A program made the translations under genes and the position numbers. From Minisyncoccales bacterium (GTDB lineage: Bacteria > Patescibacteriota > Minisyncoccia > Minisyncoccales > JBAMLS01): a stretch of 64,000 bases of DNA. The notes below the pieces were generated by a model. It was given only the letters and a program-made list of their open reading frames with translations, was not told the DNA's origin and ran no database searches. Below, piece by piece: positions 1 through 64,000 of the stretch (position 1 is the stretch's first letter; the number at the start of each line of letters is the position of its first letter). Location of the stretch: positions 3,504 through 67,503 of the forward strand of contig JBAMLS010000001.1 of assembly GCA_039793445.1 (NCBI GenBank), read 5' to 3'.

Positions 1-293
1 TGAGAATTATTTTCATTAAATAATGGGTCTCTTAATATATTATCGGAAATTTGTTTTTGAAGATCACTGTTATCAAAACAAATCCAAGAAGTAGAAATTG
101 GATAAATATTATTCTTTTTAAAATAATTATCAATCCTCGATTTTAAAAGTAATAAATCTTGTTTCCGCTGCTCGTCTCTTATTTTAATTATATTTCCAGA
201 ATAATAAAAATAAGAAGCAAGAAAAATAAAAAATATTATAGTTAGATAAATAAAAAATTCTATTTTAGAGAAATTTTTTAAATTGTTGAACAT
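1..293 (-). CDS. Partial CDS (N-terminal part; C-terminus runs off the window start), hypothetical membrane-anchored protein
   Basis: Reverse strand reads ATG (complement of 291-293) then MFNNLKNFSKIEFFIYLTIIFFIFLASYF... with no stop through position 1. Hydrophobic N-terminal segment. Absent from the ORF track, probably because it is truncated. Confidence 0.3.
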   Translation of the reverse strand, partial: MFNNLKNFSKIEFFIYLTIIFFIFLASYFYYSGNIIKIRDEQRKQDLLLLKSRIDNYFKKNNIYPISTSWICFDNSDLQKQISDNILRDPLFNENNS

Positions 294-327
294 AAAAAAA
301 CGATAAGAGTCGTATAATATTTAGTAT

Positions 328-1677
328 TCAGAGAGATTCTGGTCGTTCAACTAAAACAACAGAGATTTCAAATGTCTTTTTATCTCTTAATACTTTTAGA
401 ATAACATTATCGCCAGGAGAATATTTTGTAATTATTTTGGAAAGAGAATTTTGGGAAGTAATTTTTTCTCCATTTAACTCTAAAATGATATCGCCCTCTT
501 TCAAACCAGCTTTTTCAGCCGGAGACCCAGGAATAACTCCTGGTTCATTGTTTTCTTCGTTTTTTACTATCAATGCTCCATAATCTATTGTTAAATGATA
601 TTTTTCTTTTACTTCTTGATTTATCAAAATATATCTTACTCCCAACCAGGGATAAATAATTTTTCCAATTGTTTTAATTTGTTCTACATCTCTTTTTGCT
701 TTATTAATAGGGATTGCAAAACCAATATTTTGAGCATCCTGCGCCATTGCTACATTTACACCTATTACTTGACCTTTTAAATTTAAAAGAGGACCCCCCG
801 AATTACCGCTATTTATTGCAGCATCTGTTTGAATCACATCTTCTAATATCTCCACCATACCAGCCCCAGAAGCTGTAATTGTTCTCCCCAAACCTGAAAT
901 AACACCCATTGAAACAGTATTTCTGAATTCCCCTAACGCATTACCAATAGCAATCACAATCTGACCTATTTGTAAATTAGAAGAATCACCCATTTGAATT
1001 GGTTTAAATGAAGTTAAATCAGTAACAGGTTTTTGAATCTTTATAATTGCTAAATCTTGAATGGGATCTAAAGCTAAAACTTTTGCATCATATTTTTTCC
1101 CATCATTAGTAATAATCGTATATTGTGCTTTTTTATCTGAAACTACATGTTTATTTGTTAATACTAAACCATCTTCTGAAATAATAAACCCGGTTCCACC
1201 CCCTACTTCTCTTTTTTCGGTGCCTTTTTGCTTATATTGAGGAATCTGAAAATCGGGAAAATTAAAATCTTCTGGTCCAAAAAAATCTTTAAAAGGATTA
1301 ATATAATATTGTTCAAAAACGGGCAAATCTTTTGTAATAATTATACTGACTACAGATGGCGAAGCTTCTTTGACCACTTTTATAATGTTTTCTTCAAGCC
1401 CTGCTGTAGATTGATAATTACTTTCTTCTTTTAAAGAAGAAGGGGTTGAAGTAATATTTTCTTTTTTTTCAATAAAAAGTTTTGGTGGTGAAAATCTGAT
1501 TCTTATAGAAAGAATTTTATTAATTTCTTCTTTAATTAAAGGATAATACTTTATCCCGCTAATAAAGCCTACTATAAAAAATATTAAAAAGCTTGCAAAA
1601 AGAATTATTTTAAAATTTTTTCTATCATTCTTTTTGTTTTCATTATTTTGTTTTTCTTGAAAATTTGTTATTTCCAT
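328..1677 (-). CDS. htrA: HtrA/DegP-family periplasmic serine protease with C-terminal PDZ domain
   Basis: Trypsin-like catalytic motifs TNKHVV, DLAIIKI and GNSGGPLLNLKGQVIGVN; C-terminal PDZ-like region (GSPAEKAGLKEGDIILELNG); N-terminal TM anchor. Confidence 0.85.
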   Translation of the reverse strand: MEITNFQEKQNNENKKNDRKNFKIILFASFLIFFIVGFISGIKYYPLIKEEINKILSIRIRFSPPKLFIEKKENITSTPSSLKEESNYQSTAGLEENIIKVVKEASPSVVSIIITKDLPVFEQYYINPFKDFFGPEDFNFPDFQIPQYKQKGTEKREVGGGTGFIISEDGLVLTNKHVVSDKKAQYTIITNDGKKYDAKVLALDPIQDLAIIKIQKPVTDLTSFKPIQMGDSSNLQIGQIVIAIGNALGEFRNTVSMGVISGLGRTITASGAGMVEILEDVIQTDAAINSGNSGGPLLNLKGQVIGVNVAMAQDAQNIGFAIPINKAKRDVEQIKTIGKIIYPWLGVRYILINQEVKEKYHLTIDYGALIVKNEENNEPGVIPGSPAEKAGLKEGDIILELNGEKITSQNSLSKIITKYSPGDNVILKVLRDKKTFEISVVLVERPESL

Positions 1678-2078
1678 ATTTTTAATTTTAAATTAAAATA
1701 TTTTAATATATAAGGGAAGAAAATCAATAATCCAATTATTATAGAACCTAAAGAAGTTAATAATACTGCGCTTGCTGACAAATCTTTTATTCTTTTTATT
1801 TTTGGATCATTATTTGGGTTCAAGAAATCTAATATCCTCTCGATTTGAGAATTTAATAGTTCCAAGCTTAAAACAATAATAATAATTAGAAACAAAACTA
1901 ACATTAAATAAACTGAAAGTTGAAAATAAAAAGCTAAAATAATTGTAAAAATGCCAATAAAAACCTGAATTTTAAAAGTTTGTTCTTCTAAAATTGCTAT
2001 TTTAAAACCAGAAAAAGCATTTTTAATACTTTTTATTAATTTCTTAAAAGAAATTCCTCTTTGAATTTCAGAAGCCAT
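1668..2078 (-). CDS. dgkA: Diacylglycerol kinase / undecaprenol kinase (DgkA family)
   Basis: 136 aa, 3 TM. ELLNSQIERILDFL ... IKRIKDLSASAVLLTSLGSIII aligns with the E. coli DgkA EILNSAIEAVVDRIG...AKDMGSAAVLIAII core. Confidence 0.7.
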   Translation of the reverse strand: MASEIQRGISFKKLIKSIKNAFSGFKIAILEEQTFKIQVFIGIFTIILAFYFQLSVYLMLVLFLIIIIVLSLELLNSQIERILDFLNPNNDPKIKRIKDLSASAVLLTSLGSIIIGLLIFFPYILKYFNLKLKIWK

Positions 2079-2088
2079 AATAATAATT

Positions 2089-3264
2089 CTAAATCTTTAT
2101 AACCTTTTCTTCAATATCTGAAATTCGTTTTAAGAAAATAGTAAAAACTATCAAAAAAGAAAAAGAAACTATAAGAAAAATATAATTTACTTTCAAATTT
2201 AAAATTAGAAATTTAATTTTAGAAAAATAATTTAATATCAAAACAAAATATTTTAAAAAAATAAAAACTGAAAAAGAAAAAATTATTGAAAGCTTTGGTA
2301 ATAAAGAACCTAAAAATAAAAATAAAATTCCGCCGAAAATTATTAAAGGAAAAATAGGAAAAATTAACAAATTAGTAATTGGAAAGAAAAGAGGAATTTT
2401 TTGAAAATAAAACAATAATAAAGGAAAAATAAAAACTTGAGCAGAAAAAGTTATTGCCAAATTTTCTTTTATTTCTCTATTTTGCAAAATTTTAATTTTA
2501 TCAAAAATTTTGTTAAAAAATTTTTGATAAAAAATTAAACCTAAAACAGCTAAAAAAGAAAGTTGAAAGCTAATACTAAATCTTAATAAAAAAGGGTTTA
2601 AAGAAAGCATTAAAATAGCGCTATATAATAAAACTCTTTCTTCTTCAGCTTTTCTACCCAATAATTTAGATAAAAAAACTAAACTAGTCATCACTCCTGC
2701 TCTTATTGCCGATGCTGGAAATCCAATAAAAATAATATATAACCAAGAAAAAAATATTGTTAAAATTATTGCTTCTTTTCGCCAAAAACCAAGATTTAAT
2801 AAATACCCAAACAAATATACAGTAAAAATCGTAAGGTGAAAGCCAGAAATAGCCACAATATGACTTAAACCTGTATTAGATAAATCTTCTTTTATTTTTT
2901 GATCTGAAATTTTATTTCCTAAAAGTAAAGCTGAGAGAATCTGTGCTTCTTCTTGAGGTAAATTTTCAAAAATAAGTAAATTAAATTTTTCCCTTAGATT
3001 ATAAAAGAAAGGTTCTTCTGTTAAAATAATTTTATTTTTATTAAAATCTTTTGAATAACTTATTCTCATCATACCAAAAGATAAAAAAATCAAACATAAT
3101 GAAAATGCAATTATTTTTTTATTTCTTTTAAAAAACAAAAGATAAAGAATTCCTAAAATTAATGGTTCAAGAATTAATAAATTTGGAAGGGCAAAAAAAG
3201 AAGATAAAAATATTCCAAAAAGATAAGAAAGACAAACTAATAAAAAAATGGTAGATTTTGACAT
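2089..3264 (-). CDS. comEC: ComEC/Rec2 competence-domain membrane protein (channel part only, no beta-lactamase domain)
   Basis: Polytopic membrane protein with ComEC competence-domain signature SNTGLSHIVAISGFHLTIF (compare GLSHLLAISGLHV). It ends after the TM bundle; the matching MBL domain is encoded separately at 54314-55144. Confidence 0.7.
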   Translation of the reverse strand: MSKSTIFLLVCLSYLFGIFLSSFFALPNLLILEPLILGILYLLFFKRNKKIIAFSLCLIFLSFGMMRISYSKDFNKNKIILTEEPFFYNLREKFNLLIFENLPQEEAQILSALLLGNKISDQKIKEDLSNTGLSHIVAISGFHLTIFTVYLFGYLLNLGFWRKEAIILTIFFSWLYIIFIGFPASAIRAGVMTSLVFLSKLLGRKAEEERVLLYSAILMLSLNPFLLRFSISFQLSFLAVLGLIFYQKFFNKIFDKIKILQNREIKENLAITFSAQVFIFPLLLFYFQKIPLFFPITNLLIFPIFPLIIFGGILFLFLGSLLPKLSIIFSFSVFIFLKYFVLILNYFSKIKFLILNLKVNYIFLIVSFSFLIVFTIFLKRISDIEEKVIKI

Positions 3265-3875
3265 TATCTTTTAAAATTTTTAGCTAAAACTAAACCACAT
3301 AAAAAACCGCCTATATGAGCCAAATAAGCTACGGAGGTTTGAATATTTAAATTAATAAGTTGATATAAAAACCAAATTAAAATAAAAATTATTGCTGGAA
3401 TACTTATTATTTCTAAAAAAAAGAAAAATGGAATAAGAGTTTTTATTTGATTTTTGGGAAAAAAGATTAAATAGCCACCTAAAATACCTGAGATTGCCCC
3501 AGAGGCGCCAATTAAAGGAGTATTCAAGTCTTTAGAGAAAAAAACATAAAAAATTGACGAAAATAAGCCGCAGATAAAATAAAATTTTAGAAAATTTAGA
3601 TGACCAAGTTTTTTTTCTAAATTTTTACCAAAAACCCATAAAAACCACATATTTCCCAATAGATGTAATAAATTACCATGTAAAAACATATAGGTAAAAA
3701 GTGTAAGTATTTTTTTTCCTTCTAAAATTTTTTGAGGTATTAACCCATATTCTTTTATAAAAAAATTAAAATTGTGTAAAGAATAAAGGAAAAATAATAT
3801 ATTTATTAAAATTAAAAAAAATACAAAAATTGGTTTTTTGTTTGAAATTTTCTTTTCATCAGAAAGAAGAAGCAT
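3264..3875 (-). CDS. Rhomboid-family intramembrane serine protease
   Basis: Six TM; GxSG catalytic serine motif (GASGAISGILGGY) and downstream His (AHIGGFLCG). Confidence 0.75.
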   Translation of the reverse strand: MLLLSDEKKISNKKPIFVFFLILINILFFLYSLHNFNFFIKEYGLIPQKILEGKKILTLFTYMFLHGNLLHLLGNMWFLWVFGKNLEKKLGHLNFLKFYFICGLFSSIFYVFFSKDLNTPLIGASGAISGILGGYLIFFPKNQIKTLIPFFFFLEIISIPAIIFILIWFLYQLINLNIQTSVAYLAHIGGFLCGLVLAKNFKR

Positions 3876-3878
3876 AAA

Positions 3879-4631
3879 TTATTTTCTAATTTGGCAAGCT
3901 TCAAAAAAAGGAGATAGTACTTTTTGAATTTCTATTAGATATTCTATTGGATAAGGATTAATTTTTTCAAAATCGCTAGAAAGTGTATTTTTAGGCACAA
4001 AATTTTGTAAAAAATATTTTGGCAGTTTTTGACCAGCGGCAACATTATAAATCCATTTGGCTATTTCTAAAATATCGTTTTTATCTAATAAAGTCGGAAT
4101 AATAGTTGTTCTAAATTCATAATCAATCTTGCCTTGCTTTAAAATTTCAACACTTTTTTCGATGTTTGAAATAATCCTTTGAATAAATAAATTATCATTT
4201 ATTCCAATTACCTTACCATATTTTTCTTTTGGTGCTTTTACGTCTAAAGCAACGTAATCTATAAGTTTTAGATCTATTAAATTTTGCACCATTTCAGGAT
4301 TGTATCCATTTGTATCAAGTTTTATTAAAAAGCCAAGGTTTTTAATTTTACTACAAAATTCTAAAAGTTCTTTATATAAAGTTGGTTCACCACCTGTTAT
4401 AGTTACTCCCTCTAAAAAACCCCTTCTTTCTTTTAGGAAAGAAAAAAAATCTTCTACCGAAATTTGAAAGTGATTTTTTGTTAATTCTGGTAAAACTAAA
4501 TCTTTATTATGACAAAAGGGACACCTAAAAGGACAATTAATTAAAAAAACAGTACAAGATAATTTTCCTGGATAATCAATAAGAGAAAGTTTTTGAAGTC
4601 CACCTATTTTAATATTTTCTAAATTTTCCAT
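3879..4631 (-). CDS. nrdG: Anaerobic ribonucleoside-triphosphate reductase activating protein (radical SAM)
   Basis: CPFRCPFCHN radical-SAM Cys triad near the N-terminus; immediately downstream of nrdD on the same strand. Confidence 0.8.
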   Translation of the reverse strand: MENLENIKIGGLQKLSLIDYPGKLSCTVFLINCPFRCPFCHNKDLVLPELTKNHFQISVEDFFSFLKERRGFLEGVTITGGEPTLYKELLEFCSKIKNLGFLIKLDTNGYNPEMVQNLIDLKLIDYVALDVKAPKEKYGKVIGINDNLFIQRIISNIEKSVEILKQGKIDYEFRTTIIPTLLDKNDILEIAKWIYNVAAGQKLPKYFLQNFVPKNTLSSDFEKINPYPIEYLIEIQKVLSPFFEACQIRK

Positions 4632-4646
4632 AAAATAAAACCGACT

Positions 4647-7600
4647 CTACAATTTTATTAACTCTTGCTTTTTAATTTTAAATGTTTTTCTTTCTTTATA
4701 TTCCTGTTGTTTACCAAAATTAAATTGATTAACTGGTCTTAAATATCCAACTACCCTTGTATAAACTTCGCAAGGCTGTTTAATTGTACATTTTGGACAA
4801 TAAAAATGTTCTCCTTCTAAATAACCATGTACAGGACAGATAGAAAAAGTAGGAGTTATCGTAATATAAGGTAATTTAAATGTTTCAAATACTCTTTTTA
4901 TAAGTTTTTTTACACCTTCGCCGTCTTGCATTCTTTCGCCTAAAAATATATGAAATACACTTCCACCTGTATATTTACAAGTTAAATCATCTTGTAAAGA
5001 TAAAGCTTCAAAAACATCGTCGGTATAATTTACCGGCAACTGAGTACTATTTGTATAATAAGGAACTTTTTTTGTGCCAGCAGTAATAATATCTGGATAT
5101 CTTTCTTTATCCTTTAAAGCCAATCTATATGCTGTAGATTCAGAAGGAGTTTGCTCTAAATTATAAAGATTTCCAGTTTCATTTTGATATTTTACTAATC
5201 TTTCTCTCATAAAATCCAAAATTTCAAGAGCAAAAGATTTTCCTTTTTTAGAACCAATATCTTCTCCCAAAAAGTTTAAAAGAGCTTCATTCATTCCTAC
5301 TAAACCAATTGTTGAAAAATGGTTTGCATAATATTGATCTCTCATTTTTTTAATATCAGATAAATAATATCTAGAATAAGGATAAAGTCCTTTTTCTATA
5401 TAATTTTCTAATGCTTTTCTTTTTATTTCTAAACTCTCTTTAGCTAAATCCATAATTTTACCCAATCTTTCAAAAAATTCTTTTTTTGTTTTAGACAAAT
5501 AGCCAATTCTTGGCATATTGATCGTGCAGACCCCCGTACTGCCGGTCTTCGCGCCCGCGCCGAATAATCCGCCACCGCCTCGATTGTAAAGTTCTTTAAG
5601 GTTGAGCCGAAGCCGACAGCACATGCTGCGGACATCTTCAGGCTTCATTTCTGAATTAATATAATTTGCGAAATAATTGATGCCATATTTTGCTGATGCT
5701 TCAAAAATTCCATCAAATGCAGATTCATCCCAAGGAAAATCTTTAGTGATATTTATCGTTGGAATGGGAAAAGTAAAAACTCTTCCTTTAGCATCGCCCT
5801 CTAAATAAACCTCATAAAGGGCTTTGTTAAAAATTTTCATTTCTTCTTCAAATTCTCCATAGGTTTCCTTTTGGGATTTGCCGCCAATAATCACTGGTAA
5901 TTTAGCAAAAACCGGTGATGGTTTTAAGTCTAAAGTAATGTTGGTAAAAGGCGTATTGTGAAAAACTAAGCATCCTGTTCCTCCAACGAAATTTTCTTGT
6001 GGGAGATCAACTGAAATATCATATTCAAATTCTTTCTCATAAGAAACCTCTTCTTTGTTAAGACAAACTCTGGCTTCAAAATCACCCACTCTGTATTGTT
6101 TTCTCCCATATTTGCTGTTTTCTTTAAAAACCCGGATAATATATTGATCTCTCCAATTTTGATTATTTTTGCTTACTTTTTCTGTGTAAACACTAAAACG
6201 AATATCTTGTTGAGATAAAAGCAAACTTAAACTTAGAGAGAGCTTTTTGGAAGTTGTAGAAAAATCCCAATGATTTTTGTATTCGGTCGCCTCTCCTTTT
6301 AATAATGTTTCAATAAATATTCTCTGAAGGTCCGGAAATAAATTAAAAATATACCAAGGAATAACTTTATTGAAAGATAAAATACCACCACTTAAACTAA
6401 CAATTTCTGCCAATAATCCTTTAGCGGCAATTTTGTAAACATTCTGAACTTTATTTCCCTTTTGAGAATAACCCTTGCTCTCTTCACTTTTCCCCAAACT
6501 CTTAAGAAATTTTAAGGTTTCTAAAATTTCTTCTTTATTCTTTCTTTCGGCCTGGGAGAGATAGGCCGAAACAGACATTCCTTTGTGTCCTTCTCCAACA
6601 TACCAAGCACAAAGTTTAACAAAATTCTCCAATAATTTACCCTTTAAAATTCTGGGGTACCAAATTTTACTGTTTTTTAACCTGAACTTGATATTTTGTT
6701 TCTGATCTCCAAACTTTCTCCAGATATCATATCTAATTGATTTTCTTTTTAACCAATCTTTCCAAATACTTTTATCTCTTATGCCAAAATCAATATAAAA
6801 AGGATGAATGGCTTGATATTCTTTCAAAATATTTTTCCTGATTTTGCTTAAAGTATGAGTAGGATTTATCTTAACAAAAACATTTTTTTGAAGCTGAGGA
6901 AATTCATCAATCAATTCAACTAAATCTAATCTTTCTTCTTTTTTCTCCTGTTCTATCTTCCCCAAGGCTAAGAAATGATTTTTTTCATTTAAGTGACGGT
7001 AATCAGAAGCTATTTCTATATCATTTGCCGAAATTGGTGTGGGATTAAATTGGCCATTAAATTTTTCAAAAGCAAAAAGAGAGTGAGCTGGTGAAACAAT
7101 AGCCTCTCCCCGATTAGTTCTAATTTTTAAAAATGAAGATTTTTGAGGAACTTTATGTCTAATAAATGCTTTTACTTTTGCCCAAACTGCTTTTCCTTCA
7201 GAATCAAAAGAAAGAGTATAATAATCATCAAAATTTTCTACGGCATAACTTTGAGGATACTGCTCAATAATCCGATGAGAATTTTCTTCAAACACTTTGT
7301 CAATCAATTTGCCAATTTCAACAAATTTTATTTTCCCTTTATGTTTTATTACAACCAACTCCTCCCAAGCTAAACTTTGAAAACCCACTCTCGTCGGAAT
7401 AGCCATATTAAATAAAAATTCTTGAAGGGCTTGTTTTACTTGTTGATAGTTTAAATTGTCATAGCGAACGAAAGGGGCTAAAAGAGTATCAAAATTTGAA
7501 AAAGCAATCGCTCCGGCTGCTTCGCCTTGAAGAGTATACATAAAATTCACCACTTGGCCTAAAGCTGATCTAAAATGTTTTGGTGGTTTAGATTCAACCT

Positions 7601-8195
7601 TACCGGGAACTCCTCCAAAACCTTTTACTAATAAATCATATAAATCCCAACCCATACAATAACACCCTAAAGTATCCAAATTATGAATATGAAAATCACC
7701 AGATTCATTTGCCTCTCTAATTTCTTTTGGATAAATTTTATTTAACCAATATTTTTTAACAATATAAGAAACACCGTAATGATTTAATCCTTGAAGAGAA
7801 AAAGACATATTAGCGTTTTCTTGAACTTCCCAATCTAACTTTTCTAAATATTGATCAATTCTATCTACCGCTTCTTCTGAAACTAAAATTGCCTCTCTTA
7901 TTTTTCTTCTTTGTTCTCTGTATAAAATAAAAGATTTAGCGGTTTCTACTAAACCCTCTGAAATAAGAACCTCTTCGATAATATCTTGAATTTCTTCTAC
8001 ATTAGGAATTTCCCCTTCTTTAAAACGACGATTTAACAAAGAAATAACTTTTTCTGTAATTTCTTTTGATTTTTCGCCATCTCCCTGATTTGCAGCGGTA
8101 AGAGCTTTAAAAATTGCTTGAGTAATTTTTTCTTTATCAAAATCTACAATAGTTCCATCCCTTTTAATAACTTTAGCGATTTTATTTTCAACCAT
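4647..8195 (-). CDS. nrdD: Anaerobic ribonucleoside-triphosphate reductase (class III) with N-terminal ATP-cone, interrupted by an intein
   Basis: ATP-cone N-terminus. Conserved finger loop SMCCRLRLNLKELYNRGGGGLFGAGAKTGSTGVCTINMPRIG. C-terminal Zn ribbon CPVHG...CPKC and glycyl-radical motif TRVVGYL. The ORF is 1182 aa; removing the 474-aa intein leaves about 708 aa, which is typical for NrdD. Confidence 0.9.
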   Translation of the reverse strand: MVENKIAKVIKRDGTIVDFDKEKITQAIFKALTAANQGDGEKSKEITEKVISLLNRRFKEGEIPNVEEIQDIIEEVLISEGLVETAKSFILYREQRRKIREAILVSEEAVDRIDQYLEKLDWEVQENANMSFSLQGLNHYGVSYIVKKYWLNKIYPKEIREANESGDFHIHNLDTLGCYCMGWDLYDLLVKGFGGVPGKVESKPPKHFRSALGQVVNFMYTLQGEAAGAIAFSNFDTLLAPFVRYDNLNYQQVKQALQEFLFNMAIPTRVGFQSLAWEELVVIKHKGKIKFVEIGKLIDKVFEENSHRIIEQYPQSYAVENFDDYYTLSFDSEGKAVWAKVKAFIRHKVPQKSSFLKIRTNRGEAIVSPAHSLFAFEKFNGQFNPTPISANDIEIASDYRHLNEKNHFLALGKIEQEKKEERLDLVELIDEFPQLQKNVFVKINPTHTLSKIRKNILKEYQAIHPFYIDFGIRDKSIWKDWLKRKSIRYDIWRKFGDQKQNIKFRLKNSKIWYPRILKGKLLENFVKLCAWYVGEGHKGMSVSAYLSQAERKNKEEILETLKFLKSLGKSEESKGYSQKGNKVQNVYKIAAKGLLAEIVSLSGGILSFNKVIPWYIFNLFPDLQRIFIETLLKGEATEYKNHWDFSTTSKKLSLSLSLLLSQQDIRFSVYTEKVSKNNQNWRDQYIIRVFKENSKYGRKQYRVGDFEARVCLNKEEVSYEKEFEYDISVDLPQENFVGGTGCLVFHNTPFTNITLDLKPSPVFAKLPVIIGGKSQKETYGEFEEEMKIFNKALYEVYLEGDAKGRVFTFPIPTINITKDFPWDESAFDGIFEASAKYGINYFANYINSEMKPEDVRSMCCRLRLNLKELYNRGGGGLFGAGAKTGSTGVCTINMPRIGYLSKTKKEFFERLGKIMDLAKESLEIKRKALENYIEKGLYPYSRYYLSDIKKMRDQYYANHFSTIGLVGMNEALLNFLGEDIGSKKGKSFALEILDFMRERLVKYQNETGNLYNLEQTPSESTAYRLALKDKERYPDIITAGTKKVPYYTNSTQLPVNYTDDVFEALSLQDDLTCKYTGGSVFHIFLGERMQDGEGVKKLIKRVFETFKLPYITITPTFSICPVHGYLEGEHFYCPKCTIKQPCEVYTRVVGYLRPVNQFNFGKQQEYKERKTFKIKKQELIKL
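5955..7376 (-). mobile_element. Intein (about 474 aa, large, with a putative LAGLIDADG-type homing endonuclease region) inside nrdD
   Basis: C-terminal splice block EYDISVDLPQENFVGGTGCLVFHN followed by +1 Thr (TPFTNITLD); I verified the codons cac aat acg on the reverse strand at 5952-5960. The N-terminus starts at Ser274 (SLAWEELVVIKHKG...). There is an internal LCAWYVGEGHKG segment resembling LAGLIDADG. Confidence 0.65.
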
Positions 8196-8264
8196 AATTT
8201 TAAAAATATTTAGACCTTTACATTTTCAAATTATTATTTTTAAAAAAATTAAAAAATAAAATTT

Positions 8265-9470
8265 TTATGGAGAAAAAGATTTCAACATTCTTTTAATTTT
8301 AGATATTATTCCACTATTTTCTGTTATTTCAAATTTTAATGATTCTATCCCCTTTAATAAAAGACCTAAACAATTTAAATATTCTACATCAAAATTTGCA
8401 TTTATTTCTGTATTTTTTCCAATTCTTGTAGGAAGTTTAAAAAAAGATTTCGTATAGTCTAAAATACCATTTAATTTTGTTCCTCCCCCAGTTAAAACTA
8501 TTCCAGCAGGAAAACTAACATTTTTTGAAACCCTTTTTAATTCTTTCTGCAATTCAGATAAAATTTTATTAACGTGTTTTTGAACAAGATCTTTTATAAT
8601 TTTTTTTGAAATTATCAAGGATTCTTCTGGTAATAAAATTTTATCTTTTTCTTTTATTTTTTTAGGTATTTTTTTTGTTGATATAGAAGCATATTTTTGT
8701 TTAATTTTTTCTGCAGTTTTAATATCTGTTCTAAAAGCAATAGCTAAATCATTAGTAATTTCAGAAAAGCCAAAAGGAATTATTAAAAAATGAAAAATCT
8801 CGCCATTTTTAGCAAAAATAATTGTTGTTTGGCCTGCTCCAAAATCAATAGCAATAGCGCCTAATTCAACGCTTTCTTGATCTAAAACTGCTCTTGCTGT
8901 AGCTAATGGAGAGGGAATAAAAATTTCCTCTGCTTCAATATCTTCAGTTATTTTTTCTAAATTTTCCATTACTTGAGAAAAACATAAAATTTTTTTACAT
9001 TTCAATTCTAATTTTTGTCCTTGCAAATTCAAAGGATTTTTAATGCCTCCCTTATCATCTAATATAAACTCTTTATTGAGAAAATCTAAAAATAATTGAT
9101 TAGAAAGAAGGTTTACATTTTCTGCTTGATCTAATAATCTATCTATATCTTCTTTTTGTATTCTTCTATCGGGATGAGAAATAGTAATTAAATTTTTAGA
9201 ATCTTCTATTGTTAAATTTTTTCCAGAAACATTTAAAAAAATCTGGTTAATTTTATAGCCAGATTTTTCTTCTAAACTTTTTATAAGGTTATTAAATTTC
9301 TCTTTAACAATTTCAGGTTTTGCTATTTCGCCATTTCTGATGCCAAAAGAGGGAATAGTTAAAGTAGAAATTATTTCAATGGAAGCTAAATTTTTTTCTT
9401 GCTTTGCCAAAATTCCTTTTATTGTATAACTTCCAAAATCAACCGCGCAATAAATTATTGGTTTTGGCAT
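8265..9470 (-). CDS. ftsA: Cell division protein FtsA (actin-like ATPase)
   Basis: Actin-fold phosphate motifs AVDFGSYTIKG and AIDFGAGQTTIIF; FtsA-type C-terminal block GIVLTGGGTKLNGILDYTKSFFKLPTRIG. Confidence 0.65.
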   Translation of the reverse strand: MPKPIIYCAVDFGSYTIKGILAKQEKNLASIEIISTLTIPSFGIRNGEIAKPEIVKEKFNNLIKSLEEKSGYKINQIFLNVSGKNLTIEDSKNLITISHPDRRIQKEDIDRLLDQAENVNLLSNQLFLDFLNKEFILDDKGGIKNPLNLQGQKLELKCKKILCFSQVMENLEKITEDIEAEEIFIPSPLATARAVLDQESVELGAIAIDFGAGQTTIIFAKNGEIFHFLIIPFGFSEITNDLAIAFRTDIKTAEKIKQKYASISTKKIPKKIKEKDKILLPEESLIISKKIIKDLVQKHVNKILSELQKELKRVSKNVSFPAGIVLTGGGTKLNGILDYTKSFFKLPTRIGKNTEINANFDVEYLNCLGLLLKGIESLKFEITENSGIISKIKRMLKSFSP

Positions 9471-9482
9471 AATATAAGAAAT

Positions 9483-9698
9483 TTATATTTTCCCTAATTT
9501 TTTTAATCTTTTATATTTATTCTGAATTTCAATCTTCCTCAAAGCATCTATTTTCTTTTTATCTCTACTTTTTGGTTTCTCTCTATAAATTTTCTCTTTA
9601 ACCTCTTTTAAAATCTTATATTGTTTTACTTTTGTAGAAAACTTTCTTATTAAAGTAAATGTGTTTTCTTGGGGTTGTCTTGTAATTTTAAATGACAT
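9483..9698 (-). CDS. rpsU: 30S ribosomal protein S21
   Basis: 71 aa, basic. LIRKFSTKVKQYKILKEVKEKIYREKPKSRDKKK aligns with E. coli S21 [35 protein letters not shown]. Confidence 0.6.
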   Translation of the reverse strand: MSFKITRQPQENTFTLIRKFSTKVKQYKILKEVKEKIYREKPKSRDKKKIDALRKIEIQNKYKRLKKLGKI

Positions 9699-9707
9699 AT
9701 TTTTTAT

Positions 9708-10043
9708 TTATATATTTAAAGGGTTTTCTATTTTACCTCCTAATAAATGTAAATGTAAATGGGATATAATTTGTCCTCCTTTTTTTTCTACATTAAAAAT
9801 CAATTTATAACCTTTCAATTTTTTTTCTTTTGCAATTTTTTTTGCAGTAAAAATTAAATTAGTTATTATCTCTTTATCTTTTTCTTTTAAAGTAATAATA
9901 GATTTTATATGTTTTTTAGGAATAATCAATATGTGAATTTCAGCTTTTGGTTTTATATCATAAATCGCTATTGTTTTTTTATCTTCATAAACAATATTTG
10001 CTGGAATTTTTTTATTTATTATTTTACAAAATACGCAATTCAT
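9708..10043 (-). CDS. HIT-family (histidine triad) nucleotide hydrolase
   Basis: C-terminal histidine triad HLHLHLLGG; size 111 aa. Confidence 0.75.
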   Translation of the reverse strand: MNCVFCKIINKKIPANIVYEDKKTIAIYDIKPKAEIHILIIPKKHIKSIITLKEKDKEIITNLIFTAKKIAKEKKLKGYKLIFNVEKKGGQIISHLHLHLLGGKIENPLNI

Positions 10044-10053
10044 AAAATTTTTA

Positions 10054-11319
10054 TTATTTTTTATTTGTTAATTTAGATTTAATTTCATTAATTATTTTTT
10101 CTAAAGAAACTATTTTTTGATCTCCGCTTTTCATATCTCTTATAATAATTTTATTTTTATTTACTTCTTCTTGACCTAAAATTAAAACATACTTTACTAA
10201 TAATTTATCTGCTATTTTTAATTGCGCGCTCAAAGAATCTTTATAAAGCGCTTCTGCTACATAAATACCAGCTTTTCTAAAATCTTCTAATAATTTAAAA
10301 CTTTTCCTTTTTGATATCTGGCCTACTTGTGCTAAAAATATATCAGGTCTTTTTTTAAATTCTTTTATTTTTTGTTTTTTTTGAATTATTTCTTTTATTC
10401 TTTCAACACCTAAAGCCCCTCCTGTAGCCGGAGTATCATCTCCTCCTAAAAATTTTATAAGATTATCATATCTACCACCGCCAGCTAATGAATTATTACT
10501 ATCTTCGGTTTTAATTTCAAAAACAGTTTTTGTATAATAATCAAGTCCTCTTACTAAATAAGGATTAAGATCATAAGGAATTTCTGCTTCATCTAAAAAT
10601 TCTAAAAAGGTCTTAAAATGTTCTTTGCAACTATCACAAAGATAATCAAAAAATTGGGGCGCTTTCTCTATAATTTTTCTGCACTGCTCTTCTTTACAAT
10701 CTAATATCCTTAAAGGATTTTTTGTTAGCCTTCTTTTACAATCAGGACATAATCTATCTTGATGCTTTTTAAAATAATTTTCTAAAATTCTTTTATAAAC
10801 AGGTCTACAATTTTGATCGCCTACTGAATTAACTTCACAAATTAAATTTTCTAAACCTAATTCTTTTAATCCTTGATAAAAAATTTGAACGATTTGGGCA
10901 TCTAAAACAGGATGATTTATTCCAATAATTTCAAAACCAATTTGATAAAATTGCCGATATCTTCCCGCTTGGGGTCTCTCGTGTCTAAAAAATGGTCCAA
11001 AATACCAAAATTTTACTGGTTTTGGGACAGATTTAAAACCATGTTGTAAAAATGCCCTTATTACAGGAGGAGTACCCTCTGGTCTTAATGTTAAACTATC
11101 CCCACCTTTTGTTTCAAAACTATACATTTCTTTTTCAACGATATCTGTAAACATTCCGGTTCCCTTTTTAAAAAGATCTGTTTTTTCAAAAATAGGAGTT
11201 TCTATTTGAGAAAACCCGTAAAAATTAGCAAGATTTTGAAAAACTTTTTTAATCTTTTCATAATAAAAAAGGTCTTCTTCAAATAAATCATGCATTCCAA
11301 GCGGTGTTTGAAATTCCAT
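10054..11319 (-). CDS. hisS: Histidyl-tRNA synthetase
   Basis: Class II motifs including the HisRS-specific GGGRYDNL block (AGGGRYDNLIKFLGG); C-terminal anticodon-binding domain. Confidence 0.85.
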   Translation of the reverse strand: MEFQTPLGMHDLFEEDLFYYEKIKKVFQNLANFYGFSQIETPIFEKTDLFKKGTGMFTDIVEKEMYSFETKGGDSLTLRPEGTPPVIRAFLQHGFKSVPKPVKFWYFGPFFRHERPQAGRYRQFYQIGFEIIGINHPVLDAQIVQIFYQGLKELGLENLICEVNSVGDQNCRPVYKRILENYFKKHQDRLCPDCKRRLTKNPLRILDCKEEQCRKIIEKAPQFFDYLCDSCKEHFKTFLEFLDEAEIPYDLNPYLVRGLDYYTKTVFEIKTEDSNNSLAGGGRYDNLIKFLGGDDTPATGGALGVERIKEIIQKKQKIKEFKKRPDIFLAQVGQISKRKSFKLLEDFRKAGIYVAEALYKDSLSAQLKIADKLLVKYVLILGQEEVNKNKIIIRDMKSGDQKIVSLEKIINEIKSKLTNKK

Positions 11320-11325
11320 AATATT

Positions 11326-11895
11326 TTATTTACCAAAATAAGTAATATTATTTATTGGCCAAAGTCTTAAAATTACTCTTCCTATAATTTCTTTTCTAAA
11401 AACAGCGCCCCAATTTCGCGAATCAAAAGATTTCGTTCGATTATCGCCCATTACAAAATACTCGTTTTCACCTAAATTAATTACCTTTATATCATTTTTT
11501 AAATTTTTGTAAAATGCGTTTTTATCTATTTGAGAAAAAAAAGAACTATCAAAAGAAGAAAATTCTAAAACCCTTTCATCATTTGTGATAATATATATTT
11601 TATTATTAGAAATATAAACTTTTTCTTTTGGCAAACCGATAACTCTTTTTATGAATCTTTGAGACTCATCTTTTGGATAATGAAAAACAATAACTTCTCC
11701 CCTTTCTGGATCTCTAAAATAATAAGAAATTTCGTCAACTATTAAATAATCGCCATTATAAAAACTTGGTTCCATAGAAATACCTTTTACTAAAAAAGGT
11801 TGAAAAATAAAATATCTTATTGGCAAAACAATAACTAAAGCTAAAATCAAAATTTTTATTGTTTCCCAAAGATTATTTAGAAAATTTTTTCCCAT
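11326..11895 (-). CDS. lepB: Signal peptidase I
   Basis: S26 boxes GISMEPSF (catalytic Ser) and YFVMGDNRTKSFDSRNWG; N-terminal TM. Confidence 0.8.
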   Translation of the reverse strand: MGKNFLNNLWETIKILILALVIVLPIRYFIFQPFLVKGISMEPSFYNGDYLIVDEISYYFRDPERGEVIVFHYPKDESQRFIKRVIGLPKEKVYISNNKIYIITNDERVLEFSSFDSSFFSQIDKNAFYKNLKNDIKVINLGENEYFVMGDNRTKSFDSRNWGAVFRKEIIGRVILRLWPINNITYFGK

Positions 11896-11929
11896 TTTTT
11901 TAAATTTTAATTTTTAGATTATAACAAAG

Positions 11930-11957
11930 TTGTTAAATTTAGCAAGTTTGATAAAAT
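11930..11957 (+). promoter_or_regulatory. Putative sigma70-type promoter for pth in the divergent lepB/pth intergenic region
   Basis: TTGTTA (11930-11935), 16-nt spacer, TAAAAT (11952-11957), about 15 nt upstream of the pth ATG. Weak evidence in an AT-rich background. Confidence 0.2.
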
Positions 11958-11972
11958 AAAATTAAATAATAT

Positions 11973-12545
11973 ATGTTAATAATTATAGGTTTGGGAAATC
12001 CAGGGAAAAATTTTAAATTCACCAGACATAATCTTGGTTTTTTAGTGTTAGATAAATTCCAGAAAAAAAACAATTTCCCAGGTTTTTCATTTAATAAGGA
12101 TATACTTTCAGATAAAACAGAAAAAATATTGGCTGGTAAAAAAATAGTTTTAATAAAACCAAAAACTTTTATGAATTCTTCAGGATTAGCAGTTAAAAAA
12201 ATATTAAAAAATTACAAAATAAAAAAAGGAGACATAAAAGAAAACTTATTAATAATACATGACGATATTGATCTACCTTTTGGCAAAATAAAAATATCTG
12301 TTAATAAAAATTCTGGTGGTCATAAAGGCGTACAATCTATTATTGATACAATAAAAACAAAAAATTTTAGCAGAATTAGAATAGGTATTGCCAAGGAGAA
12401 AAAAGAAAAAGCAGAAAAATTAGTTTTAAAAAATTTTACAAAAGAAGAAATAAATTTAATAAAAGAAATTTTACAAAAAACCGTAGAAATTATTAATTTT
12501 TTTATTTTAAACGGTCTTGAAAAAACAATGTCAAAATACAATTAA
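11973..12545 (+). CDS. pth: Peptidyl-tRNA hydrolase
   Basis: Canonical N-terminus MLIIIGLGNPGKNFKFTRHNLGF and HDDIDLPFGK motif. Confidence 0.9.
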   Translation: MLIIIGLGNPGKNFKFTRHNLGFLVLDKFQKKNNFPGFSFNKDILSDKTEKILAGKKIVLIKPKTFMNSSGLAVKKILKNYKIKKGDIKENLLIIHDDIDLPFGKIKISVNKNSGGHKGVQSIIDTIKTKNFSRIRIGIAKEKKEKAEKLVLKNFTKEEINLIKEILQKTVEIINFFILNGLEKTMSKYN

Positions 12546-12553
12546 TTAAACTT

Positions 12554-13843
12554 ATGAAAGACAAAAAAAGCTGGATAGCTACCGCAACAATGGGGTATGG
12601 ACATAACAGAACTGCTTTTAATCTAAAGCATATTGCTCTCAATAATATTGTGGTAAAAGTGGATAATTATATTAATATTCCAAAATTTGATAAATTGTTT
12701 TGGACTATAAATCAAAAATCCTATAATCTTTTCTCTCATTTAATAGATATTCCACTCTTTGGAGAAAAACTATTTAGTTTTTTTGATAAATTTCAGAGAA
12801 TAGAAAACTTTTATAAAAATAAACACATCCAAAAAGTGCCCTTACAACTTAAAAATAATTATTTTTTTATAAAATTTGGGTGGGGAAAAAATATTATTTT
12901 AAAATTAAAAAATATAAATCCTCAAATCCCTTTTATTACTACTTTTTTTTCCATAGCCTATATGGCAGAAGAACACAAATACCCAGGTGAAATTTTTTGT
13001 GTAATTTGCGATACAGATATTTCAAGATCTTGGGCACCCCTTAATCCAAAAAGTAGCAAAATAAAATATTTTGTTCCTACAAAAAGAGTAAAAATAAGAT
13101 TAGAAAATTATGGTGTTAAAAAAGAAAATATTTTCTTAACAGGTTATCCTTTACCTCTTGAAAATTTAGGAGATAGAAAATTAACTTTATTAAAAAAGAC
13201 TATTTTAAAAAGATTAGAAAAACTTGACCCCAAAAATAAAACTTCAATACTATATAAACCAATAATTGAAAAATATATAGGGAAATTTCAAAATAACAAA
13301 AACAAACCCCTTACTTTAATGTTTTCAGTGGGAGGAGCCGGAGTTCAAACCAAATTAGCAGTAAATATTATCGAGAGCTTAAGAGATGAAATTAAAAGAA
13401 ATAATTTAAATTTAATTTTAGTTGCCGGGACAAATAAAAAAATAAAAGATTATTTTTTAAACCTGATAAAATTTTATAATTTAGAAAACATAAAAAATTT
13501 AGAAATTCTTTATTTTGATACTCTTGAAAAATTCTTTAGCGAATTTAACAAAAAATTAACATCAGTTGATTTAATTTTAACAAAACCAAGTGAATTATCT
13601 TTTTACGCTGCTTTGGGCATACCAATTTTAATTTTACCCCCAGTTGGCGCCCATGAAGTTCTAAATAAAAATTGGTTAATTAGAAAAGGAGCGGGTATTG
13701 AGGTCGAAAATTTAAAATATATTAAAAACTGGCTTTCTGATTTTTTAAAAGAAGGAATTTTCTTTAGAGCCTCTCTTTTTGGGTTTTTAAACATAAGAAA
13801 ATTAGGAACATTTAAGATAGAAGATATTATTCAAAAGATATGA
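12554..13843 (+). CDS. GT-B glycosyltransferase, MGDG-synthase/UgtP/MurG-like (GT28-type C-terminal domain)
   Basis: N-terminal MGYGHNRTA resembles the MGDG-synthase N-domain; C-terminal FSVGGAGVQTKL and GIPILILPPVGAHEVLNKNWLIRKGAG resemble Glyco_tran_28_C. Confidence 0.45.
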   Translation: MKDKKSWIATATMGYGHNRTAFNLKHIALNNIVVKVDNYINIPKFDKLFWTINQKSYNLFSHLIDIPLFGEKLFSFFDKFQRIENFYKNKHIQKVPLQLKNNYFFIKFGWGKNIILKLKNINPQIPFITTFFSIAYMAEEHKYPGEIFCVICDTDISRSWAPLNPKSSKIKYFVPTKRVKIRLENYGVKKENIFLTGYPLPLENLGDRKLTLLKKTILKRLEKLDPKNKTSILYKPIIEKYIGKFQNNKNKPLTLMFSVGGAGVQTKLAVNIIESLRDEIKRNNLNLILVAGTNKKIKDYFLNLIKFYNLENIKNLEILYFDTLEKFFSEFNKKLTSVDLILTKPSELSFYAALGIPILILPPVGAHEVLNKNWLIRKGAGIEVENLKYIKNWLSDFLKEGIFFRASLFGFLNIRKLGTFKIEDIIQKI

Positions 13844-14745
13844 TTTGGTTTTTTATAACGATTTTGATTTATTTTATTTTTGCTCTTGCCGCTATTTTAG
13901 ACAAATATATTTTAAGAGAAAATGCTTTAAAACCAAAAAGCTATGCTTTTTATGACAGCATTGGTGGTATATTATTTATATTTTTAATTTTTCTTCCCCA
14001 ATTTAAAATTGGGCCCAATCTTATTTTAATTGCTCTTTTAGTAGGTATTTTAAAAGTAAGCGCTATTTTTGTTTTTTATACAGCAATAAATAATTTTGAA
14101 CCTTCTAGAGTTTTACCTGCAATCGGTGGATTTTTGCCCTGTTTTACTTTCTTTTTCTCATTAGCTTTGGCGCAAAATCATTTGGAAAATCTTAATTTTG
14201 TAAGAATAATATCGCTTTTTTTATTAATATCAGGCAGTTTTTTAATAAATTTTGAAAGAAAAAAAATAAATTTAAACGCTTTAGGTTTATCTTTCTTTTC
14301 CGCATTTTTATTCTCTTTATATTTTGTTTTTGCCAAATTTTTATATTTAAATGCAAAATTTTTGAACTCTTTATTATGGATACTCTTTTTTAGCGGATTA
14401 TTTTCTTTAATTTTTTTATTTTCAAAAGAAGTAAGACTAGAGCTAAAAAAAGAAAGAAAAATTTTAAATAAAGAAACGGCGTTTACTTTTATTCTTGATA
14501 AATCTTTATCAATGATTGGAGGTTTTCTTCAGCATCTCGCAATATCTTTAGTGCCAATATCTTTATTAGCATTTATTAATGCTTTAGAAGGAATAAAATA
14601 TGTTTTTATTTTAATTCTTTCTTTATTTTTTTCTAAAAATTTTCCCACAATATTTTTAGAGAAAAAAGGAAAGAGCATATTATGCTTTAAAATTTTATCA
14701 ATCTTTTTAATTTTTGCTGGCATGTTTATTTTTTATTATTTATAA
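13840..14745 (+). CDS. Polytopic integral membrane protein (about 10 TM; possibly DMT/EamA-like)
   Basis: Hydrophobicity pattern only. Overlaps the upstream glycosyltransferase gene by 4 nt (operon). Confidence 0.3.
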   Translation: MIWFFITILIYFIFALAAILDKYILRENALKPKSYAFYDSIGGILFIFLIFLPQFKIGPNLILIALLVGILKVSAIFVFYTAINNFEPSRVLPAIGGFLPCFTFFFSLALAQNHLENLNFVRIISLFLLISGSFLINFERKKINLNALGLSFFSAFLFSLYFVFAKFLYLNAKFLNSLLWILFFSGLFSLIFLFSKEVRLELKKERKILNKETAFTFILDKSLSMIGGFLQHLAISLVPISLLAFINALEGIKYVFILILSLFFSKNFPTIFLEKKGKSILCFKILSIFLIFAGMFIFYYL

Positions 14746-14776
14746 TTTTTTTATTTTATCTTTAACATTTAATAAA

Positions 14777-15760
14777 ATGAAGAAAATGATTTTCATTATA
14801 ACAATTATCTTTTTAAGCCTTCTTTTTATTATTTATTTTTTACCCATTACAAAACCCGCAAAAAAAATCACTTGGGGAATAAATTTTGCCCAATTTTATG
14901 CACAATCTTTTGGATTAAATTGGAAAGAAACTTATTTAAAACTAATAGAAGAATTAAATGTTAAAAATATAAAGATTTTAACGGCTTGGAATTTAATAGA
15001 ACCAGAAAAAAATAAATTTTATTTTGATGATATTAAATGGCAAATAGAAAAAGCAAATGAAAAAGATATAAAACTAATTTTAGTTTTGGGAATGAAGACG
15101 GGAAGATGGCCAGAGTGTCATTTACCCGACTTTGCTAAAAAATTAAATAAAGAAGAACTCCAAAAAGAAATTTTAGAATTATTAAGAAAAGAAGTTGATG
15201 AGCTAAAGGGTTATAAAAATATTGTTGCCTGGCAGGTTGAAAATGAACCCTTTTTGAATTTTGGAGAATGTCCTTTTTATAATGACAAAAATTTTTTAGA
15301 AAAAGAAGTAAAATTAGTAAAAGAAATAGATCCTCAAAGACCAATTATAATTTCTGAAAGCGGTGAATTATCTTTTTGGACAAAAGGAGCTCAAATAGGA
15401 GATATTCTTTCTATAACTTTATATAGAAAAGTTTGGCAAAGTGAATTTAAAAAATATTTTGTTTATCCCCTATCTCCAAATTTTTATTATTTAAAAGCAA
15501 AAGCAATTGAAAAAATATTCTCAAAAAAAGTTATTTGTTCAGAACTACAAGGAGAACCATGGGGAAAAAGTAATTTATTATATAATTTTCCAATAGAAGA
15601 ACAATTAGAAGATATGACGTTAAAAGAATTAAAAAATAATATTAATTTTGCTAAAAAAACCGGATTAGATACTTTTTATTTTTGGGGAGCAGAATGGTGG
15701 TACTTTCTAAAAGAACATGGTCATGCTGAATATTATGAAGAAATGAAAAGTTTATTTTGA
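14777..15760 (+). CDS. Secreted/anchored TIM-barrel glycoside hydrolase (GH5-like, NEP acid/base motif)
   Basis: WQVENEP catalytic-acid-like motif and a later SELQGEPW block. Start moved to the internal ATG at 14777 (MKKMIFIITIIFLSLLFIIYF signal/anchor), which avoids overlap with the upstream gene; the track start is 14714. Confidence 0.45.
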   Translation: MKKMIFIITIIFLSLLFIIYFLPITKPAKKITWGINFAQFYAQSFGLNWKETYLKLIEELNVKNIKILTAWNLIEPEKNKFYFDDIKWQIEKANEKDIKLILVLGMKTGRWPECHLPDFAKKLNKEELQKEILELLRKEVDELKGYKNIVAWQVENEPFLNFGECPFYNDKNFLEKEVKLVKEIDPQRPIIISESGELSFWTKGAQIGDILSITLYRKVWQSEFKKYFVYPLSPNFYYLKAKAIEKIFSKKVICSELQGEPWGKSNLLYNFPIEEQLEDMTLKELKNNINFAKKTGLDTFYFWGAEWWYFLKEHGHAEYYEEMKSLF

Positions 15761-15769
15761 TTTTATAGT

Positions 15770-17761
15770 ATGAAAATTAATGAAATAAATGAAATTTTTA
15801 TTTGTTCTTTTCACCCCTATTTTTTAGAAAGGGAAAATTCTCAAATAAATGAAGAATTAGAAAAAATAAAAAATACTAAAGAAATAACTCCTTTTTGGGA
15901 AGAAAATGTTTTAATTTTAAGAAAAAATCAAGAAATACAAATTTCTGAAGTAATTTCAAAATTAGATAATTTAGGTTATGAAAAAGTATATTTAGTAAAT
16001 CAAATTGGAGAGTTTTCTTTGAAAGGGGGGACTTTAAATATATTTCCCGTAAATTCTAATATCGCTATCTCTATTGAATTTTTCGGAAATAAAATAGAAA
16101 AAATTTTTTATCTTCCAATTAAAATTGAAAATGAAAAATTAGCAAAAGAAATTTTAAAAAAGAAATTAAAGTCTCAAAAAATTTTTTCAAATTTAAAGGG
16201 AATAAAAATAGGAGATTTTATAAGCCATTTAGATCATGGTATTGGTATTTTTTTAGGCAAAGAAAAAATTAATGAAAGGGAATATTATATTTTAGGTTAT
16301 GCAAATGATGATAAATTATATGTACCTGTAAATTTAGAAAGAAAATTATCAAGATATATAGGATTTAAAAATCCTAAAATATCAAGATTGGGGTCTATTT
16401 TTTGGCAAAAAACAAAAAAGAAAGTAAAAGAAGATGCAGAGAAATTGGCAAAAAAACTTTTAGAAATTTATTTTAAAAAAGAAACAATAAAAAGAACCCC
16501 CTATCCAGAAAAAGATGAAATTGATAGTTATTTAGAAAATACTTTTCCTTTTGAAGAAACACCAGATCAAATAAAAGCTTTAGAAGATATAGAAGAAGAT
16601 TTAAAATCTGAAAAACCATTAGATAGAATAATTTGTGGAGATGTGGGTTTTGGAAAAACAGAAATTGCCCTAAGAACAATGGTAAGAGTAGTAAAGTCAG
16701 GAGTTCAAACTGTAATGATTTGTCCTACTACAATTTTGGCTAATCAACATTTTCAACTTTTTAAAGAAAGATTAAAAAATTTACCTATAAAAGTAGCGTT
16801 TTTAACAAGATTACAATCTAAAAGAGAACAAAAAAAAATTAAAAAAGAATTAAAAGAAGGGAAGATAGATATTTTAATTGGAACCCACAGAATTTTATCA
16901 AAAGATATAGAGTTTAATAATTTGGGTTTATTGGTAATTGATGACGAACAAAAATTCGGCGTAGAACAAAAGGAAAAACTTAGAAAATTAAAATCATCAA
17001 TTGATGTTTTATCTTTATCTGCTACTCCTATTCCCCGTACTTTATATATGGCCCTTTCTTCCATAAAAAATATTAGTTTAATTCAAACTCCTCCTTTATA
17101 CAGAAAAAGTGTAAAAACTTTTGTTTTACCGTTCAATAAAAATATTATTAAAAAAGCAATTGAATACGAGCTAAAAAGAGGTGGACAAGTTTATTATTTA
17201 CATAACTTAATAGAAACCCTTAAAGATGCTAAAAGTTTTTTAGAAAATTTAGTACCCAAAACTAAAATAGGAATTATTTATGGTAGAATGAAAGAAAAAG
17301 AATTAATAAAAACAATGAATGATTTTCAAAATAAAAAATTTGATATCCTTATTGCTACTACCATAATTGAAAATGGTTTAGATTTGCCCAATGTAAATAC
17401 ATTAATTGTAGCTGACGCTACTAAATTAGGATTATCTCAAGCCTATCAAATTAGAGGAAGAGTTGGCAGAAGCAATATAGAAGCTTTCGCTTATTTTCTT
17501 TTTCCTAAAAAATTAACACTATTAGCTAAAAAAAGATTAAAAGCATTAAAAGAAGCAAAAGAGTTAGGCTCTGGATATAAAATTGCTTTAAAAGATTTAG
17601 AAATCAGAGGCGCCGGTAATATTTTGGGTAAAGAACAATCTGGAAATATAAATAAAGTAGGTTTAAATTTATACTGTCAAATGATTGCACAATCAATAGA
17701 AAAAATGAGGAAAGATCAATTTAATATGCCATCTCTTTATATTAAAACACCATATCATTAA
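15770..17761 (+). CDS. mfd: Transcription-repair coupling factor, short form (lacks the N-terminal UvrB-homology domains)
   Basis: CarD/TRCF RNAP-interacting block IGDFISHLDHGIGIFLG; SF2 helicase motifs CGDVGFGKTE and IDDEQKFGV; C-terminal helicase domain. 663 aa versus about 1150 aa for canonical Mfd. Confidence 0.75.
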   Translation: MKINEINEIFICSFHPYFLERENSQINEELEKIKNTKEITPFWEENVLILRKNQEIQISEVISKLDNLGYEKVYLVNQIGEFSLKGGTLNIFPVNSNIAISIEFFGNKIEKIFYLPIKIENEKLAKEILKKKLKSQKIFSNLKGIKIGDFISHLDHGIGIFLGKEKINEREYYILGYANDDKLYVPVNLERKLSRYIGFKNPKISRLGSIFWQKTKKKVKEDAEKLAKKLLEIYFKKETIKRTPYPEKDEIDSYLENTFPFEETPDQIKALEDIEEDLKSEKPLDRIICGDVGFGKTEIALRTMVRVVKSGVQTVMICPTTILANQHFQLFKERLKNLPIKVAFLTRLQSKREQKKIKKELKEGKIDILIGTHRILSKDIEFNNLGLLVIDDEQKFGVEQKEKLRKLKSSIDVLSLSATPIPRTLYMALSSIKNISLIQTPPLYRKSVKTFVLPFNKNIIKKAIEYELKRGGQVYYLHNLIETLKDAKSFLENLVPKTKIGIIYGRMKEKELIKTMNDFQNKKFDILIATTIIENGLDLPNVNTLIVADATKLGLSQAYQIRGRVGRSNIEAFAYFLFPKKLTLLAKKRLKALKEAKELGSGYKIALKDLEIRGAGNILGKEQSGNINKVGLNLYCQMIAQSIEKMRKDQFNMPSLYIKTPYH

Positions 17762-17859
17762 GTAATGTTCATAGTTTTTTAAAAATTATTAAAACAAATT
17801 TTAAAATATTAAAACCGAAAAAAATATTAATTTATTTCCTTTTTTGCTATCATTAAATT

Positions 17860-18741
17860 ATGGAAGAACATTTTTTTAAAGATTGGCAAATTCAGAAAAT
17901 TTATTTTGAAGATAAAAATTTTCCAGAAATTTTAAAAAAAATAAAAAATCCCCCAAAAGTTCTTTATTTTATGGGAAAAATTTTTCCAAAAGAAAATTGT
18001 TTTGCTATTGTTGGTACAAGAAATTGTTCAGATTATGGCAAAACAATTGCTTTTAATTTCGCAAAAGATTTATCTCTTTGCGGCTTAACAATTGTTTCTG
18101 GTTTGGCAAGGGGTATAGATACTTTTGCGCATCTAGGCGCTATAGAAATTAAAAAGAGAACTATTGCCATTTTAGGTACGGGGTTAGATGAAAAAAGTTT
18201 CTATCCAAAAACAAATTTAAAATTAGCAAAAAAAATTTTAGAATTAGGGGGCTGTCTAATATCTGAATATCCACCAGGACAAATGGGAACAAAATATACC
18301 TTTCCCCAAAGAAATAGAATTATTTCTGGTATTTCTTTAGGGGCTTTAATTATAGAGGCAAAAATAAAATCTGGCGCTTTAATTACCGGCAATTTCGCGA
18401 AAAAACAAGGAAGAAAACTCTTTGCAATACCTGGTTCTATTTTTTCTAAAAACTCTCAAGGTTGTCATTTTTTAATTAAAAAAGGGGCTATCTTAGCAGA
18501 AAATCCCAATGACATTTTAAAAGAGTTAAATATAAAAATATCAAAAAGAAAAAAAATTGAACAAAACCTATCAAAAGAAGAAAAAGCAATATTAGATATT
18601 TTAGCATCTGGTCCTAAAACTATTGAAGAAATTTTAGAAAAGACAAAAATTGATCTTCAAAAAGTCTTGACAATTCTTTCAATTTTTGAGATAGATGGTA
18701 AAGTAAAAAATATAGGGAATGATGTTTTTTCTTTAAATTAA
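17860..18741 (+). CDS. dprA: DNA processing protein A (DprA/Smf)
   Basis: Rossmann-fold DprA core GLARGIDTFAHLGAI and GSIFSKNSQGCHFLIKKGA. Confidence 0.8.
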   Translation: MEEHFFKDWQIQKIYFEDKNFPEILKKIKNPPKVLYFMGKIFPKENCFAIVGTRNCSDYGKTIAFNFAKDLSLCGLTIVSGLARGIDTFAHLGAIEIKKRTIAILGTGLDEKSFYPKTNLKLAKKILELGGCLISEYPPGQMGTKYTFPQRNRIISGISLGALIIEAKIKSGALITGNFAKKQGRKLFAIPGSIFSKNSQGCHFLIKKGAILAENPNDILKELNIKISKRKKIEQNLSKEEKAILDILASGPKTIEEILEKTKIDLQKVLTILSIFEIDGKVKNIGNDVFSLN

Positions 18742-18745
18742 TTTT

Positions 18746-20791
18746 ATGAATATTATTATTGTCGAAAGTCCTACAAAAGCTAAAACAATTGAAAAATTCC
18801 TAGAAAAAGATTTTAAAATAGTTGCTTCTTTTGGACATATAAGAGATCTCCCCAAAAGTGAGTTTGGAATAGATATAGAAAATAATTTCACTCCAAAATA
18901 TGTTATTCCCGTAAAATCACGAAAAAAAGTAAATTTTTTAAAAAAGGTAATAAAAGGTGCAAATTCTGTTATTTTAGCCACTGATCCAGATAGAGAGGGA
19001 GAAGCAATTTCTTGGCACTTAAAAGAAATTTTAAAATTAGAAAATTATAAAAGAATAGTTTTTCATGAAATTACTAAAAATGCAATTTTAGAAGCGCTTT
19101 CAAATCCAAGAGATATCGATTTAAATTTAGTGAATGCCCAACAAGCAAGAAGGATCTTAGATAGAATTGTTGGATACAAACTAAGTCCTTTTTTATGGAA
19201 AAAAATAGCAAGAAAATTATCGGCGGGAAGAGTTCAATCTGTGGCGGTAAGATTAGTAGTAGATAGAGAGAAAGAAATTCAAAATTTTATTCCCCAAGAA
19301 TATTGGCAAATCAAAGTTTTATTAGAAAAAACTAAAAATCAAAACCTTCAAGAAAAAAATAAAAAATTTGAAGCGATTTTAATTAAAAAAGATAATAAAA
19401 TTATCCCCAAATTAGGAATCAAAACAAAAGAAGAAGTTAAAAAAATTGTAAAAGATTTAGAAAAAGCAGAATATAAAATTATAAATATTCAAAAAAAAGA
19501 AATAAAAAGAAATCCCCTACCCCCTTTAATAACTAGTACCTTACAACAAGAAGCATGGCAAAAATTTCACTTTCCAGCAAAATATACAATGAGATTAGCT
19601 CAAAATTTATATGAAAAAGGTTATATTACTTATCATAGAACAGATTCTTTAAATTTATCTTTATTTGCTTTGAATTCGGCAAAAAATTTTATTATCAAAA
19701 ATTATGGTAATAACTATTATCAATTCAGACAATTTAAAACAAAATCTAAAGTAGCCCAGGAAGCCCATGAAGCCATTAGACCAACTTTTTTAGAAAACAC
19801 TCCAAAAGAATTATCAAAAAAAATAGAAAAAAACGAATTAAAACTTTATGAATTAATTTGGAAAAGATTTATTGCTTCTCAAATGAGTCAAAGTATTTTT
19901 GATTTTACAAAAGTAGAAATAGCAACCCAAAATAAAAAATATATCTTTCAAGCTACAGGATCTATTTTGAAATTTGACGGTTTTTTAAAAATGTATCCCA
20001 TAAAATACCAAGAAATAGAATTACCATTTTTAGAAATTAATGAAATGTTAAAATTAATCAAAGTTTTGCCCTCTCAACACTTTACTCAACCTCCAACAAG
20101 ATATACGGAAGCCACATTAATAAAAGAATTGGAAAAAAATGGGATTGGAAGACCATCGACTTATGCTCCCATTTTATCGATTATTCAAGAAAGAAATTAT
20201 GTAGAGAAAGATAAAGAAAAAAAATTAAGACCAACAGAAATAGGAATTTTAGTAAATGATTTATTGGTTGAACACTTTCTTGAGATTGTTGATTTAAAAT
20301 TTACAGCCAAAATGGAAGAAAAATTAGACGAAATTGCCAAAGGAAAAGAAAAATGGCAAGAAGTAATAAAAAGCTTTTATATTCCCTTTGAAGAAAATTT
20401 ACAAAAAAAATACTTAACTGTAAAAAAGATAGATTCTAAATCAACTGATAAAAAATGTCCAAAGTGCGGAGCGCCTTTAGTAATAAGAATAAGTAAATAC
20501 GGGCAATTTTACGCTTGCTCTAATTTTCCTAAATGTAAATATACAGAACCATTAGAAAAAGAAGGGTTAAAAATTAAATGCCCAAAATGTAAAATTGGAG
20601 AAATCGTAGAAAAAAGAACAAAATCTAAAAAAATATTTTATGGCTGTTCTAATTGGCCAAATTGTGATTTTGCTTTATGGGAAAAACCAACTGGAGAAAC
20701 TTGTCCTAAATGTGGTTCTCTTTTAGTTAAAAAGGGTAAAAACAAAATTCAATGTTCAAACCAAAATTGTGATTTTATAAAAAAAGTTTAA
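18746..20791 (+). CDS. topA: DNA topoisomerase I with C-terminal C4 zinc ribbons
   Basis: Toprim N-terminus MNIIIVESPTKAKTIEKFL; catalytic-Tyr region; three C-terminal CxxC...CxxC ribbons. Confidence 0.9.
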   Translation: MNIIIVESPTKAKTIEKFLEKDFKIVASFGHIRDLPKSEFGIDIENNFTPKYVIPVKSRKKVNFLKKVIKGANSVILATDPDREGEAISWHLKEILKLENYKRIVFHEITKNAILEALSNPRDIDLNLVNAQQARRILDRIVGYKLSPFLWKKIARKLSAGRVQSVAVRLVVDREKEIQNFIPQEYWQIKVLLEKTKNQNLQEKNKKFEAILIKKDNKIIPKLGIKTKEEVKKIVKDLEKAEYKIINIQKKEIKRNPLPPLITSTLQQEAWQKFHFPAKYTMRLAQNLYEKGYITYHRTDSLNLSLFALNSAKNFIIKNYGNNYYQFRQFKTKSKVAQEAHEAIRPTFLENTPKELSKKIEKNELKLYELIWKRFIASQMSQSIFDFTKVEIATQNKKYIFQATGSILKFDGFLKMYPIKYQEIELPFLEINEMLKLIKVLPSQHFTQPPTRYTEATLIKELEKNGIGRPSTYAPILSIIQERNYVEKDKEKKLRPTEIGILVNDLLVEHFLEIVDLKFTAKMEEKLDEIAKGKEKWQEVIKSFYIPFEENLQKKYLTVKKIDSKSTDKKCPKCGAPLVIRISKYGQFYACSNFPKCKYTEPLEKEGLKIKCPKCKIGEIVEKRTKSKKIFYGCSNWPNCDFALWEKPTGETCPKCGSLLVKKGKNKIQCSNQNCDFIKKV

Positions 20792-20801
20792 ATATCATAA
20801 C

Positions 20802-22466
20802 ATGGAAATAAAAAATTTTTATAAAAATCACAATGAAAGAGTAAAAGACATAATAAAAAAAATAGGAGGAGACTTAATAACCCAAAAGGCGGCTTTTTTA
20901 CATAATCTTTCAAAGGAAAAAATAAAAGAATTATCAAAGCAAAAAGAAAATAGTGAATTAGTGAAAATTATAAAAAAATTTAGAAAACTACAAGGACTTT
21001 TATCTTCTGCTCAAATTAAAGAAAGAAAATATATTGAAGATTGGCAAAAAATTTTTTTTGATTTTAAAAGTGAAAATTTAAGAAAATTATTTTTTGCTAT
21101 TACAAAAGATATAAGACCAATTTTAATTTTAATTGCAGATCATATTGATAAAGTAAGGCATTTAGACAAATTTAAAGACAATATTAAAAAATCTCTTTGT
21201 TTAAAAAGTTTAGAAGTGTTTTCTCCTCTTTGTTATAGTTTAAGTATGGGAGATATAAAAGCCGAAATTGAAGATATTGCTTTTAAATATCTTTATAGTA
21301 AAGAATATTCTTGGTTATTAGAAAATATAAAACAAAAAAGAAATGAAAGAGAAATTTATCTTAAAAGAATTATTCCTAAAATAAGGGAAATTTTAAAATC
21401 GAACAATATTGAAGTAATTGATATTCATGCTAGAGCAAAACATTATTTTTCTCTTTATTTAAAATTATTAAAATATAATTTTGAAATTGAAAAAATTTAT
21501 GACCTAATAGCTTTAAGAATTATAGTAAAAGATATAAAAGATTGTTATATTGTTTTGGGAATATTACATCAGCATTTTAAACCATTGGAAGATAGAATAA
21601 AAGATTATATTGCTAATCCTAAAATTAATGGTTATAGAGCTCTCCATACCACTATAATTTGTTTCGAAAACCAAATCGTAGAAATTCAAATCAAAACCTT
21701 AAAAATGCACGAAGAAGCTGAATTTGGAATAGCAAGCCATTTATCATATAAACTTTCTGGCGATGAAAAAACATTAAAAGAAGATATTTATTGGTACGAA
21801 AAACTCAGACAATGGGAAAAAGAATTAGCAAAATCTAAAAATATTTCTCAAGTATTAGATTTTGATTTTTTTAAAAATAGAATTTTTGTTTTAACACCAA
21901 AAGGCGATATAATAAATTTACCAAAAGATTCCACTCCCATTGATTTTGCTTTTGCAATTCATAGTTTTTTAGGAATACATTGTAAAGGAGCAAAAGTTAA
22001 TGGAAAATTGGTTCCTCTAAATGAAAAATTAAAAACAGGACAAGTTGTAGAAATTATAACGCAAAAAGATAAAACGCCTTCTTTGGATTGGTTAAAATTT
22101 GTTAAAACAAAAAGAGCAAAAAATATTATTAGAAAATTTTTCCCAAATCTTACAAAAAAGGAAGCAACAATTATTCAAGAAAGCTTAATTATTAAAAAAG
22201 GGGTAGCTATTTTAAAATCAAAATTTTTAAAAAAATTTGGGCCCAAAAAAATATCAAGGATAAAAGTTGGAGAACAAACAGATATTTCAATTAAAATTGC
22301 AAAATGTTGTAATCCAAAAGAAGGTGATGAAATTTTAGGTATCATTATTCCTTCAAAAGAAATTGTAATTCACAAAAAAGATTGTAAGAATTTATTAGAA
22401 ATTTCTAAAAAGTCGCCAGAAAGAATAATTAAAGCAGAATGGATTAAAAACTCTTTTCAAAATTAA
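20802..22466 (+). CDS. relA: RelA/SpoT-family (p)ppGpp synthetase (HD hydrolase motif degenerate) with TGS and ACT-like C-terminal regions
   Basis: Synthetase block ALRIIVKDIKDCYIVLGILHQHFKPLEDRIKDYIANPKINGYRALHTTI; TGS domain IFVLTPKGDIINLPKDSTPIDFAFAIHS. The N-terminal HD position reads HN (AAFLHNL). Confidence 0.75.
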   Translation: MEIKNFYKNHNERVKDIIKKIGGDLITQKAAFLHNLSKEKIKELSKQKENSELVKIIKKFRKLQGLLSSAQIKERKYIEDWQKIFFDFKSENLRKLFFAITKDIRPILILIADHIDKVRHLDKFKDNIKKSLCLKSLEVFSPLCYSLSMGDIKAEIEDIAFKYLYSKEYSWLLENIKQKRNEREIYLKRIIPKIREILKSNNIEVIDIHARAKHYFSLYLKLLKYNFEIEKIYDLIALRIIVKDIKDCYIVLGILHQHFKPLEDRIKDYIANPKINGYRALHTTIICFENQIVEIQIKTLKMHEEAEFGIASHLSYKLSGDEKTLKEDIYWYEKLRQWEKELAKSKNISQVLDFDFFKNRIFVLTPKGDIINLPKDSTPIDFAFAIHSFLGIHCKGAKVNGKLVPLNEKLKTGQVVEIITQKDKTPSLDWLKFVKTKRAKNIIRKFFPNLTKKEATIIQESLIIKKGVAILKSKFLKKFGPKKISRIKVGEQTDISIKIAKCCNPKEGDEILGIIIPSKEIVIHKKDCKNLLEISKKSPERIIKAEWIKNSFQN

Positions 22467-22504
22467 AAATATTATTAAAATATATTTATATTTGAAATAT
22501 TTTT

Positions 22505-22588
22505 GCCGGAGTGGCGGAACTGCTAGACGCGCACGACTCAAAATCGTGTGGGAGAAATCCCATGAGGGTTGGATTCCCTCCTCCGGCA
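22505..22588 (+). tRNA. tRNA-Leu (anticodon CAA), class II with long variable arm
   Basis: Acceptor gccggag/ctccggc; anticodon stem cacga/tcgtg with loop ctCAAaa; long variable arm tgggagaaatccca; T arm gaggg-ttggatt-ccctc; discriminator A; CCA not encoded. Confidence 0.85.
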
Positions 22589-22629
22589 CTTTTTAGATAA
22601 AAAGGTTTAAAAAAATTTTTTAAAAAAAT

Positions 22630-23001
22630 ATGGAAAAAATTTTTATTTCTAATCCCACAGGAAATGAAATTACTTGTATAATGTATGGAGTTGATATTAA
22701 CATTCTTGAAAACAAAAAATTAATAAAAAAATCCCTTCTTGAGGGATTAAAAAAGGACCACTTTAATGTTCTAAAAACTTGTGAACATAAATTTTCTCCT
22801 CATGGTTATACTCTTTGCATATTATTGGGTGAATCCCATGCAGCTTTACATACTTATCCAGAATATAATAGTTTAGTTTTTAACCTCTATAGTTGTAGAA
22901 AAGAAGGAGATGGAAAAATTACACTCTCTCATTTATTAAATTTTTTTAAACCAAAAAGAAAAAAGATTTTACAAAGAAAGATTAAAGTAAAAGAAAACTA
23001 A
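22630..23001 (+). CDS. speH: S-adenosylmethionine decarboxylase proenzyme, small pyruvoyl type (SpeH/SpeD class 1)
   Basis: 123 aa. Self-cleavage/active-site motif LLGESHAALHTYPE (compare ESHxSIHTWPE). Confidence 0.65.
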   Translation: MEKIFISNPTGNEITCIMYGVDINILENKKLIKKSLLEGLKKDHFNVLKTCEHKFSPHGYTLCILLGESHAALHTYPEYNSLVFNLYSCRKEGDGKITLSHLLNFFKPKRKKILQRKIKVKEN

Positions 23002-23747
23002 ATTATTTTTATTTTTTTCTTTTTTAAAAATTTTGCCACCTTAAGAATATCTCCAGGATTTCCAAAATCTATCCAATAATCTTGTATTTGGATAACCTTA
23101 ACTTTATTCTCTTTTGCTAGCAAATTAATCGCATCAGTTAATTCATATTCCCCTCTTTTAGATTTTTTAATTTTAAAAACTTTATCAAAAATTTCTGGGG
23201 TAAATTTATAGAGCCCGCAATTTATTAAGTTACTAATAAATTTTTCTGGCTTCTCAACAATTTCTTTTAAAAATTCTCCTTCTGTACGCAATACTCCATA
23301 TTTTTCGGGATGCTCACTAAAAATACCAGTAACAAAATTGAATTTATCAATACTGCCTATTTTTTTTAAATCTTTCGGCGAATAAAGATTATCGCCATAT
23401 AAAACAACAAAATCTTCTTTAATAATATCTTTTAAACACATTATTGGACAAGCGGTACCATAAATTTTTTCTTTTGGACCCAAAATTTCATATTGATTTA
23501 CCAAATTTATTTTAATATTATTTATTTTTTTTTCTTTTTTAAATTGAGAGAAAAAATCTTCAAAAAGGTCAGCCCGGTATCCTACTACAAAATAAAAATC
23601 TTTATAACCTGCAAAAATTAAATTTGATAATAAGTAATATAAAAATGGTTTTTTATTCACATTTATTAAATGTTTTGATTTATTTTTTGTAAGTTTTAAC
23701 ATTCTTGTGCCCTGGCCGGCGGCAGCAACAACTACTTTTTTTATCAT
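22998..23747 (-). CDS. Sugar-1-phosphate nucleotidyltransferase (NTP_transferase family)
   Basis: N-terminal VVAAAGQGTRM (G-x-G-T-R pyrophosphorylase signature); 249 aa. Confidence 0.65.
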   Translation of the reverse strand: MIKKVVVAAAGQGTRMLKLTKNKSKHLINVNKKPFLYYLLSNLIFAGYKDFYFVVGYRADLFEDFFSQFKKEKKINNIKINLVNQYEILGPKEKIYGTACPIMCLKDIIKEDFVVLYGDNLYSPKDLKKIGSIDKFNFVTGIFSEHPEKYGVLRTEGEFLKEIVEKPEKFISNLINCGLYKFTPEIFDKVFKIKKSKRGEYELTDAINLLAKENKVKVIQIQDYWIDFGNPGDILKVAKFLKKKKIKII

Positions 23748-23775
23748 AAATTTGTTTATTTTTTAAAACCTTTTT

Positions 23776-24402
23776 TTAAATTTTAATTGCCCCCTTTCTT
23801 TTTATTTCTATTTTAGGGGGATATTCTGAAATATCTAAAACAGTGGAAGGTAAAGATTTTTTTAATTTTCCAAAATCTAATATTAAATTTGGTTTATATT
23901 TTTTATTTTTAAACTCTTTTATTACTTCTTTTATGTCTAATAAATCTTTATTACCCGAGATATTTGCCGATGTTGAGGTTAAGGGAAATTTTAATCTTGA
24001 AAGTAATTTGTTTAAAAAAATAAAATTAGGAATTCTAAAACCAACTTTTCCATCTTTAGTAATAACGCCATCAGGAAAATACTTTTTTTTATTTTCTTTT
24101 ACTTTAACAATGAAAGTTACTTTTCCTGGTAGGTATTTTTTAATTAATTTTTTTTGATCTTTATTTAAAATAAAAAAATCTTCTGCTGTTTTAAAATTTT
24201 TAATAAATATCGGCAACACTTTATTTGTAGGTCTTTTTTTTATTTTAAAAATTAAATTAACACATTTCTTATCAAAAGCGTTTGAAATTAAACCATAAAC
24301 AGTATCTGTAGGATAAACAATTATCTTTCTTTTATTTAATTTTTCTTCTATATCTTTTAAAATTTCTTTAAGGTTTTGTTTATTTATTTTAATTAAATCC
24401 AT
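23776..24402 (-). CDS. tsaC: L-threonylcarbamoyladenylate synthase (TsaC/YrdC/Sua5 family)
   Basis: YrdC-fold motifs VYPTDTVYGL and KIKKRPTNKVLPIFI. Confidence 0.75.
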   Translation of the reverse strand: MDLIKINKQNLKEILKDIEEKLNKRKIIVYPTDTVYGLISNAFDKKCVNLIFKIKKRPTNKVLPIFIKNFKTAEDFFILNKDQKKLIKKYLPGKVTFIVKVKENKKKYFPDGVITKDGKVGFRIPNFIFLNKLLSRLKFPLTSTSANISGNKDLLDIKEVIKEFKNKKYKPNLILDFGKLKKSLPSTVLDISEYPPKIEIKRKGAIKI

Positions 24403-24491
24403 ATTCTCGTTTTTATTTTAAAAAAAGAGCAAAAAAATTTTTATATATATTTTTCAGATCTATTAATAGTTTTCAATTTAAAACTTTACCT

Positions 24492-26975
24492 TTAAAAAAC
24501 TATATTAATTAGTTTATTTTTAATAAATATTATTTTCTTTATTTTTTTATTTGATATCCAATTTTTAACTTTTTCTCTTTGTAAAACAATATTTTGAATT
24601 TCTTTTTCTTCTAAATCGCTATCTATTAAAACCCTATCCCTTAATTTCCCATTAATTTGAATTAAAAGTAAAAATTTTTCTTTTTCTTCTTTAATAAAAC
24701 TTTCATTAAATTGAGGCCATTTTGATTTAAAAATAGATTCTTTATTCCCTAAAATATGCCACAATTCTTCACATAAATGAGGAGCAAAAGGAGATAAAAG
24801 TTGCAAAAATAATTCAAAAATTCCTTTATCAATCACCTCACCTTTTTCAAGTTCATTAAAAAATATCATTATTTGAGAGATAGCAGTATTAAACTTAAAA
24901 TTTTCTATATCTTCTGTTACTTTTTTTATCGTTTTATGTAATATTGATAAAATATTCTTTTCTTCTTTTTTTTCTTTTAATTTTTTTATTTTATTTTTAA
25001 TTTTCCATATTCTTTCTAAAAATCTTTTCATACCTATTACTCCTTTTTCCTGCCACGCTATTTCTTGAGAAAATGGCCCCATAAACATTTCATATAATCT
25101 TAAAGCATCTGCGCCATATTTTTCACATATTTCTTCTGGGGTTATTATATTTCCATATCTTTTTGACATTTTCCTTGAATCTGGACCTAAAATTAATCCT
25201 ACATGTCTTAATTTTAAAAATGGTTCTTTTGTAGAAACAATCCCTAAATCGTAAAGAAATTTATGCCAAAATCTAGCATAAATTAAATGACGAGTAGCGT
25301 GTTCTGCGCCACCAACATAAAGATCTACGGGTAACCAATATTTTTCTTTTTCTTTTGAAATTAATTCTTTTTTATTTTTAGGATCTGCATATCTTAAATA
25401 ATACCAACAAGAACCAGCCCATTGGGGCATTGTGTTTGTTTCCCTAAAAGCAATTCCCCCACATTTTGGACATCTAGTGATAACCCAATTTTTAATATTA
25501 GCTAAGGGTCCTTCACCTGTACCAGTAGGCTCATAATATTTTACTTTTGGAAGTTTTACGGGTAAATTCTTTTCAGCTACGCAAATCCAACCTGGATTTA
25601 ATAATTCACCTTTGTTAAATTCGCCTTCTTTATATTTTTTTTCTAAAATTCTTTTTTTACAATTCTCACAAAATAAAAGCGGAAATGGTTCCCCCCAATA
25701 TCTTTGTCTAGCAAAAACCCAATCTTTTATTTTGTAATAATAAGTTTTTTTAGCTATACCCATTTCTTCTAATACTTTTACAATTTTTTCTCTTGCAACT
25801 TTAGTTTCCAAACCTGTAAACTCTCCTGAATTTATTAAAATACCCTCTCCCTCAAAATATTCTTCATTACTATTTTCACTTAAAATAACTTTTTTAATAG
25901 GTAAATTAAATTTTTGAGCAAATTCAAAATCTCTTTTATCATGAGCTGGCACTGCCATAATTGCGCCAGTGCCATAATCTTTTAAAACATATTCTGAAAC
26001 AAAAACAGGTATTTTTCCTTTAGTTAATGGATTTTCGGCCAAAATCCCCTCAACTTTTATTCCTGTTTTTTCTTTAGTTCTTTCTACATCTGATTTAGAT
26101 AATACCTCTTTTTGGTATTTTTTGATTTGATCAAAATTTCTTATTTCATTTTTTAATTTTTCTAAAATTTCATGCTCTGGGGCCAAAACCACATAAGTCA
26201 TTCCCAAAATAGTATCTATTCTAGTGGTAAATACTTTTATTTTTTTATTTGTTTCTTTATTATCTAAAAAGATTTTCATTTGGAATTCAACACCTTCAGA
26301 TTTGCCTATCCAATCTTTTTGCATTTTAATAATAGGTTCTTCCCAATCTAACATTTCTAAATCTTCTAAAAGTCTATCAGCATATTTTGTAATTTTTATT
26401 TTCCATTGTCTCAAAGGTTTTTTTTCTACTTTAGAACCGCATCTTTCACATCTTCCTTCTTCTAAATCTTCATTTGCCAAACCAGTTTTACAATATGGAC
26501 ACCAATTAATTGGTTCAAAAGACTCTTCTACCAAACCTGCTTTAAATAGTTGTAAAAAAATCCATTGAGTCCATATATAATAATTTGGATCTGTTGTATT
26601 AATCTCCCTATCCCAATCATAAGTAGGACCTATTAGTTTTAATTCTTCTTTATATCTCTTTATATTTTGTTTTACCGCTAGTTCTGGATGAATTTTATTT
26701 TTAATAGCAAAGTTTTCAGCAGGTAAACCAAAAGCATCCCAACCCATCGGATGTAAAACATTAAAACCCTGCATCATCTTCATTCTGGCAATAATATCTG
26801 TAGCAGTATAACCTTTTAAATGACCTACATGTAAACCACTTCCAGAGGGATAGGGAAACATGTCTAAAACATAAAATTTAGGTTTCTTTTTATTATCAAG
26901 AGTTTTAAAGATTTTTTCTTTTTCCCAAAATTTTTGCCATTTCTTTTCTATTTTTTTAAAATTATATTCTTCCAT
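24492..26975 (-). CDS. leuS: Leucyl-tRNA synthetase
   Basis: HIGH region (FPYPSGSGLHVGHLKGY), KMSKS (KMSKRYGN), LeuRS-typical MGWDAFGLPAE, CP1 editing and Zn motifs. Confidence 0.9.
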   Translation of the reverse strand: MEEYNFKKIEKKWQKFWEKEKIFKTLDNKKKPKFYVLDMFPYPSGSGLHVGHLKGYTATDIIARMKMMQGFNVLHPMGWDAFGLPAENFAIKNKIHPELAVKQNIKRYKEELKLIGPTYDWDREINTTDPNYYIWTQWIFLQLFKAGLVEESFEPINWCPYCKTGLANEDLEEGRCERCGSKVEKKPLRQWKIKITKYADRLLEDLEMLDWEEPIIKMQKDWIGKSEGVEFQMKIFLDNKETNKKIKVFTTRIDTILGMTYVVLAPEHEILEKLKNEIRNFDQIKKYQKEVLSKSDVERTKEKTGIKVEGILAENPLTKGKIPVFVSEYVLKDYGTGAIMAVPAHDKRDFEFAQKFNLPIKKVILSENSNEEYFEGEGILINSGEFTGLETKVAREKIVKVLEEMGIAKKTYYYKIKDWVFARQRYWGEPFPLLFCENCKKRILEKKYKEGEFNKGELLNPGWICVAEKNLPVKLPKVKYYEPTGTGEGPLANIKNWVITRCPKCGGIAFRETNTMPQWAGSCWYYLRYADPKNKKELISKEKEKYWLPVDLYVGGAEHATRHLIYARFWHKFLYDLGIVSTKEPFLKLRHVGLILGPDSRKMSKRYGNIITPEEICEKYGADALRLYEMFMGPFSQEIAWQEKGVIGMKRFLERIWKIKNKIKKLKEKKEEKNILSILHKTIKKVTEDIENFKFNTAISQIMIFFNELEKGEVIDKGIFELFLQLLSPFAPHLCEELWHILGNKESIFKSKWPQFNESFIKEEKEKFLLLIQINGKLRDRVLIDSDLEEKEIQNIVLQREKVKNWISNKKIKKIIFIKNKLINIVF

Positions 26976-26999
26976 AGATTTAAAAATTAAACTTTTAAA

Positions 27000-27845
27000 T
27001 TATAAAGAAAATAATTCTTTTGCATTTTGGGTAGTAATATTAGATATTTGCTCAAAACTTATATTTTTTATTTTTGCTATTTCTTTTGCTATCAAAGGCA
27101 AACCTAAAGGATTATTAATTTTTTCATCAAAACCAAGTGGAGTAAAATATGGGCAATCTGTTTCTAATAAAATTTTATTTAAAGGTGTATTTAAAATTAT
27201 TTCTTTAAAATCAATTCCCTCTATGTTTTTAAAAATAATACCGTTAAAACCAATAAAAAAATCAAGCTTTAAATATTCTTCAAGGTCTTTTAAGGTCCCC
27301 ACAAAACAATGAATAACACCTCTAATTTTATTTTTATAATTTTTTAAAATCGTTAACATTTCTTTATTAGCTAAACGACAATGTAAAATTATCGGCAAAT
27401 TTAATTCTCTTGCTAACTCTAATTGTAAAATAAAATTTTCTTTTTGCTTTTCTTCTAAAATTTCTTTTTTTTCTTTACTTTTTGGCGTCCAATAAAAATC
27501 AAATCCTATTTCACCTATTGCAACTACTTTTTTATCTTTAGCTAAATTTTTATATTTTTCGTAATTAAAATTTTCTTCTTTTGTCTTAATTTCAATTTCT
27601 TGGGTATCATCTTTAATTTTTACTAAACCAGTTTCTAAATGTATGGGATGCAATCCAACAGCGGCATAAACTCCTTCTTTATACATTTTTGCAATTTCCA
27701 ACGCTTTTTCTGACGTTTCATATTTTGTTCCAACATTTATAATTTGAATATTTTGCAAAAAACATTCTTTAATAATTTTATTAAAGGTTTCTTTAAAAAC
27801 ACTAAAATTTAAATGGCTATGAGTATCTATTAACATAAATATCAA
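27000..27845 (-). CDS. tatD: TatD-family metal-dependent DNase/hydrolase
   Basis: N-terminal LIDTHSHLN; TIM-barrel metal ligands (HCF..., ETDCPY). Confidence 0.85.
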
Positions 27846-29275
27846 CTTATTTTCTTTACTTTTGACCCTTCTACAGTATCTTCCAGTTTATATCCTAAAT
27901 TTTCAATTTCTTTTCTAATTTTATCTGCTAACTCCCATGCTCTTTTTTTACGCAAAATTTCTCTCTTTTTTATCAAATCTAAAATATTTTTAGGTATTTT
28001 TTCTTTTTCTAATTTATTTAATCTTAAACCAAAAACTCTATCAAAATCTAATAAAAGAATTTCTTTTTGTTTTAATTTTAGATTATTATCTTTTATAATT
28101 TGCCACATCAAAGCCAAGGCTTCTGGAGTGTTTAAGTCGTTATTTATAGAAACTAAAAATTTCTCTTTAAAATAATTTATCTCTTTTTTTTCTTCTCGTG
28201 ATAATTTTTCTTTTATTTTATTTTCTCTTAAATCTAAAATAAAATTTCTAATATTATTTAAAGCGTTTTGGCTTGCTTTTAAAGACTCAAAAGTAAAATC
28301 CATTTTACTTCTATAATGAGAAGTTAAAGATAAATATCTAAAAGCAAGGGGATCAAAACCTTTTTCAATTAAATTTGAAAGAGTAAAAATATTTCCTTCT
28401 GACTTTGCCATTTTTTTTCCTCCGACAGCTAAAAACTCACAATGTAACCAAAAATTTGCTAAAATTTTTCCAAAAGCAGCTTCTGCTTGAGCAATTTCAT
28501 TTGTATGATGAATTAAAATATGATCTATTCCTCCACAATGAATATCAAAAGGTATTCCTAAAAATTTTTTTGACATTACCACACATTCTGTATGCCAACC
28601 AGGAAAACCTTTTGTTTTTTTATTAGTACTTGGTCTTTTCCAAGGACAATTCCACTCCATTTGTCTTTTTACTCCAATAGGACTAAATTTCCAAAGAGCA
28701 AAATCTGTAGGATTTTTTTTACCAGGTACCATTTCTACTCTTTTTCCTGGTAAAATTTTCATTTTTTTAGGCCATAATCTTCCATAAGTTTTTAATTTTG
28801 AAGTATCAAAATATACACCATCTTCTATAATATAAGTAAATCCTTTTTTTTCTAATAATTTTATAAATCCTATTTGTTCTTTTATGGTTTGAGTTGCTCT
28901 TACAAAAATATCTGGTTTTATTATATTTAGTAATTTTAAATCTTTTTTAAATTCTTTTTCATAAAATCTGGCGATTTCAAAAGCGCTTTTTTGTTCTTTT
29001 TTTGCCGCCCTTTCTATTTTGTCTTCTCCTGTATCGGCATCAGAAATTAAATGTCCAACATCGGTAATATTCATTACGTGTTTTACCTTAAAACCATTAT
29101 AAAGTAATACTCTTTTTAAAATATCTTCAAAAATATATGTTCTTAAATTACCAATATGGGCATACCAATAAACAGTAGGACCACAAGTATACATGCTTAC
29201 TAAATTCTTATTTAAAGATTTAAAAATTTCTTTTTTTCTTGTAAGGTTATTAAAAAATAAAATTTTATTTTTCAT
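27842..29275 (-). CDS. cysS: Cysteinyl-tRNA synthetase
   Basis: [20 protein letters not shown] (HIGH-type), KMAKSEGN (KMSKS), CysRS-like Zn ligand context. Confidence 0.9.
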
Positions 29276-29276
29276 A

Positions 29277-29795
29277 TTATTTAAAATCTTCTATTTGGTA
29301 TATAGCCGCGCAAATGGCGCATACAGGTTTACCTTTGCATTTAATACCAGAAATAAGATAATTTATTTTTCCATATTTATATTCTTTTCTTCTCTTTATT
29401 AAATCTTTTAAGGATAGAGTTATTAACTTTTTCAATTCTTTTTTATTATCTGCTGTGTCTTCTACAAATAGACCCTTTCCCTCTTTGTTTTGTACCCAAC
29501 CCAAACCCGCAAAAGCGTATTTTCCTTTTTTAGTTTCTATTTTTTTTGCTAAAACTACATATAATTTTTTACCATAATCTTCTTCTCTGAATTTAATTTT
29601 TTTAAATATAATTTTTGAATTTTCTGGAATTATAGAAGAAAGATAAATTAAATTAAAATTTGATATTCTGGCATCATATAAAGCAGCGTCAAAAGCAGAA
29701 AGTTGGGTATTGCCCTTCCCTTTTCCTTTTACTAAAAAAATATATCTTTCTTTTAAAGAACGTTCTACCATATATTTATATTTTTTGAAAAACAA
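29277..29795 (-). CDS. pdaD: Pyruvoyl-dependent arginine decarboxylase (PdaD)
   Basis: 172 aa. [30 protein letters not shown] matches the PdaD core, including the Ser-Ser self-processing site. Confidence 0.6.
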
Positions 29796-31209
29796 TTTCT
29801 TTATTTAATGTTTTGACCTGAAAATCTATTTTTTTTGAAGTTTCTGGTAAAAAAGGTTTCAAAATATTTGAAATTTCACTTAATAAAAATAATAAATTTG
29901 ATATTTTTTGTTTTTGATCTTTATTTTTTTCCCAAGGTCTTGTTTTTTCTATATATTTATCAGTATAAGAAATCAAGTTCCAAATTTCTATTAAAGCTTC
30001 ATTTAATTTAAATTCTTTCATTTTTTGGTGATAAATTTTTAGGCTCTTTTTTAAAAAAACTAAACTTTCTTTAGATCCTTTTTTAGTTTTAACTTTTTCT
30101 CTTTGTGCAAGCGAAATAATTCTATTTACTAAATTACCCAAACCCAAAGCTAAATCCGCATTATATCTTTTCTCAAATTTCTCAAAGGTAAAGTCAACAT
30201 CTTCAAAGGGAGAAGATTCTCTTAAAAAATAGTATCTCACGGCATCTTTTCCATATTTTTGAACTAATTCAAATGGATCAACTATATTTCCTAAACTTTT
30301 TGACATTTTTTGGCCTTCTACCTTAATAAAACTATGAACTAAAATAGCGCGAGGAAGTTCTATTTTTGCAGATAACAAAAAGGCTAACCAATAAATTGCA
30401 TGAAATTTTAATATATCTTTTCCTATTAAATGTAAATCTGCTGGCCAATATTTTTTATATTTTTTTGAATTATTACCATAACCTATAGCCGAAATATAGT
30501 TTGCAAGAGCGTCAAACCAAACATAAATTTTTTGAGAATTATCATTTGGAACTAAAATACCAATCCCCTCTAATCTTTCTGAAGGTCTTGAAATACTTAA
30601 ATCTTCTAACTCTGAATTTAAGATATTTAATATTTCATTTTTCTTTGATTCTGGAATTATTTTAACTTTATCTTTTTGAATAATATTTTTTATTTTTTCT
30701 TTATATTTTGAAAGTCTAAAAAAATAATTTTCTTCTCTTACTTTTTCTGGCTCTCTTTGGTGTAAAGGACACTTTCCCGAAACTAAATCTTTTTTTGTTA
30801 AAAACGCCTCACAACCTACACAATATAAACCTTCATATTGTTTTTTATAGATATCGCCGTTTTTTTGACATTCTTGCCATAATTTTTGAACTCCGGGCCA
30901 ATGAATTTTTTTATCAGTTGTTCTTATAAAGTAACTATTAGAAATATCTAAAACTTTAGCGAGTTTTTTGAATTTTTGAGCGTTTCTTGAAATAAATTTT
31001 AAAGGAGATATATTTTCTTTTTTAGCTGAAATTACATTTTTTTGAGCATTTTCATCAGTACCGGTTAAGAAAAAAACATCTTTTCCAATCAAACGATTGT
31101 ATCTTGCAATAGTATCTGCTTGAATTAATTCCAAAGCATGGCCTAAATGCGGTGAAGCATTCACATAAAAAATAGAAGTAGTTAAATAAAATTTTTTATC
31201 TTTTGTCAT
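29776..31209 (-). CDS. metG: Methionyl-tRNA synthetase (short form)
   Basis: HLGH (HIGH-type) in NASPHLGHALE; KMSKSLGN; CxxC Zn knuckle (CVGCEA...CPLH). Confidence 0.85.
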   Translation of the reverse strand: MTKDKKFYLTTSIFYVNASPHLGHALELIQADTIARYNRLIGKDVFFLTGTDENAQKNVISAKKENISPLKFISRNAQKFKKLAKVLDISNSYFIRTTDKKIHWPGVQKLWQECQKNGDIYKKQYEGLYCVGCEAFLTKKDLVSGKCPLHQREPEKVREENYFFRLSKYKEKIKNIIQKDKVKIIPESKKNEILNILNSELEDLSISRPSERLEGIGILVPNDNSQKIYVWFDALANYISAIGYGNNSKKYKKYWPADLHLIGKDILKFHAIYWLAFLLSAKIELPRAILVHSFIKVEGQKMSKSLGNIVDPFELVQKYGKDAVRYYFLRESSPFEDVDFTFEKFEKRYNADLALGLGNLVNRIISLAQREKVKTKKGSKESLVFLKKSLKIYHQKMKEFKLNEALIEIWNLISYTDKYIEKTRPWEKNKDQKQKISNLLFLLSEISNILKPFLPETSKKIDFQVKTLNKEIVFQKI

Positions 31210-31879
31210 TTTTTATAATAATAACAAATTCTCCTTTTACTTTGTCTTTTTTAAGTTCTTCTAATACCTGATTTATCTTTCCCCGATAAATTTTTTCAAA
31301 ATATTTCGTCAATTCCTTTCCAACCACAACCTTTAAATTATTATTTATTTTTTTTAATTCCTCTAACGATTTAAGAATCCGGTGCGAAGATTCAAAAAAA
31401 ATTATTGGTAAATTTGAAAAAGCAATTTTTGCAAAAAGCGACTTTCTTTTTTTCTTTTTTGGCAAAAAACCTAAAAATAAAAATTTTTCCATTTTCATCC
31501 CCGCTACAGAAGCAATCGCGCAAATAGCAGAAGGACCAGGAATAGGAATAATTTTAATATCTTTTCCAAAAACTTCAACAATTTTTTCTATTAATTTGTT
31601 TCCAGGATCTGAAATGCCTGGAGTGCCAGCATCAGATAATAAAGCGAGATTTTTACCCTCTTTTAATAAAGATATAATATAATTAATTTTTTCAATTTTA
31701 GAATGATGATGATAAGAAATTAAAGGTTTTCCAATAGAATAATATTCTAATAATTTTTTTGTTACTCTAGTATCCTCACATAATATAAAATTAACCTTTT
31801 TTAAGATATTTACCGCTCTTTGTGTTATATCTTCTAAATTTCCTATAGGACTAGCGACAATATATAATATTCCTGGCAT
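31196..31879 (-). CDS. rsmI: 16S rRNA (cytidine1402-2'-O)-methyltransferase
   Basis: LYIVASPIGNLEDITQRAVNILKKVNFILCEDTRVTKKLL is the canonical RsmI N-terminus. Confidence 0.85.
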   Translation of the reverse strand: MPGILYIVASPIGNLEDITQRAVNILKKVNFILCEDTRVTKKLLEYYSIGKPLISYHHHSKIEKINYIISLLKEGKNLALLSDAGTPGISDPGNKLIEKIVEVFGKDIKIIPIPGPSAICAIASVAGMKMEKFLFLGFLPKKKKRKSLFAKIAFSNLPIIFFESSHRILKSLEELKKINNNLKVVVGKELTKYFEKIYRGKINQVLEELKKDKVKGEFVIIIKNDKR

Positions 31880-32892
31880 TAATTTTGAGAAATATTTTTA
31901 GCTAAAAAATATTCCTTTAAAAATTCTGATAAAATACCTAAAAGAGGAATTGCTAACACTGCACCCAATGGCCCCCAAAGTCTTTCACCAACTACTAAAG
32001 ACAATAAAACTAAACTTGGGGAAATATTCATAATTTTGCGGAAAAAGAGGGGTGAAAAAATATTATTTTGAATTATCTGTAAGGCAATGAAAGAAATAAT
32101 AGAAAAAATAGCTTTTAAAGGCGAATCTATTAATCCAGTAAAAAAAATTAAAACTCCGGCAAAGATACCCCCCAAATAGGGCACAAAATCTAATATTCCA
32201 GCTAAAATAGCTAATAAAAATGAATATCTTACTTGAAAAATATATAAAACTATATAAACCGAAACAGCAAGAAAAATACAAGAAATAATTCTCACTAAAA
32301 ACCACTCGATTACTTTTTGCTCGCTTTTTCGCCATAAAAGAATTAATCTTTCTTTATATTTTTCAGGCAAAATAAGAGAAATTAAATTTACAAATATATC
32401 CTTTTGTAAAGATAGAAAAAAAGCAAGAGTAATAGTAAAAATGGTCCAAGAAATATTACCAAAAATAGCAGATAAAGCTAAAAAAGCGCTTTGGCCTATT
32501 TTTTCAAAATTTGAAGGATCTGGATAAAGAAGTTTGTGCAAAAAATTAACATTGATACCAAACATTTTAAATAAAGGAGAAAGTTGGTTTAAATATATTG
32601 GAAGATTGTCAATAATTTGTAAAATTTCTTTTTCAATTATTGGTCCGCTTTTCCATAATAAAACTCCAATTAGAGAAAAACTACCCACATAAATTAAAAT
32701 AGCGGCAATAATACGGGGAATTTTCTTTCTTTCTAAAAAATCAATAAAAAAATTGGCAACAATAGAAATAATGACACCAAATATAACCCATACAATTAAA
32801 TCTTTTAGTAAATAAAGAAAATATAAAGATATTATTAACAAAATTATTTTATAAATAGCGCTAAAACTAATATCAATATTTTCTCTTTCCAT
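31879..32892 (-). CDS. AI-2E family (PerM/YdiK-like) membrane transporter
   Basis: 8-TM protein about 340 aa, with the N-terminal pattern of the AI-2E family (helix, then charged loop ERKKIPR, then helix). Confidence 0.5.
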   Translation of the reverse strand: MERENIDISFSAIYKIILLIISLYFLYLLKDLIVWVIFGVIISIVANFFIDFLERKKIPRIIAAILIYVGSFSLIGVLLWKSGPIIEKEILQIIDNLPIYLNQLSPLFKMFGINVNFLHKLLYPDPSNFEKIGQSAFLALSAIFGNISWTIFTITLAFFLSLQKDIFVNLISLILPEKYKERLILLWRKSEQKVIEWFLVRIISCIFLAVSVYIVLYIFQVRYSFLLAILAGILDFVPYLGGIFAGVLIFFTGLIDSPLKAIFSIISFIALQIIQNNIFSPLFFRKIMNISPSLVLLSLVVGERLWGPLGAVLAIPLLGILSEFLKEYFLAKNISQN

Positions 32893-32895
32893 ATA

Positions 32896-34158
32896 TTAAA
32901 TCTTTAATAAATTTAAAAAATCATTTTCTTTTTGAGGACCAATAATTGCTAAATTCAGGTTTTCTTTTTTAAATATTTCTTTTGCCACTTTTTTAATATC
33001 TTCGGTAGCAATATTATCTATTTCTTTTTTTAATTGATCTGGGGTTAAAATTTTATCAGTAAGAAATTCTTGAAAAGCATAAAATCTTGCTTCAGATTCC
33101 GAATTATCTAAAGATAAAGTTAGATTTCCTTTTAAATATTCTTTTGCCATTTTAATTTCTTCTGGCAAAATTTTTCCATCTTTTACATTTTTATATTCTT
33201 TTAAAATTAACTTTATGACTTCTTTTACTTTTTCGTGGGGTACACCCAAACTTGTTGTTAAATAGCCATGATCTGTATATAAAACCGAAGAGGTGTAAAT
33301 ATAATAAGATATACCTAATTTTGTTCTTATTTTTTGGAAAAATCTTGAACTCATATTTCCTCCCAAAATTACACTAATAATTTCTTGAGCATACTTTTCT
33401 TTACTATTTAAATTATATCCTTTTACACCAATAGAAATGTGCGTTTGATCAGTCTTTTTTTGCATTATTTTTATTTTAGGCTTGATATTATTTTGGGAAA
33501 TAATTTTTTCATTTTTTTTAAAACCCCTTTTTAAATTTTTAAAATATTTTAAAGCTAAATTAATCATCTCTTTTTCCTTAAAATTTCCAGCCAAAACCAA
33601 CATTGCATTTTCTAATAAATAATATCTATTTAAGTAACTTAAAAAATCTTCCCTCTTAAATCTTTTAATATTTTCTTTTTTTCCGATTACACTCCAACCA
33701 ATTGGTTGATCATCATATAAAGATTCTTCAAATAAGTCTCCAATATATGATATAGGAGTATCTAAATACATATTATATTCTTGCAAAATAACACCTCTTT
33801 CTTTTTCCATTTCTTTTTCTTCAAATTTAGAATTTAATAAAATATCAGATAAAAAATCAAAAGCAAGCTCTAAATAAGATTTATCTACTTTAGCAAAATA
33901 ATATGTATATTCTTTAGAGGTAAAAGCATTATAAATACCACCTATTGAATCTAAGGTAATTGCAATATCTTTTTGAGTAGGTCTTTTCTTTGTTCCTTTA
34001 AAAAATAAATGTTCTAAAAAGTGAGAAATACCATTTTCTTCTTTTTTTTCATATCTACTTCCAACACCAAAAATCATCATTACCGTTACTATATCGGTAT
34101 TATTAGATGGCACAAAGATTGTTTTTAATCCGTTTTTTAAAATAATTTTTTTATACAT
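32896..34158 (-). CDS. M16-family (pitrilysin-like) zinc peptidase
   Basis: Inverted zinc motif HFLEHLFFKGT plus downstream Glu. Confidence 0.8.
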   Translation of the reverse strand: MYKKIILKNGLKTIFVPSNNTDIVTVMMIFGVGSRYEKKEENGISHFLEHLFFKGTKKRPTQKDIAITLDSIGGIYNAFTSKEYTYYFAKVDKSYLELAFDFLSDILLNSKFEEKEMEKERGVILQEYNMYLDTPISYIGDLFEESLYDDQPIGWSVIGKKENIKRFKREDFLSYLNRYYLLENAMLVLAGNFKEKEMINLALKYFKNLKRGFKKNEKIISQNNIKPKIKIMQKKTDQTHISIGVKGYNLNSKEKYAQEIISVILGGNMSSRFFQKIRTKLGISYYIYTSSVLYTDHGYLTTSLGVPHEKVKEVIKLILKEYKNVKDGKILPEEIKMAKEYLKGNLTLSLDNSESEARFYAFQEFLTDKILTPDQLKKEIDNIATEDIKKVAKEIFKKENLNLAIIGPQKENDFLNLLKI

Positions 34159-35515
34159 TAAATTTATCTTTAAAATATGAAATTAAATCTGAAACCTTTA
34201 TTCTTTCTTGGAACATTGTATCCCTATCTCTTACAGTTACAGTATCGTCTTCTAATGTTTGAAAATCGATTGTCACGGCAAATGGACAACCTATTTCATC
34301 AAATCTTCTATATCTTCTTCCTATAGAACCATTTTCATCATATTCACAAAAAAAGTGATTTTTTAAAAGCTTACAAATCTCTTTTGATTTTATAATTAAT
34401 TCTTCTTTGTTTGTTAAAAGTGGGAAAACAGCAATTTGAATAGGAGCTAAATTTTTGTTTAATTTTAATAATATCTCAACTTCTTTAGTTTTTTGGGTAG
34501 TTATTGTTCTACCTCCTTTTATTTCTTCAAAAGCGTCGCATAAAATTGCCAAAAATAATCTATCTATACCAAGAGTAGGTTCTATTACAAAAGGAATATA
34601 TCTTTTTTTCTTAAGATCGTCAAAATAACTTAAATCTTTTCCAGACATTTTACTATGCGCTTTCAAATCAAAATCAGTTCTATTTGCTATACCAGCTAAT
34701 TCTCCCCAACCAAAAGGAAATTTATATTCAATATCCATAGTTCTTTTTGAATAGTGCGCTAAAGATTCTTTTTTATGTTCATAGAGTCTTAAATTTTCTT
34801 CTTTTATTCCAAGAGAAATAATAAAATTTTTCCATTCTTTTACCCAATAATCAAAAAATTTTTCGTCATCTTTTGGTTCAACAAAATATTCTATCTCTCC
34901 GATTTCAAATTCTCTTGATCTAAAAATGAAATTGCCAGTAGTAATTTCATTTCTAAAGGCTTTACCAATTTGACCTATTCCAAAAGGAATTTTTAATCTT
35001 AAGGTTTGTAAAACTAAATTAAAATCTAAAAACATCGATTGGGCAGTTTCTGGTCTTAAAAAAGTTAAATGACTTTCATCTTCTACTGGTCCCAAAAAGG
35101 TTTTGAACATTAAATTAAACTGTCGAGGTGGGGTAAATTCTTTACCTCCACATAAAGGACATTGATTTTTTTCCTTCGCCTTTCCTTGACCTAAAAATGC
35201 GCCTTCTGCCATATAATCTGCCCTAAATCTTGAATGACAACTTTTACATTCAATTAAAGGATCAGTAAAATTTTCTATATGACCCGAAGCTTCCCACACT
35301 TTTGGATGAAGTATCACGCTACTATCTATTAAAACAATATCATCTCTTTCTTGAATAAATTTTTTTATCCATAATCTTTTAATATTATTTTTTAATAAAG
35401 AACCTAAAGGACCATAATCCCAGATTGCTTCTACGCCTCCATAAATTTCAGAAGACTGAAAAATAAAACCCCTTCTTTTTGCAAAAGAAACAATTTTATC
35501 CATTAATAATTCCAT
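34151..35515 (-). CDS. glyS: Glycyl-tRNA synthetase, dimeric archaeal/eukaryote-type
   Basis: N-terminus MELLMDKIVSFAKRRGFIFQSSEIYGGVEAIWDYGPLG and class II motifs typical of alpha2 GlyRS. Confidence 0.85.
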   Translation of the reverse strand: MELLMDKIVSFAKRRGFIFQSSEIYGGVEAIWDYGPLGSLLKNNIKRLWIKKFIQERDDIVLIDSSVILHPKVWEASGHIENFTDPLIECKSCHSRFRADYMAEGAFLGQGKAKEKNQCPLCGGKEFTPPRQFNLMFKTFLGPVEDESHLTFLRPETAQSMFLDFNLVLQTLRLKIPFGIGQIGKAFRNEITTGNFIFRSREFEIGEIEYFVEPKDDEKFFDYWVKEWKNFIISLGIKEENLRLYEHKKESLAHYSKRTMDIEYKFPFGWGELAGIANRTDFDLKAHSKMSGKDLSYFDDLKKKRYIPFVIEPTLGIDRLFLAILCDAFEEIKGGRTITTQKTKEVEILLKLNKNLAPIQIAVFPLLTNKEELIIKSKEICKLLKNHFFCEYDENGSIGRRYRRFDEIGCPFAVTIDFQTLEDDTVTVRDRDTMFQERIKVSDLISYFKDKFNV

Positions 35516-35523
35516 ACTATCTG

Positions 35524-37191
35524 TTATTGGTTATTTTCAACTATTGTACCCCCTCGAATATCAATTGAATTATCATCTGGTAAGGTAGAATCTTTACCCT
35601 CTGCCTTTTCTTTTATAATTTCTCCTGTCACTGCGTCTATTCCAGAAAATTCTGATTCATTTAATAAATTAACAACCTTTCCAACCTGAGATTCCTGGGG
35701 AGTAAACTCTATCTGAAAAGCTAAGGTTAAAGGAGTAGAAGACTCAGATCCTACCCAAGGGGAAATGTCGCCTATATTCCAAATAATTTCTCTTGAATTT
35801 TGATCAAAAGTAAATTTTGCATCCTCTGGGAAAATTTTTCCCGTAAGTTGAATATATTCAGGTAAAGTTGTTTTTATCCTTGCGTTTTTAATCCCATTCC
35901 AGCCAGATTTTATCTGCCAAAGAACAGTATATTGCGTAGAAGAACCAATTTGAGGAGGAACTGGACCTTCATTATCAAAAATATCTTGTTGTCTTAAAAC
36001 TTTTTGAGAAAAGTTTATATAAGAATTTACACTATTTTGAAATGTTTTTTGAATATCACCAAAACTTATTTTTAAAGTTAAAAGAGGAGTGCCAGAATTT
36101 GTGCCAATAGCATCTATTCCTTTTAATTTTACCCAGAAATCAGCCTTTCCTTCTTCTAAAGCGTCCAAAAATCTTAATGAAGGCACATCTTTCCAATCCC
36201 ATAAAATAGTATTATCACCCTTTGCAAAAGATCCCTTGGGCACTAAGACAGTATCTAAATCGAAAAGGTCACCCTGAAGAGTTACTAATAAAAATTTCTT
36301 TTCTACTGGTTTTTGACTTAAATTTTTAAAAAATATTTCATAATGCAACAATTCTCCTGCTTGGGGTTTATAATCTGCTATACCATTAATTAAATAAGAA
36401 ATAAAAACAGGAGATTGAGCAATTTCTAATGACTGGGATGTTTCTTTTAAAACTATAAAATTATTATCTAAAATTATTCCCAATTTTGCTCTAAAAATTT
36501 GTTGGCTCTTTTCTTGACCTGAAATAATACCAGAAATCATAATTCTTCCCCCATTTAATTTTTTTAAAAGAGGAATTTGCCATTGATTTTGTTCTATACC
36601 CTGAGGCTTAGCTTTAATGAATTGAAAACCAGAAGGATAATCTATTTGAATAGCCAAATTTTCCAAATCTGCTTCACTATTTGAAAAATAATTTAAAGAA
36701 AAATTAATTTCTGTATTACTTTCACTTTTTAAAGGTAAATCAAATTCAAAAGTTATCGGAACAAACTGAATTTTTGTATTAAAAGAGGTATTTACTTCAT
36801 ATCTCGCCTTTAAATTTTTTGGTTGAAAACTCAAATATGCTTTTGCCACCAAATTATCTCCTTCTTTACCAAAAAGGATACCTTTGAAAGTAAAACTATT
36901 TTCTTGTCCTGGATAAATATCAGGTAAGGTTTTAATAATTCTCTTTTGACTTTCTTTTGAAATGGAATTTTGGGGAAATTCAAAAACTAATTCTGGTTTT
37001 TCAAGAGTAGTATTCCCATTATTTTTATAGCGAACAGTATATTCTATATTTTGCCCAGCCGAAATTGTATCTGGAGCTAAAATTTCTAATTTTAAAACTT
37101 CTTTAGAAAACTGCACTTTTTCAAAATATAGAAAAATAAAACCAACTAATAAAATTAATAAAAATAAAATTATCCCTAAAACCTTATTCAT
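35524..37191 (-). CDS. Cell-surface/secreted protein with repeated CARDB/DUF11-like beta-sandwich domains; N-terminal signal anchor
   Basis: N-terminal TM; LAPDTISAGQNIEYTVRYKNNGNTTLEKPELVFEFP-type repeat characteristic of CARDB/DUF11 domains; no catalytic motifs. Confidence 0.4.
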   Translation of the reverse strand: MNKVLGIILFLLILLVGFIFLYFEKVQFSKEVLKLEILAPDTISAGQNIEYTVRYKNNGNTTLEKPELVFEFPQNSISKESQKRIIKTLPDIYPGQENSFTFKGILFGKEGDNLVAKAYLSFQPKNLKARYEVNTSFNTKIQFVPITFEFDLPLKSESNTEINFSLNYFSNSEADLENLAIQIDYPSGFQFIKAKPQGIEQNQWQIPLLKKLNGGRIMISGIISGQEKSQQIFRAKLGIILDNNFIVLKETSQSLEIAQSPVFISYLINGIADYKPQAGELLHYEIFFKNLSQKPVEKKFLLVTLQGDLFDLDTVLVPKGSFAKGDNTILWDWKDVPSLRFLDALEEGKADFWVKLKGIDAIGTNSGTPLLTLKISFGDIQKTFQNSVNSYINFSQKVLRQQDIFDNEGPVPPQIGSSTQYTVLWQIKSGWNGIKNARIKTTLPEYIQLTGKIFPEDAKFTFDQNSREIIWNIGDISPWVGSESSTPLTLAFQIEFTPQESQVGKVVNLLNESEFSGIDAVTGEIIKEKAEGKDSTLPDDNSIDIRGGTIVENNQ

Positions 37192-37921
37192 ATTTTTGAT
37201 AATTTTTCAAAAAATCTAAATAAAATTTCGTAATTAATTTTAAATTTAAAAAATCGGCTTTTAAAATTCTTAAATTTTTATAATCTTCGTGAAGAAAAAA
37301 TTTTAATATTTTTATGGTATTAAAATTAATCGGTTTTACATAATCTTTTTCATCTAAAAAATTTTTTCTAAAACATTTTTTGCAAATTATCCCTCCTTCT
37401 TTTACTGAAAAATAAAATATATCATCCTTTTTAGGTTTTATTTTACAAGATATACAATGTTCTAAAACTGGTTTAAATCCTAAAATAGCAATTAAATTCC
37501 ATAAATAATAATAATATAAAGACAACAAAAAAGCAATTTTTATATTTGCTAATTTTTTAAAAAAATTATTTAATAAAAACCATAAATTTTCATCTTTTTC
37601 CTCAAAGGGTATTAAAGAAAAAAGAACGTTGACAAAGGCTAAAGCTATTTTTAATTTTCTTTCATCTCCTCTAATTCCGTAAAATTTATCAATCGGAAAA
37701 CTATCAGTTAATATTTTTTGATTTTTTCCTTGAACAAACTCAACACTGCCCAATAAAAATAGGGTAGCATTTTCTTTTAATTTGGCATTAATTTTCCTTA
37801 TACCCCTTGCAAAAATTTCTATTTTTCCGAAATCTTTAGTAAATAAGATAAAAATTTTATCCGCATCTCCAATCTCTTCTTCTCCTAAAAAGAGAGCTTC
37901 AGTATTCTGCTTTGAAAACAT
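37184..37921 (-). CDS. recO: DNA repair protein RecO
   Basis: OB-fold N-terminus (ALFLGEEEIGDADKIFILFTKDFGKIEIFARG); C-terminal CxxC...CxxC zinc finger. Confidence 0.7.
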   Translation of the reverse strand: MFSKQNTEALFLGEEEIGDADKIFILFTKDFGKIEIFARGIRKINAKLKENATLFLLGSVEFVQGKNQKILTDSFPIDKFYGIRGDERKLKIALAFVNVLFSLIPFEEKDENLWFLLNNFFKKLANIKIAFLLSLYYYYLWNLIAILGFKPVLEHCISCKIKPKKDDIFYFSVKEGGIICKKCFRKNFLDEKDYVKPINFNTIKILKFFLHEDYKNLRILKADFLNLKLITKFYLDFLKNYQKYE

Positions 37922-37930
37922 AAAAAATTA

Positions 37931-40900
37931 TTAAAAAAAATCAAATTTTTTTACAGTAAAATATACTTTTTTTTCATCAAAAGAAATTTCCTTAAAAAGA
38001 TTTTTATCTTTTATAATAACCTCTCTCAAAACTTCTATTTTTGCTTCTTTTTTAATATTTTCTTCATTTTTTGAGATTATTGAAATAATTTTTGAATCGC
38101 CGCCATATTCTACTAAAATTTTATCTTTTGGTTTTAAATTCATTTCCTTTCTCTTAGATTGAATATTTCTTATAAATTCTCTTTTAATTCCCTCTTCTAT
38201 TAATTCTTCGGTTAAAGTAGTATCTAACTCTATTTTTTCTTTTAATGTTTTTTCGAAAACAATCTCTTTTACATTTACTTCTTCTTTAATTAAATCTAAT
38301 AATTTAGTATTTTTAATTTTAAAGAAATCTGGTTTTATTTTTAATACTCCAAGAGGTTGTCTAACTTTAATAGAATGTTTTGCCCTTTCAGCAAGAGCTA
38401 AAGAACAGATTTCACGTATTTTTTCCATCTCTTTTTCCAAATTTTTATCTATAAGTTCTTTATTAACTTTTGGAAAATCTTCCAAATGTACAGAGATTTT
38501 TGATTTATTTATATTATGTTTAAGTTCTTGATAAAAAAATTCGCTTTGAAATGGTAAAAAAGGAGCAGTAATTTTAGCTAAAGAAAATAATACAAAAGTT
38601 AAAACCTGAACGGTCATTTGGGATTCTTCATCTTGCTTTTGGTTTTGGAATATTTTTCTTGATCTTCTAATATACCACAATGATAAATCATTGATAATAA
38701 AATTTTCTATTTCTCTTGCGGCTTTATTTATCTCATATTTTTCTAAAGCATTTTGGGAAATTAAAATAGTAGAGTAAAATTTTGAAATTATCCATTTGTC
38801 TAAAATATTATTAGATTTTTTTACTAATTTTTGAATATTATTTGGATTAATAGTTTTTATTTTCCGAATATAAGTTTTTAAAAAAACAAAACAGTTCCAA
38901 AAAGTTAAGATAAATCTATTTTTAGTTTTTTCTATATCTTTTTCTGAAAAAAGTTTATAATCGCCAGGTTGATTAATTGTATAAAAATACCACCTTGTCG
39001 CATCAACTCCATATTTCTCAATAATATACCAAGGTGAAACAACATTTCCTTTTGATTTTGACATTTTTTCGCCTTTCTCATCTAAAACAATACCTAAAGA
39101 AATAACGTTTTTATAAGAAGGACCAAAACCCAATAAAGTTGAAATAGACAACAATGTATAAAACCAACCCCTTGTTTGATCAATACCTTCTGAAATAAAA
39201 TCAGCTGGAAATAGTTTTGGAGGTTTTAATTTTTGTTTTTCATTTATTTTATTTTGAAAGGAAGAAAAAGGCCAATGTTCTTGAGCAAATGGCATAGCTC
39301 CTGAATCAAACCAACAATCAATTACAAAAGACACCCTTTCCATTTTTTCTCCACATTTCGGGCAGTAAAATTTAATATTATCAACATAAGGTTTGTGTAA
39401 ATCTATTTCCCATTTTTTATTGTATGGTAAATCTTTAAATTCAATTTCTCGATATTCTCCGGTTTTTATTTTATTTCTCTCTATTTTTTCTTCAAAATCT
39501 TTTATATCATATCCTAAAACTGTTCCCTGAAACATTAAAATTGGTTTTGAATGACTTATAATTAAAATTGTTTTTCCAGTATATTTTTTATCTATTTCTT
39601 TAATAAAATTAAAAATTCTTTTTCTTACATCATTATAGTTTTCTCCCCCTTTGGGTTTTTTAAAAAATCTTTCTTTATAAGAAGACCAATAACCTTCAAA
39701 TTCAGAAATTAATTTTCCCTCAAAAATACCAGCTTTAATATCTCTTAATCTTTTATCAAAAATTGGCTCTATATTTAATTCTTTTCCTAAAATTTCTGCT
39801 GTTTCTCTTGTTCTTTCTAAATCAGAAGAAATTATAATATCAATATTTTCTTTCTTTAATTTTTTTGCTACCCTTTTTATTTCTTTTTTTCCTCTTTCTG
39901 TAAGAGAAGATAAAATTTTTTCAGGTTTACTCGAAATAATTATATTTCTCAAATTCATTTCAGATTCTCCATGCCTTAAAAATAAATATCTATTTTGAGA
40001 AAATTTTTGTTCTTTTAATTCATTAATAGAACCAATTATTTTTCTATAACCACATTTTTTACATTCCCAAATAGGTAATGGAGTACCCCAATATCTTTCT
40101 CTTGATAAAGACCAATCTTTAGCTTCTTTTAACCATTCTCCAAACCTTCCTGTTTTTATATGTTTTGGAATCCAATTAATTTTTCTATTGTTAGAAATTA
40201 AATCATTTTTCAAAGCTGACATTTTTATAAACCATCCATTTTTTGCAAAAAAAATTAAAGGAGTTTTACAACGCCAACAAAAAGGATATTCGTGTTCTAT
40301 TATTTTTTCTTTAAAAAGAAAATTTCTTTCTTTTAAATCTTTTATAATTAGAGGATCGGCATCCTTTACAAAAATACCAGCAAATTTTTCGACAAATAAT
40401 TTAAATTTTCCTTCCTCATTTACATTTAAAATTATAGGAAATTCTGGTAATTTTTTTTCTTTCAATTTTAAATTTTGATTTTCTATTAACTCCATATCTT
40501 CTGGTCCAAAAGCTGGAGCTATATGAACTAAACCAGTTCCCTCTTCTAAAGTAACAAAATCTGCTGGAAATAACTTATAAATATTACTTTGATATTCTTT
40601 TACAGGATAGGGTGGTTCATAAGAAATTAACGAAAATTTATTTATATCAATTTCTTCATAAGAATAATTTTCTAATCCTAAATCTTTTATTCTTTCTTTG
40701 GCTAATATTAAGTATTCATCATTTATCTTTACTTTTACATATTTAAATTTGGTGTTAAATGCAACTGCTACATTTCCAGGTAATGTCCAAGGGGTAGTTG
40801 TCCATATCAAAAGAGAGGTATTTTCAAATTCAGGATTCAAAATTTTAAATTTAACAAAAATAGAGGTTTCTTTTACTGTTTTATAACCCTGGGCAACTTC

Positions 40901-41458
40901 ATGAGAAGATAAAAAGGTACCACATCTTGGACAATAGGGATTTACTTTTAATCCTTCATATAAAAATCCCTTTTCATATATTTTCTTTAAAATAAACCAC
41001 ACAGTTTCAATATATTCTTTTGTATAAGTAATATAAGGATTTTTTAAACCAATCCAAAAACCTATTCTTTGCGTAAATTTTTCCCATTCTTTTTTATATT
41101 CCCAAACAGATTTTTTACAAAGTTCATTAAATTTTTCTATTCCAAATTTTTCAATCTCTTTTTTTGTGTTTATTTTTAATTTTTTTTCTATTTCAATTTC
41201 AACTGGTAAACCATGAGTATCCCAACCTGCTTTTCTTTGAACTTTAAAGCCCTGCATTGTTTTATAACGGCACACAAGATCTTTAAAGGCTCTACTTAAA
41301 AAATGATGAATACCAGGTTTTCCATTTGCTGTGGGTGGACCTTCATAAAAAACAAAATCTTTGTTTTTGTTTCTTTGAGAAATACTTTTTTCAAAAATAT
41401 TTTCTTTATTCCAAAAATTTAAAATTTTCTTTTCTATTTTTTGAATATTAAATTCCAT
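37931..41458 (-). CDS. ileS: Isoleucyl-tRNA synthetase (type-2/archaeal-eukaryote-like) carrying an inserted histidine-phosphatase-superfamily domain
   Basis: PPTANGKPGIHHFLSRAFKD (HIGH-type), KMSKSKGN, CP1 Zn ligands (CPRC...CWRC), WFDSG. The insert spans aa 485-670 and carries RHG and second-His motifs (see findings). Confidence 0.9.
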   Translation of the reverse strand: MEFNIQKIEKKILNFWNKENIFEKSISQRNKNKDFVFYEGPPTANGKPGIHHFLSRAFKDLVCRYKTMQGFKVQRKAGWDTHGLPVEIEIEKKLKINTKKEIEKFGIEKFNELCKKSVWEYKKEWEKFTQRIGFWIGLKNPYITYTKEYIETVWFILKKIYEKGFLYEGLKVNPYCPRCGTFLSSHEVAQGYKTVKETSIFVKFKILNPEFENTSLLIWTTTPWTLPGNVAVAFNTKFKYVKVKINDEYLILAKERIKDLGLENYSYEEIDINKFSLISYEPPYPVKEYQSNIYKLFPADFVTLEEGTGLVHIAPAFGPEDMELIENQNLKLKEKKLPEFPIILNVNEEGKFKLFVEKFAGIFVKDADPLIIKDLKERNFLFKEKIIEHEYPFCWRCKTPLIFFAKNGWFIKMSALKNDLISNNRKINWIPKHIKTGRFGEWLKEAKDWSLSRERYWGTPLPIWECKKCGYRKIIGSINELKEQKFSQNRYLFLRHGESEMNLRNIIISSKPEKILSSLTERGKKEIKRVAKKLKKENIDIIISSDLERTRETAEILGKELNIEPIFDKRLRDIKAGIFEGKLISEFEGYWSSYKERFFKKPKGGENYNDVRKRIFNFIKEIDKKYTGKTILIISHSKPILMFQGTVLGYDIKDFEEKIERNKIKTGEYREIEFKDLPYNKKWEIDLHKPYVDNIKFYCPKCGEKMERVSFVIDCWFDSGAMPFAQEHWPFSSFQNKINEKQKLKPPKLFPADFISEGIDQTRGWFYTLLSISTLLGFGPSYKNVISLGIVLDEKGEKMSKSKGNVVSPWYIIEKYGVDATRWYFYTINQPGDYKLFSEKDIEKTKNRFILTFWNCFVFLKTYIRKIKTINPNNIQKLVKKSNNILDKWIISKFYSTILISQNALEKYEINKAAREIENFIINDLSLWYIRRSRKIFQNQKQDEESQMTVQVLTFVLFSLAKITAPFLPFQSEFFYQELKHNINKSKISVHLEDFPKVNKELIDKNLEKEMEKIREICSLALAERAKHSIKVRQPLGVLKIKPDFFKIKNTKLLDLIKEEVNVKEIVFEKTLKEKIELDTTLTEELIEEGIKREFIRNIQSKRKEMNLKPKDKILVEYGGDSKIISIISKNEENIKKEAKIEVLREVIIKDKNLFKEISFDEKKVYFTVKKFDFF

Positions 41459-41514
41459 ATTTTTTATTTTTATATTAATTAATAATTTATCAAAAAAAAT
41501 AAAAAAATAAAGAA

Positions 41515-43287
41515 TTACATCTTTTCTAATACGGAAAGCCCTAATATTTTAAAAGAATTTTTAAGAATTTGGGCAATAGAAAAAGTGATTAACAATCTTA
41601 ATTTTCTTAAATCATCATTTTTCTCGTTTAAAATTGGGTATCTTTCATAAAATAAATTGAATTTTTGAGAAAGATTAAAAATATAATTACAAATAATATT
41701 TGGACTAAACTTTTCTTGAGATTTTAAAAGAATAGTTCTAAATTTACAAATTTCTTTTAAAAGATAAAACTCTTCTTCCGAAAGAAAATTTGGATTTTTA
41801 GATAAAATTTTTATTTTATTTATTCTATTTATTTTTGCTTTTTTTAAAACACTATTTGCTCTTACTAAAGTATATTGCAAATAAGGGCCTGAATTACCTT
41901 TTAAATTTAAACATTTTTTTAAATCAAAAATAATATTATTCTGGGGATTTTCCCTTAGATCATTATATTTTATAGCGCTAATAGCAATTTTTTTTGCAAC
42001 TTTTTCTTTTATTTTTTCAGAAGCATTTTTATATGCTTTTGATTTACTTAAAATTTTTTTTGCTTCTTGAATAGCTTTATTTAAAATTTTCTCTAAATGA
42101 ATTGTTGTTCCTTGACGAGTAGAAATTTTACCACCCTTAGAAAGATACAATCCATGAGATAGATGAAAGAAATAAGTTTCTTTTTTAGCATAAATTTTAT
42201 CCCATTTTAACATTTTTACTGCTTCAAATAATTGTTTCATATATAAAGATTGCTCTGCCCCAACCTCATATAAAATTATATCTGGTTTCCATTTTTTTAA
42301 TCTGTATTTTATTGCCGCTAAATCGCGCAAAAAATAAGTAGAAGTACCATCTGATTTTACTAAAATTGCTGGCGGAAACTCTTTTTCTTTAAATTTTATA
42401 ATTAAAGCGCCCTCGCTTTTTGAAAGAATGCCTTTTTCTTGAAGTTCTTTAATTATTTCTTTTGTAAATTTAAGATAAAAACTTTCTCCTATAGTAAAAT
42501 CAATTTTTATATCTAAAATTTTATATATTTTATTAAATTCTTTTAGGCTTAATTTTACAATTTCTCTCCAAATTTGCTTAATTTTTTCATCTCTCTTTTC
42601 TAGTTTGAAGAAATATTTTCTTCCTTCTTCTTTTATTTTAGGATTTTTTTGCGCTTCTTTATGAAATTTAACATAAAGTTTTTCTAACTCGTAAATAGTA
42701 TATTCTTTTATATTCTTTTTTCCCCCCCATTTTAAAATAGCAAAAATTAGATTTCCAAATTGAGTCCCCCAATCACCTAAGTGGTTATCACCAATAGATT
42801 TATATCCTAAAAATTTAAAAAGATTATATATAGCGTGACCAATAATTGTTGATCTTAAATGTCCAATTCCAAAAGATTTTGCAATATTTGGAGAAGAATA
42901 ATCAATAACTATCGTTTTTTTCTTATTTAATATTATTCGTGGATATCTTTCTTTTTCTTTAAAAATATTGTTTATTTCTTCTAAAAATACTTCTTTTTTG
43001 AGAAAAAAATTTAAAAAGCCTTGAGGAGATATTTCAATTTTCTCTAAAAAATTTATTTTTTTATTATTTAATTTTTCCAATATTAAATTTGCTAATCCAA
43101 TAGGTGGTTTTTGAGCAACTTTTGAAAGCAATATTGCTATATTACTAGTAAAATCACCATATTGAAAAAAAACGGGAAAATTTATATCAAAATTAGGAAT
43201 AAAAAAATCAGAAAGTATTTTTTCTTTTTGAAGCTCTAAAATAGATTCTTTAATTTTTTCTTTTAAAATTTGTCTTTGAACTTCCAT
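41515..43287 (-). CDS. argS: Arginyl-tRNA synthetase
   Basis: N-terminal add-1 domain; DYSSPNIAKSFGIGHLRSTIIG (HIGH-equivalent); C-terminal DALR anticodon-binding domain. Confidence 0.85.
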   Translation of the reverse strand: MEVQRQILKEKIKESILELQKEKILSDFFIPNFDINFPVFFQYGDFTSNIAILLSKVAQKPPIGLANLILEKLNNKKINFLEKIEISPQGFLNFFLKKEVFLEEINNIFKEKERYPRIILNKKKTIVIDYSSPNIAKSFGIGHLRSTIIGHAIYNLFKFLGYKSIGDNHLGDWGTQFGNLIFAILKWGGKKNIKEYTIYELEKLYVKFHKEAQKNPKIKEEGRKYFFKLEKRDEKIKQIWREIVKLSLKEFNKIYKILDIKIDFTIGESFYLKFTKEIIKELQEKGILSKSEGALIIKFKEKEFPPAILVKSDGTSTYFLRDLAAIKYRLKKWKPDIILYEVGAEQSLYMKQLFEAVKMLKWDKIYAKKETYFFHLSHGLYLSKGGKISTRQGTTIHLEKILNKAIQEAKKILSKSKAYKNASEKIKEKVAKKIAISAIKYNDLRENPQNNIIFDLKKCLNLKGNSGPYLQYTLVRANSVLKKAKINRINKIKILSKNPNFLSEEEFYLLKEICKFRTILLKSQEKFSPNIICNYIFNLSQKFNLFYERYPILNEKNDDLRKLRLLITFSIAQILKNSFKILGLSVLEKM

Positions 43288-43963
43288 AAATTAAAGTGCC
43301 AATAAAAATTTTTTTATTTAAAACACAATCTAATCTTTTAAGAAACTCACCATTTATTATAAAAACATTAATACTCAATTTTTCTGCTAATTTTGAAGCA
43401 ATAGGATCAAAAGGGGTTGATAATCCCGGTTCCCATTTTCCACCAATAATTCTTTTATATTCTTTAAAAGAAATTTCTTTTAAGGGTTTTACATTTTTAA
43501 ATTTTCTTGGATCTTTATCATATATAAAATCTATATTTGTTAAATTTATAATTTCTTTTATTCTATTGTGTTTTGCAAACAATACAGAAACATAATCTGT
43601 AGAAAATCCAGGTTTAAAACCCGAACCGACAATAATATCTTTTTTAAAATTAACCTTTTTTGTTGGATCAGTTATAATGGTGTTATTACAAAAAGAAGAA
43701 AAAATCCTTTTTACTACTTTCGCATTTAATCTTGTTACTTCTATTCCAATCTGATCTCTTTCAAAAGATTCTGCTCCAAATTCTTTAAGGGCCTCTTGAT
43801 ATTTTCTTGCTATTTTCCCTCCCCCAACAAAAATAACAAATTTATATTTTTTTAAATGTTTTAAAATTAGGTTTCTAAATTTTTTTAAGAAATTTAAATT
43901 AATTTCATTTTCTTTCCACAAAAGCGAACCACCTAAAGATATAATTATTTTTTTCTTTTCCAT
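43250..43963 (-). CDS. pyrH: Uridylate (UMP) kinase, archaeal type (amino-acid-kinase fold)
   Basis: IISLGGS N-terminus, FVGGGKIAR, and IIVGSGFKPGFSTDYVSVLFAK / IDFIYDKDPR aligning with archaeal PyrH VVTGGFQPGQSTAAVAAL / VDGVYEKDPR. Overlaps the argS start by 38 nt. Confidence 0.6.
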   Translation of the reverse strand: MEKKKIIISLGGSLLWKENEINLNFLKKFRNLILKHLKKYKFVIFVGGGKIARKYQEALKEFGAESFERDQIGIEVTRLNAKVVKRIFSSFCNNTIITDPTKKVNFKKDIIVGSGFKPGFSTDYVSVLFAKHNRIKEIINLTNIDFIYDKDPRKFKNVKPLKEISFKEYKRIIGGKWEPGLSTPFDPIASKLAEKLSINVFIINGEFLKRLDCVLNKKIFIGTLIYGSSKTNFKRKN

Positions 43964-43990
43964 ATTTTTGTTTTAATTTTAATATATTTT

Positions 43991-44482
43991 TTGCTAAAAT
44001 TAAAGAATCAACCTATGAAAAAAAATATTAAGAGGGTTATTGCTCAAAACAAGAAAGCAGAGTTTAATTACGAAATTTTAGAGAAATATATAGCTGGAAT
44101 AGTATTAGAAGGTCACGAAGTAAAATCAATAAAAATTTTTGGTATAAACCTAAATGGTGTTTTTGCTATTGTTAAAAGGGGTGAAATTTTTTTAATAGGA
44201 TTAAATATTCCTCCTTATCAGCCTGGAAACTTAACTTTAAGATATAATCCAAAAAGAGATAGGAAATTGCTTTTAAAAAAAACTGAAATAAAAAATATAA
44301 TAAATAAATTAAATCAAAAAAGGTTGACGTTAATACCGCTTAGGGTGTATAATATAAAAGGTTTAATTAAGATCGAATTGGGTATAGCTAAACATAAAAA
44401 GAAGTTTGAAAAAAAAGAAAAAATAAAAGAAAGAGAAATTGACAGAGAAATAAAAAAAGAAATAAAAAATTATAATCTTTAG
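43991..44482 (+). CDS. smpB: SsrA-binding protein
   Basis: KKAEFNYEILEKYIAGIVLEGHEVKSIK and the conserved basic C-terminal tail. Confidence 0.9.
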   Translation: MLKLKNQPMKKNIKRVIAQNKKAEFNYEILEKYIAGIVLEGHEVKSIKIFGINLNGVFAIVKRGEIFLIGLNIPPYQPGNLTLRYNPKRDRKLLLKKTEIKNIINKLNQKRLTLIPLRVYNIKGLIKIELGIAKHKKKFEKKEKIKEREIDREIKKEIKNYNL

Positions 44483-44505
44483 GTTCTTTTTTTATTTAAT
44501 AAGAG

Positions 44506-44852
44506 GGGGGTGAAAATGGAATTGATGAAAGTCATAAAAAGCCAAAGCAGGCAGGTTGAGGGAGACCTCATAAAACATCTAAAAAGTGCAAACTTTACTT
44601 TTAAACCTGCTTTAGTTGCTGCATAAAACTAAAGCCATTCTTCTTCTTTTGTTCTCGACAAAGAAGAAAGGGTGTTATATTTTTCGAGATAGATAGTTAT
44701 TTTTCCTGGAATAACTATCGAAAAATAACAGGAAAAAAGTCTTATCGTTTTTGTCTACTTTTTAAAGATAAGACTTTAAAAGAAAGTAGACTATACCTGT
44801 AAAACTGCGAGGCTTTGACTCTCAGACGCGGGTTCAAATCCCACCACCTCCA
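44506..44852 (+). ncRNA. ssrA: Transfer-messenger RNA (tmRNA, ssrA)
   Basis: 5' GGGGGUG pairs with 3' CACCUCC, including a G3:U70 wobble (the tRNA-Ala identity element). T arm is gcggg-TTCAAAT-cccac; discriminator is A. Internal tag frame is gca aac ttt act ttt aaa cct gct tta gtt gct gca taa (ANFTFKPALVAA*, 44588-44626). Relatively GC-rich versus the surroundings; sits directly downstream of smpB. Confidence 0.75.
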
Positions 44853-44894
44853 CAATTAATATTAATATAAATTAATAAAAATATTTTTAAAAAA

Positions 44895-45386
44895 ATTTTA
44901 ATAAACAATCAAATAAAAGCAGAAAAAGTAAGAGTAATAAAAGAAAATGGAGAGCAACTTGGTGTTTTACCATTACAAGAAGCTCTAGAGTTAGCAAAAC
45001 AAAATAACACAGATTTAGTACTAATAACTGATAACATCCAACCACCTGTTTGTAAATTAATAAATTATGGAAAATTTATTTATAATTTGCAGAAAAAAGA
45101 GAAAAAGAAAAAAGATAGTGGTCAAATAAAAAATATTAGAATCGGTTTCAATATAGCTTCTCATGATTTAGAAACTAAAATAAAAGCAATAGAGAATTTC
45201 CTTAAAAAAGGCAATAAAATAAAAATTGAATTAAAGTTATCTGGAAGAGAAAATAGATTTACAGAAATAGCAAAAGAAAAAATTAATGAAATTTTAAACA
45301 ATTTAAAAAATAATTTTGATATAAAAATTGAGAGAGATTTAAAAAAAGAAGGCAATAGAATCACCGTTTTAATAAGTAAAAAATAA
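44895..45386 (+). CDS. infC: Translation initiation factor IF-3, with a non-ATG (ATT/ATA) start
   Basis: The frame is open from 44880 and encodes ...ILINNQIKAEKVRVIKENGEQLGVLPLQEALELAKQNNTDLVLI, which matches the IF-3 N-domain (INEEIRAREVRLI...GEQLGV...). No ATG occurs before the internal Met at 45087 used by the ORF track. Candidate starts are ATT at 44895 or 44883, or ATA at 44901. The C-domain is GFNIASHDLETKIKAIENFLKKGNKIKI. Confidence 0.65.
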   Translation: MLINNQIKAEKVRVIKENGEQLGVLPLQEALELAKQNNTDLVLITDNIQPPVCKLINYGKFIYNLQKKEKKKKDSGQIKNIRIGFNIASHDLETKIKAIENFLKKGNKIKIELKLSGRENRFTEIAKEKINEILNNLKNNFDIKIERDLKKEGNRITVLISKK

Positions 45387-45390
45387 AATT

Positions 45391-45567
45391 ATGAAAAAAA
45401 CACTATTAAAAAGATTTAAGATTAAAAATACGGGAAAAATTTTGGTTTTACCTACAGGTCAAAATCATTTTAGATCAAAAAAATCTGGAAAAAAAATAAG
45501 ACAAAAAAGAAAACTAAAACATTTAACAAAAGAAGTCGTTAAAAAAATAAAAGAAAGATTAAAATAA
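45391..45567 (+). CDS. rpmI: 50S ribosomal protein L35
   Basis: 58-aa basic ORF MKKTLLKRFKIKNTGKILVLPTGQNHFRSKKSGKKIRQKRKLKHLTKEVVKKIKERLK. It is below the ORF-track length cutoff and sits in the classic infC-rpmI-rplT position. Confidence 0.7.
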   Translation: MKKTLLKRFKIKNTGKILVLPTGQNHFRSKKSGKKIRQKRKLKHLTKEVVKKIKERLK

Positions 45568-45571
45568 AATT

Positions 45572-45919
45572 ATGACAAGAGTAAAAAGAGGAAAAATAAA
45601 AGTTAAAAAAAGAAAAAAATTATTAAAATTAACAAAGGGTTTTAAATGGGGTAGAAAATCAAAACCAAAAAGAGCAAAAGAGGCAATTTTAAAAGCCCTC
45701 ACTTATGCTTATAGGGACAGAAAAAAGAAAAAAAGCGAGTTTAGAAAACTTTGGCAAATTCAAATTGGAAATGCGGCAAAAGAAAGAGGATTAAGTTATA
45801 GTAAATTTATTCATTTATTGAAAGAAAAAAATATCGAATTAGATAGAAAAATATTAGCACAAATTGCTATAAATTACCCTGATATTTTTTCGAAAATTAT
45901 AGAAAAAGTAAAAAGTTAA
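45572..45919 (+). CDS. rplT: 50S ribosomal protein L20
   Basis: MTRVKRGKIKVKKRKKLLKLTKGFKWGRKS... is the canonical L20 N-terminus; 115 aa. Confidence 0.9.
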   Translation: MTRVKRGKIKVKKRKKLLKLTKGFKWGRKSKPKRAKEAILKALTYAYRDRKKKKSEFRKLWQIQIGNAAKERGLSYSKFIHLLKEKNIELDRKILAQIAINYPDIFSKIIEKVKS

Positions 45920-46653
45920 AAAATAACTTTTTTCTTTTTTATTTTTATTCCTTCTTTCTTTAAAAGAAAAATCTTCTTCTTTTCTCCTCTATTATATCCC
46001 CCTACTTTTCTATCTGATCTAATTACTCTATGACAAGGTATTCTAATATTCTCTTTTTTTGTTTTGTTTAAAATATTACCAACAGCCCTCCATGCTGTTG
46101 GTCTTTCGGCTAAAATTGCTACTTCTTTATAAGTTAAAAATTTTCCTTTTGGAATTTTCTTAACAAGGTTGTATACCTTTTCCTTAAAAGACACTTTATT
46201 TTTTAAACTATTTTCTTTTATTTTATTAATTAAAAAATCGTTTGCCTTTTTAAGAACACTTTTGGCGTTATCGTAAGTAAGAATTTTTATTGCCTCTTTA
46301 AATGGCGCCCACGTAAAACCTATATGTTCTTTTGAAATCGTAATTTCCTCTTGATTTGTACTTACTAAAAAAAATGTTACAAATTTTAAAACTCTTTTAC
46401 CCTGAGAATAAAAATAATACTTTATTGTTTCCTTAAAGCCATCGATGATTTTTATATCATTTAGTCCTGTTTCTTCGTTTATTTCTCTTTTTGCTGTTTC
46501 TATTAATTTTTCTCCTTTTTCAACATGACCTTTTGGAAAATCCCAATAATCTTTTTTTGTTCTACTGCCCTTTGGATAGTGTAATAATAAATATTGAATA
46601 TCGCCATTTGTTTTTCTAAAGACAATACCACCAGCTGATCTTTCAATTGGCAT
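45916..46653 (-). CDS. Fusion protein: N-terminal Nudix hydrolase (Ap4A-hydrolase-like) plus C-terminal methylated-DNA-protein-cysteine methyltransferase catalytic/DNA-binding domain
   Basis: Nudix box GHVEKGEKLIETAKREINEETGL, with SAGGIVFR...YLLL...WDFPKG context like small Ap4A hydrolases. C-terminal LTYKEVAILAERPTAWRAVGNILNKT...IPCHRVIRSDRKVGGY is the MGMT_C helix-turn-helix with the PCHRV active-site Cys retained. Confidence 0.65.
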   Translation of the reverse strand: MPIERSAGGIVFRKTNGDIQYLLLHYPKGSRTKKDYWDFPKGHVEKGEKLIETAKREINEETGLNDIKIIDGFKETIKYYFYSQGKRVLKFVTFFLVSTNQEEITISKEHIGFTWAPFKEAIKILTYDNAKSVLKKANDFLINKIKENSLKNKVSFKEKVYNLVKKIPKGKFLTYKEVAILAERPTAWRAVGNILNKTKKENIRIPCHRVIRSDRKVGGYNRGEKKKIFLLKKEGIKIKKKKVIF

Positions 46654-46660
46654 AATTAAA

Positions 46661-46829
46661 TTATTTATAAACTTTAGAAGAAATAATCCAAAAAATTATT
46701 ATAAAAAAAATTAAAATCAAAATATTTATCATTTGGTTTTTTATACTATCTTCTTCTTTTTGAATTTCTTTGCTTTCTCTTTGGATTTTTCCATCTGTGT
46801 TTTTGTTTTCTTGATTTTGTTCTGACATA
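46661..46829 (-). CDS. Small ORF (56 aa): possible tail-anchored membrane peptide
   Basis: MSEQNQENKNTDGKIQRESKEIQKEEDSIKNQMINILILIFFIIIFWIISSKVYK: charged N-terminal half and one C-terminal TM. Lies in the 178-bp gap between polX and the Nudix-MGMT gene; not in the ORF track (<60 aa). Confidence 0.2.
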
Positions 46830-46831
46830 GA

Positions 46832-48574
46832 TTATTTATTTTTAAAAAATATGTAAATTTCTTTTAAAGAAAGGGTATTTATAATATCTTCTTTTTCCGC
46901 CCATCCCCTTCTAGCTTGAGCTATACCATATTCAATAAATTTCATTTGATCTTTTTGATGGGAATCTGTATTAATTACCATCTTTATTCCAATCTCTTTT
47001 GCTTTTTTTATATTAATATCATTTAAATCTAATCTTTCAGGATAAGCATTAATTTCTAAAATTGTTTTTGTTTCTTTTGCTATTTTTAAAATTTCTTCTA
47101 TATCAATTTCATATTCGTCTCTTTTTTTTAAAATTCTTCCTGTAGGGTGAGAAACAATATCAATGTTGGGATTTTTCATAGCTTTTATTATTCTTTTTGT
47201 CATTTTCTCTTTTGGCATTTTAAAATTTGAATGAATACCGGCGATTACAAAATCCATTTGTTTTAGAACTTCGTCTTTAATATCAACAGAACCATCATTT
47301 AAAATATTCGCTTCGCAACCTTTTAAAATTCTAAAATTAATATTTTTTCTTTTAAAATTTTCATTTATTTTATCAATCTCTTTATTTCTTTCAATTAATT
47401 CTTTTTCATCTAACCCATGTTCTATTTTTAAAAATTTTGTATGACTGGCAATTCCTAAATATTCATACCCTAAACTTAAAGCCATATTTGCCATTTCTTC
47501 TATTGTATTTTCTCCACCGTCAAATTTTCCCTTCCACTTAATATGACAATGTAAATCTCCTTTAATATCTTGATATCCTATAAGTTTTGGTAATTTATGA
47601 TTTAAAGCAGCCTCTATCTCACCCCTATCTTCTCTTAGTTCAGGTTCAATATAATCCATACCCAAAGTATCATAAATTTCTTTTTCAGTTTTACCAGCTA
47701 CTATTTTAGAACCTGAAAATAATCCATATTCAGATAGTTTAAAACCCTTTTCTATCGCAACCTTTCTTAAAGCAATATTATGTTCTTTAGAACCAGTAAA
47801 ATATAAAAGAGAGGCACCATAAGATTTTTGAGGTACCACCCTTAAATCCATATCAAAACCTTCTTTGGCCCTTACTGAAGATTTTGTTTTCCCTTTGCCC
47901 CAAATTTTAACAATATCTGGTAATGAACAAAAATAATCCATTATTTTTTCCGGTTTGTCAGAAATTGCCAAAAAATCAACATCGCCTATAGTTTCTTTCA
48001 TACGCCTAATTGAACCACAAACAGATAATTCTTTTACTTCTTTTAGTAAAATAAGCTTTTCTGAAACTTCTTTAACAAAGGGTAAAATTTCTCCTAAAAG
48101 AAATCTTCCTTTGGATTTTTTAAAAAATTCTATTGATTGTAAAATATTTTTTTCTGTTTTTTCGCCAAAACCAAAAAGGGGCGCGATTTTATGTTCTTTA
48201 GCCGCTTTCTCTAATTGTTCTAAATTTTTAATTTTTAATTTTTCGTATAAAACTTTTATCTTTTTGGGACCTAACCCTTCTAAATTGGCCAATTCTTCTA
48301 AATTTATAGGATACTTTTTTTTAAAATCTTCATAATATTTTATTTTTCCTGTCTTTAAATATTCTTCTATTTTTTGAGCAATACTTTTTCCAATACCAGG
48401 AATTTCTTCTAAAGTCCTTAATCCTCCCTTTTTATAAATCTCTCTTAAATCTAAATCTAGTCCAGAAACTAAAAGAGCAGCTTTTTCATAAGCAAAAGGT
48501 TTAAACTCTATACCTTCCATTTGTAAAAAATAAGAAATCTCCTGAAAAATTTTGGCAAGTTCTTGATTTACCAT
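46832..48574 (-). CDS. polX: Family X DNA polymerase with C-terminal PHP phosphoesterase domain
   Basis: N-terminal HhH motifs (IPGIGKSIAQKI; LEGLGPKKIKVL); Pol-beta nucleotidyltransferase GSIRRMKETIGDVDFL; PHP motifs DLHCHIKWKG...DG and later His/Asp clusters. Confidence 0.85.
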   Translation of the reverse strand: MVNQELAKIFQEISYFLQMEGIEFKPFAYEKAALLVSGLDLDLREIYKKGGLRTLEEIPGIGKSIAQKIEEYLKTGKIKYYEDFKKKYPINLEELANLEGLGPKKIKVLYEKLKIKNLEQLEKAAKEHKIAPLFGFGEKTEKNILQSIEFFKKSKGRFLLGEILPFVKEVSEKLILLKEVKELSVCGSIRRMKETIGDVDFLAISDKPEKIMDYFCSLPDIVKIWGKGKTKSSVRAKEGFDMDLRVVPQKSYGASLLYFTGSKEHNIALRKVAIEKGFKLSEYGLFSGSKIVAGKTEKEIYDTLGMDYIEPELREDRGEIEAALNHKLPKLIGYQDIKGDLHCHIKWKGKFDGGENTIEEMANMALSLGYEYLGIASHTKFLKIEHGLDEKELIERNKEIDKINENFKRKNINFRILKGCEANILNDGSVDIKDEVLKQMDFVIAGIHSNFKMPKEKMTKRIIKAMKNPNIDIVSHPTGRILKKRDEYEIDIEEILKIAKETKTILEINAYPERLDLNDINIKKAKEIGIKMVINTDSHQKDQMKFIEYGIAQARRGWAEKEDIINTLSLKEIYIFFKNK

Positions 48575-48633
48575 AAATTTTTATATTTTAAAGCGTTTTT
48601 CTAAAATGGTAAACAATTTACTTTTAAATAAAA

Positions 48634-49266
48634 TTACATTTTTAAAATATTTTTTTCAAATGTTTTTGTTCCATCTTCTAAAGCGTTTTTAATCTCTTTT
48701 TTTATCACCAAAAGTAATAAAGCTCCAATGGTCCCAAAAATTCCAGATAATAAGAATGTAAAGTTAAAACCAAATTTATCAACCAAAAAACCACCAAGAA
48801 ACGCAGCCAATCCAGAACCAACACTAACGGCAGTAGCGTCCATTCCCCATTGAGTTGCTTCTTTTCCTTTATCAATATGCCGAGTAAAAATTGCTGTCCA
48901 ACCAGATAAAGATAGCGCCATTCCAAAACCATGAAACAATTGAATAAAATAAATGTGAATTGGCAATTTTGATAGAATGAAAAAGAAGGGTAAAACCCCA
49001 GCTATAAATAAACCTAAAACCAAAGCAAAATAATCATCATCTTCTGATGGCAAACGATCTAAAAAAAATCCTATAGGAATTCTTAAAACTGCCAGTGAAA
49101 TAGTATAAATTGCAACGGCTATACCAACAACAAAAATACTGCCGCCCTTGATTGAATTTATGATAAAAATTGGAAAAATTGGAGTAATTAACCCCCAACC
49201 CAACCAAAAAACTAAATCGCTCAAAATTAAATATTTTATAATCTTATTTAATTTAAAATTCCTCAT
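48634..49266 (-). CDS. 6-TM membrane protein resembling half of an MFS transporter
   Basis: Hydrophobicity plus MFS motif-A-like GFFLDRLPSEDD between TM2 and TM3. Confidence 0.3.
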   Translation of the reverse strand: MRNFKLNKIIKYLILSDLVFWLGWGLITPIFPIFIINSIKGGSIFVVGIAVAIYTISLAVLRIPIGFFLDRLPSEDDDYFALVLGLFIAGVLPFFFILSKLPIHIYFIQLFHGFGMALSLSGWTAIFTRHIDKGKEATQWGMDATAVSVGSGLAAFLGGFLVDKFGFNFTFLLSGIFGTIGALLLLVIKKEIKNALEDGTKTFEKNILKM

Positions 49267-50282
49267 AATTTAAAATTCTCAAAAAATTTAGTAATTTTTG
49301 TTTTAATAATATCAAAAATAAAAATCAAAAAAATAACTAAACCAAACACCGCAAACAGAATATCAATAAATCTCTGAGTCATACAGTAAGATAAACTGGT
49401 AGCGTTCGAAAAACCTAAAATTGAAAAACCCCACCAACTTGTTAATTCTAACGATCCTAAACTTGCCGGTACAGGAAAAAGATAAGCCAAATTTACAAGA
49501 GCATATATTATTAATATTTTTTGAATTTCCATACCGCCTGTTAAAAAAAAGATTAATACTCCAGAACGAAAAACCAATAAAATTTCTCTTAATAAACTTA
49601 ATAAAAAACTTTTCCAAAAGGCTATTTTTTTAATATCAAAAAAATGAATAATATTTTTTTCAATTTCAAAAATATAATTATTATTTTGAGAAATTGGAAT
49701 TTTTTTCTCTAATCCAAACTTATCAATAAACCATTTTACAATACTTTCTTTTTTTAACATCTTAAAGTAAAAAAATAACAATAAAAATAATAAACCAAAA
49801 ACAATAAAAGCGATAAAATAAAAAACAAGTTTTTCTGGAAAATATCCGTAAAAAGAAAATGATAAAAACCCAAGCAAAATTGATATAAAGGTAAGAGTAC
49901 CATTTAAAATCTTATCTACAATTATGGTAGAAAATCCATCAACAAAAGAAACATTATGCTTTTTTTCTAAAAATAGTACTGATGGAATTTCTCCTCCTGT
50001 GACGGAAATAGGAGTAAAATAGCTTAAAGAAAAATTTATAAACCAAGATTTGAGTATCGCCAAAAATGATAGTTTAAAACCAAAATTTTTTAAGATATAT
50101 TGCCGTCTTAATATAGCGACTAAAACTGTACAAATAGTAATTAACAAAATACAAAAACCAAAAAAACTTAAAACAAAATTAATTGCTTTCTGAATTTCTT
50201 GCGCTCTTAAAGATTTCAGAAAATATATAAAAACTATTAGCCCAAATAAAAAAGAAGCAAGATATTTTAAAAATTTTGACAT
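49263..50282 (-). CDS. Polytopic membrane protein, flippase-like (lysyl-phosphatidylglycerol-synthase TM-region / UPF0104-like)
   Basis: About 8 TM, overall resemblance to the YbhN/UPF0104 family; weak. Confidence 0.3.
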   Translation of the reverse strand: MSKFLKYLASFLFGLIVFIYFLKSLRAQEIQKAINFVLSFFGFCILLITICTVLVAILRRQYILKNFGFKLSFLAILKSWFINFSLSYFTPISVTGGEIPSVLFLEKKHNVSFVDGFSTIIVDKILNGTLTFISILLGFLSFSFYGYFPEKLVFYFIAFIVFGLLFLLLFFYFKMLKKESIVKWFIDKFGLEKKIPISQNNNYIFEIEKNIIHFFDIKKIAFWKSFLLSLLREILLVFRSGVLIFFLTGGMEIQKILIIYALVNLAYLFPVPASLGSLELTSWWGFSILGFSNATSLSYCMTQRFIDILFAVFGLVIFLIFIFDIIKTKITKFFENFKL

Positions 50283-50288
50283 TTAATA

Positions 50289-50981
50289 TTAAAAACCAAA
50301 ATCGGCACGAATTTGCTGGATTGGTAGGATTTCGGCAATGTTATTATTAAATGAATTAATAATTCCAACCAACTCACCTTTTAAATTAAAAACCGGACAA
50401 AAAAGAAAGTCATCTTTATCATTTAAATTTGCAAAAACTCTATTATTTAAAATAGAACGGACTTGTCCTGAGTTTATTATTGTATCTTTATTTTTTCTTC
50501 CTATTAAAAAAATAAATTCACCTATTTTTATTTCTTCTTCTTGAAAAGGTGTAGTTTTTAAATTATTTTTTTCTAGTTTGACCAAAACAAGACCTTCTTT
50601 TTCATTTTCTTTTATAATTTTAATATTTTCCTTTTCTGAATTTAAAAAAACTACTTTTTTGCGCAAATCAAAAAAATCTTTTTTTCCTAAAATGAAACCA
50701 TCGGAAGTAATAACAATTCCACAACCTAAATTATTTTCTTCTTTTCCTATTAAAGGAACGCTTTCTTTTAATTTTAAAAAAAGTTTCGGAATTATCTCTT
50801 CTTGCCTTACTATTATTTCCTGAATAGGGTTAATAATTATCTCTTTTTGAATATTTCTAAAAAATTTAAATTTTTCGAAATAGGGATTTGTTAAAATAGC
50901 GGGGACTAAAAAAAATTCAAATAAAATAGCGCCAAAGATGCCAAAAAAAATAGAAAATAAAAAAAATGAAAATTTACTCAT
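50289..50981 (-). CDS. Membrane-anchored trypsin-fold protein that looks like a catalytically inactive HtrA homologue
   Basis: N-terminal TM. Blocks align to the HtrA protease domain (LGCGIVITSDGFILG; GLVLVKLE; GEFIFLIGR; INSGQVRSI; PVFNLKGELVGIINS), but the catalytic His and the GNSGGP serine box are replaced (ILGKKD; DFLFCPV). Confidence 0.3.
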   Translation of the reverse strand: MSKFSFFLFSIFFGIFGAILFEFFLVPAILTNPYFEKFKFFRNIQKEIIINPIQEIIVRQEEIIPKLFLKLKESVPLIGKEENNLGCGIVITSDGFILGKKDFFDLRKKVVFLNSEKENIKIIKENEKEGLVLVKLEKNNLKTTPFQEEEIKIGEFIFLIGRKNKDTIINSGQVRSILNNRVFANLNDKDDFLFCPVFNLKGELVGIINSFNNNIAEILPIQQIRADFGF

Positions 50982-50984
50982 AAA

Positions 50985-53678
50985 TTAAAGAGTAGAAACT
51001 TTATCTTTTAAAAATTTTATTTTCTTTTGCTTTTTAAATACCACTTCATTATTTTCAAAGTTAACTAAAACTTTCTCATTTTCTTGAATTTCATTTTGAA
51101 CTATTTTTTTAGCTAAGTTATCTAAAATTAATTTTTGAATCACCCTTTTTAAAGGTCTTGCCCCAAAATTAGGATCAAAACCTTTTTTTATAATTTCTTT
51201 TTCTAATTCAAGAGTAAATTCTAATTCTATATTTTTTCTTTTTAAAATCCTCTTTCTGACTTTTTCTAATTCTAATTTTACAATTTGGGAAATTTCTTTT
51301 TCTCCTAAATAGTTAAAAATTATAATTTCATCAATTCTGTTTAAAAATTCTGGTAAAAATTTTTCTTTCAAAATATCTTTTATTTTCGCTTCAATATCTT
51401 CTTTGTTTTGAAAATTATCAGATAAAAACCCCACAGGTTTCATTTGAGAAATATATTCAGAACCAATATTAGAAGTCATAATGATAATTGTATTTTTAAA
51501 ATCTACCACCCTTCCTTTTGAATCGGTTAATCTTCCGTCTTCAAAAATCTGAAGTAAAATATTGAATACTTCTGGATCTGCTTTTTCTATTTCATCTAAT
51601 AAAATTACAGAATATGGCCTTCTTCTTATTTTTTCAGTTAATTGACCACCTTCTTCATATCCTACATAACCTGGAGGAGAACCTATCATTTTAGAAACAC
51701 TATATTTCTCCATATATTCTGACATATCCAGTCTAACCAAAGCTTTTTCTGTATTAAAAAGATATTCTGCTAAAGCTTTTGCTGTTTCTGTTTTCCCTAC
51801 TCCTGTTGGTCCTAAAAAAAGAAAGACACCTATTGGTCTATTTTCATCTGAAATACCAGTTCTACTCCTTCTTATCGCATTTGCAATTGCTTCTATTGCC
51901 TTATCTTGACCTATTACTCTTTGCTTTAATATCTCTTCTAAATTAGCAAGTTTCTTAGCTTCATCTTCTAAAAGTCTAAAAACTGGAATTCCTGTCCATT
52001 GAGAAACAATTTTCGCTATATCTTCTTGAGAAACAGATTGTCTAATAAAATTATACCTTTTTTGTAATAATCTTAATTTTTTTTCTTCTTTTTCAATTTC
52101 TTTTTCTAAACTAGGTATTTCCCCATATTTTATTTCTGCCATTCTTTGAAAATCTGCTCTTTTTTGGGCTAATTCCATTTCTTGATTTAACTGACCAATT
52201 TTTTGTTTTAAATTTTTTATTTTTTCAATAATTTCTTTTTGAGATAACCATTCTTTTTCTAATTTTTCTTTTTCTTCTTTTAATTTTTTTAGTTTTTTTT
52301 CTATTTCTTTTATTTTTTCCTCAGAAATATTATTTTCATCTTTTTTTAATCCCTCCTTTTCCATTTCTAACTTCATAATTTCTTCTTCTTTTAAAATTAG
52401 CTCTTGGGGTTCAGATTCAATACTCAATTTTAAATTAGAAGCAGCTTCATCTATTAAATCTATGGCTTTATCCGGTAAAAATCTATCGGTAATATATCTA
52501 CTACTTAATTCTGCCGCAGCTCTTAAAGCTGAATCTTCTATTTTTACTCCATGATGCAATTCATATTTTTCCACTAATCCCCTTAAAATCATAATTGTAT
52601 CCTCAACAGAGGGCTCTGAAACTAAAATAGGTTGAAACCTTCTTTCAAAAGCAGGGTCTTGTTCTATATATTTTTGATACTCCTTTAAAGTAGTAGCGCC
52701 AATTACTCTAATTTCACCCCTTGATAAAGGAGGTTTTAGTAAATTGGAAGCATCAATAGATCCTTCAGCTGCGCCAGCACCAATTAAAGTATGAAGTTCA
52801 TCAATAAATAAAATGTATCTTTCTTCGCTTCTTTTAATTTCTCTTAATAAAGCTTTCATTCTAGCCTCAAATTCTCCACGATATTTAGTACCAGCAATTA
52901 ATGCGCCAATATCTAAAGCAACTATTTCTTTATGTCTTAAACTGTCTGGCACACTTCCTTTTACAATTCTTTGAGCTAAACCCTCGACAATTGCCGTTTT
53001 TCCGACACCTGCTTCTCCAATTAAAACAGGGTTATTCTTTGTTCTTCTATTTAGTATTTGCATCAACCTTCTTATTTCAGATTCTCTACCAATAACTGGA
53101 TCTAATTTTCCATTTCTTGCTAATTCTGTAAGATTTCTAGTATATTTTTTAATCACTTCAAACTTAGATTCTGGATTGGGATCAGTAATTTTTTCTCCAC
53201 CCCTAATTTCTAAAATTATTTTTAATACTTCTTCTTTTTCTAAAGGTTTTATTCTTGGAGAAAGAAATTTTGTGTTTTTTAAAATTTCTCCAGCCTTTGT
53301 ATTGCTTTCTAAAATTCCCAATAATAAATGTTCTGTTGAAATAAATTCGTCGCCAAAATTTACCGCTTCTTCTTTGGCCTTTTCTAATACTTGAGTTAAA
53401 TCTTGGGTTAAATAAAAATCACCCCTATTTGTACTTACTCTTTGAAATGAGATTTGAATTTGAGAAAGTTCAAATTCTAATCGAGATAAAAGTGAAGTAG
53501 TATCTACTTCAAGTGCTCTTAAAACTTCAGGAACAATACTATCTTCTTGTAAAATCAAAACATATAATAGATGCAAAGCGTCTACCTGATTTTGTTTCTT
53601 CTTTTTAGCTAAATTTTGAGCTTCAAATAAAGCTTGTTGAGCTTTAAAAGTAAAATCGCCACTCTGTAAAAATGACAT
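50985..53678 (-). CDS. clpB: ClpB disaggregase chaperone (two AAA+ modules with long coiled-coil M-domain)
   Basis: Clp_N repeats; Walker [10 protein letters not shown] and GPTGVGKTE; long coiled-coil between NBD1 and NBD2 ([38 protein letters not shown]...); ClpB signature GARPLKR. Confidence 0.9.
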
Positions 53679-53703
53679 ATTTTTAAAATAAAGAAGGAAA
53701 AAA

Positions 53704-54303
53704 TTAAAACATTATATCTTCTTCAGCTCTTTTATATTCAAAAATATCTTCCAAGGAGAACCAAAAATGAAGTTCATGTTCTGCTTCTTCTGGTGTTTCT
53801 GAAGCATGAATAATGTTATGAACAGCTCTTTTATCTTTATTGGCAGCGGTAGCATCATCTACAGAAAAATCTCCTCTTATTGTACCCATTTCAGCTTGAG
53901 AAGGTAAAGAAGAACCTACTAATTTCCTTACCATATTTACAGCATGAATACCTTGAACTGCAATTTTTATCATAGGTCCTGAAGTTAAATAATCTATTAA
54001 CCAACCTCTTACTAATTTACCTATTTCTAAAGGATCTTCTGTACCTAATTCTTGTAAGGCATTAAAACCATATTCTTGATAATTTTTTAAAGTTTTTTCA
54101 CCCAATCTTTTAATCCAATTTTCATCTTTTGGATAATGTTCATTTATTTGTTCTCTGGTTGCTTGAAACATTTCTAATCCAATAATTTTTAGCCCTCTCC
54201 TTTCAATTCTAGAAATAATTTCTCCGATTAATCCTCTTTTTACTCCATCTGGCTTTATTAAAACCAGCGTTTTTTCTTCTTTTGGATGTGTTGTTTGCGC
54301 CAT
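53704..54303 (-). CDS. ndk: Nucleoside diphosphate kinase (long form with internal insertions)
   Basis: VLIKPDGVKRGLIGEIISRIERRGLKIIG; YLTSGPMI; catalytic His in NIIHASETPEEAEHELHFWF. 199 aa versus about 140 typical. Confidence 0.75.
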   Translation of the reverse strand: MAQTTHPKEEKTLVLIKPDGVKRGLIGEIISRIERRGLKIIGLEMFQATREQINEHYPKDENWIKRLGEKTLKNYQEYGFNALQELGTEDPLEIGKLVRGWLIDYLTSGPMIKIAVQGIHAVNMVRKLVGSSLPSQAEMGTIRGDFSVDDATAANKDKRAVHNIIHASETPEEAEHELHFWFSLEDIFEYKRAEEDIMF

Positions 54304-54313
54304 AAGTTTATTT

Positions 54314-55144
54314 TTATTGAACTAAAAATTTTATATCACCGTCTTTATCTGTCCTTAGTATCTTTATATCATACGAAGATAACAAATTCAAGGTTTCTGT
54401 ATGGGGGTGGCCATAATTATTTTTTCCGCAGGAAATAACAGCAAAAAATGGATGAAAATGTTCTAATAGTTCTTCTGAAGTTGAAAATTTGCTACCATGA
54501 TGAGCAATTTTTAAAACAGAGATATTGTCTTTTGGATATTTTTTAACAATTTCTCTTTCAACTTTTTTTGTGATATCGCCTAAAAATAAAAATTTTTCAC
54601 CCCCCACAAATAACTCGACAACAACAGAAGTATCATTAGAAGTTTTTCCTTTTATCTCTTTTTGAGACAAATCTTCAAAGGGAAATAAGACTAAAACAAT
54701 AATCTCTCCCGCTTTAATTTTTAAACCTGCTCTTCCAGAATAAACTTTTGCCTCTTCTTCTTTAATTTTTTTTAAAAAATCAAAATATATATTACTATCT
54801 CTTTTAATTTTATTCCAAATGATATTTTCAACTTTAAAATTATCTAAAACAGCTAATAATCCATTTAAATGATCTAATTCAGGATGAGTTAAGATTATTA
54901 AATCAATATCTTTATCAAAAAATGTTAATTCTTTTGAAATTTTATTTAAAATTAATTTTTTATTTGGGCCACCGTCTATAAGAATTTGATGATGATATCT
55001 ACTTTCTATAAAAATAGCATCTCCTTGACCTACATTAAAAAATATTATTTTTGTTCCACTTTTTAATCTAAATATTTCACCCCACAATATTAAATTGCTT
55101 ATCCCAAAAAACAAAATCAAGAGAATACTTTTTTTAAAATTCAT
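54314..55144 (-). CDS. Stand-alone ComEC-type metallo-beta-lactamase-fold protein (membrane-anchored)
   Basis: N-terminal TM, then NVGQGDAIFIESRYHHQILIDGG (ComEC C-domain signature) and ILTHPELDHLNGL (HxHxDH-type metal motif). Last gene of the pilM-N-O-small ORF transcription unit. Confidence 0.7.
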   Translation of the reverse strand: MNFKKSILLILFFGISNLILWGEIFRLKSGTKIIFFNVGQGDAIFIESRYHHQILIDGGPNKKLILNKISKELTFFDKDIDLIILTHPELDHLNGLLAVLDNFKVENIIWNKIKRDSNIYFDFLKKIKEEEAKVYSGRAGLKIKAGEIIVLVLFPFEDLSQKEIKGKTSNDTSVVVELFVGGEKFLFLGDITKKVEREIVKKYPKDNISVLKIAHHGSKFSTSEELLEHFHPFFAVISCGKNNYGHPHTETLNLLSSYDIKILRTDKDGDIKFLVQ

Positions 55145-55452
55145 TTATTTTGTAAAGAAAAATCACTGGGTATTGAAAAGGGATCTAAAATATCCAAAGA
55201 GTTTATACTTTCTAAATTTTTATTTTTTTTATCTATAATTTTAAAAAAGGTATTTATGGATTCAGTATTTATGTTCACAAAATGTGATGGAATAGGTTTT
55301 GATTTTAAATTTAAAAAATATTTTGAAAATAATAATAAAAACAAAACGCATTCCATTATAAAGAATAAAAATATTAAATAATAAATCTTTTTAAAAAAAT
55401 AACGAAAAAATCTTAAAGTATTATCTTTTATTTTTAAAAAATAATTTTTCAT
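55141..55452 (-). CDS. Small membrane-anchored hypothetical protein (occupies the PilP-like position downstream of pilO)
   Basis: 103 aa with one N-terminal TM; overlaps its neighbours by 4 nt; no motifs. Confidence 0.25.
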   Translation of the reverse strand: MKNYFLKIKDNTLRFFRYFFKKIYYLIFLFFIMECVLFLLLFSKYFLNLKSKPIPSHFVNINTESINTFFKIIDKKNKNLESINSLDILDPFSIPSDFSLQNK

Positions 55453-55964
55453 TTTATAAAAACTTTAATATTTACAAAAGTTGAAAGGGTGTTATCTTTT
55501 TTATCTTTTTCTATATTAACACTTGACACTTCTAAAAAATATTTGCTATTTTCAACTGCCTTTAAAAATTTAACTATATTTTTGAAATCTCCTCCTAATT
55601 TTATTGATATCATATTAGTCTTTTCTTTTTTAAGAAGATTGTATTGGAAAATTTCACTACTTAAATTATATTGTTTTGAAATTTCTTCCAAAAAATTGAA
55701 GAAATCAATCGGTGTATCTTTTGGTATTAACCTTTCATCAACTAAATTCAAAACCTTTTGAAAAAAATTATAATTTGCTTTAAATTCATTGAATTTATTA
55801 ATTTGAGTATTTTGAGTTAATAAAATCGCTTTCTGATAACTTAAACTTTTAGATAAAGTTTTCATTTTATAAAGAAACGGAGAAACCAAAAAATAGAAGA
55901 TAGAAAAAAATATAAAAATATAAATTAACAAAAATAAATATTTTTTTTGTTGAAAATCTATCAT
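55449..55964 (-). CDS. pilO: Type IV pilus assembly protein PilO-like
   Basis: N-terminal TM plus coiled-coil and C-terminal periplasmic domain; position directly after pilN with a 4-nt overlap. Confidence 0.45.
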   Translation of the reverse strand: MIDFQQKKYLFLLIYIFIFFSIFYFLVSPFLYKMKTLSKSLSYQKAILLTQNTQINKFNEFKANYNFFQKVLNLVDERLIPKDTPIDFFNFLEEISKQYNLSSEIFQYNLLKKEKTNMISIKLGGDFKNIVKFLKAVENSKYFLEVSSVNIEKDKKDNTLSTFVNIKVFIK

Positions 55965-56509
55965 TTTTGAATAAATTTAAAAGTTAATGAAAAATTAGGG
56001 TATTCTCTTTTGAACCAACTTTGAGGTGAAAAATAAACATCTTCATATTCTTCTTTTCCCTTTAAAATATTATAAAACTCATAAACTGTTTCTCTATTTT
56101 TTGCTACACCGGTTATCTGAATTAATATTTCAGGATTCTGAGAATTTTCGTTTTTTTGAATATTTATAGAATTAAAATATACATCTTTTGGTGTAATTTT
56201 TAAAAACTCCTCAAAAAAAGAACTTATAATTATTTTATTCTTTTCAAAATTATTTAAATTAAAAAGCGTTGCATTAAAATTCTTTATTTCAGATTCTATA
56301 GCGAAAAATTCTTTTAAAATGTCTTCTTTTTTTAAAATTTGGTTTTCTATAATAACTTTTTGCTTTTCTAAAAAAATACTAAAGGAAAATAAAAATAACC
56401 AAAAAATTAAAAGAAAAATTACCATCCAATTTAATAAAATAAAAACTTTTTTAAGTTTTATTTCTGCTTTTATTATTTTAATCTCTTTTTCTGGTAAAAG
56501 GTTAATCAT
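55961..56509 (-). CDS. pilN: Type IV pilus assembly protein PilN
   Basis: Signature N-terminus MINLLPEKEIK followed by a single TM; 8-nt overlap with pilM. Confidence 0.65.
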   Translation of the reverse strand: MINLLPEKEIKIIKAEIKLKKVFILLNWMVIFLLIFWLFLFSFSIFLEKQKVIIENQILKKEDILKEFFAIESEIKNFNATLFNLNNFEKNKIIISSFFEEFLKITPKDVYFNSINIQKNENSQNPEILIQITGVAKNRETVYEFYNILKGKEEYEDVYFSPQSWFKREYPNFSLTFKFIQK

Positions 56510-57572
56510 ATGTTTCTTCTAAATTTGCACCATCAATTGCTAGTCCTATTGCACTAGTAAAAGATAAGGCTTCTTTTTTATCTAAAATAAAATCTTTTGT
56601 AGGATAAATATTTAATAAAGGATTAGCAAGTTCAGTTTTTATATTAATCATTATTTGAACTATATTGGTTAATCCATATAACTTAGAGCCGCCCCCGCAT
56701 AATATAATTTTCGAAATTTTTGTTTTATTATTCAATTTTCCATATTTTTCATAATAGTCTATCCTTAATTTTAATTGATCAATTAAATCTTTCAAAGGTG
56801 GTACCATAGCATCAAAAATTTCTCCTTCTTGGTGTATTAAGCCATTTTTAATTTTTATTTTTTCAGCTTCTTCAAAAGAAACTTTTAAGGCTTTCTGGAT
56901 TGCTAATGTAAATAATTCAGCTGAAATGGGAATTGTAGTTGTATTTCGAATAATATTTTTTTCATAAAATATTAATCCAGTTCTCGTTTGACCAAAATCA
57001 ATAATAAGAATTGGCTCTTTTGTGTTTTCTGATGAAGATATTACTGCCTTTATTATTGCCTCACTTTCAATTTCCATACCTACCGCTTTTAAATTTGTTT
57101 TTTTTAAAGTGTTAACATAACTATCTAATACCTCTTTGGGGATTGCGGCTAAAAGTACTTCAATATAATTTTCACCCACTTCATTTTTTTTATAATTAAA
57201 ATAACATTCACTTATTGGTAAAGGAATATGAGTTTGAGTGTTTAATTCTATTATTTTTTTAATTTCATTATCTTCTACTTTTGGTATTTTTAAAACTTCT
57301 AAATAAGATCTTTCTTCTGGCAAAGAAATAATTACATATGGTGTTTTTATTTTTTTCCCAGTGATATTTTTTAAAGATTTCTGAATAATATTTGCTAATT
57401 CTTCCTCTTGTTTAACCATTCCATTTTCAATTATACCGTCGGGAATATTTTCTTGCCCAAAAGAAACAATAAAAAGTTTTCCATTTTTTTTCTCTATTTT
57501 TACAATTTTTAATGACTTTGTAGATATATCTAAACCAAAAGCATCAAATTTAAAATTTAAAAAATTAAACAT
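56502..57572 (-). CDS. pilM: Type IV pilus assembly ATPase-like protein PilM (actin fold)
   Basis: Actin-like motifs (FGLDISTKSLKIV; ILIIDFGQTRTGLIF; KIILCGGGSKLYGL) and operon context with pilN/pilO. Confidence 0.7.
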   Translation of the reverse strand: MFNFLNFKFDAFGLDISTKSLKIVKIEKKNGKLFIVSFGQENIPDGIIENGMVKQEEELANIIQKSLKNITGKKIKTPYVIISLPEERSYLEVLKIPKVEDNEIKKIIELNTQTHIPLPISECYFNYKKNEVGENYIEVLLAAIPKEVLDSYVNTLKKTNLKAVGMEIESEAIIKAVISSSENTKEPILIIDFGQTRTGLIFYEKNIIRNTTTIPISAELFTLAIQKALKVSFEEAEKIKIKNGLIHQEGEIFDAMVPPLKDLIDQLKLRIDYYEKYGKLNNKTKISKIILCGGGSKLYGLTNIVQIMINIKTELANPLLNIYPTKDFILDKKEALSFTSAIGLAIDGANLEETYD

Positions 57573-57587
57573 AGAATTAGAATTATT

Positions 57588-58967
57588 TTAATATATCTCT
57601 TCCCAATGTTCAATTGAAATTATAGGACTATAATTTTGTTCTGAAAAAGTCGCGCCTACTACATTTTCATCTAAATAAAGATCGAAACCATTAAATAAGC
57701 TTGATAAAGAAAATTTTCTTGCAGCTATCCCTCCTTTAACAGTAGATTTTGCCAAAAAACTACTTAAAGATAATTCATCGCCAGAATACATTAACCCCTC
57801 TACATAAAGAGCAGATATTCCTATTCCGAAATACCCCCCGCCATTAATTTTTCTTTTTGCTAAAAGCCCAGCAGGTAAATTTTGACCAGGTTTTAAAACA
57901 AAAATTTGAGAAAAACCGCATCTTAAATAAGGATAATCTTTAGTTACCCAACAATAATCTTGACCTAAATTTATATCTCTATCTGCTACTAAAACACCTG
58001 GCATTTTTACAACTTGTTCCGCTCTGATATTAATATCGCCTTTTACATAAACAATACTTGAAGTTGGAAATAAAATTTCAGGATAATGTTGCCACAACAT
58101 TTTTTCAAATTCCTCTTGGGTAAAAATACAATTTGTTTTTCCATCTTGTCTTATTTGAGAACAGTCGCTTAAAGAGGCTCTTTGATAATAAGAACTTGAA
58201 GAAGTGGAATCAAAATCTAATAAAGGCATAGGAATTTTTTGAGGAGGACAATCTGAAGCAGTATTACAATTTGCCTGGCAGATATTATTAGAACAAACCG
58301 CAAAAGCAGAAATTTGTGAACCAGATAAAATATTTATATTATTGTTCGCTAAAACTTTCTTTTCTACGTTTAAATTTGTAAAATTCTTAAGAATAATATT
58401 ATTATTTGAAAATAAAGATCCGCCATAAATATTTAAAGGATATACTCCAGAAATTATTATGTCTTCAGAGGGGCCACCGGTAAATAAAGTAAAATCTTTT
58501 AAAGGGCTGCCTATTGGTTTAAAAACGGTCATTTCAATAATTCTTTGTGATTTTAAATTAGGATCTTCTAAAACAGAAGTTACAGTAATTTTTGCTTTTG
58601 CGCAACCTAAATTTAATATAGAAATTTTATAATTACCATTTTCGTATAAAGCTGGGTTTCTATAATAATTTGGGATAGACCAAGAACTACAATTAGGATC
58701 AGATAAGGTTGGCAATGTTTCAAAGGCGCTTTTCCATGTAGGATCTTTTTTTAATTTAAAAATTGCTTCTTGTACACCGGCCTCAGACAAATAATAGCCT
58801 TGAACGCTTTTTTCATAAACATTAGCCATTTTAGAACCTGTAATAGAAAAAGAGATAAAATAAACGCCAATAAATAATAAAATTGTAAGAAAAATCAAAG
58901 CAAAGTCTAAAATTACCCCTCTTGAATATTTCTTTCTATTGTTGTTTTTTTTAAAAAAATCTGGCAT
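57588..58967 (-). CDS. Large Cys-rich pilus-associated protein with PilX-like N-terminal segment (candidate tip/adhesin protein)
   Basis: N-terminal TM plus YYLSEAGVQEAIFKL (PilX_N-like). About 15 Cys including CSNNICQANCNTASDCPP. Located between the pilin genes and pilM. Confidence 0.4.
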   Translation of the reverse strand: MPDFFKKNNNRKKYSRGVILDFALIFLTILLFIGVYFISFSITGSKMANVYEKSVQGYYLSEAGVQEAIFKLKKDPTWKSAFETLPTLSDPNCSSWSIPNYYRNPALYENGNYKISILNLGCAKAKITVTSVLEDPNLKSQRIIEMTVFKPIGSPLKDFTLFTGGPSEDIIISGVYPLNIYGGSLFSNNNIILKNFTNLNVEKKVLANNNINILSGSQISAFAVCSNNICQANCNTASDCPPQKIPMPLLDFDSTSSSSYYQRASLSDCSQIRQDGKTNCIFTQEEFEKMLWQHYPEILFPTSSIVYVKGDINIRAEQVVKMPGVLVADRDINLGQDYCWVTKDYPYLRCGFSQIFVLKPGQNLPAGLLAKRKINGGGYFGIGISALYVEGLMYSGDELSLSSFLAKSTVKGGIAARKFSLSSLFNGFDLYLDENVVGATFSEQNYSPIISIEHWEEIY

Positions 58968-59083
58968 AAAATTTTCAAAAATTTTAAACTAATTTTTTAT
59001 TCCATATAAAAAAGTTTTGGTTAGAATTGTTTTATGTATTTTTAAAACTGGGTGTCTAAAAAATTTTTTATTTTCCATTTTTT

Positions 59084-59695
59084 TTATAAATTTCTGGCAA
59101 AAATAGCGGTTTTTAAATCAATTTTCTCATCCACTTTTTTAAGAGAAAGAAGTATATGTATTAAACTATCACCCCAAAAACTTATATTTTCTACATATTC
59201 TCCAACTGTTTTTTCTTCTAAAACACAGGGTTTGGGCAAAATAAGATTTCCGTTTTCTTCTTTTTTATCATTCCATTTAAAATAACTTTGACACACATTA
59301 CAATCTTCAAAACAATAAACTAAATATTGTCTTCTTATTTCTTTTGTAGAACTAACAAAATAGTATCTAACATAATAATAATTAGCGCCTAAATTTTGAT
59401 AAGGAGAAGGATAGTGTCCATCTTCAAATTCTATTTCAGAAGGTGGAGGGAAATTTTCGTTATCTTTTATTTGAGGTAATGGAGTAACAATTTCTTTTGC
59501 CTGTCTTAATTCTCTTGATAGCCTTTCTAAAATAATTCTTCCATTTTGTAAAATTTCTGCCCTATTTTCTCCTTTTAAATATAGTTTTTGGCCTGCTAAA
59601 TATAATTCTAAAAGAGCAATAAAAACTAAAGAAAACATTAAAATAACTACTAAAGATTCGGCTATTGTAAAACCTTTTGATTTTATTATTTCCAT
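59084..59695 (-). CDS. Type IV prepilin-like protein (pseudopilin/minor pilin)
   Basis: Class III signal MEIIKSKGFTIAESLVVILMF (G|FTIAE with Glu+5). Confidence 0.6.
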   Translation of the reverse strand: MEIIKSKGFTIAESLVVILMFSLVFIALLELYLAGQKLYLKGENRAEILQNGRIILERLSRELRQAKEIVTPLPQIKDNENFPPPSEIEFEDGHYPSPYQNLGANYYYVRYYFVSSTKEIRRQYLVYCFEDCNVCQSYFKWNDKKEENGNLILPKPCVLEEKTVGEYVENISFWGDSLIHILLSLKKVDEKIDLKTAIFARNL

Positions 59696-59699
59696 AAAA

Positions 59700-60104
59700 T
59701 TATCTATCGGTAATTAAACTTTTGATTTCAGTTATTTTTCTCATTTTAAAAGGTGTATTATAAAAAACTGTTATTTCAATTTTTTTTAAACCTTTGTCTT
59801 GTGAAATTTCAGAGAAATTTTCATCAATAAAAGTAATTCTTGTTTGGCGTGAAAATTTCTCAAAAGGAAATTCTAATGAACTTTCTGTCGTTGTACCAAT
59901 TGAAACATCTTTATATGATTTAGAAAAAAGTTCTTCCATTTTTTCTGAAGCTAAAAAAATGCTTTGAGTTTTAATTTTATTATTTTCTTCTAAATTTAAA
60001 GCGACTGGAAAAATATAAATCACAAAAACAATTCCCAAAGTTAAAACCGAAATAGCAATCAATGTTTCTAAAATAGTAAAGCCAAAATTGTTTCTTTTTA
60101 ACAT
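59700..60104 (-). CDS. Type IV prepilin-like protein
   Basis: MLKRNNFGFTILETLIAISVL prepilin cleavage/methylation motif. Confidence 0.65.
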   Translation of the reverse strand: MLKRNNFGFTILETLIAISVLTLGIVFVIYIFPVALNLEENNKIKTQSIFLASEKMEELFSKSYKDVSIGTTTESSLEFPFEKFSRQTRITFIDENFSEISQDKGLKKIEITVFYNTPFKMRKITEIKSLITDR

Positions 60105-60106
60105 TT

Positions 60107-60538
60107 TTATTTTAAAATTTTAGAAAAACCAGAAGGCGTAACCAGTATTTTCATTTGTTTTCCTGTTTTTCCCTCTAAAATTATATCTCCACTATCTTTA
60201 ACAGCGCCATATATATTAAATATAACTTTTTGTTCTGGAAAATTAATCTCAGTAAAATTTATTTCTGTAGGGAGTTTTTTTGTTATAATTTCTTTAATAG
60301 GCGTTTCCTCTTTTAAGATTGTATAACTTGAAGTTGAGGTAGAAAAAACTACACTAAAATTAGCTTGCTCTGATAAAGCTAATTCTTGGGCATATCTTAA
60401 ATCAGTCAAAAGATCTCTTACCGACGATTCAAGTTTTAAAGTAGAAAAAACTTTCAAAATAGCAGCAAAAGAAATAGAACCTAAAATTATAATTAAAAAA
60501 ATAGAAATCATTAACTCAAAAGTTGTAAAGCCATGCAT
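60107..60538 (-). CDS. Type IV prepilin-like protein (GspH/FimT-like)
   Basis: MHGFTTFELMISIFLIIIL prepilin motif. Confidence 0.6.
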   Translation of the reverse strand: MHGFTTFELMISIFLIIILGSISFAAILKVFSTLKLESSVRDLLTDLRYAQELALSEQANFSVVFSTSTSSYTILKEETPIKEIITKKLPTEINFTEINFPEQKVIFNIYGAVKDSGDIILEGKTGKQMKILVTPSGFSKILK

Positions 60539-60544
60539 AAAATT

Positions 60545-61774
60545 TTATTTAATCCCTTTTAAAATAGAAAACATAGGCTGTAACATTGAAATAGCAAAAA
60601 ATCCTACAGCAGCGCCTATAATTAAAATTAAAGCAGGTTCAATGATACTTGATAATCTTTTTGTTTTTCTTGTAACTTCAACTTCATAAAAATCTGCGAG
60701 CTTTGCTAAAATAGATGGCATTTCACCACTTTCTTCTCCTACTTCCATCATTTGACTAACTAATGGATAAAATAAATTTTCGTAATTTTTAATTGCTTTT
60801 GAAAGCTTTCCCCCCTTTTGCACATCTTTAATTGCTTCTTTAAAAACTTCTTTATAATATATATTTCCCATTGCTTCTGAAATAATTTCTAAAGATCTTA
60901 AAATTGCCACCCCAGAACCCAAAAGTGTACTAAGCATTCTTAATGCCACGGCTATATTTGTTTCTTTGGAAATACTAGAAAAAATTGGCAGCTTTAATAA
61001 AAATAAATCACGAGCTTTTTTACCGGATTGACTTTTAAATAAAAAATAAAAAATAAAAAATAAAATAATTATAAAAATTAAAAATATTTTCCAATGAGAA
61101 ACAGCAAACATTGTTCCATTTAAAATAAGTTTTGTAGTAAAAGGTAGGGGTACATTTAATTCTGAAAAGGCGATTTGTATTTTTGGAACAATAAAAAAAA
61201 TCATAAAAATTCCAATGCCAATTAAAGTGCTTAAAATAATAAGTGGATAAATCATTGCAGATTTTACATCAGATAAAAGAGTGTATTCTCTTTCCATTTG
61301 GTCTGCCAAATTATTTAAAACCCCTTCAAGATTGCCTGTTTCCTCGCCTATTTTTATTGTTTCAGAATAAAATGGCGGAAAAATATCTTTAAAATCTGCC
61401 AAAGATTGAGAAAAAGTACCGCCTCTAATAATTTTTTTACTTATCTCATTTAAGGCGTATTTAAATTTTTTGTTTTTAACTTGTTTACTTAAAATCAAAA
61501 TTGCCTTTGAAAATGAAATACCACTAGATATCATTACAGCTAAATTTCTGGAAAAGAAAATTTTTTCGGTAATTGGCACTTTAGAAAATTTATCAAAAAA
61601 ACTAAGTTTTATTTCTTTTTCTTCTTTTTGGCTTTCTGTTAATTCAGAAGCTTCGACAAGAAAATAACCTCGTTCCTGCAATTTTTTTGAAAGAGTTTGA
61701 ATATCTTTTGTCAATAAAGTTCCTTTCTCTTCTTGCCCTTTTAAATTTTTAGCGGTATAAAAATATTCTGGCAT
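60545..61774 (-). CDS. pilC: Type IV pilus / T2SS platform protein (GspF/PilC family)
   Basis: Two T2SSF repeats, 3 TM; characteristic SGISFSKAILIL and LLGSGVAILRSLEI blocks. Confidence 0.85.
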   Translation of the reverse strand: MPEYFYTAKNLKGQEEKGTLLTKDIQTLSKKLQERGYFLVEASELTESQKEEKEIKLSFFDKFSKVPITEKIFFSRNLAVMISSGISFSKAILILSKQVKNKKFKYALNEISKKIIRGGTFSQSLADFKDIFPPFYSETIKIGEETGNLEGVLNNLADQMEREYTLLSDVKSAMIYPLIILSTLIGIGIFMIFFIVPKIQIAFSELNVPLPFTTKLILNGTMFAVSHWKIFLIFIIILFFIFYFLFKSQSGKKARDLFLLKLPIFSSISKETNIAVALRMLSTLLGSGVAILRSLEIISEAMGNIYYKEVFKEAIKDVQKGGKLSKAIKNYENLFYPLVSQMMEVGEESGEMPSILAKLADFYEVEVTRKTKRLSSIIEPALILIIGAAVGFFAISMLQPMFSILKGIK

Positions 61775-61775
61775 A

Positions 61776-63518
61776 TTATTCTGAAATTACTCTTAAAACT
61801 TCTTCAATAGAAGTAATACCTCTAGCAGCTTTTAGAAAACCATCTTCTACCATCAAAATCATACCTTCTTTAATTGCTTGTTCTTGAATTACATCAGAAG
61901 ATGCTCTTTTTAAAATTAATTCTTTTATTGTCTCACTAATTTTTAAAACTTCATATATCCCTATTCTTCCTTTGTAACCTTCTTCTTTGTCCTTTGGTCT
62001 AAAAAAATTAAGAGATTCAATAGTTTGATTCCTTTTTAAAATATTTTCTTTTCGCAATATCTCTTCTATTCTTTTTAAATCACATAATTTTGAAATATTA
62101 TCAATTTCACTTTTTGATAATCGATGTTTTTCTTTAAAATCTGGATTTAATCTTCTCACTAACCTTTGAGCAATAATTAAATCTAAAGTAGAAGCCAATA
62201 AAAATGGTTCGCATTTCATATCTAATAATCTTGGAATAGCGCCAGCAGCCGAATTTGTATGCAAGGTAGATAACACTAAATGGCCAGTTAAGGCTGCATT
62301 TACAGCAAGGGAAGCGGTTTCTTCGTCTCTTATTTCTCCTATCATAATAATATCAGGATCTTGACGCAAGAGTGATCTTAAACAATTTGCAAAAGTTAAA
62401 CCAATTTTAGGATTAATTTGGGTTTGATTAATTCTTGGAATTTGATATTCAATTGGGTCTTCAACAGTAGAAATATTCACCTGAGGAGTATTTAAAATTT
62501 CAAGCATAGAATAAAGCGTAGTTGTTTTGCCAGAACCAGTAGGACCTGTGGCTAATATCATTCCAGATGTTTTTCTTAATGCTAATTGTATTCTTTCTAA
62601 AGATTCTTCCCAAAAACCTAATTCCTCTAATGTAAAACCCTTAACGTTTTCTGGTAAAAGACGCATCACCACTTTTTCTCCAAAATAAACTGGTAAAATT
62701 GAAACTCTTATAGAATATTTTAAATCTGAAGTCTCAAATTTAAATCTTCCATCTTGAGGTAAACGATGTTCATCTAATTTTAAATTACTTAAAATTTTAA
62801 TTCTTGCTACAATTCCCGTAGATACAGTTAAAGGTAAACTCATCGCATCTCTTAAAACACCATCTATTCTATATCTTACCAATACCTCTTTTTCTGTAGG
62901 TTCAATATGAATATCCGAAGCTCTTTGTAAAATGGCATGTTTAATTAAAGTATCAACAATTTTAACAATTGGTAATTCTTGACCTGCTTTTTCCAGTTCT
63001 TCTTTACTTCCTTCTACTTCTTCTATTTTAACTGATTTAACTTGATCTGACTCTCCTTTAATAATAGATCCAAATTCTTTTTCTAAACTTTCTTGATATT
63101 GTCTCAAAACATTTTTTATACTTTCTTTATTGGTAAGACGAGGTAAAATTTTAAAATCACCCGCTTTTTTTATAAAATCAATTGTTTTTAAATCTTCTGG
63201 ATCTAGCATAGCAACTTCCAACACTTTTCCTTTTTTTCTAAAAGCAACTACATTATAAGTTCTGGCAATTGGTTCTGGAATTATTCTTAAAACATCAGGA
63301 GGAATAACTTCTTTCTCTAAATTAATAAAGGGAATTCCCAATATATAGGCTTTTAATTTAATTAAATTTTCATCACTAATAAAACCGCGAGATACCAATA
63401 GATCCTCAATTTTTTCATCTTTTTCTTTACTTTCTTTTAAAAGAGAGTCAAAGGTTTTTGCGTCAATTAAATCTGCGTCAACCATAAAAGCCTTTAATTG
63501 TTCCGGCTCAACAAGCAT
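61776..63518 (-). CDS. pilB: Type IV pilus assembly ATPase (GspE/PilB family)
   Basis: N-terminal T2SSE_N domain; Walker A ATGPTGSGKTTTLYSML; Asp box and His box (LSTLHTNSAAG). Confidence 0.85.
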   Translation of the reverse strand: MLVEPEQLKAFMVDADLIDAKTFDSLLKESKEKDEKIEDLLVSRGFISDENLIKLKAYILGIPFINLEKEVIPPDVLRIIPEPIARTYNVVAFRKKGKVLEVAMLDPEDLKTIDFIKKAGDFKILPRLTNKESIKNVLRQYQESLEKEFGSIIKGESDQVKSVKIEEVEGSKEELEKAGQELPIVKIVDTLIKHAILQRASDIHIEPTEKEVLVRYRIDGVLRDAMSLPLTVSTGIVARIKILSNLKLDEHRLPQDGRFKFETSDLKYSIRVSILPVYFGEKVVMRLLPENVKGFTLEELGFWEESLERIQLALRKTSGMILATGPTGSGKTTTLYSMLEILNTPQVNISTVEDPIEYQIPRINQTQINPKIGLTFANCLRSLLRQDPDIIMIGEIRDEETASLAVNAALTGHLVLSTLHTNSAAGAIPRLLDMKCEPFLLASTLDLIIAQRLVRRLNPDFKEKHRLSKSEIDNISKLCDLKRIEEILRKENILKRNQTIESLNFFRPKDKEEGYKGRIGIYEVLKISETIKELILKRASSDVIQEQAIKEGMILMVEDGFLKAARGITSIEEVLRVISE

Positions 63519-63541
63519 AAATTTTTAAAAACAGATTAAAA

Positions 63542-63910
63542 CTATTTAAAGAAAGCATTTATCTTTTCAACAATTTCATGAGGAGTAAAATTTGACTTTA
63601 CAAAATAATGTAAAACATTATAACTTAATACTTTTTCAATACTTTGATTATCTTCTAAATTTGTAAGCACAATTACTGGAATATCTTTAGTTTCTTCATC
63701 TTTTTTTAATTCCTCTAACACTTCAAAACCATTCATTTTAGGTAAAATTAAATCTAAAATAATTAAATCTGGTTTTTCTCTTTTTGCCAAATTAACCCCT
63801 CCTTTTCCTTCTAAAGACGATATCACTGTGTATCCATTTGTTTGTAACATCTGAGAAAGAGTTTTTTGGAGAGAAAATTCATCTTCAATAAATAAAATTT
63901 TTTTAGACAT
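63542..63910 (-). CDS. Stand-alone response-regulator receiver (CheY-like) protein
   Basis: ILFIEDEF acidic pocket, phospho-acceptor Asp in LIILDLILP, conserved Thr/Lys positions; 122 aa with no output domain. Confidence 0.8.
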   Translation of the reverse strand: MSKKILFIEDEFSLQKTLSQMLQTNGYTVISSLEGKGGVNLAKREKPDLIILDLILPKMNGFEVLEELKKDEETKDIPVIVLTNLEDNQSIEKVLSYNVLHYFVKSNFTPHEIVEKINAFFK

Positions 63911-63913
63911 ATT

Positions 63914-64000
63914 TTATGAAGAAATTGGCAAAAAAAACCAAAACTTACTTCCTTTATTATATTTTGAAATAAACCCTATTTTACCGCCCATTAATTCAAC
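63914..64000 (-). CDS. Partial CDS (C-terminal 28 aa): probable sensor histidine kinase ATPase-domain tail
   Basis: ...ELMGGKIGFISKYNKGSKFWFFLPISS* matches the HATPase_c G2-box/C-terminal pattern (GG.I.v.Se.gkGS.F.f.LP). Stop codon at 63914-63916; the gene continues beyond the window. Confidence 0.4.
   Translation of the reverse strand, partial: VELMGGKIGFISKYNKGSKFWFFLPISS

What the first reader, a model, noticed from the sequence alone, without database searches (positions are those of the whole stretch)
5521..5640. 120-nt GC-rich patch with foreign codon usage covering the NrdD active-site finger loop
Inside nrdD, codons for EDVRSMCCRLRLNLKELYNRGGGGLFGAGAKTGSTGVCTI read (on the coding strand) gtc cgc agc atg tgc tgt cgg ctt cgg ctc ... 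cga ggc ggt ggc gga tta ttc ggc gcg ggc gcg aag acc ggc agt acg ggg gtc tgc acg. That is almost exclusively G/C-ending codons, including CGG/CGC Arg, GGC Gly and GCG Ala.

The rest of this gene, and of the whole window, uses A/T-ending codons (aga, gga, gca, aaa). The switch is abrupt on both sides and is confined to the most conserved segment of class III RNRs: the thiyl-radical Cys loop and the Gly-rich stretch. The high GC is also what produces the spurious antisense ORF at 5444-5635.

I see three explanations. One is a short gene-conversion or horizontal patch from a high-GC nrdD. Another is a consensus artefact, where reads from high-GC community members cross-map onto this ultra-conserved stretch during metagenome assembly or polishing. 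The third is unusual nucleotide-level selection, for example an embedded RNA structure.
Basis: seen in the sequence. Interest (0 to 1): 0.6.

Follow-up and report, generated by a model that had tools for sequence, protein, structure and literature searches.

The report
Foreign GC-rich patch across intein sites
A 114-base stretch of an essential DNA-precursor enzyme gene (nrdD) in a very AT-rich bacterium is written in GC-rich codons without changing the protein; it is most likely a short piece copied from another organism's gene, and it lies exactly over two spots where selfish protein-splicing elements (inteins) insert in related genomes.

Summary
Codons 855-892 of nrdD (window 5520-5633, minus strand) carry 26 G/C-ending codons where 7.1 are expected (P about 3e-12, z 8.5). 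This is the strongest compositional anomaly in the 64 kb window.

An independently deposited assembly of a 99.8% identical strain has the identical tract. Chimera mechanics also argue against an assembly or polishing artefact. No read data were available.

The tract is lineage-specific. 83 relatives show no comparable excess. Identity to the closest relative falls from 0.78-0.85 nt in the flanks to 0.62 in the tract, while protein identity stays at 0.87.

RNA folding is not significant and Rfam finds nothing.

New context: nrdD in this clade is full of inteins. The window's gene has one (5955-7376). In homologues, LAGLIDADG inteins insert at M858|C859 and G885|S886. The tract runs from 12 nt upstream of the first site to 21 nt downstream of the second.

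Best reading: a short gene-conversion tract from an unsampled GC-richer allele, probably laid down by break repair at these homing sites.

No donor was found, and the intein-bearing alleles examined do not share the tract. The endonuclease link is therefore inferred. Part of the foreign look (CGN Arg, CTT Leu) is typical of the family.

The parts
5520..5633 (-). GC-rich synonymous tract, nrdD codons 855-892 (VRSMCCRLRLNLKELYNRGGGGLFGAGAKTGSTGVCTI). It has 26 of 38 G/C-ending codons and is the inferred imported gene-conversion tract.
   Evidence: Searches give composition and likelihood; identical in second assembly L081; nt identity to L001 is 0.62 here against 0.85 in the adjacent 54 codons.
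5621..5622 (-). Site A. An empty intein homing site between codon 858 (ATG) and codon 859 (TGC). Homologues P0002, P0003, P0018, P0021, P0051, P0086, P0092 and P0116 have inteins here.
   Evidence: sequences. (P0002 insert = Intein_splicing; P0116 insert = Intein_splicing + LAGLIDADG_3 + Hom_end). (second most occupied site among 120 homologues).
5540..5541 (-). Site B. An empty intein homing site between codon 885 (GGC) and codon 886 (AGT). Homologues P0004 and P0010 have a 393-aa LAGLIDADG intein here (..LTG|CYDEK...CGN|SIGVV).
   Evidence: PF14528 E = 4.5e-12, PF14890.
4647..8195 (-). nrdD, the class III (anaerobic) ribonucleotide reductase. It is 1182 aa including one intein, with an ATP-cone and the NRDD domain split in two.
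5955..7376 (-). Resident 474-aa intein (S274...HN747, +1 residue T748) at GFQ|. Intein-less relatives read GFQ-C-PFT. Its codon usage is intermediate between native and foreign.
   Evidence: alignment with intein-less L001 and intein-bearing L057. (codon usage). (only a weak Hint match). (the +1 position is Ser in T. maritima NrdD, so it is not the catalytic Cys).
5796..5954 (-). C-extein flank of the resident intein (codons 748-800) with mildly elevated G/C-ending codons. Possibly an older co-conversion tract.
   Evidence: z 2.0-2.8. (+3.7 and +4.0 bits per 25 codons, against -5 to -9 in native parts).
7377..7520 (-). N-extein flank of the resident intein (codons 226-273), partly elevated in G/C-ending codons.
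   Evidence: z 1.1-2.4. (+4.8 then -4.3 bits).
5444..5635 (-). 63-aa ORF in another frame of the same strand as nrdD. It is a by-product of stop-codon depletion in the GC-rich tract, and no evidence was found that it is a gene.
3879..4631 (-). nrdG, the radical-SAM activase, immediately downstream of nrdD. Given for context.
   Evidence: Pfam Fer4_12 and Radical_SAM on the identical gene in L081.

Best explanation
The tract is real DNA of this organism. It is a 114-nt gene-conversion tract in which the native AT-rich coding of the NrdD finger-loop/Gly-rich segment was overwritten from a homologous nrdD allele of a GC-richer, so far unsampled relative.

The protein is unchanged because this segment is nearly invariant in the family.

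The most likely mechanism is double-strand-break repair at an intein homing site. In this clade LAGLIDADG-type inteins insert at M858|C859 and at G885|S886, and the tract runs from 12 nt upstream of the first site to 21 nt downstream of the second.

Two routes would leave exactly such a short, site-centred, synonymous tract in a gene that is now intein-free at both sites:
- cleavage of an empty site followed by templated repair from foreign DNA;
- replacement of an intein-bearing segment by a foreign intein-less one.

Shown: the tract's existence, its statistics, its reproducibility, its lineage-specificity, its foreign codon usage, and the positions of the two homing sites.

Inferred: that it was imported, since no donor was found, and that a homing endonuclease triggered the event.
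For: Statistics:
- 26 of 38 G/C-ending codons against 7.1 expected, P 2.7e-12, the top anomaly of 64 kb.
- LLR of +32 to +41 bits for foreign usage, while codons 1-225 and 901-1182 are clearly native.

Reproducibility: the tract is identical in L081, from GCA_049971655.1. That strain differs from the window by 14 SNPs over 7.5 kb.

Lineage-specificity:
- Family-wide mean GC3 excess in the tract is about 0.
- The highest z among 83 relatives is 3.5.
- Against L001, nt identity is 0.62 in the tract and 0.78-0.85 in all other extein segments, with aa identity 0.87.

Internal control: other catalytic or invariant motifs of the same gene use native codons, namely the glycyl-radical RVVGYLRP motif, the Zn-ribbon and the C180 region. 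Selection for accuracy at conserved residues therefore does not explain the tract.

Homing sites:
- Sites A and B are defined by intein-bearing homologues, and the inserts are bona fide inteins with LAGLIDADG domains.
- Site A is the second most occupied of at least 9 insertion sites in 120 homologues.
- The same gene already shows a resident intein with compositionally intermediate flanks and a changed +1 residue, C to T.

Precedent:
- Short, mostly synonymous co-conversion tracts next to homing sites, retained after loss of the element, are documented for the plant cox1 intron (PMC3192709).
- Neighbouring intein sites and co-conversion of flanking residues are described for haloarchaeal MCM (PMC10643990).
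Against: No donor was found.
- The best nt identity to the tract among 80 GTDB relatives is 75%.
- Further homologues, including intein-bearing ones, reach 59-72%.
- There were zero hits in two metagenome scans, three viral scans, and blastn against phages and plasmids.

Intein-bearing alleles at sites A and B (L082, L084, L085, L087, L088) do not carry this tract, and their inteins are about 30% GC.

The tract's GC3 of 0.68 implies a donor GC3 of about 0.6-0.7. P is 0.007-0.03 even under the codon usage of the GC-richest sampled relatives at 40-47% GC. Yet its amino-acid sequence is typical of the AT-rich subclade.

Overlap with two homing sites is only modestly improbable by chance, by my rough estimate about 6% for a random 38-codon window. 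It is also confounded, because inteins and conserved segments coincide anyway.

No intein remnant exists at sites A or B in the window.
Confidence: 0.42

Rival explanations
1. The tract was imported by ordinary homeologous recombination, for example after natural transformation, with no homing endonuclease involved. Its overlap with the intein sites is a coincidence that arises because both concentrate on the most conserved segment of the protein.
For: The evidence for import is the same as above. Intein-bearing alleles do not share the tract. There is no intein or remnant at sites A or B in the window. The chance overlap with two sites is not negligible. A ComEC-type competence gene lies nearby in the identical locus L081.
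Against: In plain recombination between diverged alleles the crossovers should fall inside the best-conserved nucleotides and the converted tract should lie between them. Here the converted tract is the conserved segment, and the junctions lie in less conserved, AT-rich flanks that a GC-rich donor would hardly share. A break-centred repair tract fits better. This argument is an inference.
Confidence: 0.25
2. The segment was recoded in place, or a recoded allele was selected, because of a nucleotide-level advantage. The most interesting version is an allele immune to the homing endonucleases that target sites A and B. Other versions are local GC-biased repair or a translational effect.
For: The tract covers both homing sites with short margins of 12 and 21 nt. 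No donor was found. The amino-acid sequence is that of the organism's own subclade while the codon usage fits no sampled member. Alleles resistant to intein invasion are discussed for haloarchaeal MCM (PMC10643990).
Against: - The 24-nt windows around sites A and B are already very variable among relatives, with a mean of 5.8 and 7.1 mismatches to consensus. The window has 8 and 10, and 17-18 of 80 relatives are as divergent or more.
- Recoding merely to differ would also use A/T-ending alternatives, yet six of nine Gly codons are GGC.
- About 20 clustered synonymous changes with none outside the tract are hard to obtain by point mutation.
- Other invariant motifs are not recoded.
- G-ending CGG, GCG, ACG and GGG are rare in this genome's codon table (2-10% of their families), so they are unlikely to be optimal codons.
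Confidence: 0.12
3. The tract is an assembly, bin re-assembly or polishing artefact, in which bases from another community member were written into the consensus over a conserved stretch.
For: The source is a metagenome-assembled genome. The second assembly carrying the tract (L081, accession prefix JBMFKX) and the only relative with a weaker excess at the same place (L013, prefix JBMFLE) have neighbouring accession prefixes, so they may share samples and pipeline. No donor was found, and no reads were available to check.
Against: - The tract is identical in two assemblies that differ by 14 SNPs over 7.5 kb and have different contig lengths.
- The tract is in frame and keeps the subclade-typical protein sequence.
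- A double switch within 114 nt needs k-mers shared with a GC-rich genome in AT-rich flanks, which is implausible.
- Cross-mapping needs long exact seeds that alleles about 70% identical do not offer. This last point is an inference.
- Other MAGs with Kamchatka-type isolate names (L011, L021) show nothing.
Confidence: 0.08
4. The GC-rich stretch encodes a structured RNA or a regulatory element embedded in the coding sequence.
For: The predicted sense-strand fold pairs the 5' and 3' parts of the tract into a long imperfect hairpin.
Against: Fold z-scores are -1.4 for the sense strand and -1.9 for the antisense strand, within the range of shuffles. Rfam gives no match even at E = 1. Relatives do not conserve the nucleotides or the GC-richness.
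Confidence: 0.03

Closest known systems
Exonic/exteinic co-conversion tracts of homing elements, for example the cox1 group I intron tract in angiosperms, including a case retained after loss of the intron (PMC3192709)
   Same: A short tract at a homing site. It is made almost only of synonymous third-position differences, has abrupt ends, and sits in a highly conserved coding segment. The tract can persist in an allele that lacks the element.
   Different: Here no element is present at either site. The tract is not shared with the intein-bearing alleles examined. It spans two sites 81 nt apart, and its defining signal is a codon-usage (GC) shift rather than diagnostic characters shared with a donor clade.
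Neighbouring inteins, co-conversion of flanking extein residues and invasion-resistant alleles in haloarchaeal MCM (PMC10643990)
   Same: There are several intein sites close together in one essential gene. Flanking residues change with invasion: here C becomes T at the +1 position of the resident intein. Empty-site alleles differ in how easily they can be invaded.
   Different: In MCM the resistance is explained by an amino-acid change (a proline that blocks splicing), not by synonymous recoding. No cleavage or invasion data exist for nrdD of this clade.
Mosaic genes formed by short-patch interspecies recombination. From general knowledge, for example penicillin-binding protein genes of naturally transformable bacteria.
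   Same: A block of foreign nucleotide composition with sharp boundaries inside an otherwise native gene, in a lineage with competence genes.
   Different: The block is far shorter (114 nt), changes no function-relevant residue, and has no identified donor. There is no obvious selective agent.

Membership tests
Co-conversion tract (footprint) of a homing intein | The tract abuts or spans a site where the mobile element inserts | tested here: met
   Sites A (858|859) and B (885|886) are occupied by inteins in homologues. The tract runs from 12 nt 5' of A to 21 nt 3' of B.
Co-conversion tract (footprint) of a homing intein | Differences are clustered and essentially synonymous | tested here: met
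   Amino-acid identity to L001 is 0.87 in the tract, as in the rest of the gene. Nucleotide identity drops to 0.62.
Co-conversion tract (footprint) of a homing intein | The tract sequence is shared with the extein flanks of element-bearing donor alleles | tested here: not met
   L082, L084, L085, L087 and L088 (inteins at A or B) have different and less GC-rich flanks. The five for which identity was computed reach at most 0.66-0.68. Only a handful of alleles could be fetched.
Co-conversion tract (footprint) of a homing intein | The element is present, or there is independent evidence that it was formerly present, at the site | tested here: not met
   There is no intein or remnant at A or B in the window or in L081. 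None of the 80 GTDB relatives has one at these sites.
Horizontally acquired gene-conversion patch (mosaic gene) | Composition or codon usage deviates from the host genome, with sharp boundaries | tested here: met
Horizontally acquired gene-conversion patch (mosaic gene) | Absent from close relatives at the same position | tested here: met
Horizontally acquired gene-conversion patch (mosaic gene) | A donor lineage is more similar in the patch than in the flanks | tested here: not met
   No sequence exceeds 75% identity. All collection scans were empty. The 437 more distant GTDB relatives and the full nt/WGS databases were not searchable.
Assembly or polishing chimera | Not reproduced in independent assemblies | tested here: not met
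   The tract is identical in L081, which differs by 14 SNPs over 7.5 kb. Independence of samples and pipeline is not known.
Assembly or polishing chimera | Reads are heterogeneous, or no reads bridge the junctions | not testable with these tools
   No read data are available.
Structured RNA embedded in a coding sequence | Fold stability beyond shuffled controls, conservation or covariation, or a known family match | tested here: not met
   Fold z-scores are -1.4 and -1.9. Rfam finds nothing. The nucleotides are not conserved.
Class III RNR (NrdD) finger-loop segment | The CC motif aligns to the finger-loop cysteines of a solved NrdD | tested here: met
   MCCRL aligns to SCCRL, residues C329/C330 of T. 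maritima NrdD (4COI, 4U3E). The role of C330 as the radical cysteine is recalled from the literature and was not tested.

The most novel reading that the evidence does not exclude
The tract is an 'immunised' allele. Two adjacent intein homing sites were recoded wholesale at synonymous positions, whether acquired or evolved. The allele was fixed because it protects an essential, heavily parasitised gene from cleavage and invasion by the LAGLIDADG inteins circulating in this clade. This would be natural selection acting on synonymous sites purely to evade homing endonucleases.
Probability: 0.1. Interest if true: 0.65.

Novelty: new member of a known kind. Interest (0 to 1): 0.4.

Why it matters
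If the reading is right, this is a clean natural example of how selfish homing elements, or short-patch recombination, leave compositional scars in the most conserved part of an essential enzyme gene of an ultra-small, AT-rich Patescibacterium.

It also shows that a codon-usage scan can reveal past mobile-element traffic at sites that are now empty.

It draws attention to nrdD of this clade as an unusually dense intein target: at least 9 sites and up to four inteins per gene. That makes it a good system for studying interference between neighbouring inteins and the evolution of resistant target sites.

For genome curation, it shows that such a patch need not be an assembly error.

Tried and rejected
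Donor searches, all empty:
- The tract aligned against 80 GTDB relatives gave a best identity of 75%.
- Three viral scans found nothing relevant.
- blastn of 5500-5660 against phages and plasmids gave no match.
- DNA of nine further homologues, chosen for a similar tract peptide or for inteins at the sites, reached 59-72% identity for the seven compared directly.

A protein search with the 97-aa segment returned only short fragments and was useless for this purpose.

Ideas tested and rejected:
- Family-wide selection for GC-rich codons in this segment. Mean excess is about 0, and the peak 20-codon windows of relatives are not enriched here.
- Accuracy selection at conserved residues. Other invariant motifs of the gene use native codons.
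- An embedded RNA.
- Intragenomic conversion from a paralogue. There is no second copy in the 64 kb window.
- 'Resistant because unusually divergent at the homing sites'. The window is not an outlier.
- A single long co-conversion tract from the donor of the resident intein. The intein and its flanks are only intermediate in codon usage, codons 801-850 are native-like, and the tract needs a much GC-richer source.
- The other GC peaks of the window (788-908 and 48800-48921). They reach only 0.45 and lie inside ordinary ORFs.
Full report
What is there.

The window is very AT-rich (25.7% GC). The gene at 4647-8195 on the minus strand is nrdD, the class III ribonucleotide reductase. It has an ATP-cone and an NRDD domain interrupted by an insertion, and nrdG follows it.

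The 120-nt GC maximum of the entire window, 0.60, starts at 5523. That is six standard deviations above the mean, and the next peaks reach only 0.45-0.46.

I built amino-acid-specific codon usage from the other long ORFs of the window. Against it, codons 855-892 (5520-5633) carry 26 G/C-ending codons where 7.1 are expected. This gives P 2.7e-12 and z 8.5, while the next best 38-codon window in any ORF has z 3.9.

The change is abrupt at 854/855 and at 892/893. MCCRL aligns with SCCRL, residues C329/C330 of Thermotoga maritima NrdD, so the tract does cover the finger loop.

ORF 5444-5635 lies on the same strand as nrdD in another frame. It is not antisense to it.

Is it an artefact?

The exact protein is not on record. 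A 99.6% identical protein (P0001) is encoded on a 21-kb contig of another deposited MAG, GCA_049971655.1.

That locus (L081) is 99.8% identical to the window over 7.5 kb, with 14 substitutions. Seven of these fall in nrdD. None falls in the tract, which is identical. The nearest is codon 851, AAG in the window and AAA in L081.

Two assemblies of slightly different strains therefore agree. A double assembly switch within 114 nt would need k-mers shared with a GC-rich genome in AT-rich flanks. Cross-mapping would need long exact seeds that alleles about 70% identical do not provide. I rate an artefact at about 8%, but reads could not be inspected.

Is it ancestral or family-wide?

Eighty GTDB relatives were fetched, all Patescibacteria: Nealsonbacteria, Minisyncoccia and Paceibacteria, 69-86% identical in the C-extein.
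- Their GC3 in the homologous tract ranges from 0.13 to 0.66, roughly following their own genomic GC.
- After correcting for each locus's own amino-acid-specific usage, the mean excess over the tract is about zero.
- The largest z among 83 loci is 3.5, in L013. The closest relative, L001, has z -0.1.
- The best nucleotide identity to the window's tract is 75%.

Against L001, nucleotide identity is 0.78-0.85 in every other extein segment and 0.62 in the tract. Amino-acid identity in the tract is 0.87.

The tract is therefore a lineage-specific replacement of synonymous positions, not a retained ancestral state or a conserved nucleotide element.

One qualification applies. The strictly conserved arginines R861, R863 and R872 use CGN in 57-70% of relatives. 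L862 and L869 use CTN in 60-85%. By contrast, variable Arg/Lys positions use AGR. That part of the foreign look is family-typical.

Rival nucleotide-level functions.

The sense and antisense RNAs fold no better than shuffles, with z -1.4 and -1.9. Rfam gives nothing, even at E = 1.

Other invariant motifs of the same gene are written in native codons: the glycyl-radical motif, the Zn-ribbon cysteines and the C180 region. This argues against translational-accuracy selection at critical residues.

The window holds no second copy that could serve as an internal donor.

Alignment with intein-less relatives shows a 474-aa intein in the window's gene, running from S274 to HN747. The +1 residue is T748 where intein-less relatives have Cys (GFQ-C-PFT). 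L057 carries a 62% identical intein at the same site, also with Thr at +1. That position is Ser in T. maritima NrdD, so it is not a catalytic cysteine.

Codon usage divides the gene into three classes:
- codons 1-225 and 901-1182 are clearly native;
- codons 226-850 are on average intermediate. They comprise the intein and its flanks, although codons 801-850 are native-like;
- codons 851-900 are strongly foreign.

Homologues from the protein collection show that nrdD of this clade is an intein hot-bed. There are at least nine insertion sites and up to four inteins per gene. Two of these sites lie inside the tract.
- Site A, RSM|C...N|CCRL, is between codons 858 and 859. It is occupied in P0002, P0003, P0018, P0021, P0051, P0086, P0092 and P0116 by at least three different intein types.
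- Site B, ..LTG|C...GN|S(I/T)GV, is between codons 885 and 886. It is occupied in P0004 and P0010.

The inserts score as Intein_splicing, and the large ones also as LAGLIDADG homing endonucleases.

The tract runs from 12 nt upstream of site A to 21 nt downstream of site B.

Where did the tract come from?

No donor was found.
- The viral scans and blastn against phages and plasmids were also empty.
- DNA of nine further homologues, chosen for tract peptide similarity or for inteins at sites A and B, reached 59-72% identity for the seven compared directly.
- The intein-bearing alleles do not carry GC-rich flanks of this kind, and their inteins are about 30% GC.

The tract's 26 of 38 G/C-ending codons would be unusual even for the GC-richest sampled relatives. 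P is 0.007 under the usage of 40-43% GC relatives and 0.03 under that of 43-47% GC relatives. The source must therefore have had GC3 around 0.6-0.7. Yet the tract's amino-acid sequence (NLKELYNRGGGG...AGAKTGSTG) is typical of the organism's own AT-rich subclade.

This tension is the main unexplained point.

Interpretation.

About 20 clustered synonymous changes with none outside the tract, including six GGC glycines and G-ending CGG, GCG and ACG codons, are not what point mutation gives. Nor are they what selection merely to differ would give. Templated replacement from a GC-richer homologue is the simplest account.

A tract centred on break sites, with junctions in poorly conserved flanks, fits double-strand-break repair better than ordinary crossovers. 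Ordinary crossovers should fall inside the conserved nucleotides.

The two homing sites supply candidate break sites. The same gene shows traces of intein traffic, namely the resident intein, its intermediate flanks and the C-to-T change at +1.

Short synonymous co-conversion tracts at homing sites, occasionally retained after loss of the element, are established for the plant cox1 intron (PMC3192709). Interference and co-conversion among neighbouring inteins are described in haloarchaeal MCM (PMC10643990).

The endonuclease link nevertheless remains an inference. By my rough count, the overlap of a random 38-codon window with two of the nine sites has a probability of about 6%. Inteins prefer conserved segments anyway.

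The idea of an allele made resistant by divergence gets no specific support. The 24-nt windows around both sites are already very variable among relatives, and 17-18 of 80 relatives are as far from the consensus as the window.

Verdict.

The best explanation is a short imported gene-conversion tract across two intein homing sites, with the donor unsampled.
- Import of any kind: about 65-70%.
- Homing-endonuclease involvement: about 40%.
- In-place selection or an immunised allele: about 12%.
- Artefact: about 8%.
- Embedded RNA: about 3%.

It is a new member of a known kind, and of moderate interest.

Noticed in passing
window 5955-7376 (-), with flanks 5796-5954 and 7377-7520: nrdD carries a 474-aa intein (S274...HN747). 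Pfam barely recognises it, giving only a weak Hint match. The +1 residue is Thr where intein-less relatives have Cys. The intein and about 50 codons on each side have codon usage intermediate between native and foreign, as if they were an older, partly ameliorated import with co-converted flanks.
   Followed up: partly
homologues P0002-P0116; window-protein positions about 180, 225, 233, 273/748, 808, 858/859, 885/886, 1049, 1078: nrdD of this Patescibacteria clade has inteins at nine or more distinct sites, with up to four in one gene (for example P0014, 2052 aa). Two unrelated inteins use the 273/748 site. This is an unusually dense intein target.
   Followed up: partly
L076 4313-4591 (Minisyncoccus archaeiphilus PMX.108); also L043, L061-L063, L068, L071, L073-L075: A 92-aa ORF lies between nrdD and nrdG. 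It combines two CxxC pairs with EVYSRVVGYIRPVSQWNEGKQQEF, a copy of the NrdD C-terminal glycyl-radical motif. It looks like a stand-alone 'spare part' glycyl-radical domain for a class III RNR, analogous to GrcA/YfiD for pyruvate formate-lyase. It is not present in the window.
   Followed up: partly
L092 (GCA_019923625.1, Nealsonbacteria), nrdD around GINYF-VYY-RGGGG: Among the loci whose DNA was fetched, this one ties with L082 for the closest match to the window's resident intein. In its nrdD about 25 codons are missing, including the CC finger loop and site A. It may be a pseudogene, an imprecise deletion at a homing site, or an assembly error.
   Followed up: no
P0016 and P0017: The intein here reads RSM[CPLGG...THN]CRLRL. 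Canonical splicing would leave RSMCRLRL, one cysteine fewer than the RSMCCRLRL of all relatives. Either the junction is non-canonical or the product lacks one finger-loop Cys.
   Followed up: no
L013 codons 847-892 (accession prefix JBMFLE, adjacent to the JBMFKX prefix of L081): This is the only relative with a notable G/C-ending excess at the same place (z 3.5-4.0). Its sequence is only 63% identical to the window's tract. It may come from the same project, but shared sampling was not verified.
   Followed up: partly
nrdD alignment of 83 loci: Strictly conserved Arg positions (244, 861, 863, 872, 1024) use CGN in 57-77% of these AT-rich genomes. Arg positions that alternate with Lys use AGR in about 80-94%. 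Codon family appears to track the evolutionary history of each site rather than genomic bias.
   Followed up: partly
window against L081, nrdD codons 287-851: Seven of the 14 substitutions between the two strains over 7.5 kb lie in the intein-plus-flank part of nrdD. None lies in codons 1-286 or 852-1182. One of them, codon 851 AAG/AAA, is four codons upstream of the tract.
   Followed up: no
window 44506-44855 (+) and 22505-22589 (+): A tmRNA gene (135 bits) and tRNA-Leu(CAA) are present. The tRNA is one of the few other GC peaks of the window.
   Followed up: no

Follow-up and report, generated by a model that had tools for sequence, protein, structure and literature searches.

Why would an isoleucyl-tRNA synthetase (IleRS) carry what looks like a second enzyme, a histidine phosphatase, inside one of its zinc-binding hairpins? 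Aminoacyl-tRNA synthetases have been studied intensively, and their accessory domains (for editing, tRNA binding, and signaling) have repeatedly given new biology. The question was raised by a sequence-only reading of a stretch of 64,000 nucleotides from a Minisyncoccales bacterium (hereafter the window), in which an unusually long ileS gene had been noticed.

The open reading frame of 1175 aa described there exists, and its product is a type-2 IleRS. It scores 874 bits with the NCBIfam model TIGR00392 (cut-off 621), the match being interrupted at aa 486, and it possesses KMSKS (aa 798-802), WFDSG (aa 716-720), the CP1 editing domain with its invariant stretches TTTPWTLPGN and GTGLVHIAP, and DUF5915; both short motifs are where they had been placed. 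The class I signature is also present, but the label “HIGH-type” has to be corrected, as it is the swapped variant G-I-H-H (aa 49-52), and a swapped GXHH motif is a feature of IleRS2 enzymes (PMC10485003). Among the NCBIfam exception models, MupA/MupB are the most similar. In Pfam, tRNA-synt_1 is broken into two stretches (the first, aa 11-489, covering profile positions 1-271), followed by Anticodon_1 (aa 887-1038) and DUF5915 (aa 1076-1171). The zinc ligands of the CP core are found in CPRC (aa 176-179) and CWRC (aa 394-397). At the level of motifs, the host has kept both its synthetic and its editing apparatus, and AF2 models all 1175 aa with a mean pLDDT of 88.2 and a pTM of 0.83 (low pLDDT at aa 736-739).

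The extra length is situated in the zinc hairpin known as the CP3 subdomain, whose topology differs among IleRSs (PMC7191050). As had been claimed, the gap between the two CxxC pairs is long, namely 229 residues vs about 36 in insert-less type-2 IleS. The flanking motif FYCPKCGE was correctly located at aa 697-704; WECKKCGY is present as well, but at aa 464-471 and not aa 465-470 (the codons of C466 and C469 occupy 40061-40063 and 40052-40054). The N-terminal arm of the hairpin can be aligned with insert-less IleS as far as “IGSxxEL”, and the C-terminal arm aligns to “DLHRPYID...CxxC”. Such insert-less relatives set the borders given in the table, to which the first estimate of 39436-40000 came close, being slightly short on the C-terminal side. 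The module sits on the tip of the hairpin, about 30 residues past the CP2-CP3 linker (AKDWSLSRERYWG, aa 446-458). In yeast IleRS, the homologous linker 453-ARDWNVSRNRYWG-465 lines the pocket for the CCA end of the tRNA (PMC7955072).

Table 1. Features of the ileS locus, with positions counted in the window.
Feature	Position	Strand	Basis or remark
recO	37184..37921	-	Pfam; downstream synteny marker
ileS, type-2 isoleucyl-tRNA synthetase with embedded phosphatase module	37931..41458	-	ORF of 1175 aa
Anticodon-binding domain and type-2 C-terminal domains (DUF5915), aa 851-1175	37931..38908	-	Pfam
IleS segment between CP3 and aa 851, including loop ~aa 730-748	38909..39322	-	Motif positions
C-terminal arm of CP3 zinc hairpin, aa 688-712	39323..39397	-	HKPYVD motif; C699, C702
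His_Phos_1 module (PspA/PhoE/CobC-like), aa 488-687, insert proper	39398..39997	-	Pfam, insert-less relatives, AF2, Foldseek
H636, second catalytic histidine	39551..39553	-	Codon check
R495-H496 of RHG motif, phosphoryl-accepting His	39971..39976	-	Codon check
N-terminal arm of CP3 zinc hairpin, aa 460-487	39998..40081	-	Strand and short helix; C466, C469
First half of Rossmann catalytic domain, aa 1-459 (also CP core, CP1 editing domain, CP2, CP2-CP3 linker)	40082..41458	-	Motif positions; Pfam tRNA-synt_1 aa 11-489
argS	41515..43287	-	Pfam; directly upstream of ileS

What, then, is the insert? A Pfam search of the full protein bears out the proposed identity, with His_Phos_1 matching aa 492-657 at E = 7.9e-36 (124 bits, cut-off 21.7 bits); the excised segment scores 128.6 bits (E = 3e-37), and the match spans profile positions 2-168 of 194. 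The motifs LFLRHGESEMN (aa 492-502) and LIISHSKPIL (aa 632-641) were positioned correctly, and so were the CAT codons of H496 (39971-39973) and H636 (39551-39553). The catalytic core typical of branch 1 of the superfamily (R495-H496-G497, R549, E606, and H636) is found in alignment with the corresponding residues of PspA. Structure prediction yields a confident module, with pLDDT values of 91-97 in context and of 95.5 when modeled alone (pTM 0.91, AF2). For this model, Foldseek returned 310 PDB matches at E <= 0.001. The best 50 of the 310 are all family members with the phosphoglycerate-mutase-type alpha/beta fold (TM 0.6-0.73), headed by PspA, GpgP, and PhoE (TM about 0.7). Those 50 are small-molecule enzymes throughout, with no protein phosphatase among them, and the module's neighbors include CobC and a riboflavin-pathway phosphatase (ribose-5-phosphate-type compounds). 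Sequence and model together mark the module as a complete small-substrate histidine phosphatase (PspA/PhoE/CobC type) with its catalytic set intact, and it is very probably active.

Assignment to a named family failed in each case. The module reaches 86.8 and 90.8 bits with the PspA-type phosphoserine phosphatase (NF045917, 350 needed), 80.8 and 85.8 bits with the CobC alpha-ribazole phosphatase (TIGR03162, 162.9 needed), and, for 2,3-BPG-dependent phosphoglycerate mutase, 96.9-101.9 bits vs 225 (NF038349) and 29.5 vs 81.7 (TIGR01258). The SixA phosphohistidine phosphatase model (TIGR00249) scores 28.9 bits vs 74.5 and matches in its N-terminal part only, and the cut-off for the GpmB equivalog is likewise missed widely. 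No second phosphatase paralog was found in the window.

Coming from a metagenome assembly, and being a single contiguous block, the insert could be non-functional, whether as an assembly error, an intein or mobile element, or a decayed structural spacer. This explanation is effectively refuted. All 120 best matches, which stem from many independent samples and assemblers, show this architecture, as do 22 divergent species-representative genomes; well over 100 independent assemblies contain it. Pfam detects no Hint/intein or transposase domain in the window protein, His_Phos_1 being the sole match in the insert, and the G+C content (0.22-0.25) is like that of the flanks. Residues R495, H496, R549, E606, R614, and H636 are invariant in 103/103 close relatives (55-67% identity), and the catalytic residues are also invariant in the 22 divergent genomes (36-51% identity), even in the seven where the zinc cysteines have been lost. 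Of 305 domain copies, each tandem copy counted by itself, about 295 have kept them intact, and conservation of the module matches that of the anticodon domain (mean identity 50% vs 54%). The fold is predicted at very high confidence. With the catalytic residues invariant, the insert is not a “lineage-specific linker” lacking catalytic residues, and the view of it as a genuine in-frame insertion into the zinc knuckle holds on profile match, Pfam content, composition, and relatives alike.

Nor is the architecture a one-off. Module relationships were ranked by BLAST, and host proteins were classified by BLAST against the IleS core. IleS is the host in 238 of the 242 long host proteins, the remainder being ValS, ArgS, or TsaC. 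In ValRS, the module occupies the homologous CP3 loop; its recruitment to this loop and to a second IleS site was independent. It is also found in tandem copies, and beyond these two synthetases it is fused to ArgRS and TsaC. In the candidate phyla radiation (CPR/Patescibacteria), class Ia synthetases have the module as a clade-wide accessory. Fusions with other domains are seen in the lineage as well. There are IleS variants with GNAT, P-loop, or even Y1-transposase domains, and in some relatives a GNAT or P-loop domain is housed in the loop around aa 730-748 (P0248 and P0207 sequences). The P0207 IleS combines GNAT with the phosphatase, the GNAT domain residing in a loop other than CP3, after WFESGSMPYA, and one module-bearing IleS variant has an extra P-loop kinase-like domain. 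The gene for the TsaC-module fusion adjoins genes for a CCA-adding enzyme (with an HD domain), TGT, and TruD, and elsewhere in the lineage TsaC is fused to MGMT, TruB, a 2H phosphoesterase, a DNA glycosylase, GNAT, or NUDIX. A NUDIX-MGMT fusion lies within the window.

The phosphatase also exists as a gene of its own. Ten free-standing copies, all close relatives, were checked; eight of them are located directly upstream of ileS, in the same synteny as in the window, and synteny places it between argS and ileS in L084-L091 and L094. The separate-gene loci L084, L085, and L095 share the downstream marker recO with the window. In three complete ileS genes downstream of a free-standing phosphatase, the insert is precisely missing, and it is absent at the exact site in L084, L085, L095, and L024-L080. 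In 57 insert-less loci examined as controls, no free-standing phosphatase gene lies near ileS. On a tree of the IleS core, the embedded, adjacent, and absent states are interleaved, with three sister pairs at 98-100% bootstrap, and the arrangement has switched several times on this tree; no order of events can be read from the star-like neighbor-joining tree for the phosphatase domain. The case for a functional link rests most strongly on the separate gene adjoining ileS, and we consider it rather likely that module and synthetase are functionally coupled.

Alternatively, the module may be a hitch-hiking metabolic phosphatase (for instance, a metal-independent phosphoserine or sugar/glycerate-phosphate phosphatase), originally a gene of the argS-ileS operon that, in a streamlined and fusion-prone lineage, was captured by permissive surface loops and is linked to IleRS through co-expression only. 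Phosphoserine and broad phosphatases are indeed its closest relatives in sequence and structure, and the lineage is prone to fusions, as witnessed by TsaC, by NUDIX-MGMT in the window, and by the GNAT, P-loop, and Y1-transposase variants of IleS. CP3 can be regarded as tolerant of change because its topology varies among IleRSs (PMC7191050), and clean loss of the module is possible (L024). However, the partner bias is strong (238/242 IleS, with ValS, ArgS, and TsaC as the rest) when set against the eclectic partners of TsaC itself. Internal insertion is rare, yet two paralogous synthetases have the module inserted in homologous loops, and IleS has a second insertion site as well. Moreover, the free-standing gene stays beside ileS down to 36% identity, and the module's scores for PspA, CobC, dPGM, and GpmB lie far below the equivalog cut-offs. 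All in all, we find mere hitch-hiking unlikely, though a serious contender, and the IleRS with its module probably has an extra chemical function that has not been described before.

In the histidine phosphatase fold, a terminal phosphoryl group is passed to a histidine. Of the substrates put forward in the sequence-only reading, Ap4A and aminoacyl-adenylate are unlikely for that reason, as they offer no terminal phosphoryl group at the relevant bond; the third, a phosphate at the tRNA 3' end, is viable. Following the chemistry of the family, R495, R549, and H636 would hold the terminal phosphoryl group for attack by His496, E606 would protonate the leaving group, and the phospho-histidine would then be hydrolyzed. 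The module could in this way serve the synthetase as an extra hydrolytic site resembling an editing domain, in cis or in trans, acting on tRNAs whose 3'-terminal nucleotide bears a 2'- or 3'-phosphate or a pyrophosphate. Removal of the phosphate would restore a chargeable CCA end beside the aminoacylation pocket.

This accessory site on the phosphorylated tRNA 3' end is the explanation we put first, tentatively and with low confidence. All partners are tRNA-themed (IleRS, ValRS, ArgRS, and TsaC), and so are the neighbors of the TsaC fusion (CCA-adding enzyme, TGT, and TruD). The P-loop kinase-like domain added in one variant would fit too, and the duality of embedded and free-standing forms can be likened to that of cis editing domains and trans-editing factors. 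The position also speaks for it, given that yeast IleRS builds its CCA pocket with the CP2-CP3 linker (PMC7955072). On the other hand, all of the best 50 structural neighbors are small-molecule enzymes, and basic character is not conserved among module copies, whose pI follows that of the host protein (23% of copies are acidic). The free-standing copy has no obvious tRNA-binding platform, TsaC itself does not bind tRNA, and we know of no His_Phos_1 member that acts on RNA ends. In E. coli, the HD domain of the CCA-adding enzyme supplies a tRNA-end phosphatase activity, and such a domain is already present in the CCA-adding enzyme encoded alongside the TsaC fusion. Furthermore, fixing tRNA-Ile or tRNA-Val alone would not save translation from a general attack on tRNAs. 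The tRNA end is a possible, though doubtful, substrate.

The small-substrate fold is one argument for the clearance of by-products, where the module, placed at their major sources through tethering or co-expression, would hydrolyze inorganic pyrophosphate (PPi), pulling amino-acid activation forward, or 5'-AMP. IleRS, ValRS, ArgRS, and TsaC all turn ATP into an acyl-adenylate and PPi and later release AMP. The free-standing and TsaC-fused forms suit such clearance better than a tRNA substrate, neighbors such as CobC and the riboflavin-pathway phosphatase act on ribose-5-phosphate-type compounds, and tandem copies would raise the local capacity. There is a precedent in some eukaryotes, in which a pyrophosphatase is fused to ATP sulfurylase. 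Nevertheless, no pyrophosphatase is known to us in branch 1 of His_Phos_1, hydrolysis of AMP would be wasteful for purine-salvaging organisms, and free diffusion of PPi in a tiny cell leaves little to be gained from tethering. The module is, besides, found on just two or three of about 20 synthetases. An ordinary inorganic pyrophosphatase has been reported in at least one Gracilibacterium genome (PMC6851277), which also weakens the idea of a replacement enzyme for CPR bacteria lacking Ppa. Clearance of by-products seems to us quite unlikely.

A regulatory role has been weighed as well, in which the module reverses an inhibitory phosphorylation of the synthetase, such as that of GltX or TrpS by HipA-type toxin kinases, or, as a variant, in which charging is tuned by its phospho-histidine state in response to a glycolytic phospho-metabolite. 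Branch 1 does contain protein phosphatases (SixA, PGAM5, and Sts-1), the putative target is either the module's own host protein or the product of the neighboring gene, and in one variant a P-loop kinase-like domain resides in the same protein. Against this stand the best 50 structural neighbors, none of which is a protein phosphatase, the score of the SixA model (29 bits, cut-off 74.5), and the TsaC and ArgS partners, which are at odds with a single target; neither a kinase partner nor a conserved phospho-acceptor site was identified. We deem such a switch very improbable. A protein phosphatase specific for IleRS is disfavored by the ValS, ArgS, and TsaC partners and by the same structural neighbors.

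Returning to the tRNA end, the boldest form of that explanation makes the module a third CCA-end active site in the IleRS and ValRS of the CPR, devoted to phosphate-removing “end-proofreading” or repair. It would clear 2'/3'-phosphates or pyrophosphates left by ribotoxins or by toxSAS-type pyrophosphorylation of tRNA. This is a speculative proposal with rather poor prospects. If true, IleRS and ValRS would have tRNA repair or immunity as a second role, and elsewhere a trans version would be encoded beside ileS.

Searches of the literature on synthetase/histidine phosphatase (PGAM) fusions, on the CPR, and on IleRS evolution turned up no description of the architecture, in agreement with the first impression of its novelty; as far as this literature goes, a histidine phosphatase inside CP3 of IleRS is undescribed. 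NCBI labels the proteins “class I tRNA ligase family protein”, so that annotation pipelines demote essential enzymes, and the embedded domain may be miscounted as a phosphoglycerate mutase or phosphoserine phosphatase in metabolic reconstructions. The phosphatase in the catalytic body of IleRS and ValRS is conserved and apparently active, which implies a step of phosphate removal tied to tRNA charging. This applies to much of the candidate phyla radiation, where a free-standing form also persists beside ileS. Current models of aminoacylation contain no such step, for which tRNA-end repair, product clearance, and regulation are the candidates. Most of the host organisms are uncultivated, which adds to the value of candidates that can be addressed with recombinant protein.

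How does the module compare with known systems? IleRS and ValRS already shuttle the CCA end of their tRNA between two active sites, the synthetic and editing sites lying about 30 Å apart. An analogy would be the CP1 editing domain of class Ia synthetases, likewise a hydrolytic insertion in the Rossmann fold; however, CP1 hydrolyzes esters, whereas the module would transfer a phosphoryl group to histidine, and its insertion point is CP3 instead of CP1. The trans-editing factors YbaK/ProX, AlaX, and archaeal ThrRS-ed may be seen as counterparts of the free-standing form, being separate and, in some lineages, often adjacent genes. As for the enzymes themselves, PspA of Hydrogenobacter thermophilus (4IJ5/4IJ6) and PhoE of Geobacillus (1H2E/1EBB) are the best matches in both sequence (E = 2e-20 and 4e-13) and structure (Foldseek E = 1e-14, TM about 0.7, 26-29% identity). 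They share with the module the R-H...R...E...H set and a compact size of about 200 aa, but are free-standing metabolic enzymes, whereas the module resides in a synthetase or is the product of a gene next to one; with 87-91 bits vs a cut-off of 350, it is not a PspA equivalog. Fusions have their precedents too. NF040702 (ileS_w_GNAT) is a curated case of an IleRS with an extra catalytic domain, though of a different type, and the window protein matches it through the IleS core only (298 bits against 1999). The RNase H/acid phosphatase of the Rv2228c type (NF005567) has, like the module, a CobC-like His_Phos_1 domain joined to a nucleic-acid enzyme, and its model is one of the highest-scoring in NCBIfam for the module, at 84-88 bits (below the cut-off of 326), but that fusion to RNase H is terminal and the present one an internal insertion. 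Finally, the host belongs, through G-I-H-H at aa 49-52 and DUF5915, with the mupirocin hyper-resistant IleRS2 enzymes (GXHH); for the IleRS2 enzymes examined in PMC10485003, unlike for the window enzyme, a CP3 insert is not reported.

The ileS product of the window carries a histidine-phosphatase module inside its CP3 zinc hairpin; the sequence-only reading had proposed such a domain in the zinc knuckle. In a Pfam profile search, aa 492-657 match His_Phos_1 with E = 7.9e-36 and a score of 124 bits, where the cut-off is 21.7 bits. The class I synthetase catalytic domain falls into two separated stretches (aa 11-489 corresponding to profile positions 1-271), while Anticodon_1 and then DUF5915 lie C-terminal to the phosphatase. 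The NCBIfam ileS equivalog model scores 874 bits against a cut-off of 621, with the match broken at aa 486. In the alignment of loci, the insert is flanked by "IGSxxEL" and "DLHRPYID," the tip of the hairpin. The residue and codon positions cited in that first reading are all correct except for WECKKCGY, which is indeed present but sits at aa 464-471, off by one residue.

Features of the window, with nucleotide positions and strands
Feature	Position (nt)	Strand	Remarks
555-aa protein	35524-37191	minus	N-terminal membrane-anchor-like segment; weak DUF11/DUF7619 matches
ileS ORF, 1175 aa	37931-41458	minus	ORF call in window
Insert, aa 488-687	39398-39997	minus	comparison with insert-less relatives
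Swapped class I signature motif G-I-H-H, ileS aa 49-52	41303-41314	minus	replaces H-x-G-H
smpB	43991-44482	+	
tmRNA, full-length	44506-44855	+	Rfam, 135 bits; immediately downstream of smpB; not reported by ARAGORN
245-aa protein	45916-46653	minus	N-terminal NUDIX + O6-methylguanine-DNA methyltransferase (MGMT) DNA-binding domain

The base composition of the insert is that of its flanks. A search of 5.8 billion proteins gave 120 best matches of 1096-1221 aa at 55-100% identity, from many independent samples, and every one combines PF00133 with PF00300; an artefact is a next to negligible prospect. Their source labels are Nealsonbacteria, Pacebacteria, Paceibacterota, and Patescibacteria, with "class I tRNA ligase family protein" as the usual name, and the window enzyme's own 90% cluster has a member labelled Minisyncoccia.

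Structure prediction (AlphaFold2) models the insert with high confidence both in context and alone. The full-length model reaches a mean pLDDT of 88.2 and a pTM of 0.83, with the insert among its best-predicted regions (10-residue-block means of 91-97, one block at 88), and the module by itself reaches 95.5 and 0.91. In the PDB sequence search the best match is the phosphoserine phosphatase PspA of Hydrogenobacter (2e-20), followed by PhoE (4e-13). Foldseek neighbours include PspA, mycobacterial glucosyl-3-phosphoglycerate phosphatase, PhoE, and TIGAR, as well as Entamoeba phosphoserine phosphatase, a riboflavin-pathway phosphatase, CobC, and mutases. Protein phosphatases are absent from the top 50 structural neighbours, and a regulatory phospho-switch is highly improbable. 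Membership of the PspA, CobC, dPGM, GpmB, and SixA equivalogs was rejected, with scores far under every NCBIfam cut-off. Because the profile and structure matches are strong and these cut-offs are missed, the module is a bona fide superfamily member of the small-substrate phosphatase type, outside every characterised orthologous group.

The survey of ileS orthologues recovers the insert with invariant catalytic residues in close relatives and in divergent species alike. R495, H496, R549, R572, E606, R614, and H636 are invariant in 103 aligned relatives, where mean identity to the window is similar for the module (50%) and the anticodon-binding domain (54%). Scanning species-representative genomes gave at least 23 loci whose match spans the insert (22 of them scorable for catalytic residues) and at least 57 loci lacking it; every divergent copy keeps R495, H496, R549, E606, R614, and H636 unchanged. 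Among the matches listed, G+C lies at 29-63% in the insert-bearing loci, whose labels include Paceibacteria, Wolfebacteria, Yanofskybacteria, Spechtbacterales, and Peregrinibacteria; the insert-less ones listed are mainly Firmicutes, plus one Patescibacteria MAG.

CP3 is the subdomain to which both CxxC pairs of the window enzyme belong. The tRNA CCA end sits in a pocket that, in yeast IleRS, is lined by the CP2-CP3 linker ARDWNVSRNRYWG (PMC7955072); the linker's window counterpart is AKDWSLSRERYWG (aa 446-458), and the module starts about 30 residues later. All four CP3 zinc cysteines are gone in seven insert-bearing lineages (loci L004, L010, L014, L015, L018, L021, and L022). Since these cysteine-less enzymes retain all catalytic residues of the phosphatase, the zinc knuckle is dispensable when the module is present.

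The swapped signature motif (GIHH, GLHH, or GVHH) occurs in 99 of 103 close relatives, and such a GXHH motif has been shown to give type-2 IleRS mupirocin hyper-resistance (PMC10485003). Module hosts include both GXHH and canonical HYGH enzymes. In two sister IleS enzymes (locus L084, ileS at 4779-7646, and protein P0194), E-M-H-K-S replaces KMSKS and G-V-H-H replaces HxGH, a motif pair that is unusually divergent for a presumably essential enzyme.

The module also exists as a separate gene. An exhaustive insert-only search yielded 78 representative clusters at E <= 1e-30, comprising IleS-embedded copies and free-standing proteins (187-206 aa, up to 52% identity). For 8 of 10 distinct free-standing proteins the gene lies directly upstream of ileS and co-oriented with it (gaps of -13 to about +50 nt); of the others, one is at a contig end and one follows argS with no ileS after it. 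On contigs of sufficient length the genes run smpB, AA_kinase, argS, phosphatase, ileS, (x), recO, DUF11-like, which is the window's own synteny. The 555-aa protein, too, is kept downstream of recO in relatives (L085). All three complete ileS genes downstream of a free-standing phosphatase (951-962 aa) lack exactly the insert, and no related phosphatase ORF was found near ileS at the 57 insert-less control loci (flanks up to 6 kb per side). In a tree of IleS cores stripped of the insert, two enzymes with an adjacent module and one with none each nest by different embedded enzymes (bootstrap support 100%, 98%, and 99.5%), and the adjacent forms are never monophyletic. Free-standing proteins are up to 67% identical to embedded domains of the window's clade; a free-standing protein and the domain in its partner's sister enzyme share 35% identity, showing no resemblance. 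From this interleaving and these identities it follows that the arrangement has switched repeatedly and that the module behaves as an exchangeable unit staying with ileS.

An IleS core is present in 238 of 242 long module-bearing proteins. Other hosts are a ValS with four tandem copies (P0122), an ArgS and a TsaC/Sua5 threonylcarbamoyl-AMP synthase, each with a C-terminal copy, and two short proteins lacking an IleS core (P0182, P0206). The module is common in ValS: of the 120 top clusters, about 70, named Gracilibacteria or Peregrinibacteria, have between one and four copies in tandem in the homologous CP3 loop (profile position ~265-275, between WWGHxIPVWYDE and LRQDEDTLDTWFSSAL); at NCBI these, likewise, are named "class I tRNA ligase family protein." Some IleS have a second copy just before the anticodon-binding domain (P0148, window aa ~860-880). 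A third loop, the one following WFESGSMPYA (window aa ~730-748), holds a kinase-like P-loop domain (GACGAGKT) in P0248 and a GNAT domain in P0207; within the CP1 region of P0207 there is also, in frame, a Y1 transposase domain of the REP-associated/IS200-like type. Across hosts, the phosphatase catalytic residues are intact in essentially all copies.

Fusion of the module to TsaC, though rare, is conserved (in four clusters at 52-65% identity); the fusion gene adjoins genes for CCA-adding enzyme, TGT, queuosine salvage, and TruD. In CPR genomes the partners joined to TsaC/Sua5 are the MGMT DNA-binding domain (the most frequent one, and itself most often joined to TsaC in related Patescibacteria), TruB, 2H/cyclic phosphodiesterase domains, methylpurine-DNA glycosylase, GNAT, NUDIX, and histidine phosphatase, a variety unusual for a t6A-pathway enzyme. 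In these genomes, small domains for repair and house-cleaning seem to be freely shuffled. As TsaC is joined to so many unrelated small enzymes, the lineage is generally fusion-prone, a caveat to bear in mind. That such a lineage simply captured an unrelated housekeeping phosphatase is rather doubtful, being disfavoured by the partner bias and by the recurrent internal insertions.

The module is intact, conserved, anchored at CP3, alternating between cis and trans, and biased in its partners to class Ia synthetases. By family chemistry, phosphoryl transfer would be to H496, helped by R495, R549, and H636, and E606 would act as the acid; the module probably serves the synthetase as an extra hydrolytic site. 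Our tentative pick for its substrate is a phosphorylated tRNA 3' end, because every partner has a part in tRNA metabolism, the anchor adjoins the CCA pocket, and IleRS and ValRS already shift the CCA end from site to site. Against this pick, we know of no RNA-end phosphatase in the superfamily, the top 50 structural neighbours are all small-molecule enzymes, conserved positive charge was not found across module copies, TsaC is not known to bind tRNA, and an HD-domain CCA-adding enzyme is encoded near the TsaC fusion. Clearance of PPi or AMP would be chemically compatible with all partners found but is unlikely, as the family, to our knowledge, lacks a precedent. A normal pyrophosphatase in a Gracilibacterium (PMC6851277) also speaks against it.

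The suggestion that the architecture was undescribed holds up: we found no description of it in 8 million full texts, and a 2026 survey on the evolution of IleRS domains nowhere mentions phosphatase, CP3, or CPR in its text. Module-bearing proteins are already in public databases under generic names. What is notable jointly is a catalytic phosphatase, its internal CP3 position, its recurrence in two paralogous synthetases, and its cis/trans duality. Both component families are known already, as is domain accretion as a theme in synthetases; NCBIfam's "ileS_w_GNAT" is an existing model for IleS with an accreted domain. Editing modules and their free-standing homologues are likewise embedded or adjacent, as the histidine-phosphatase module is here.
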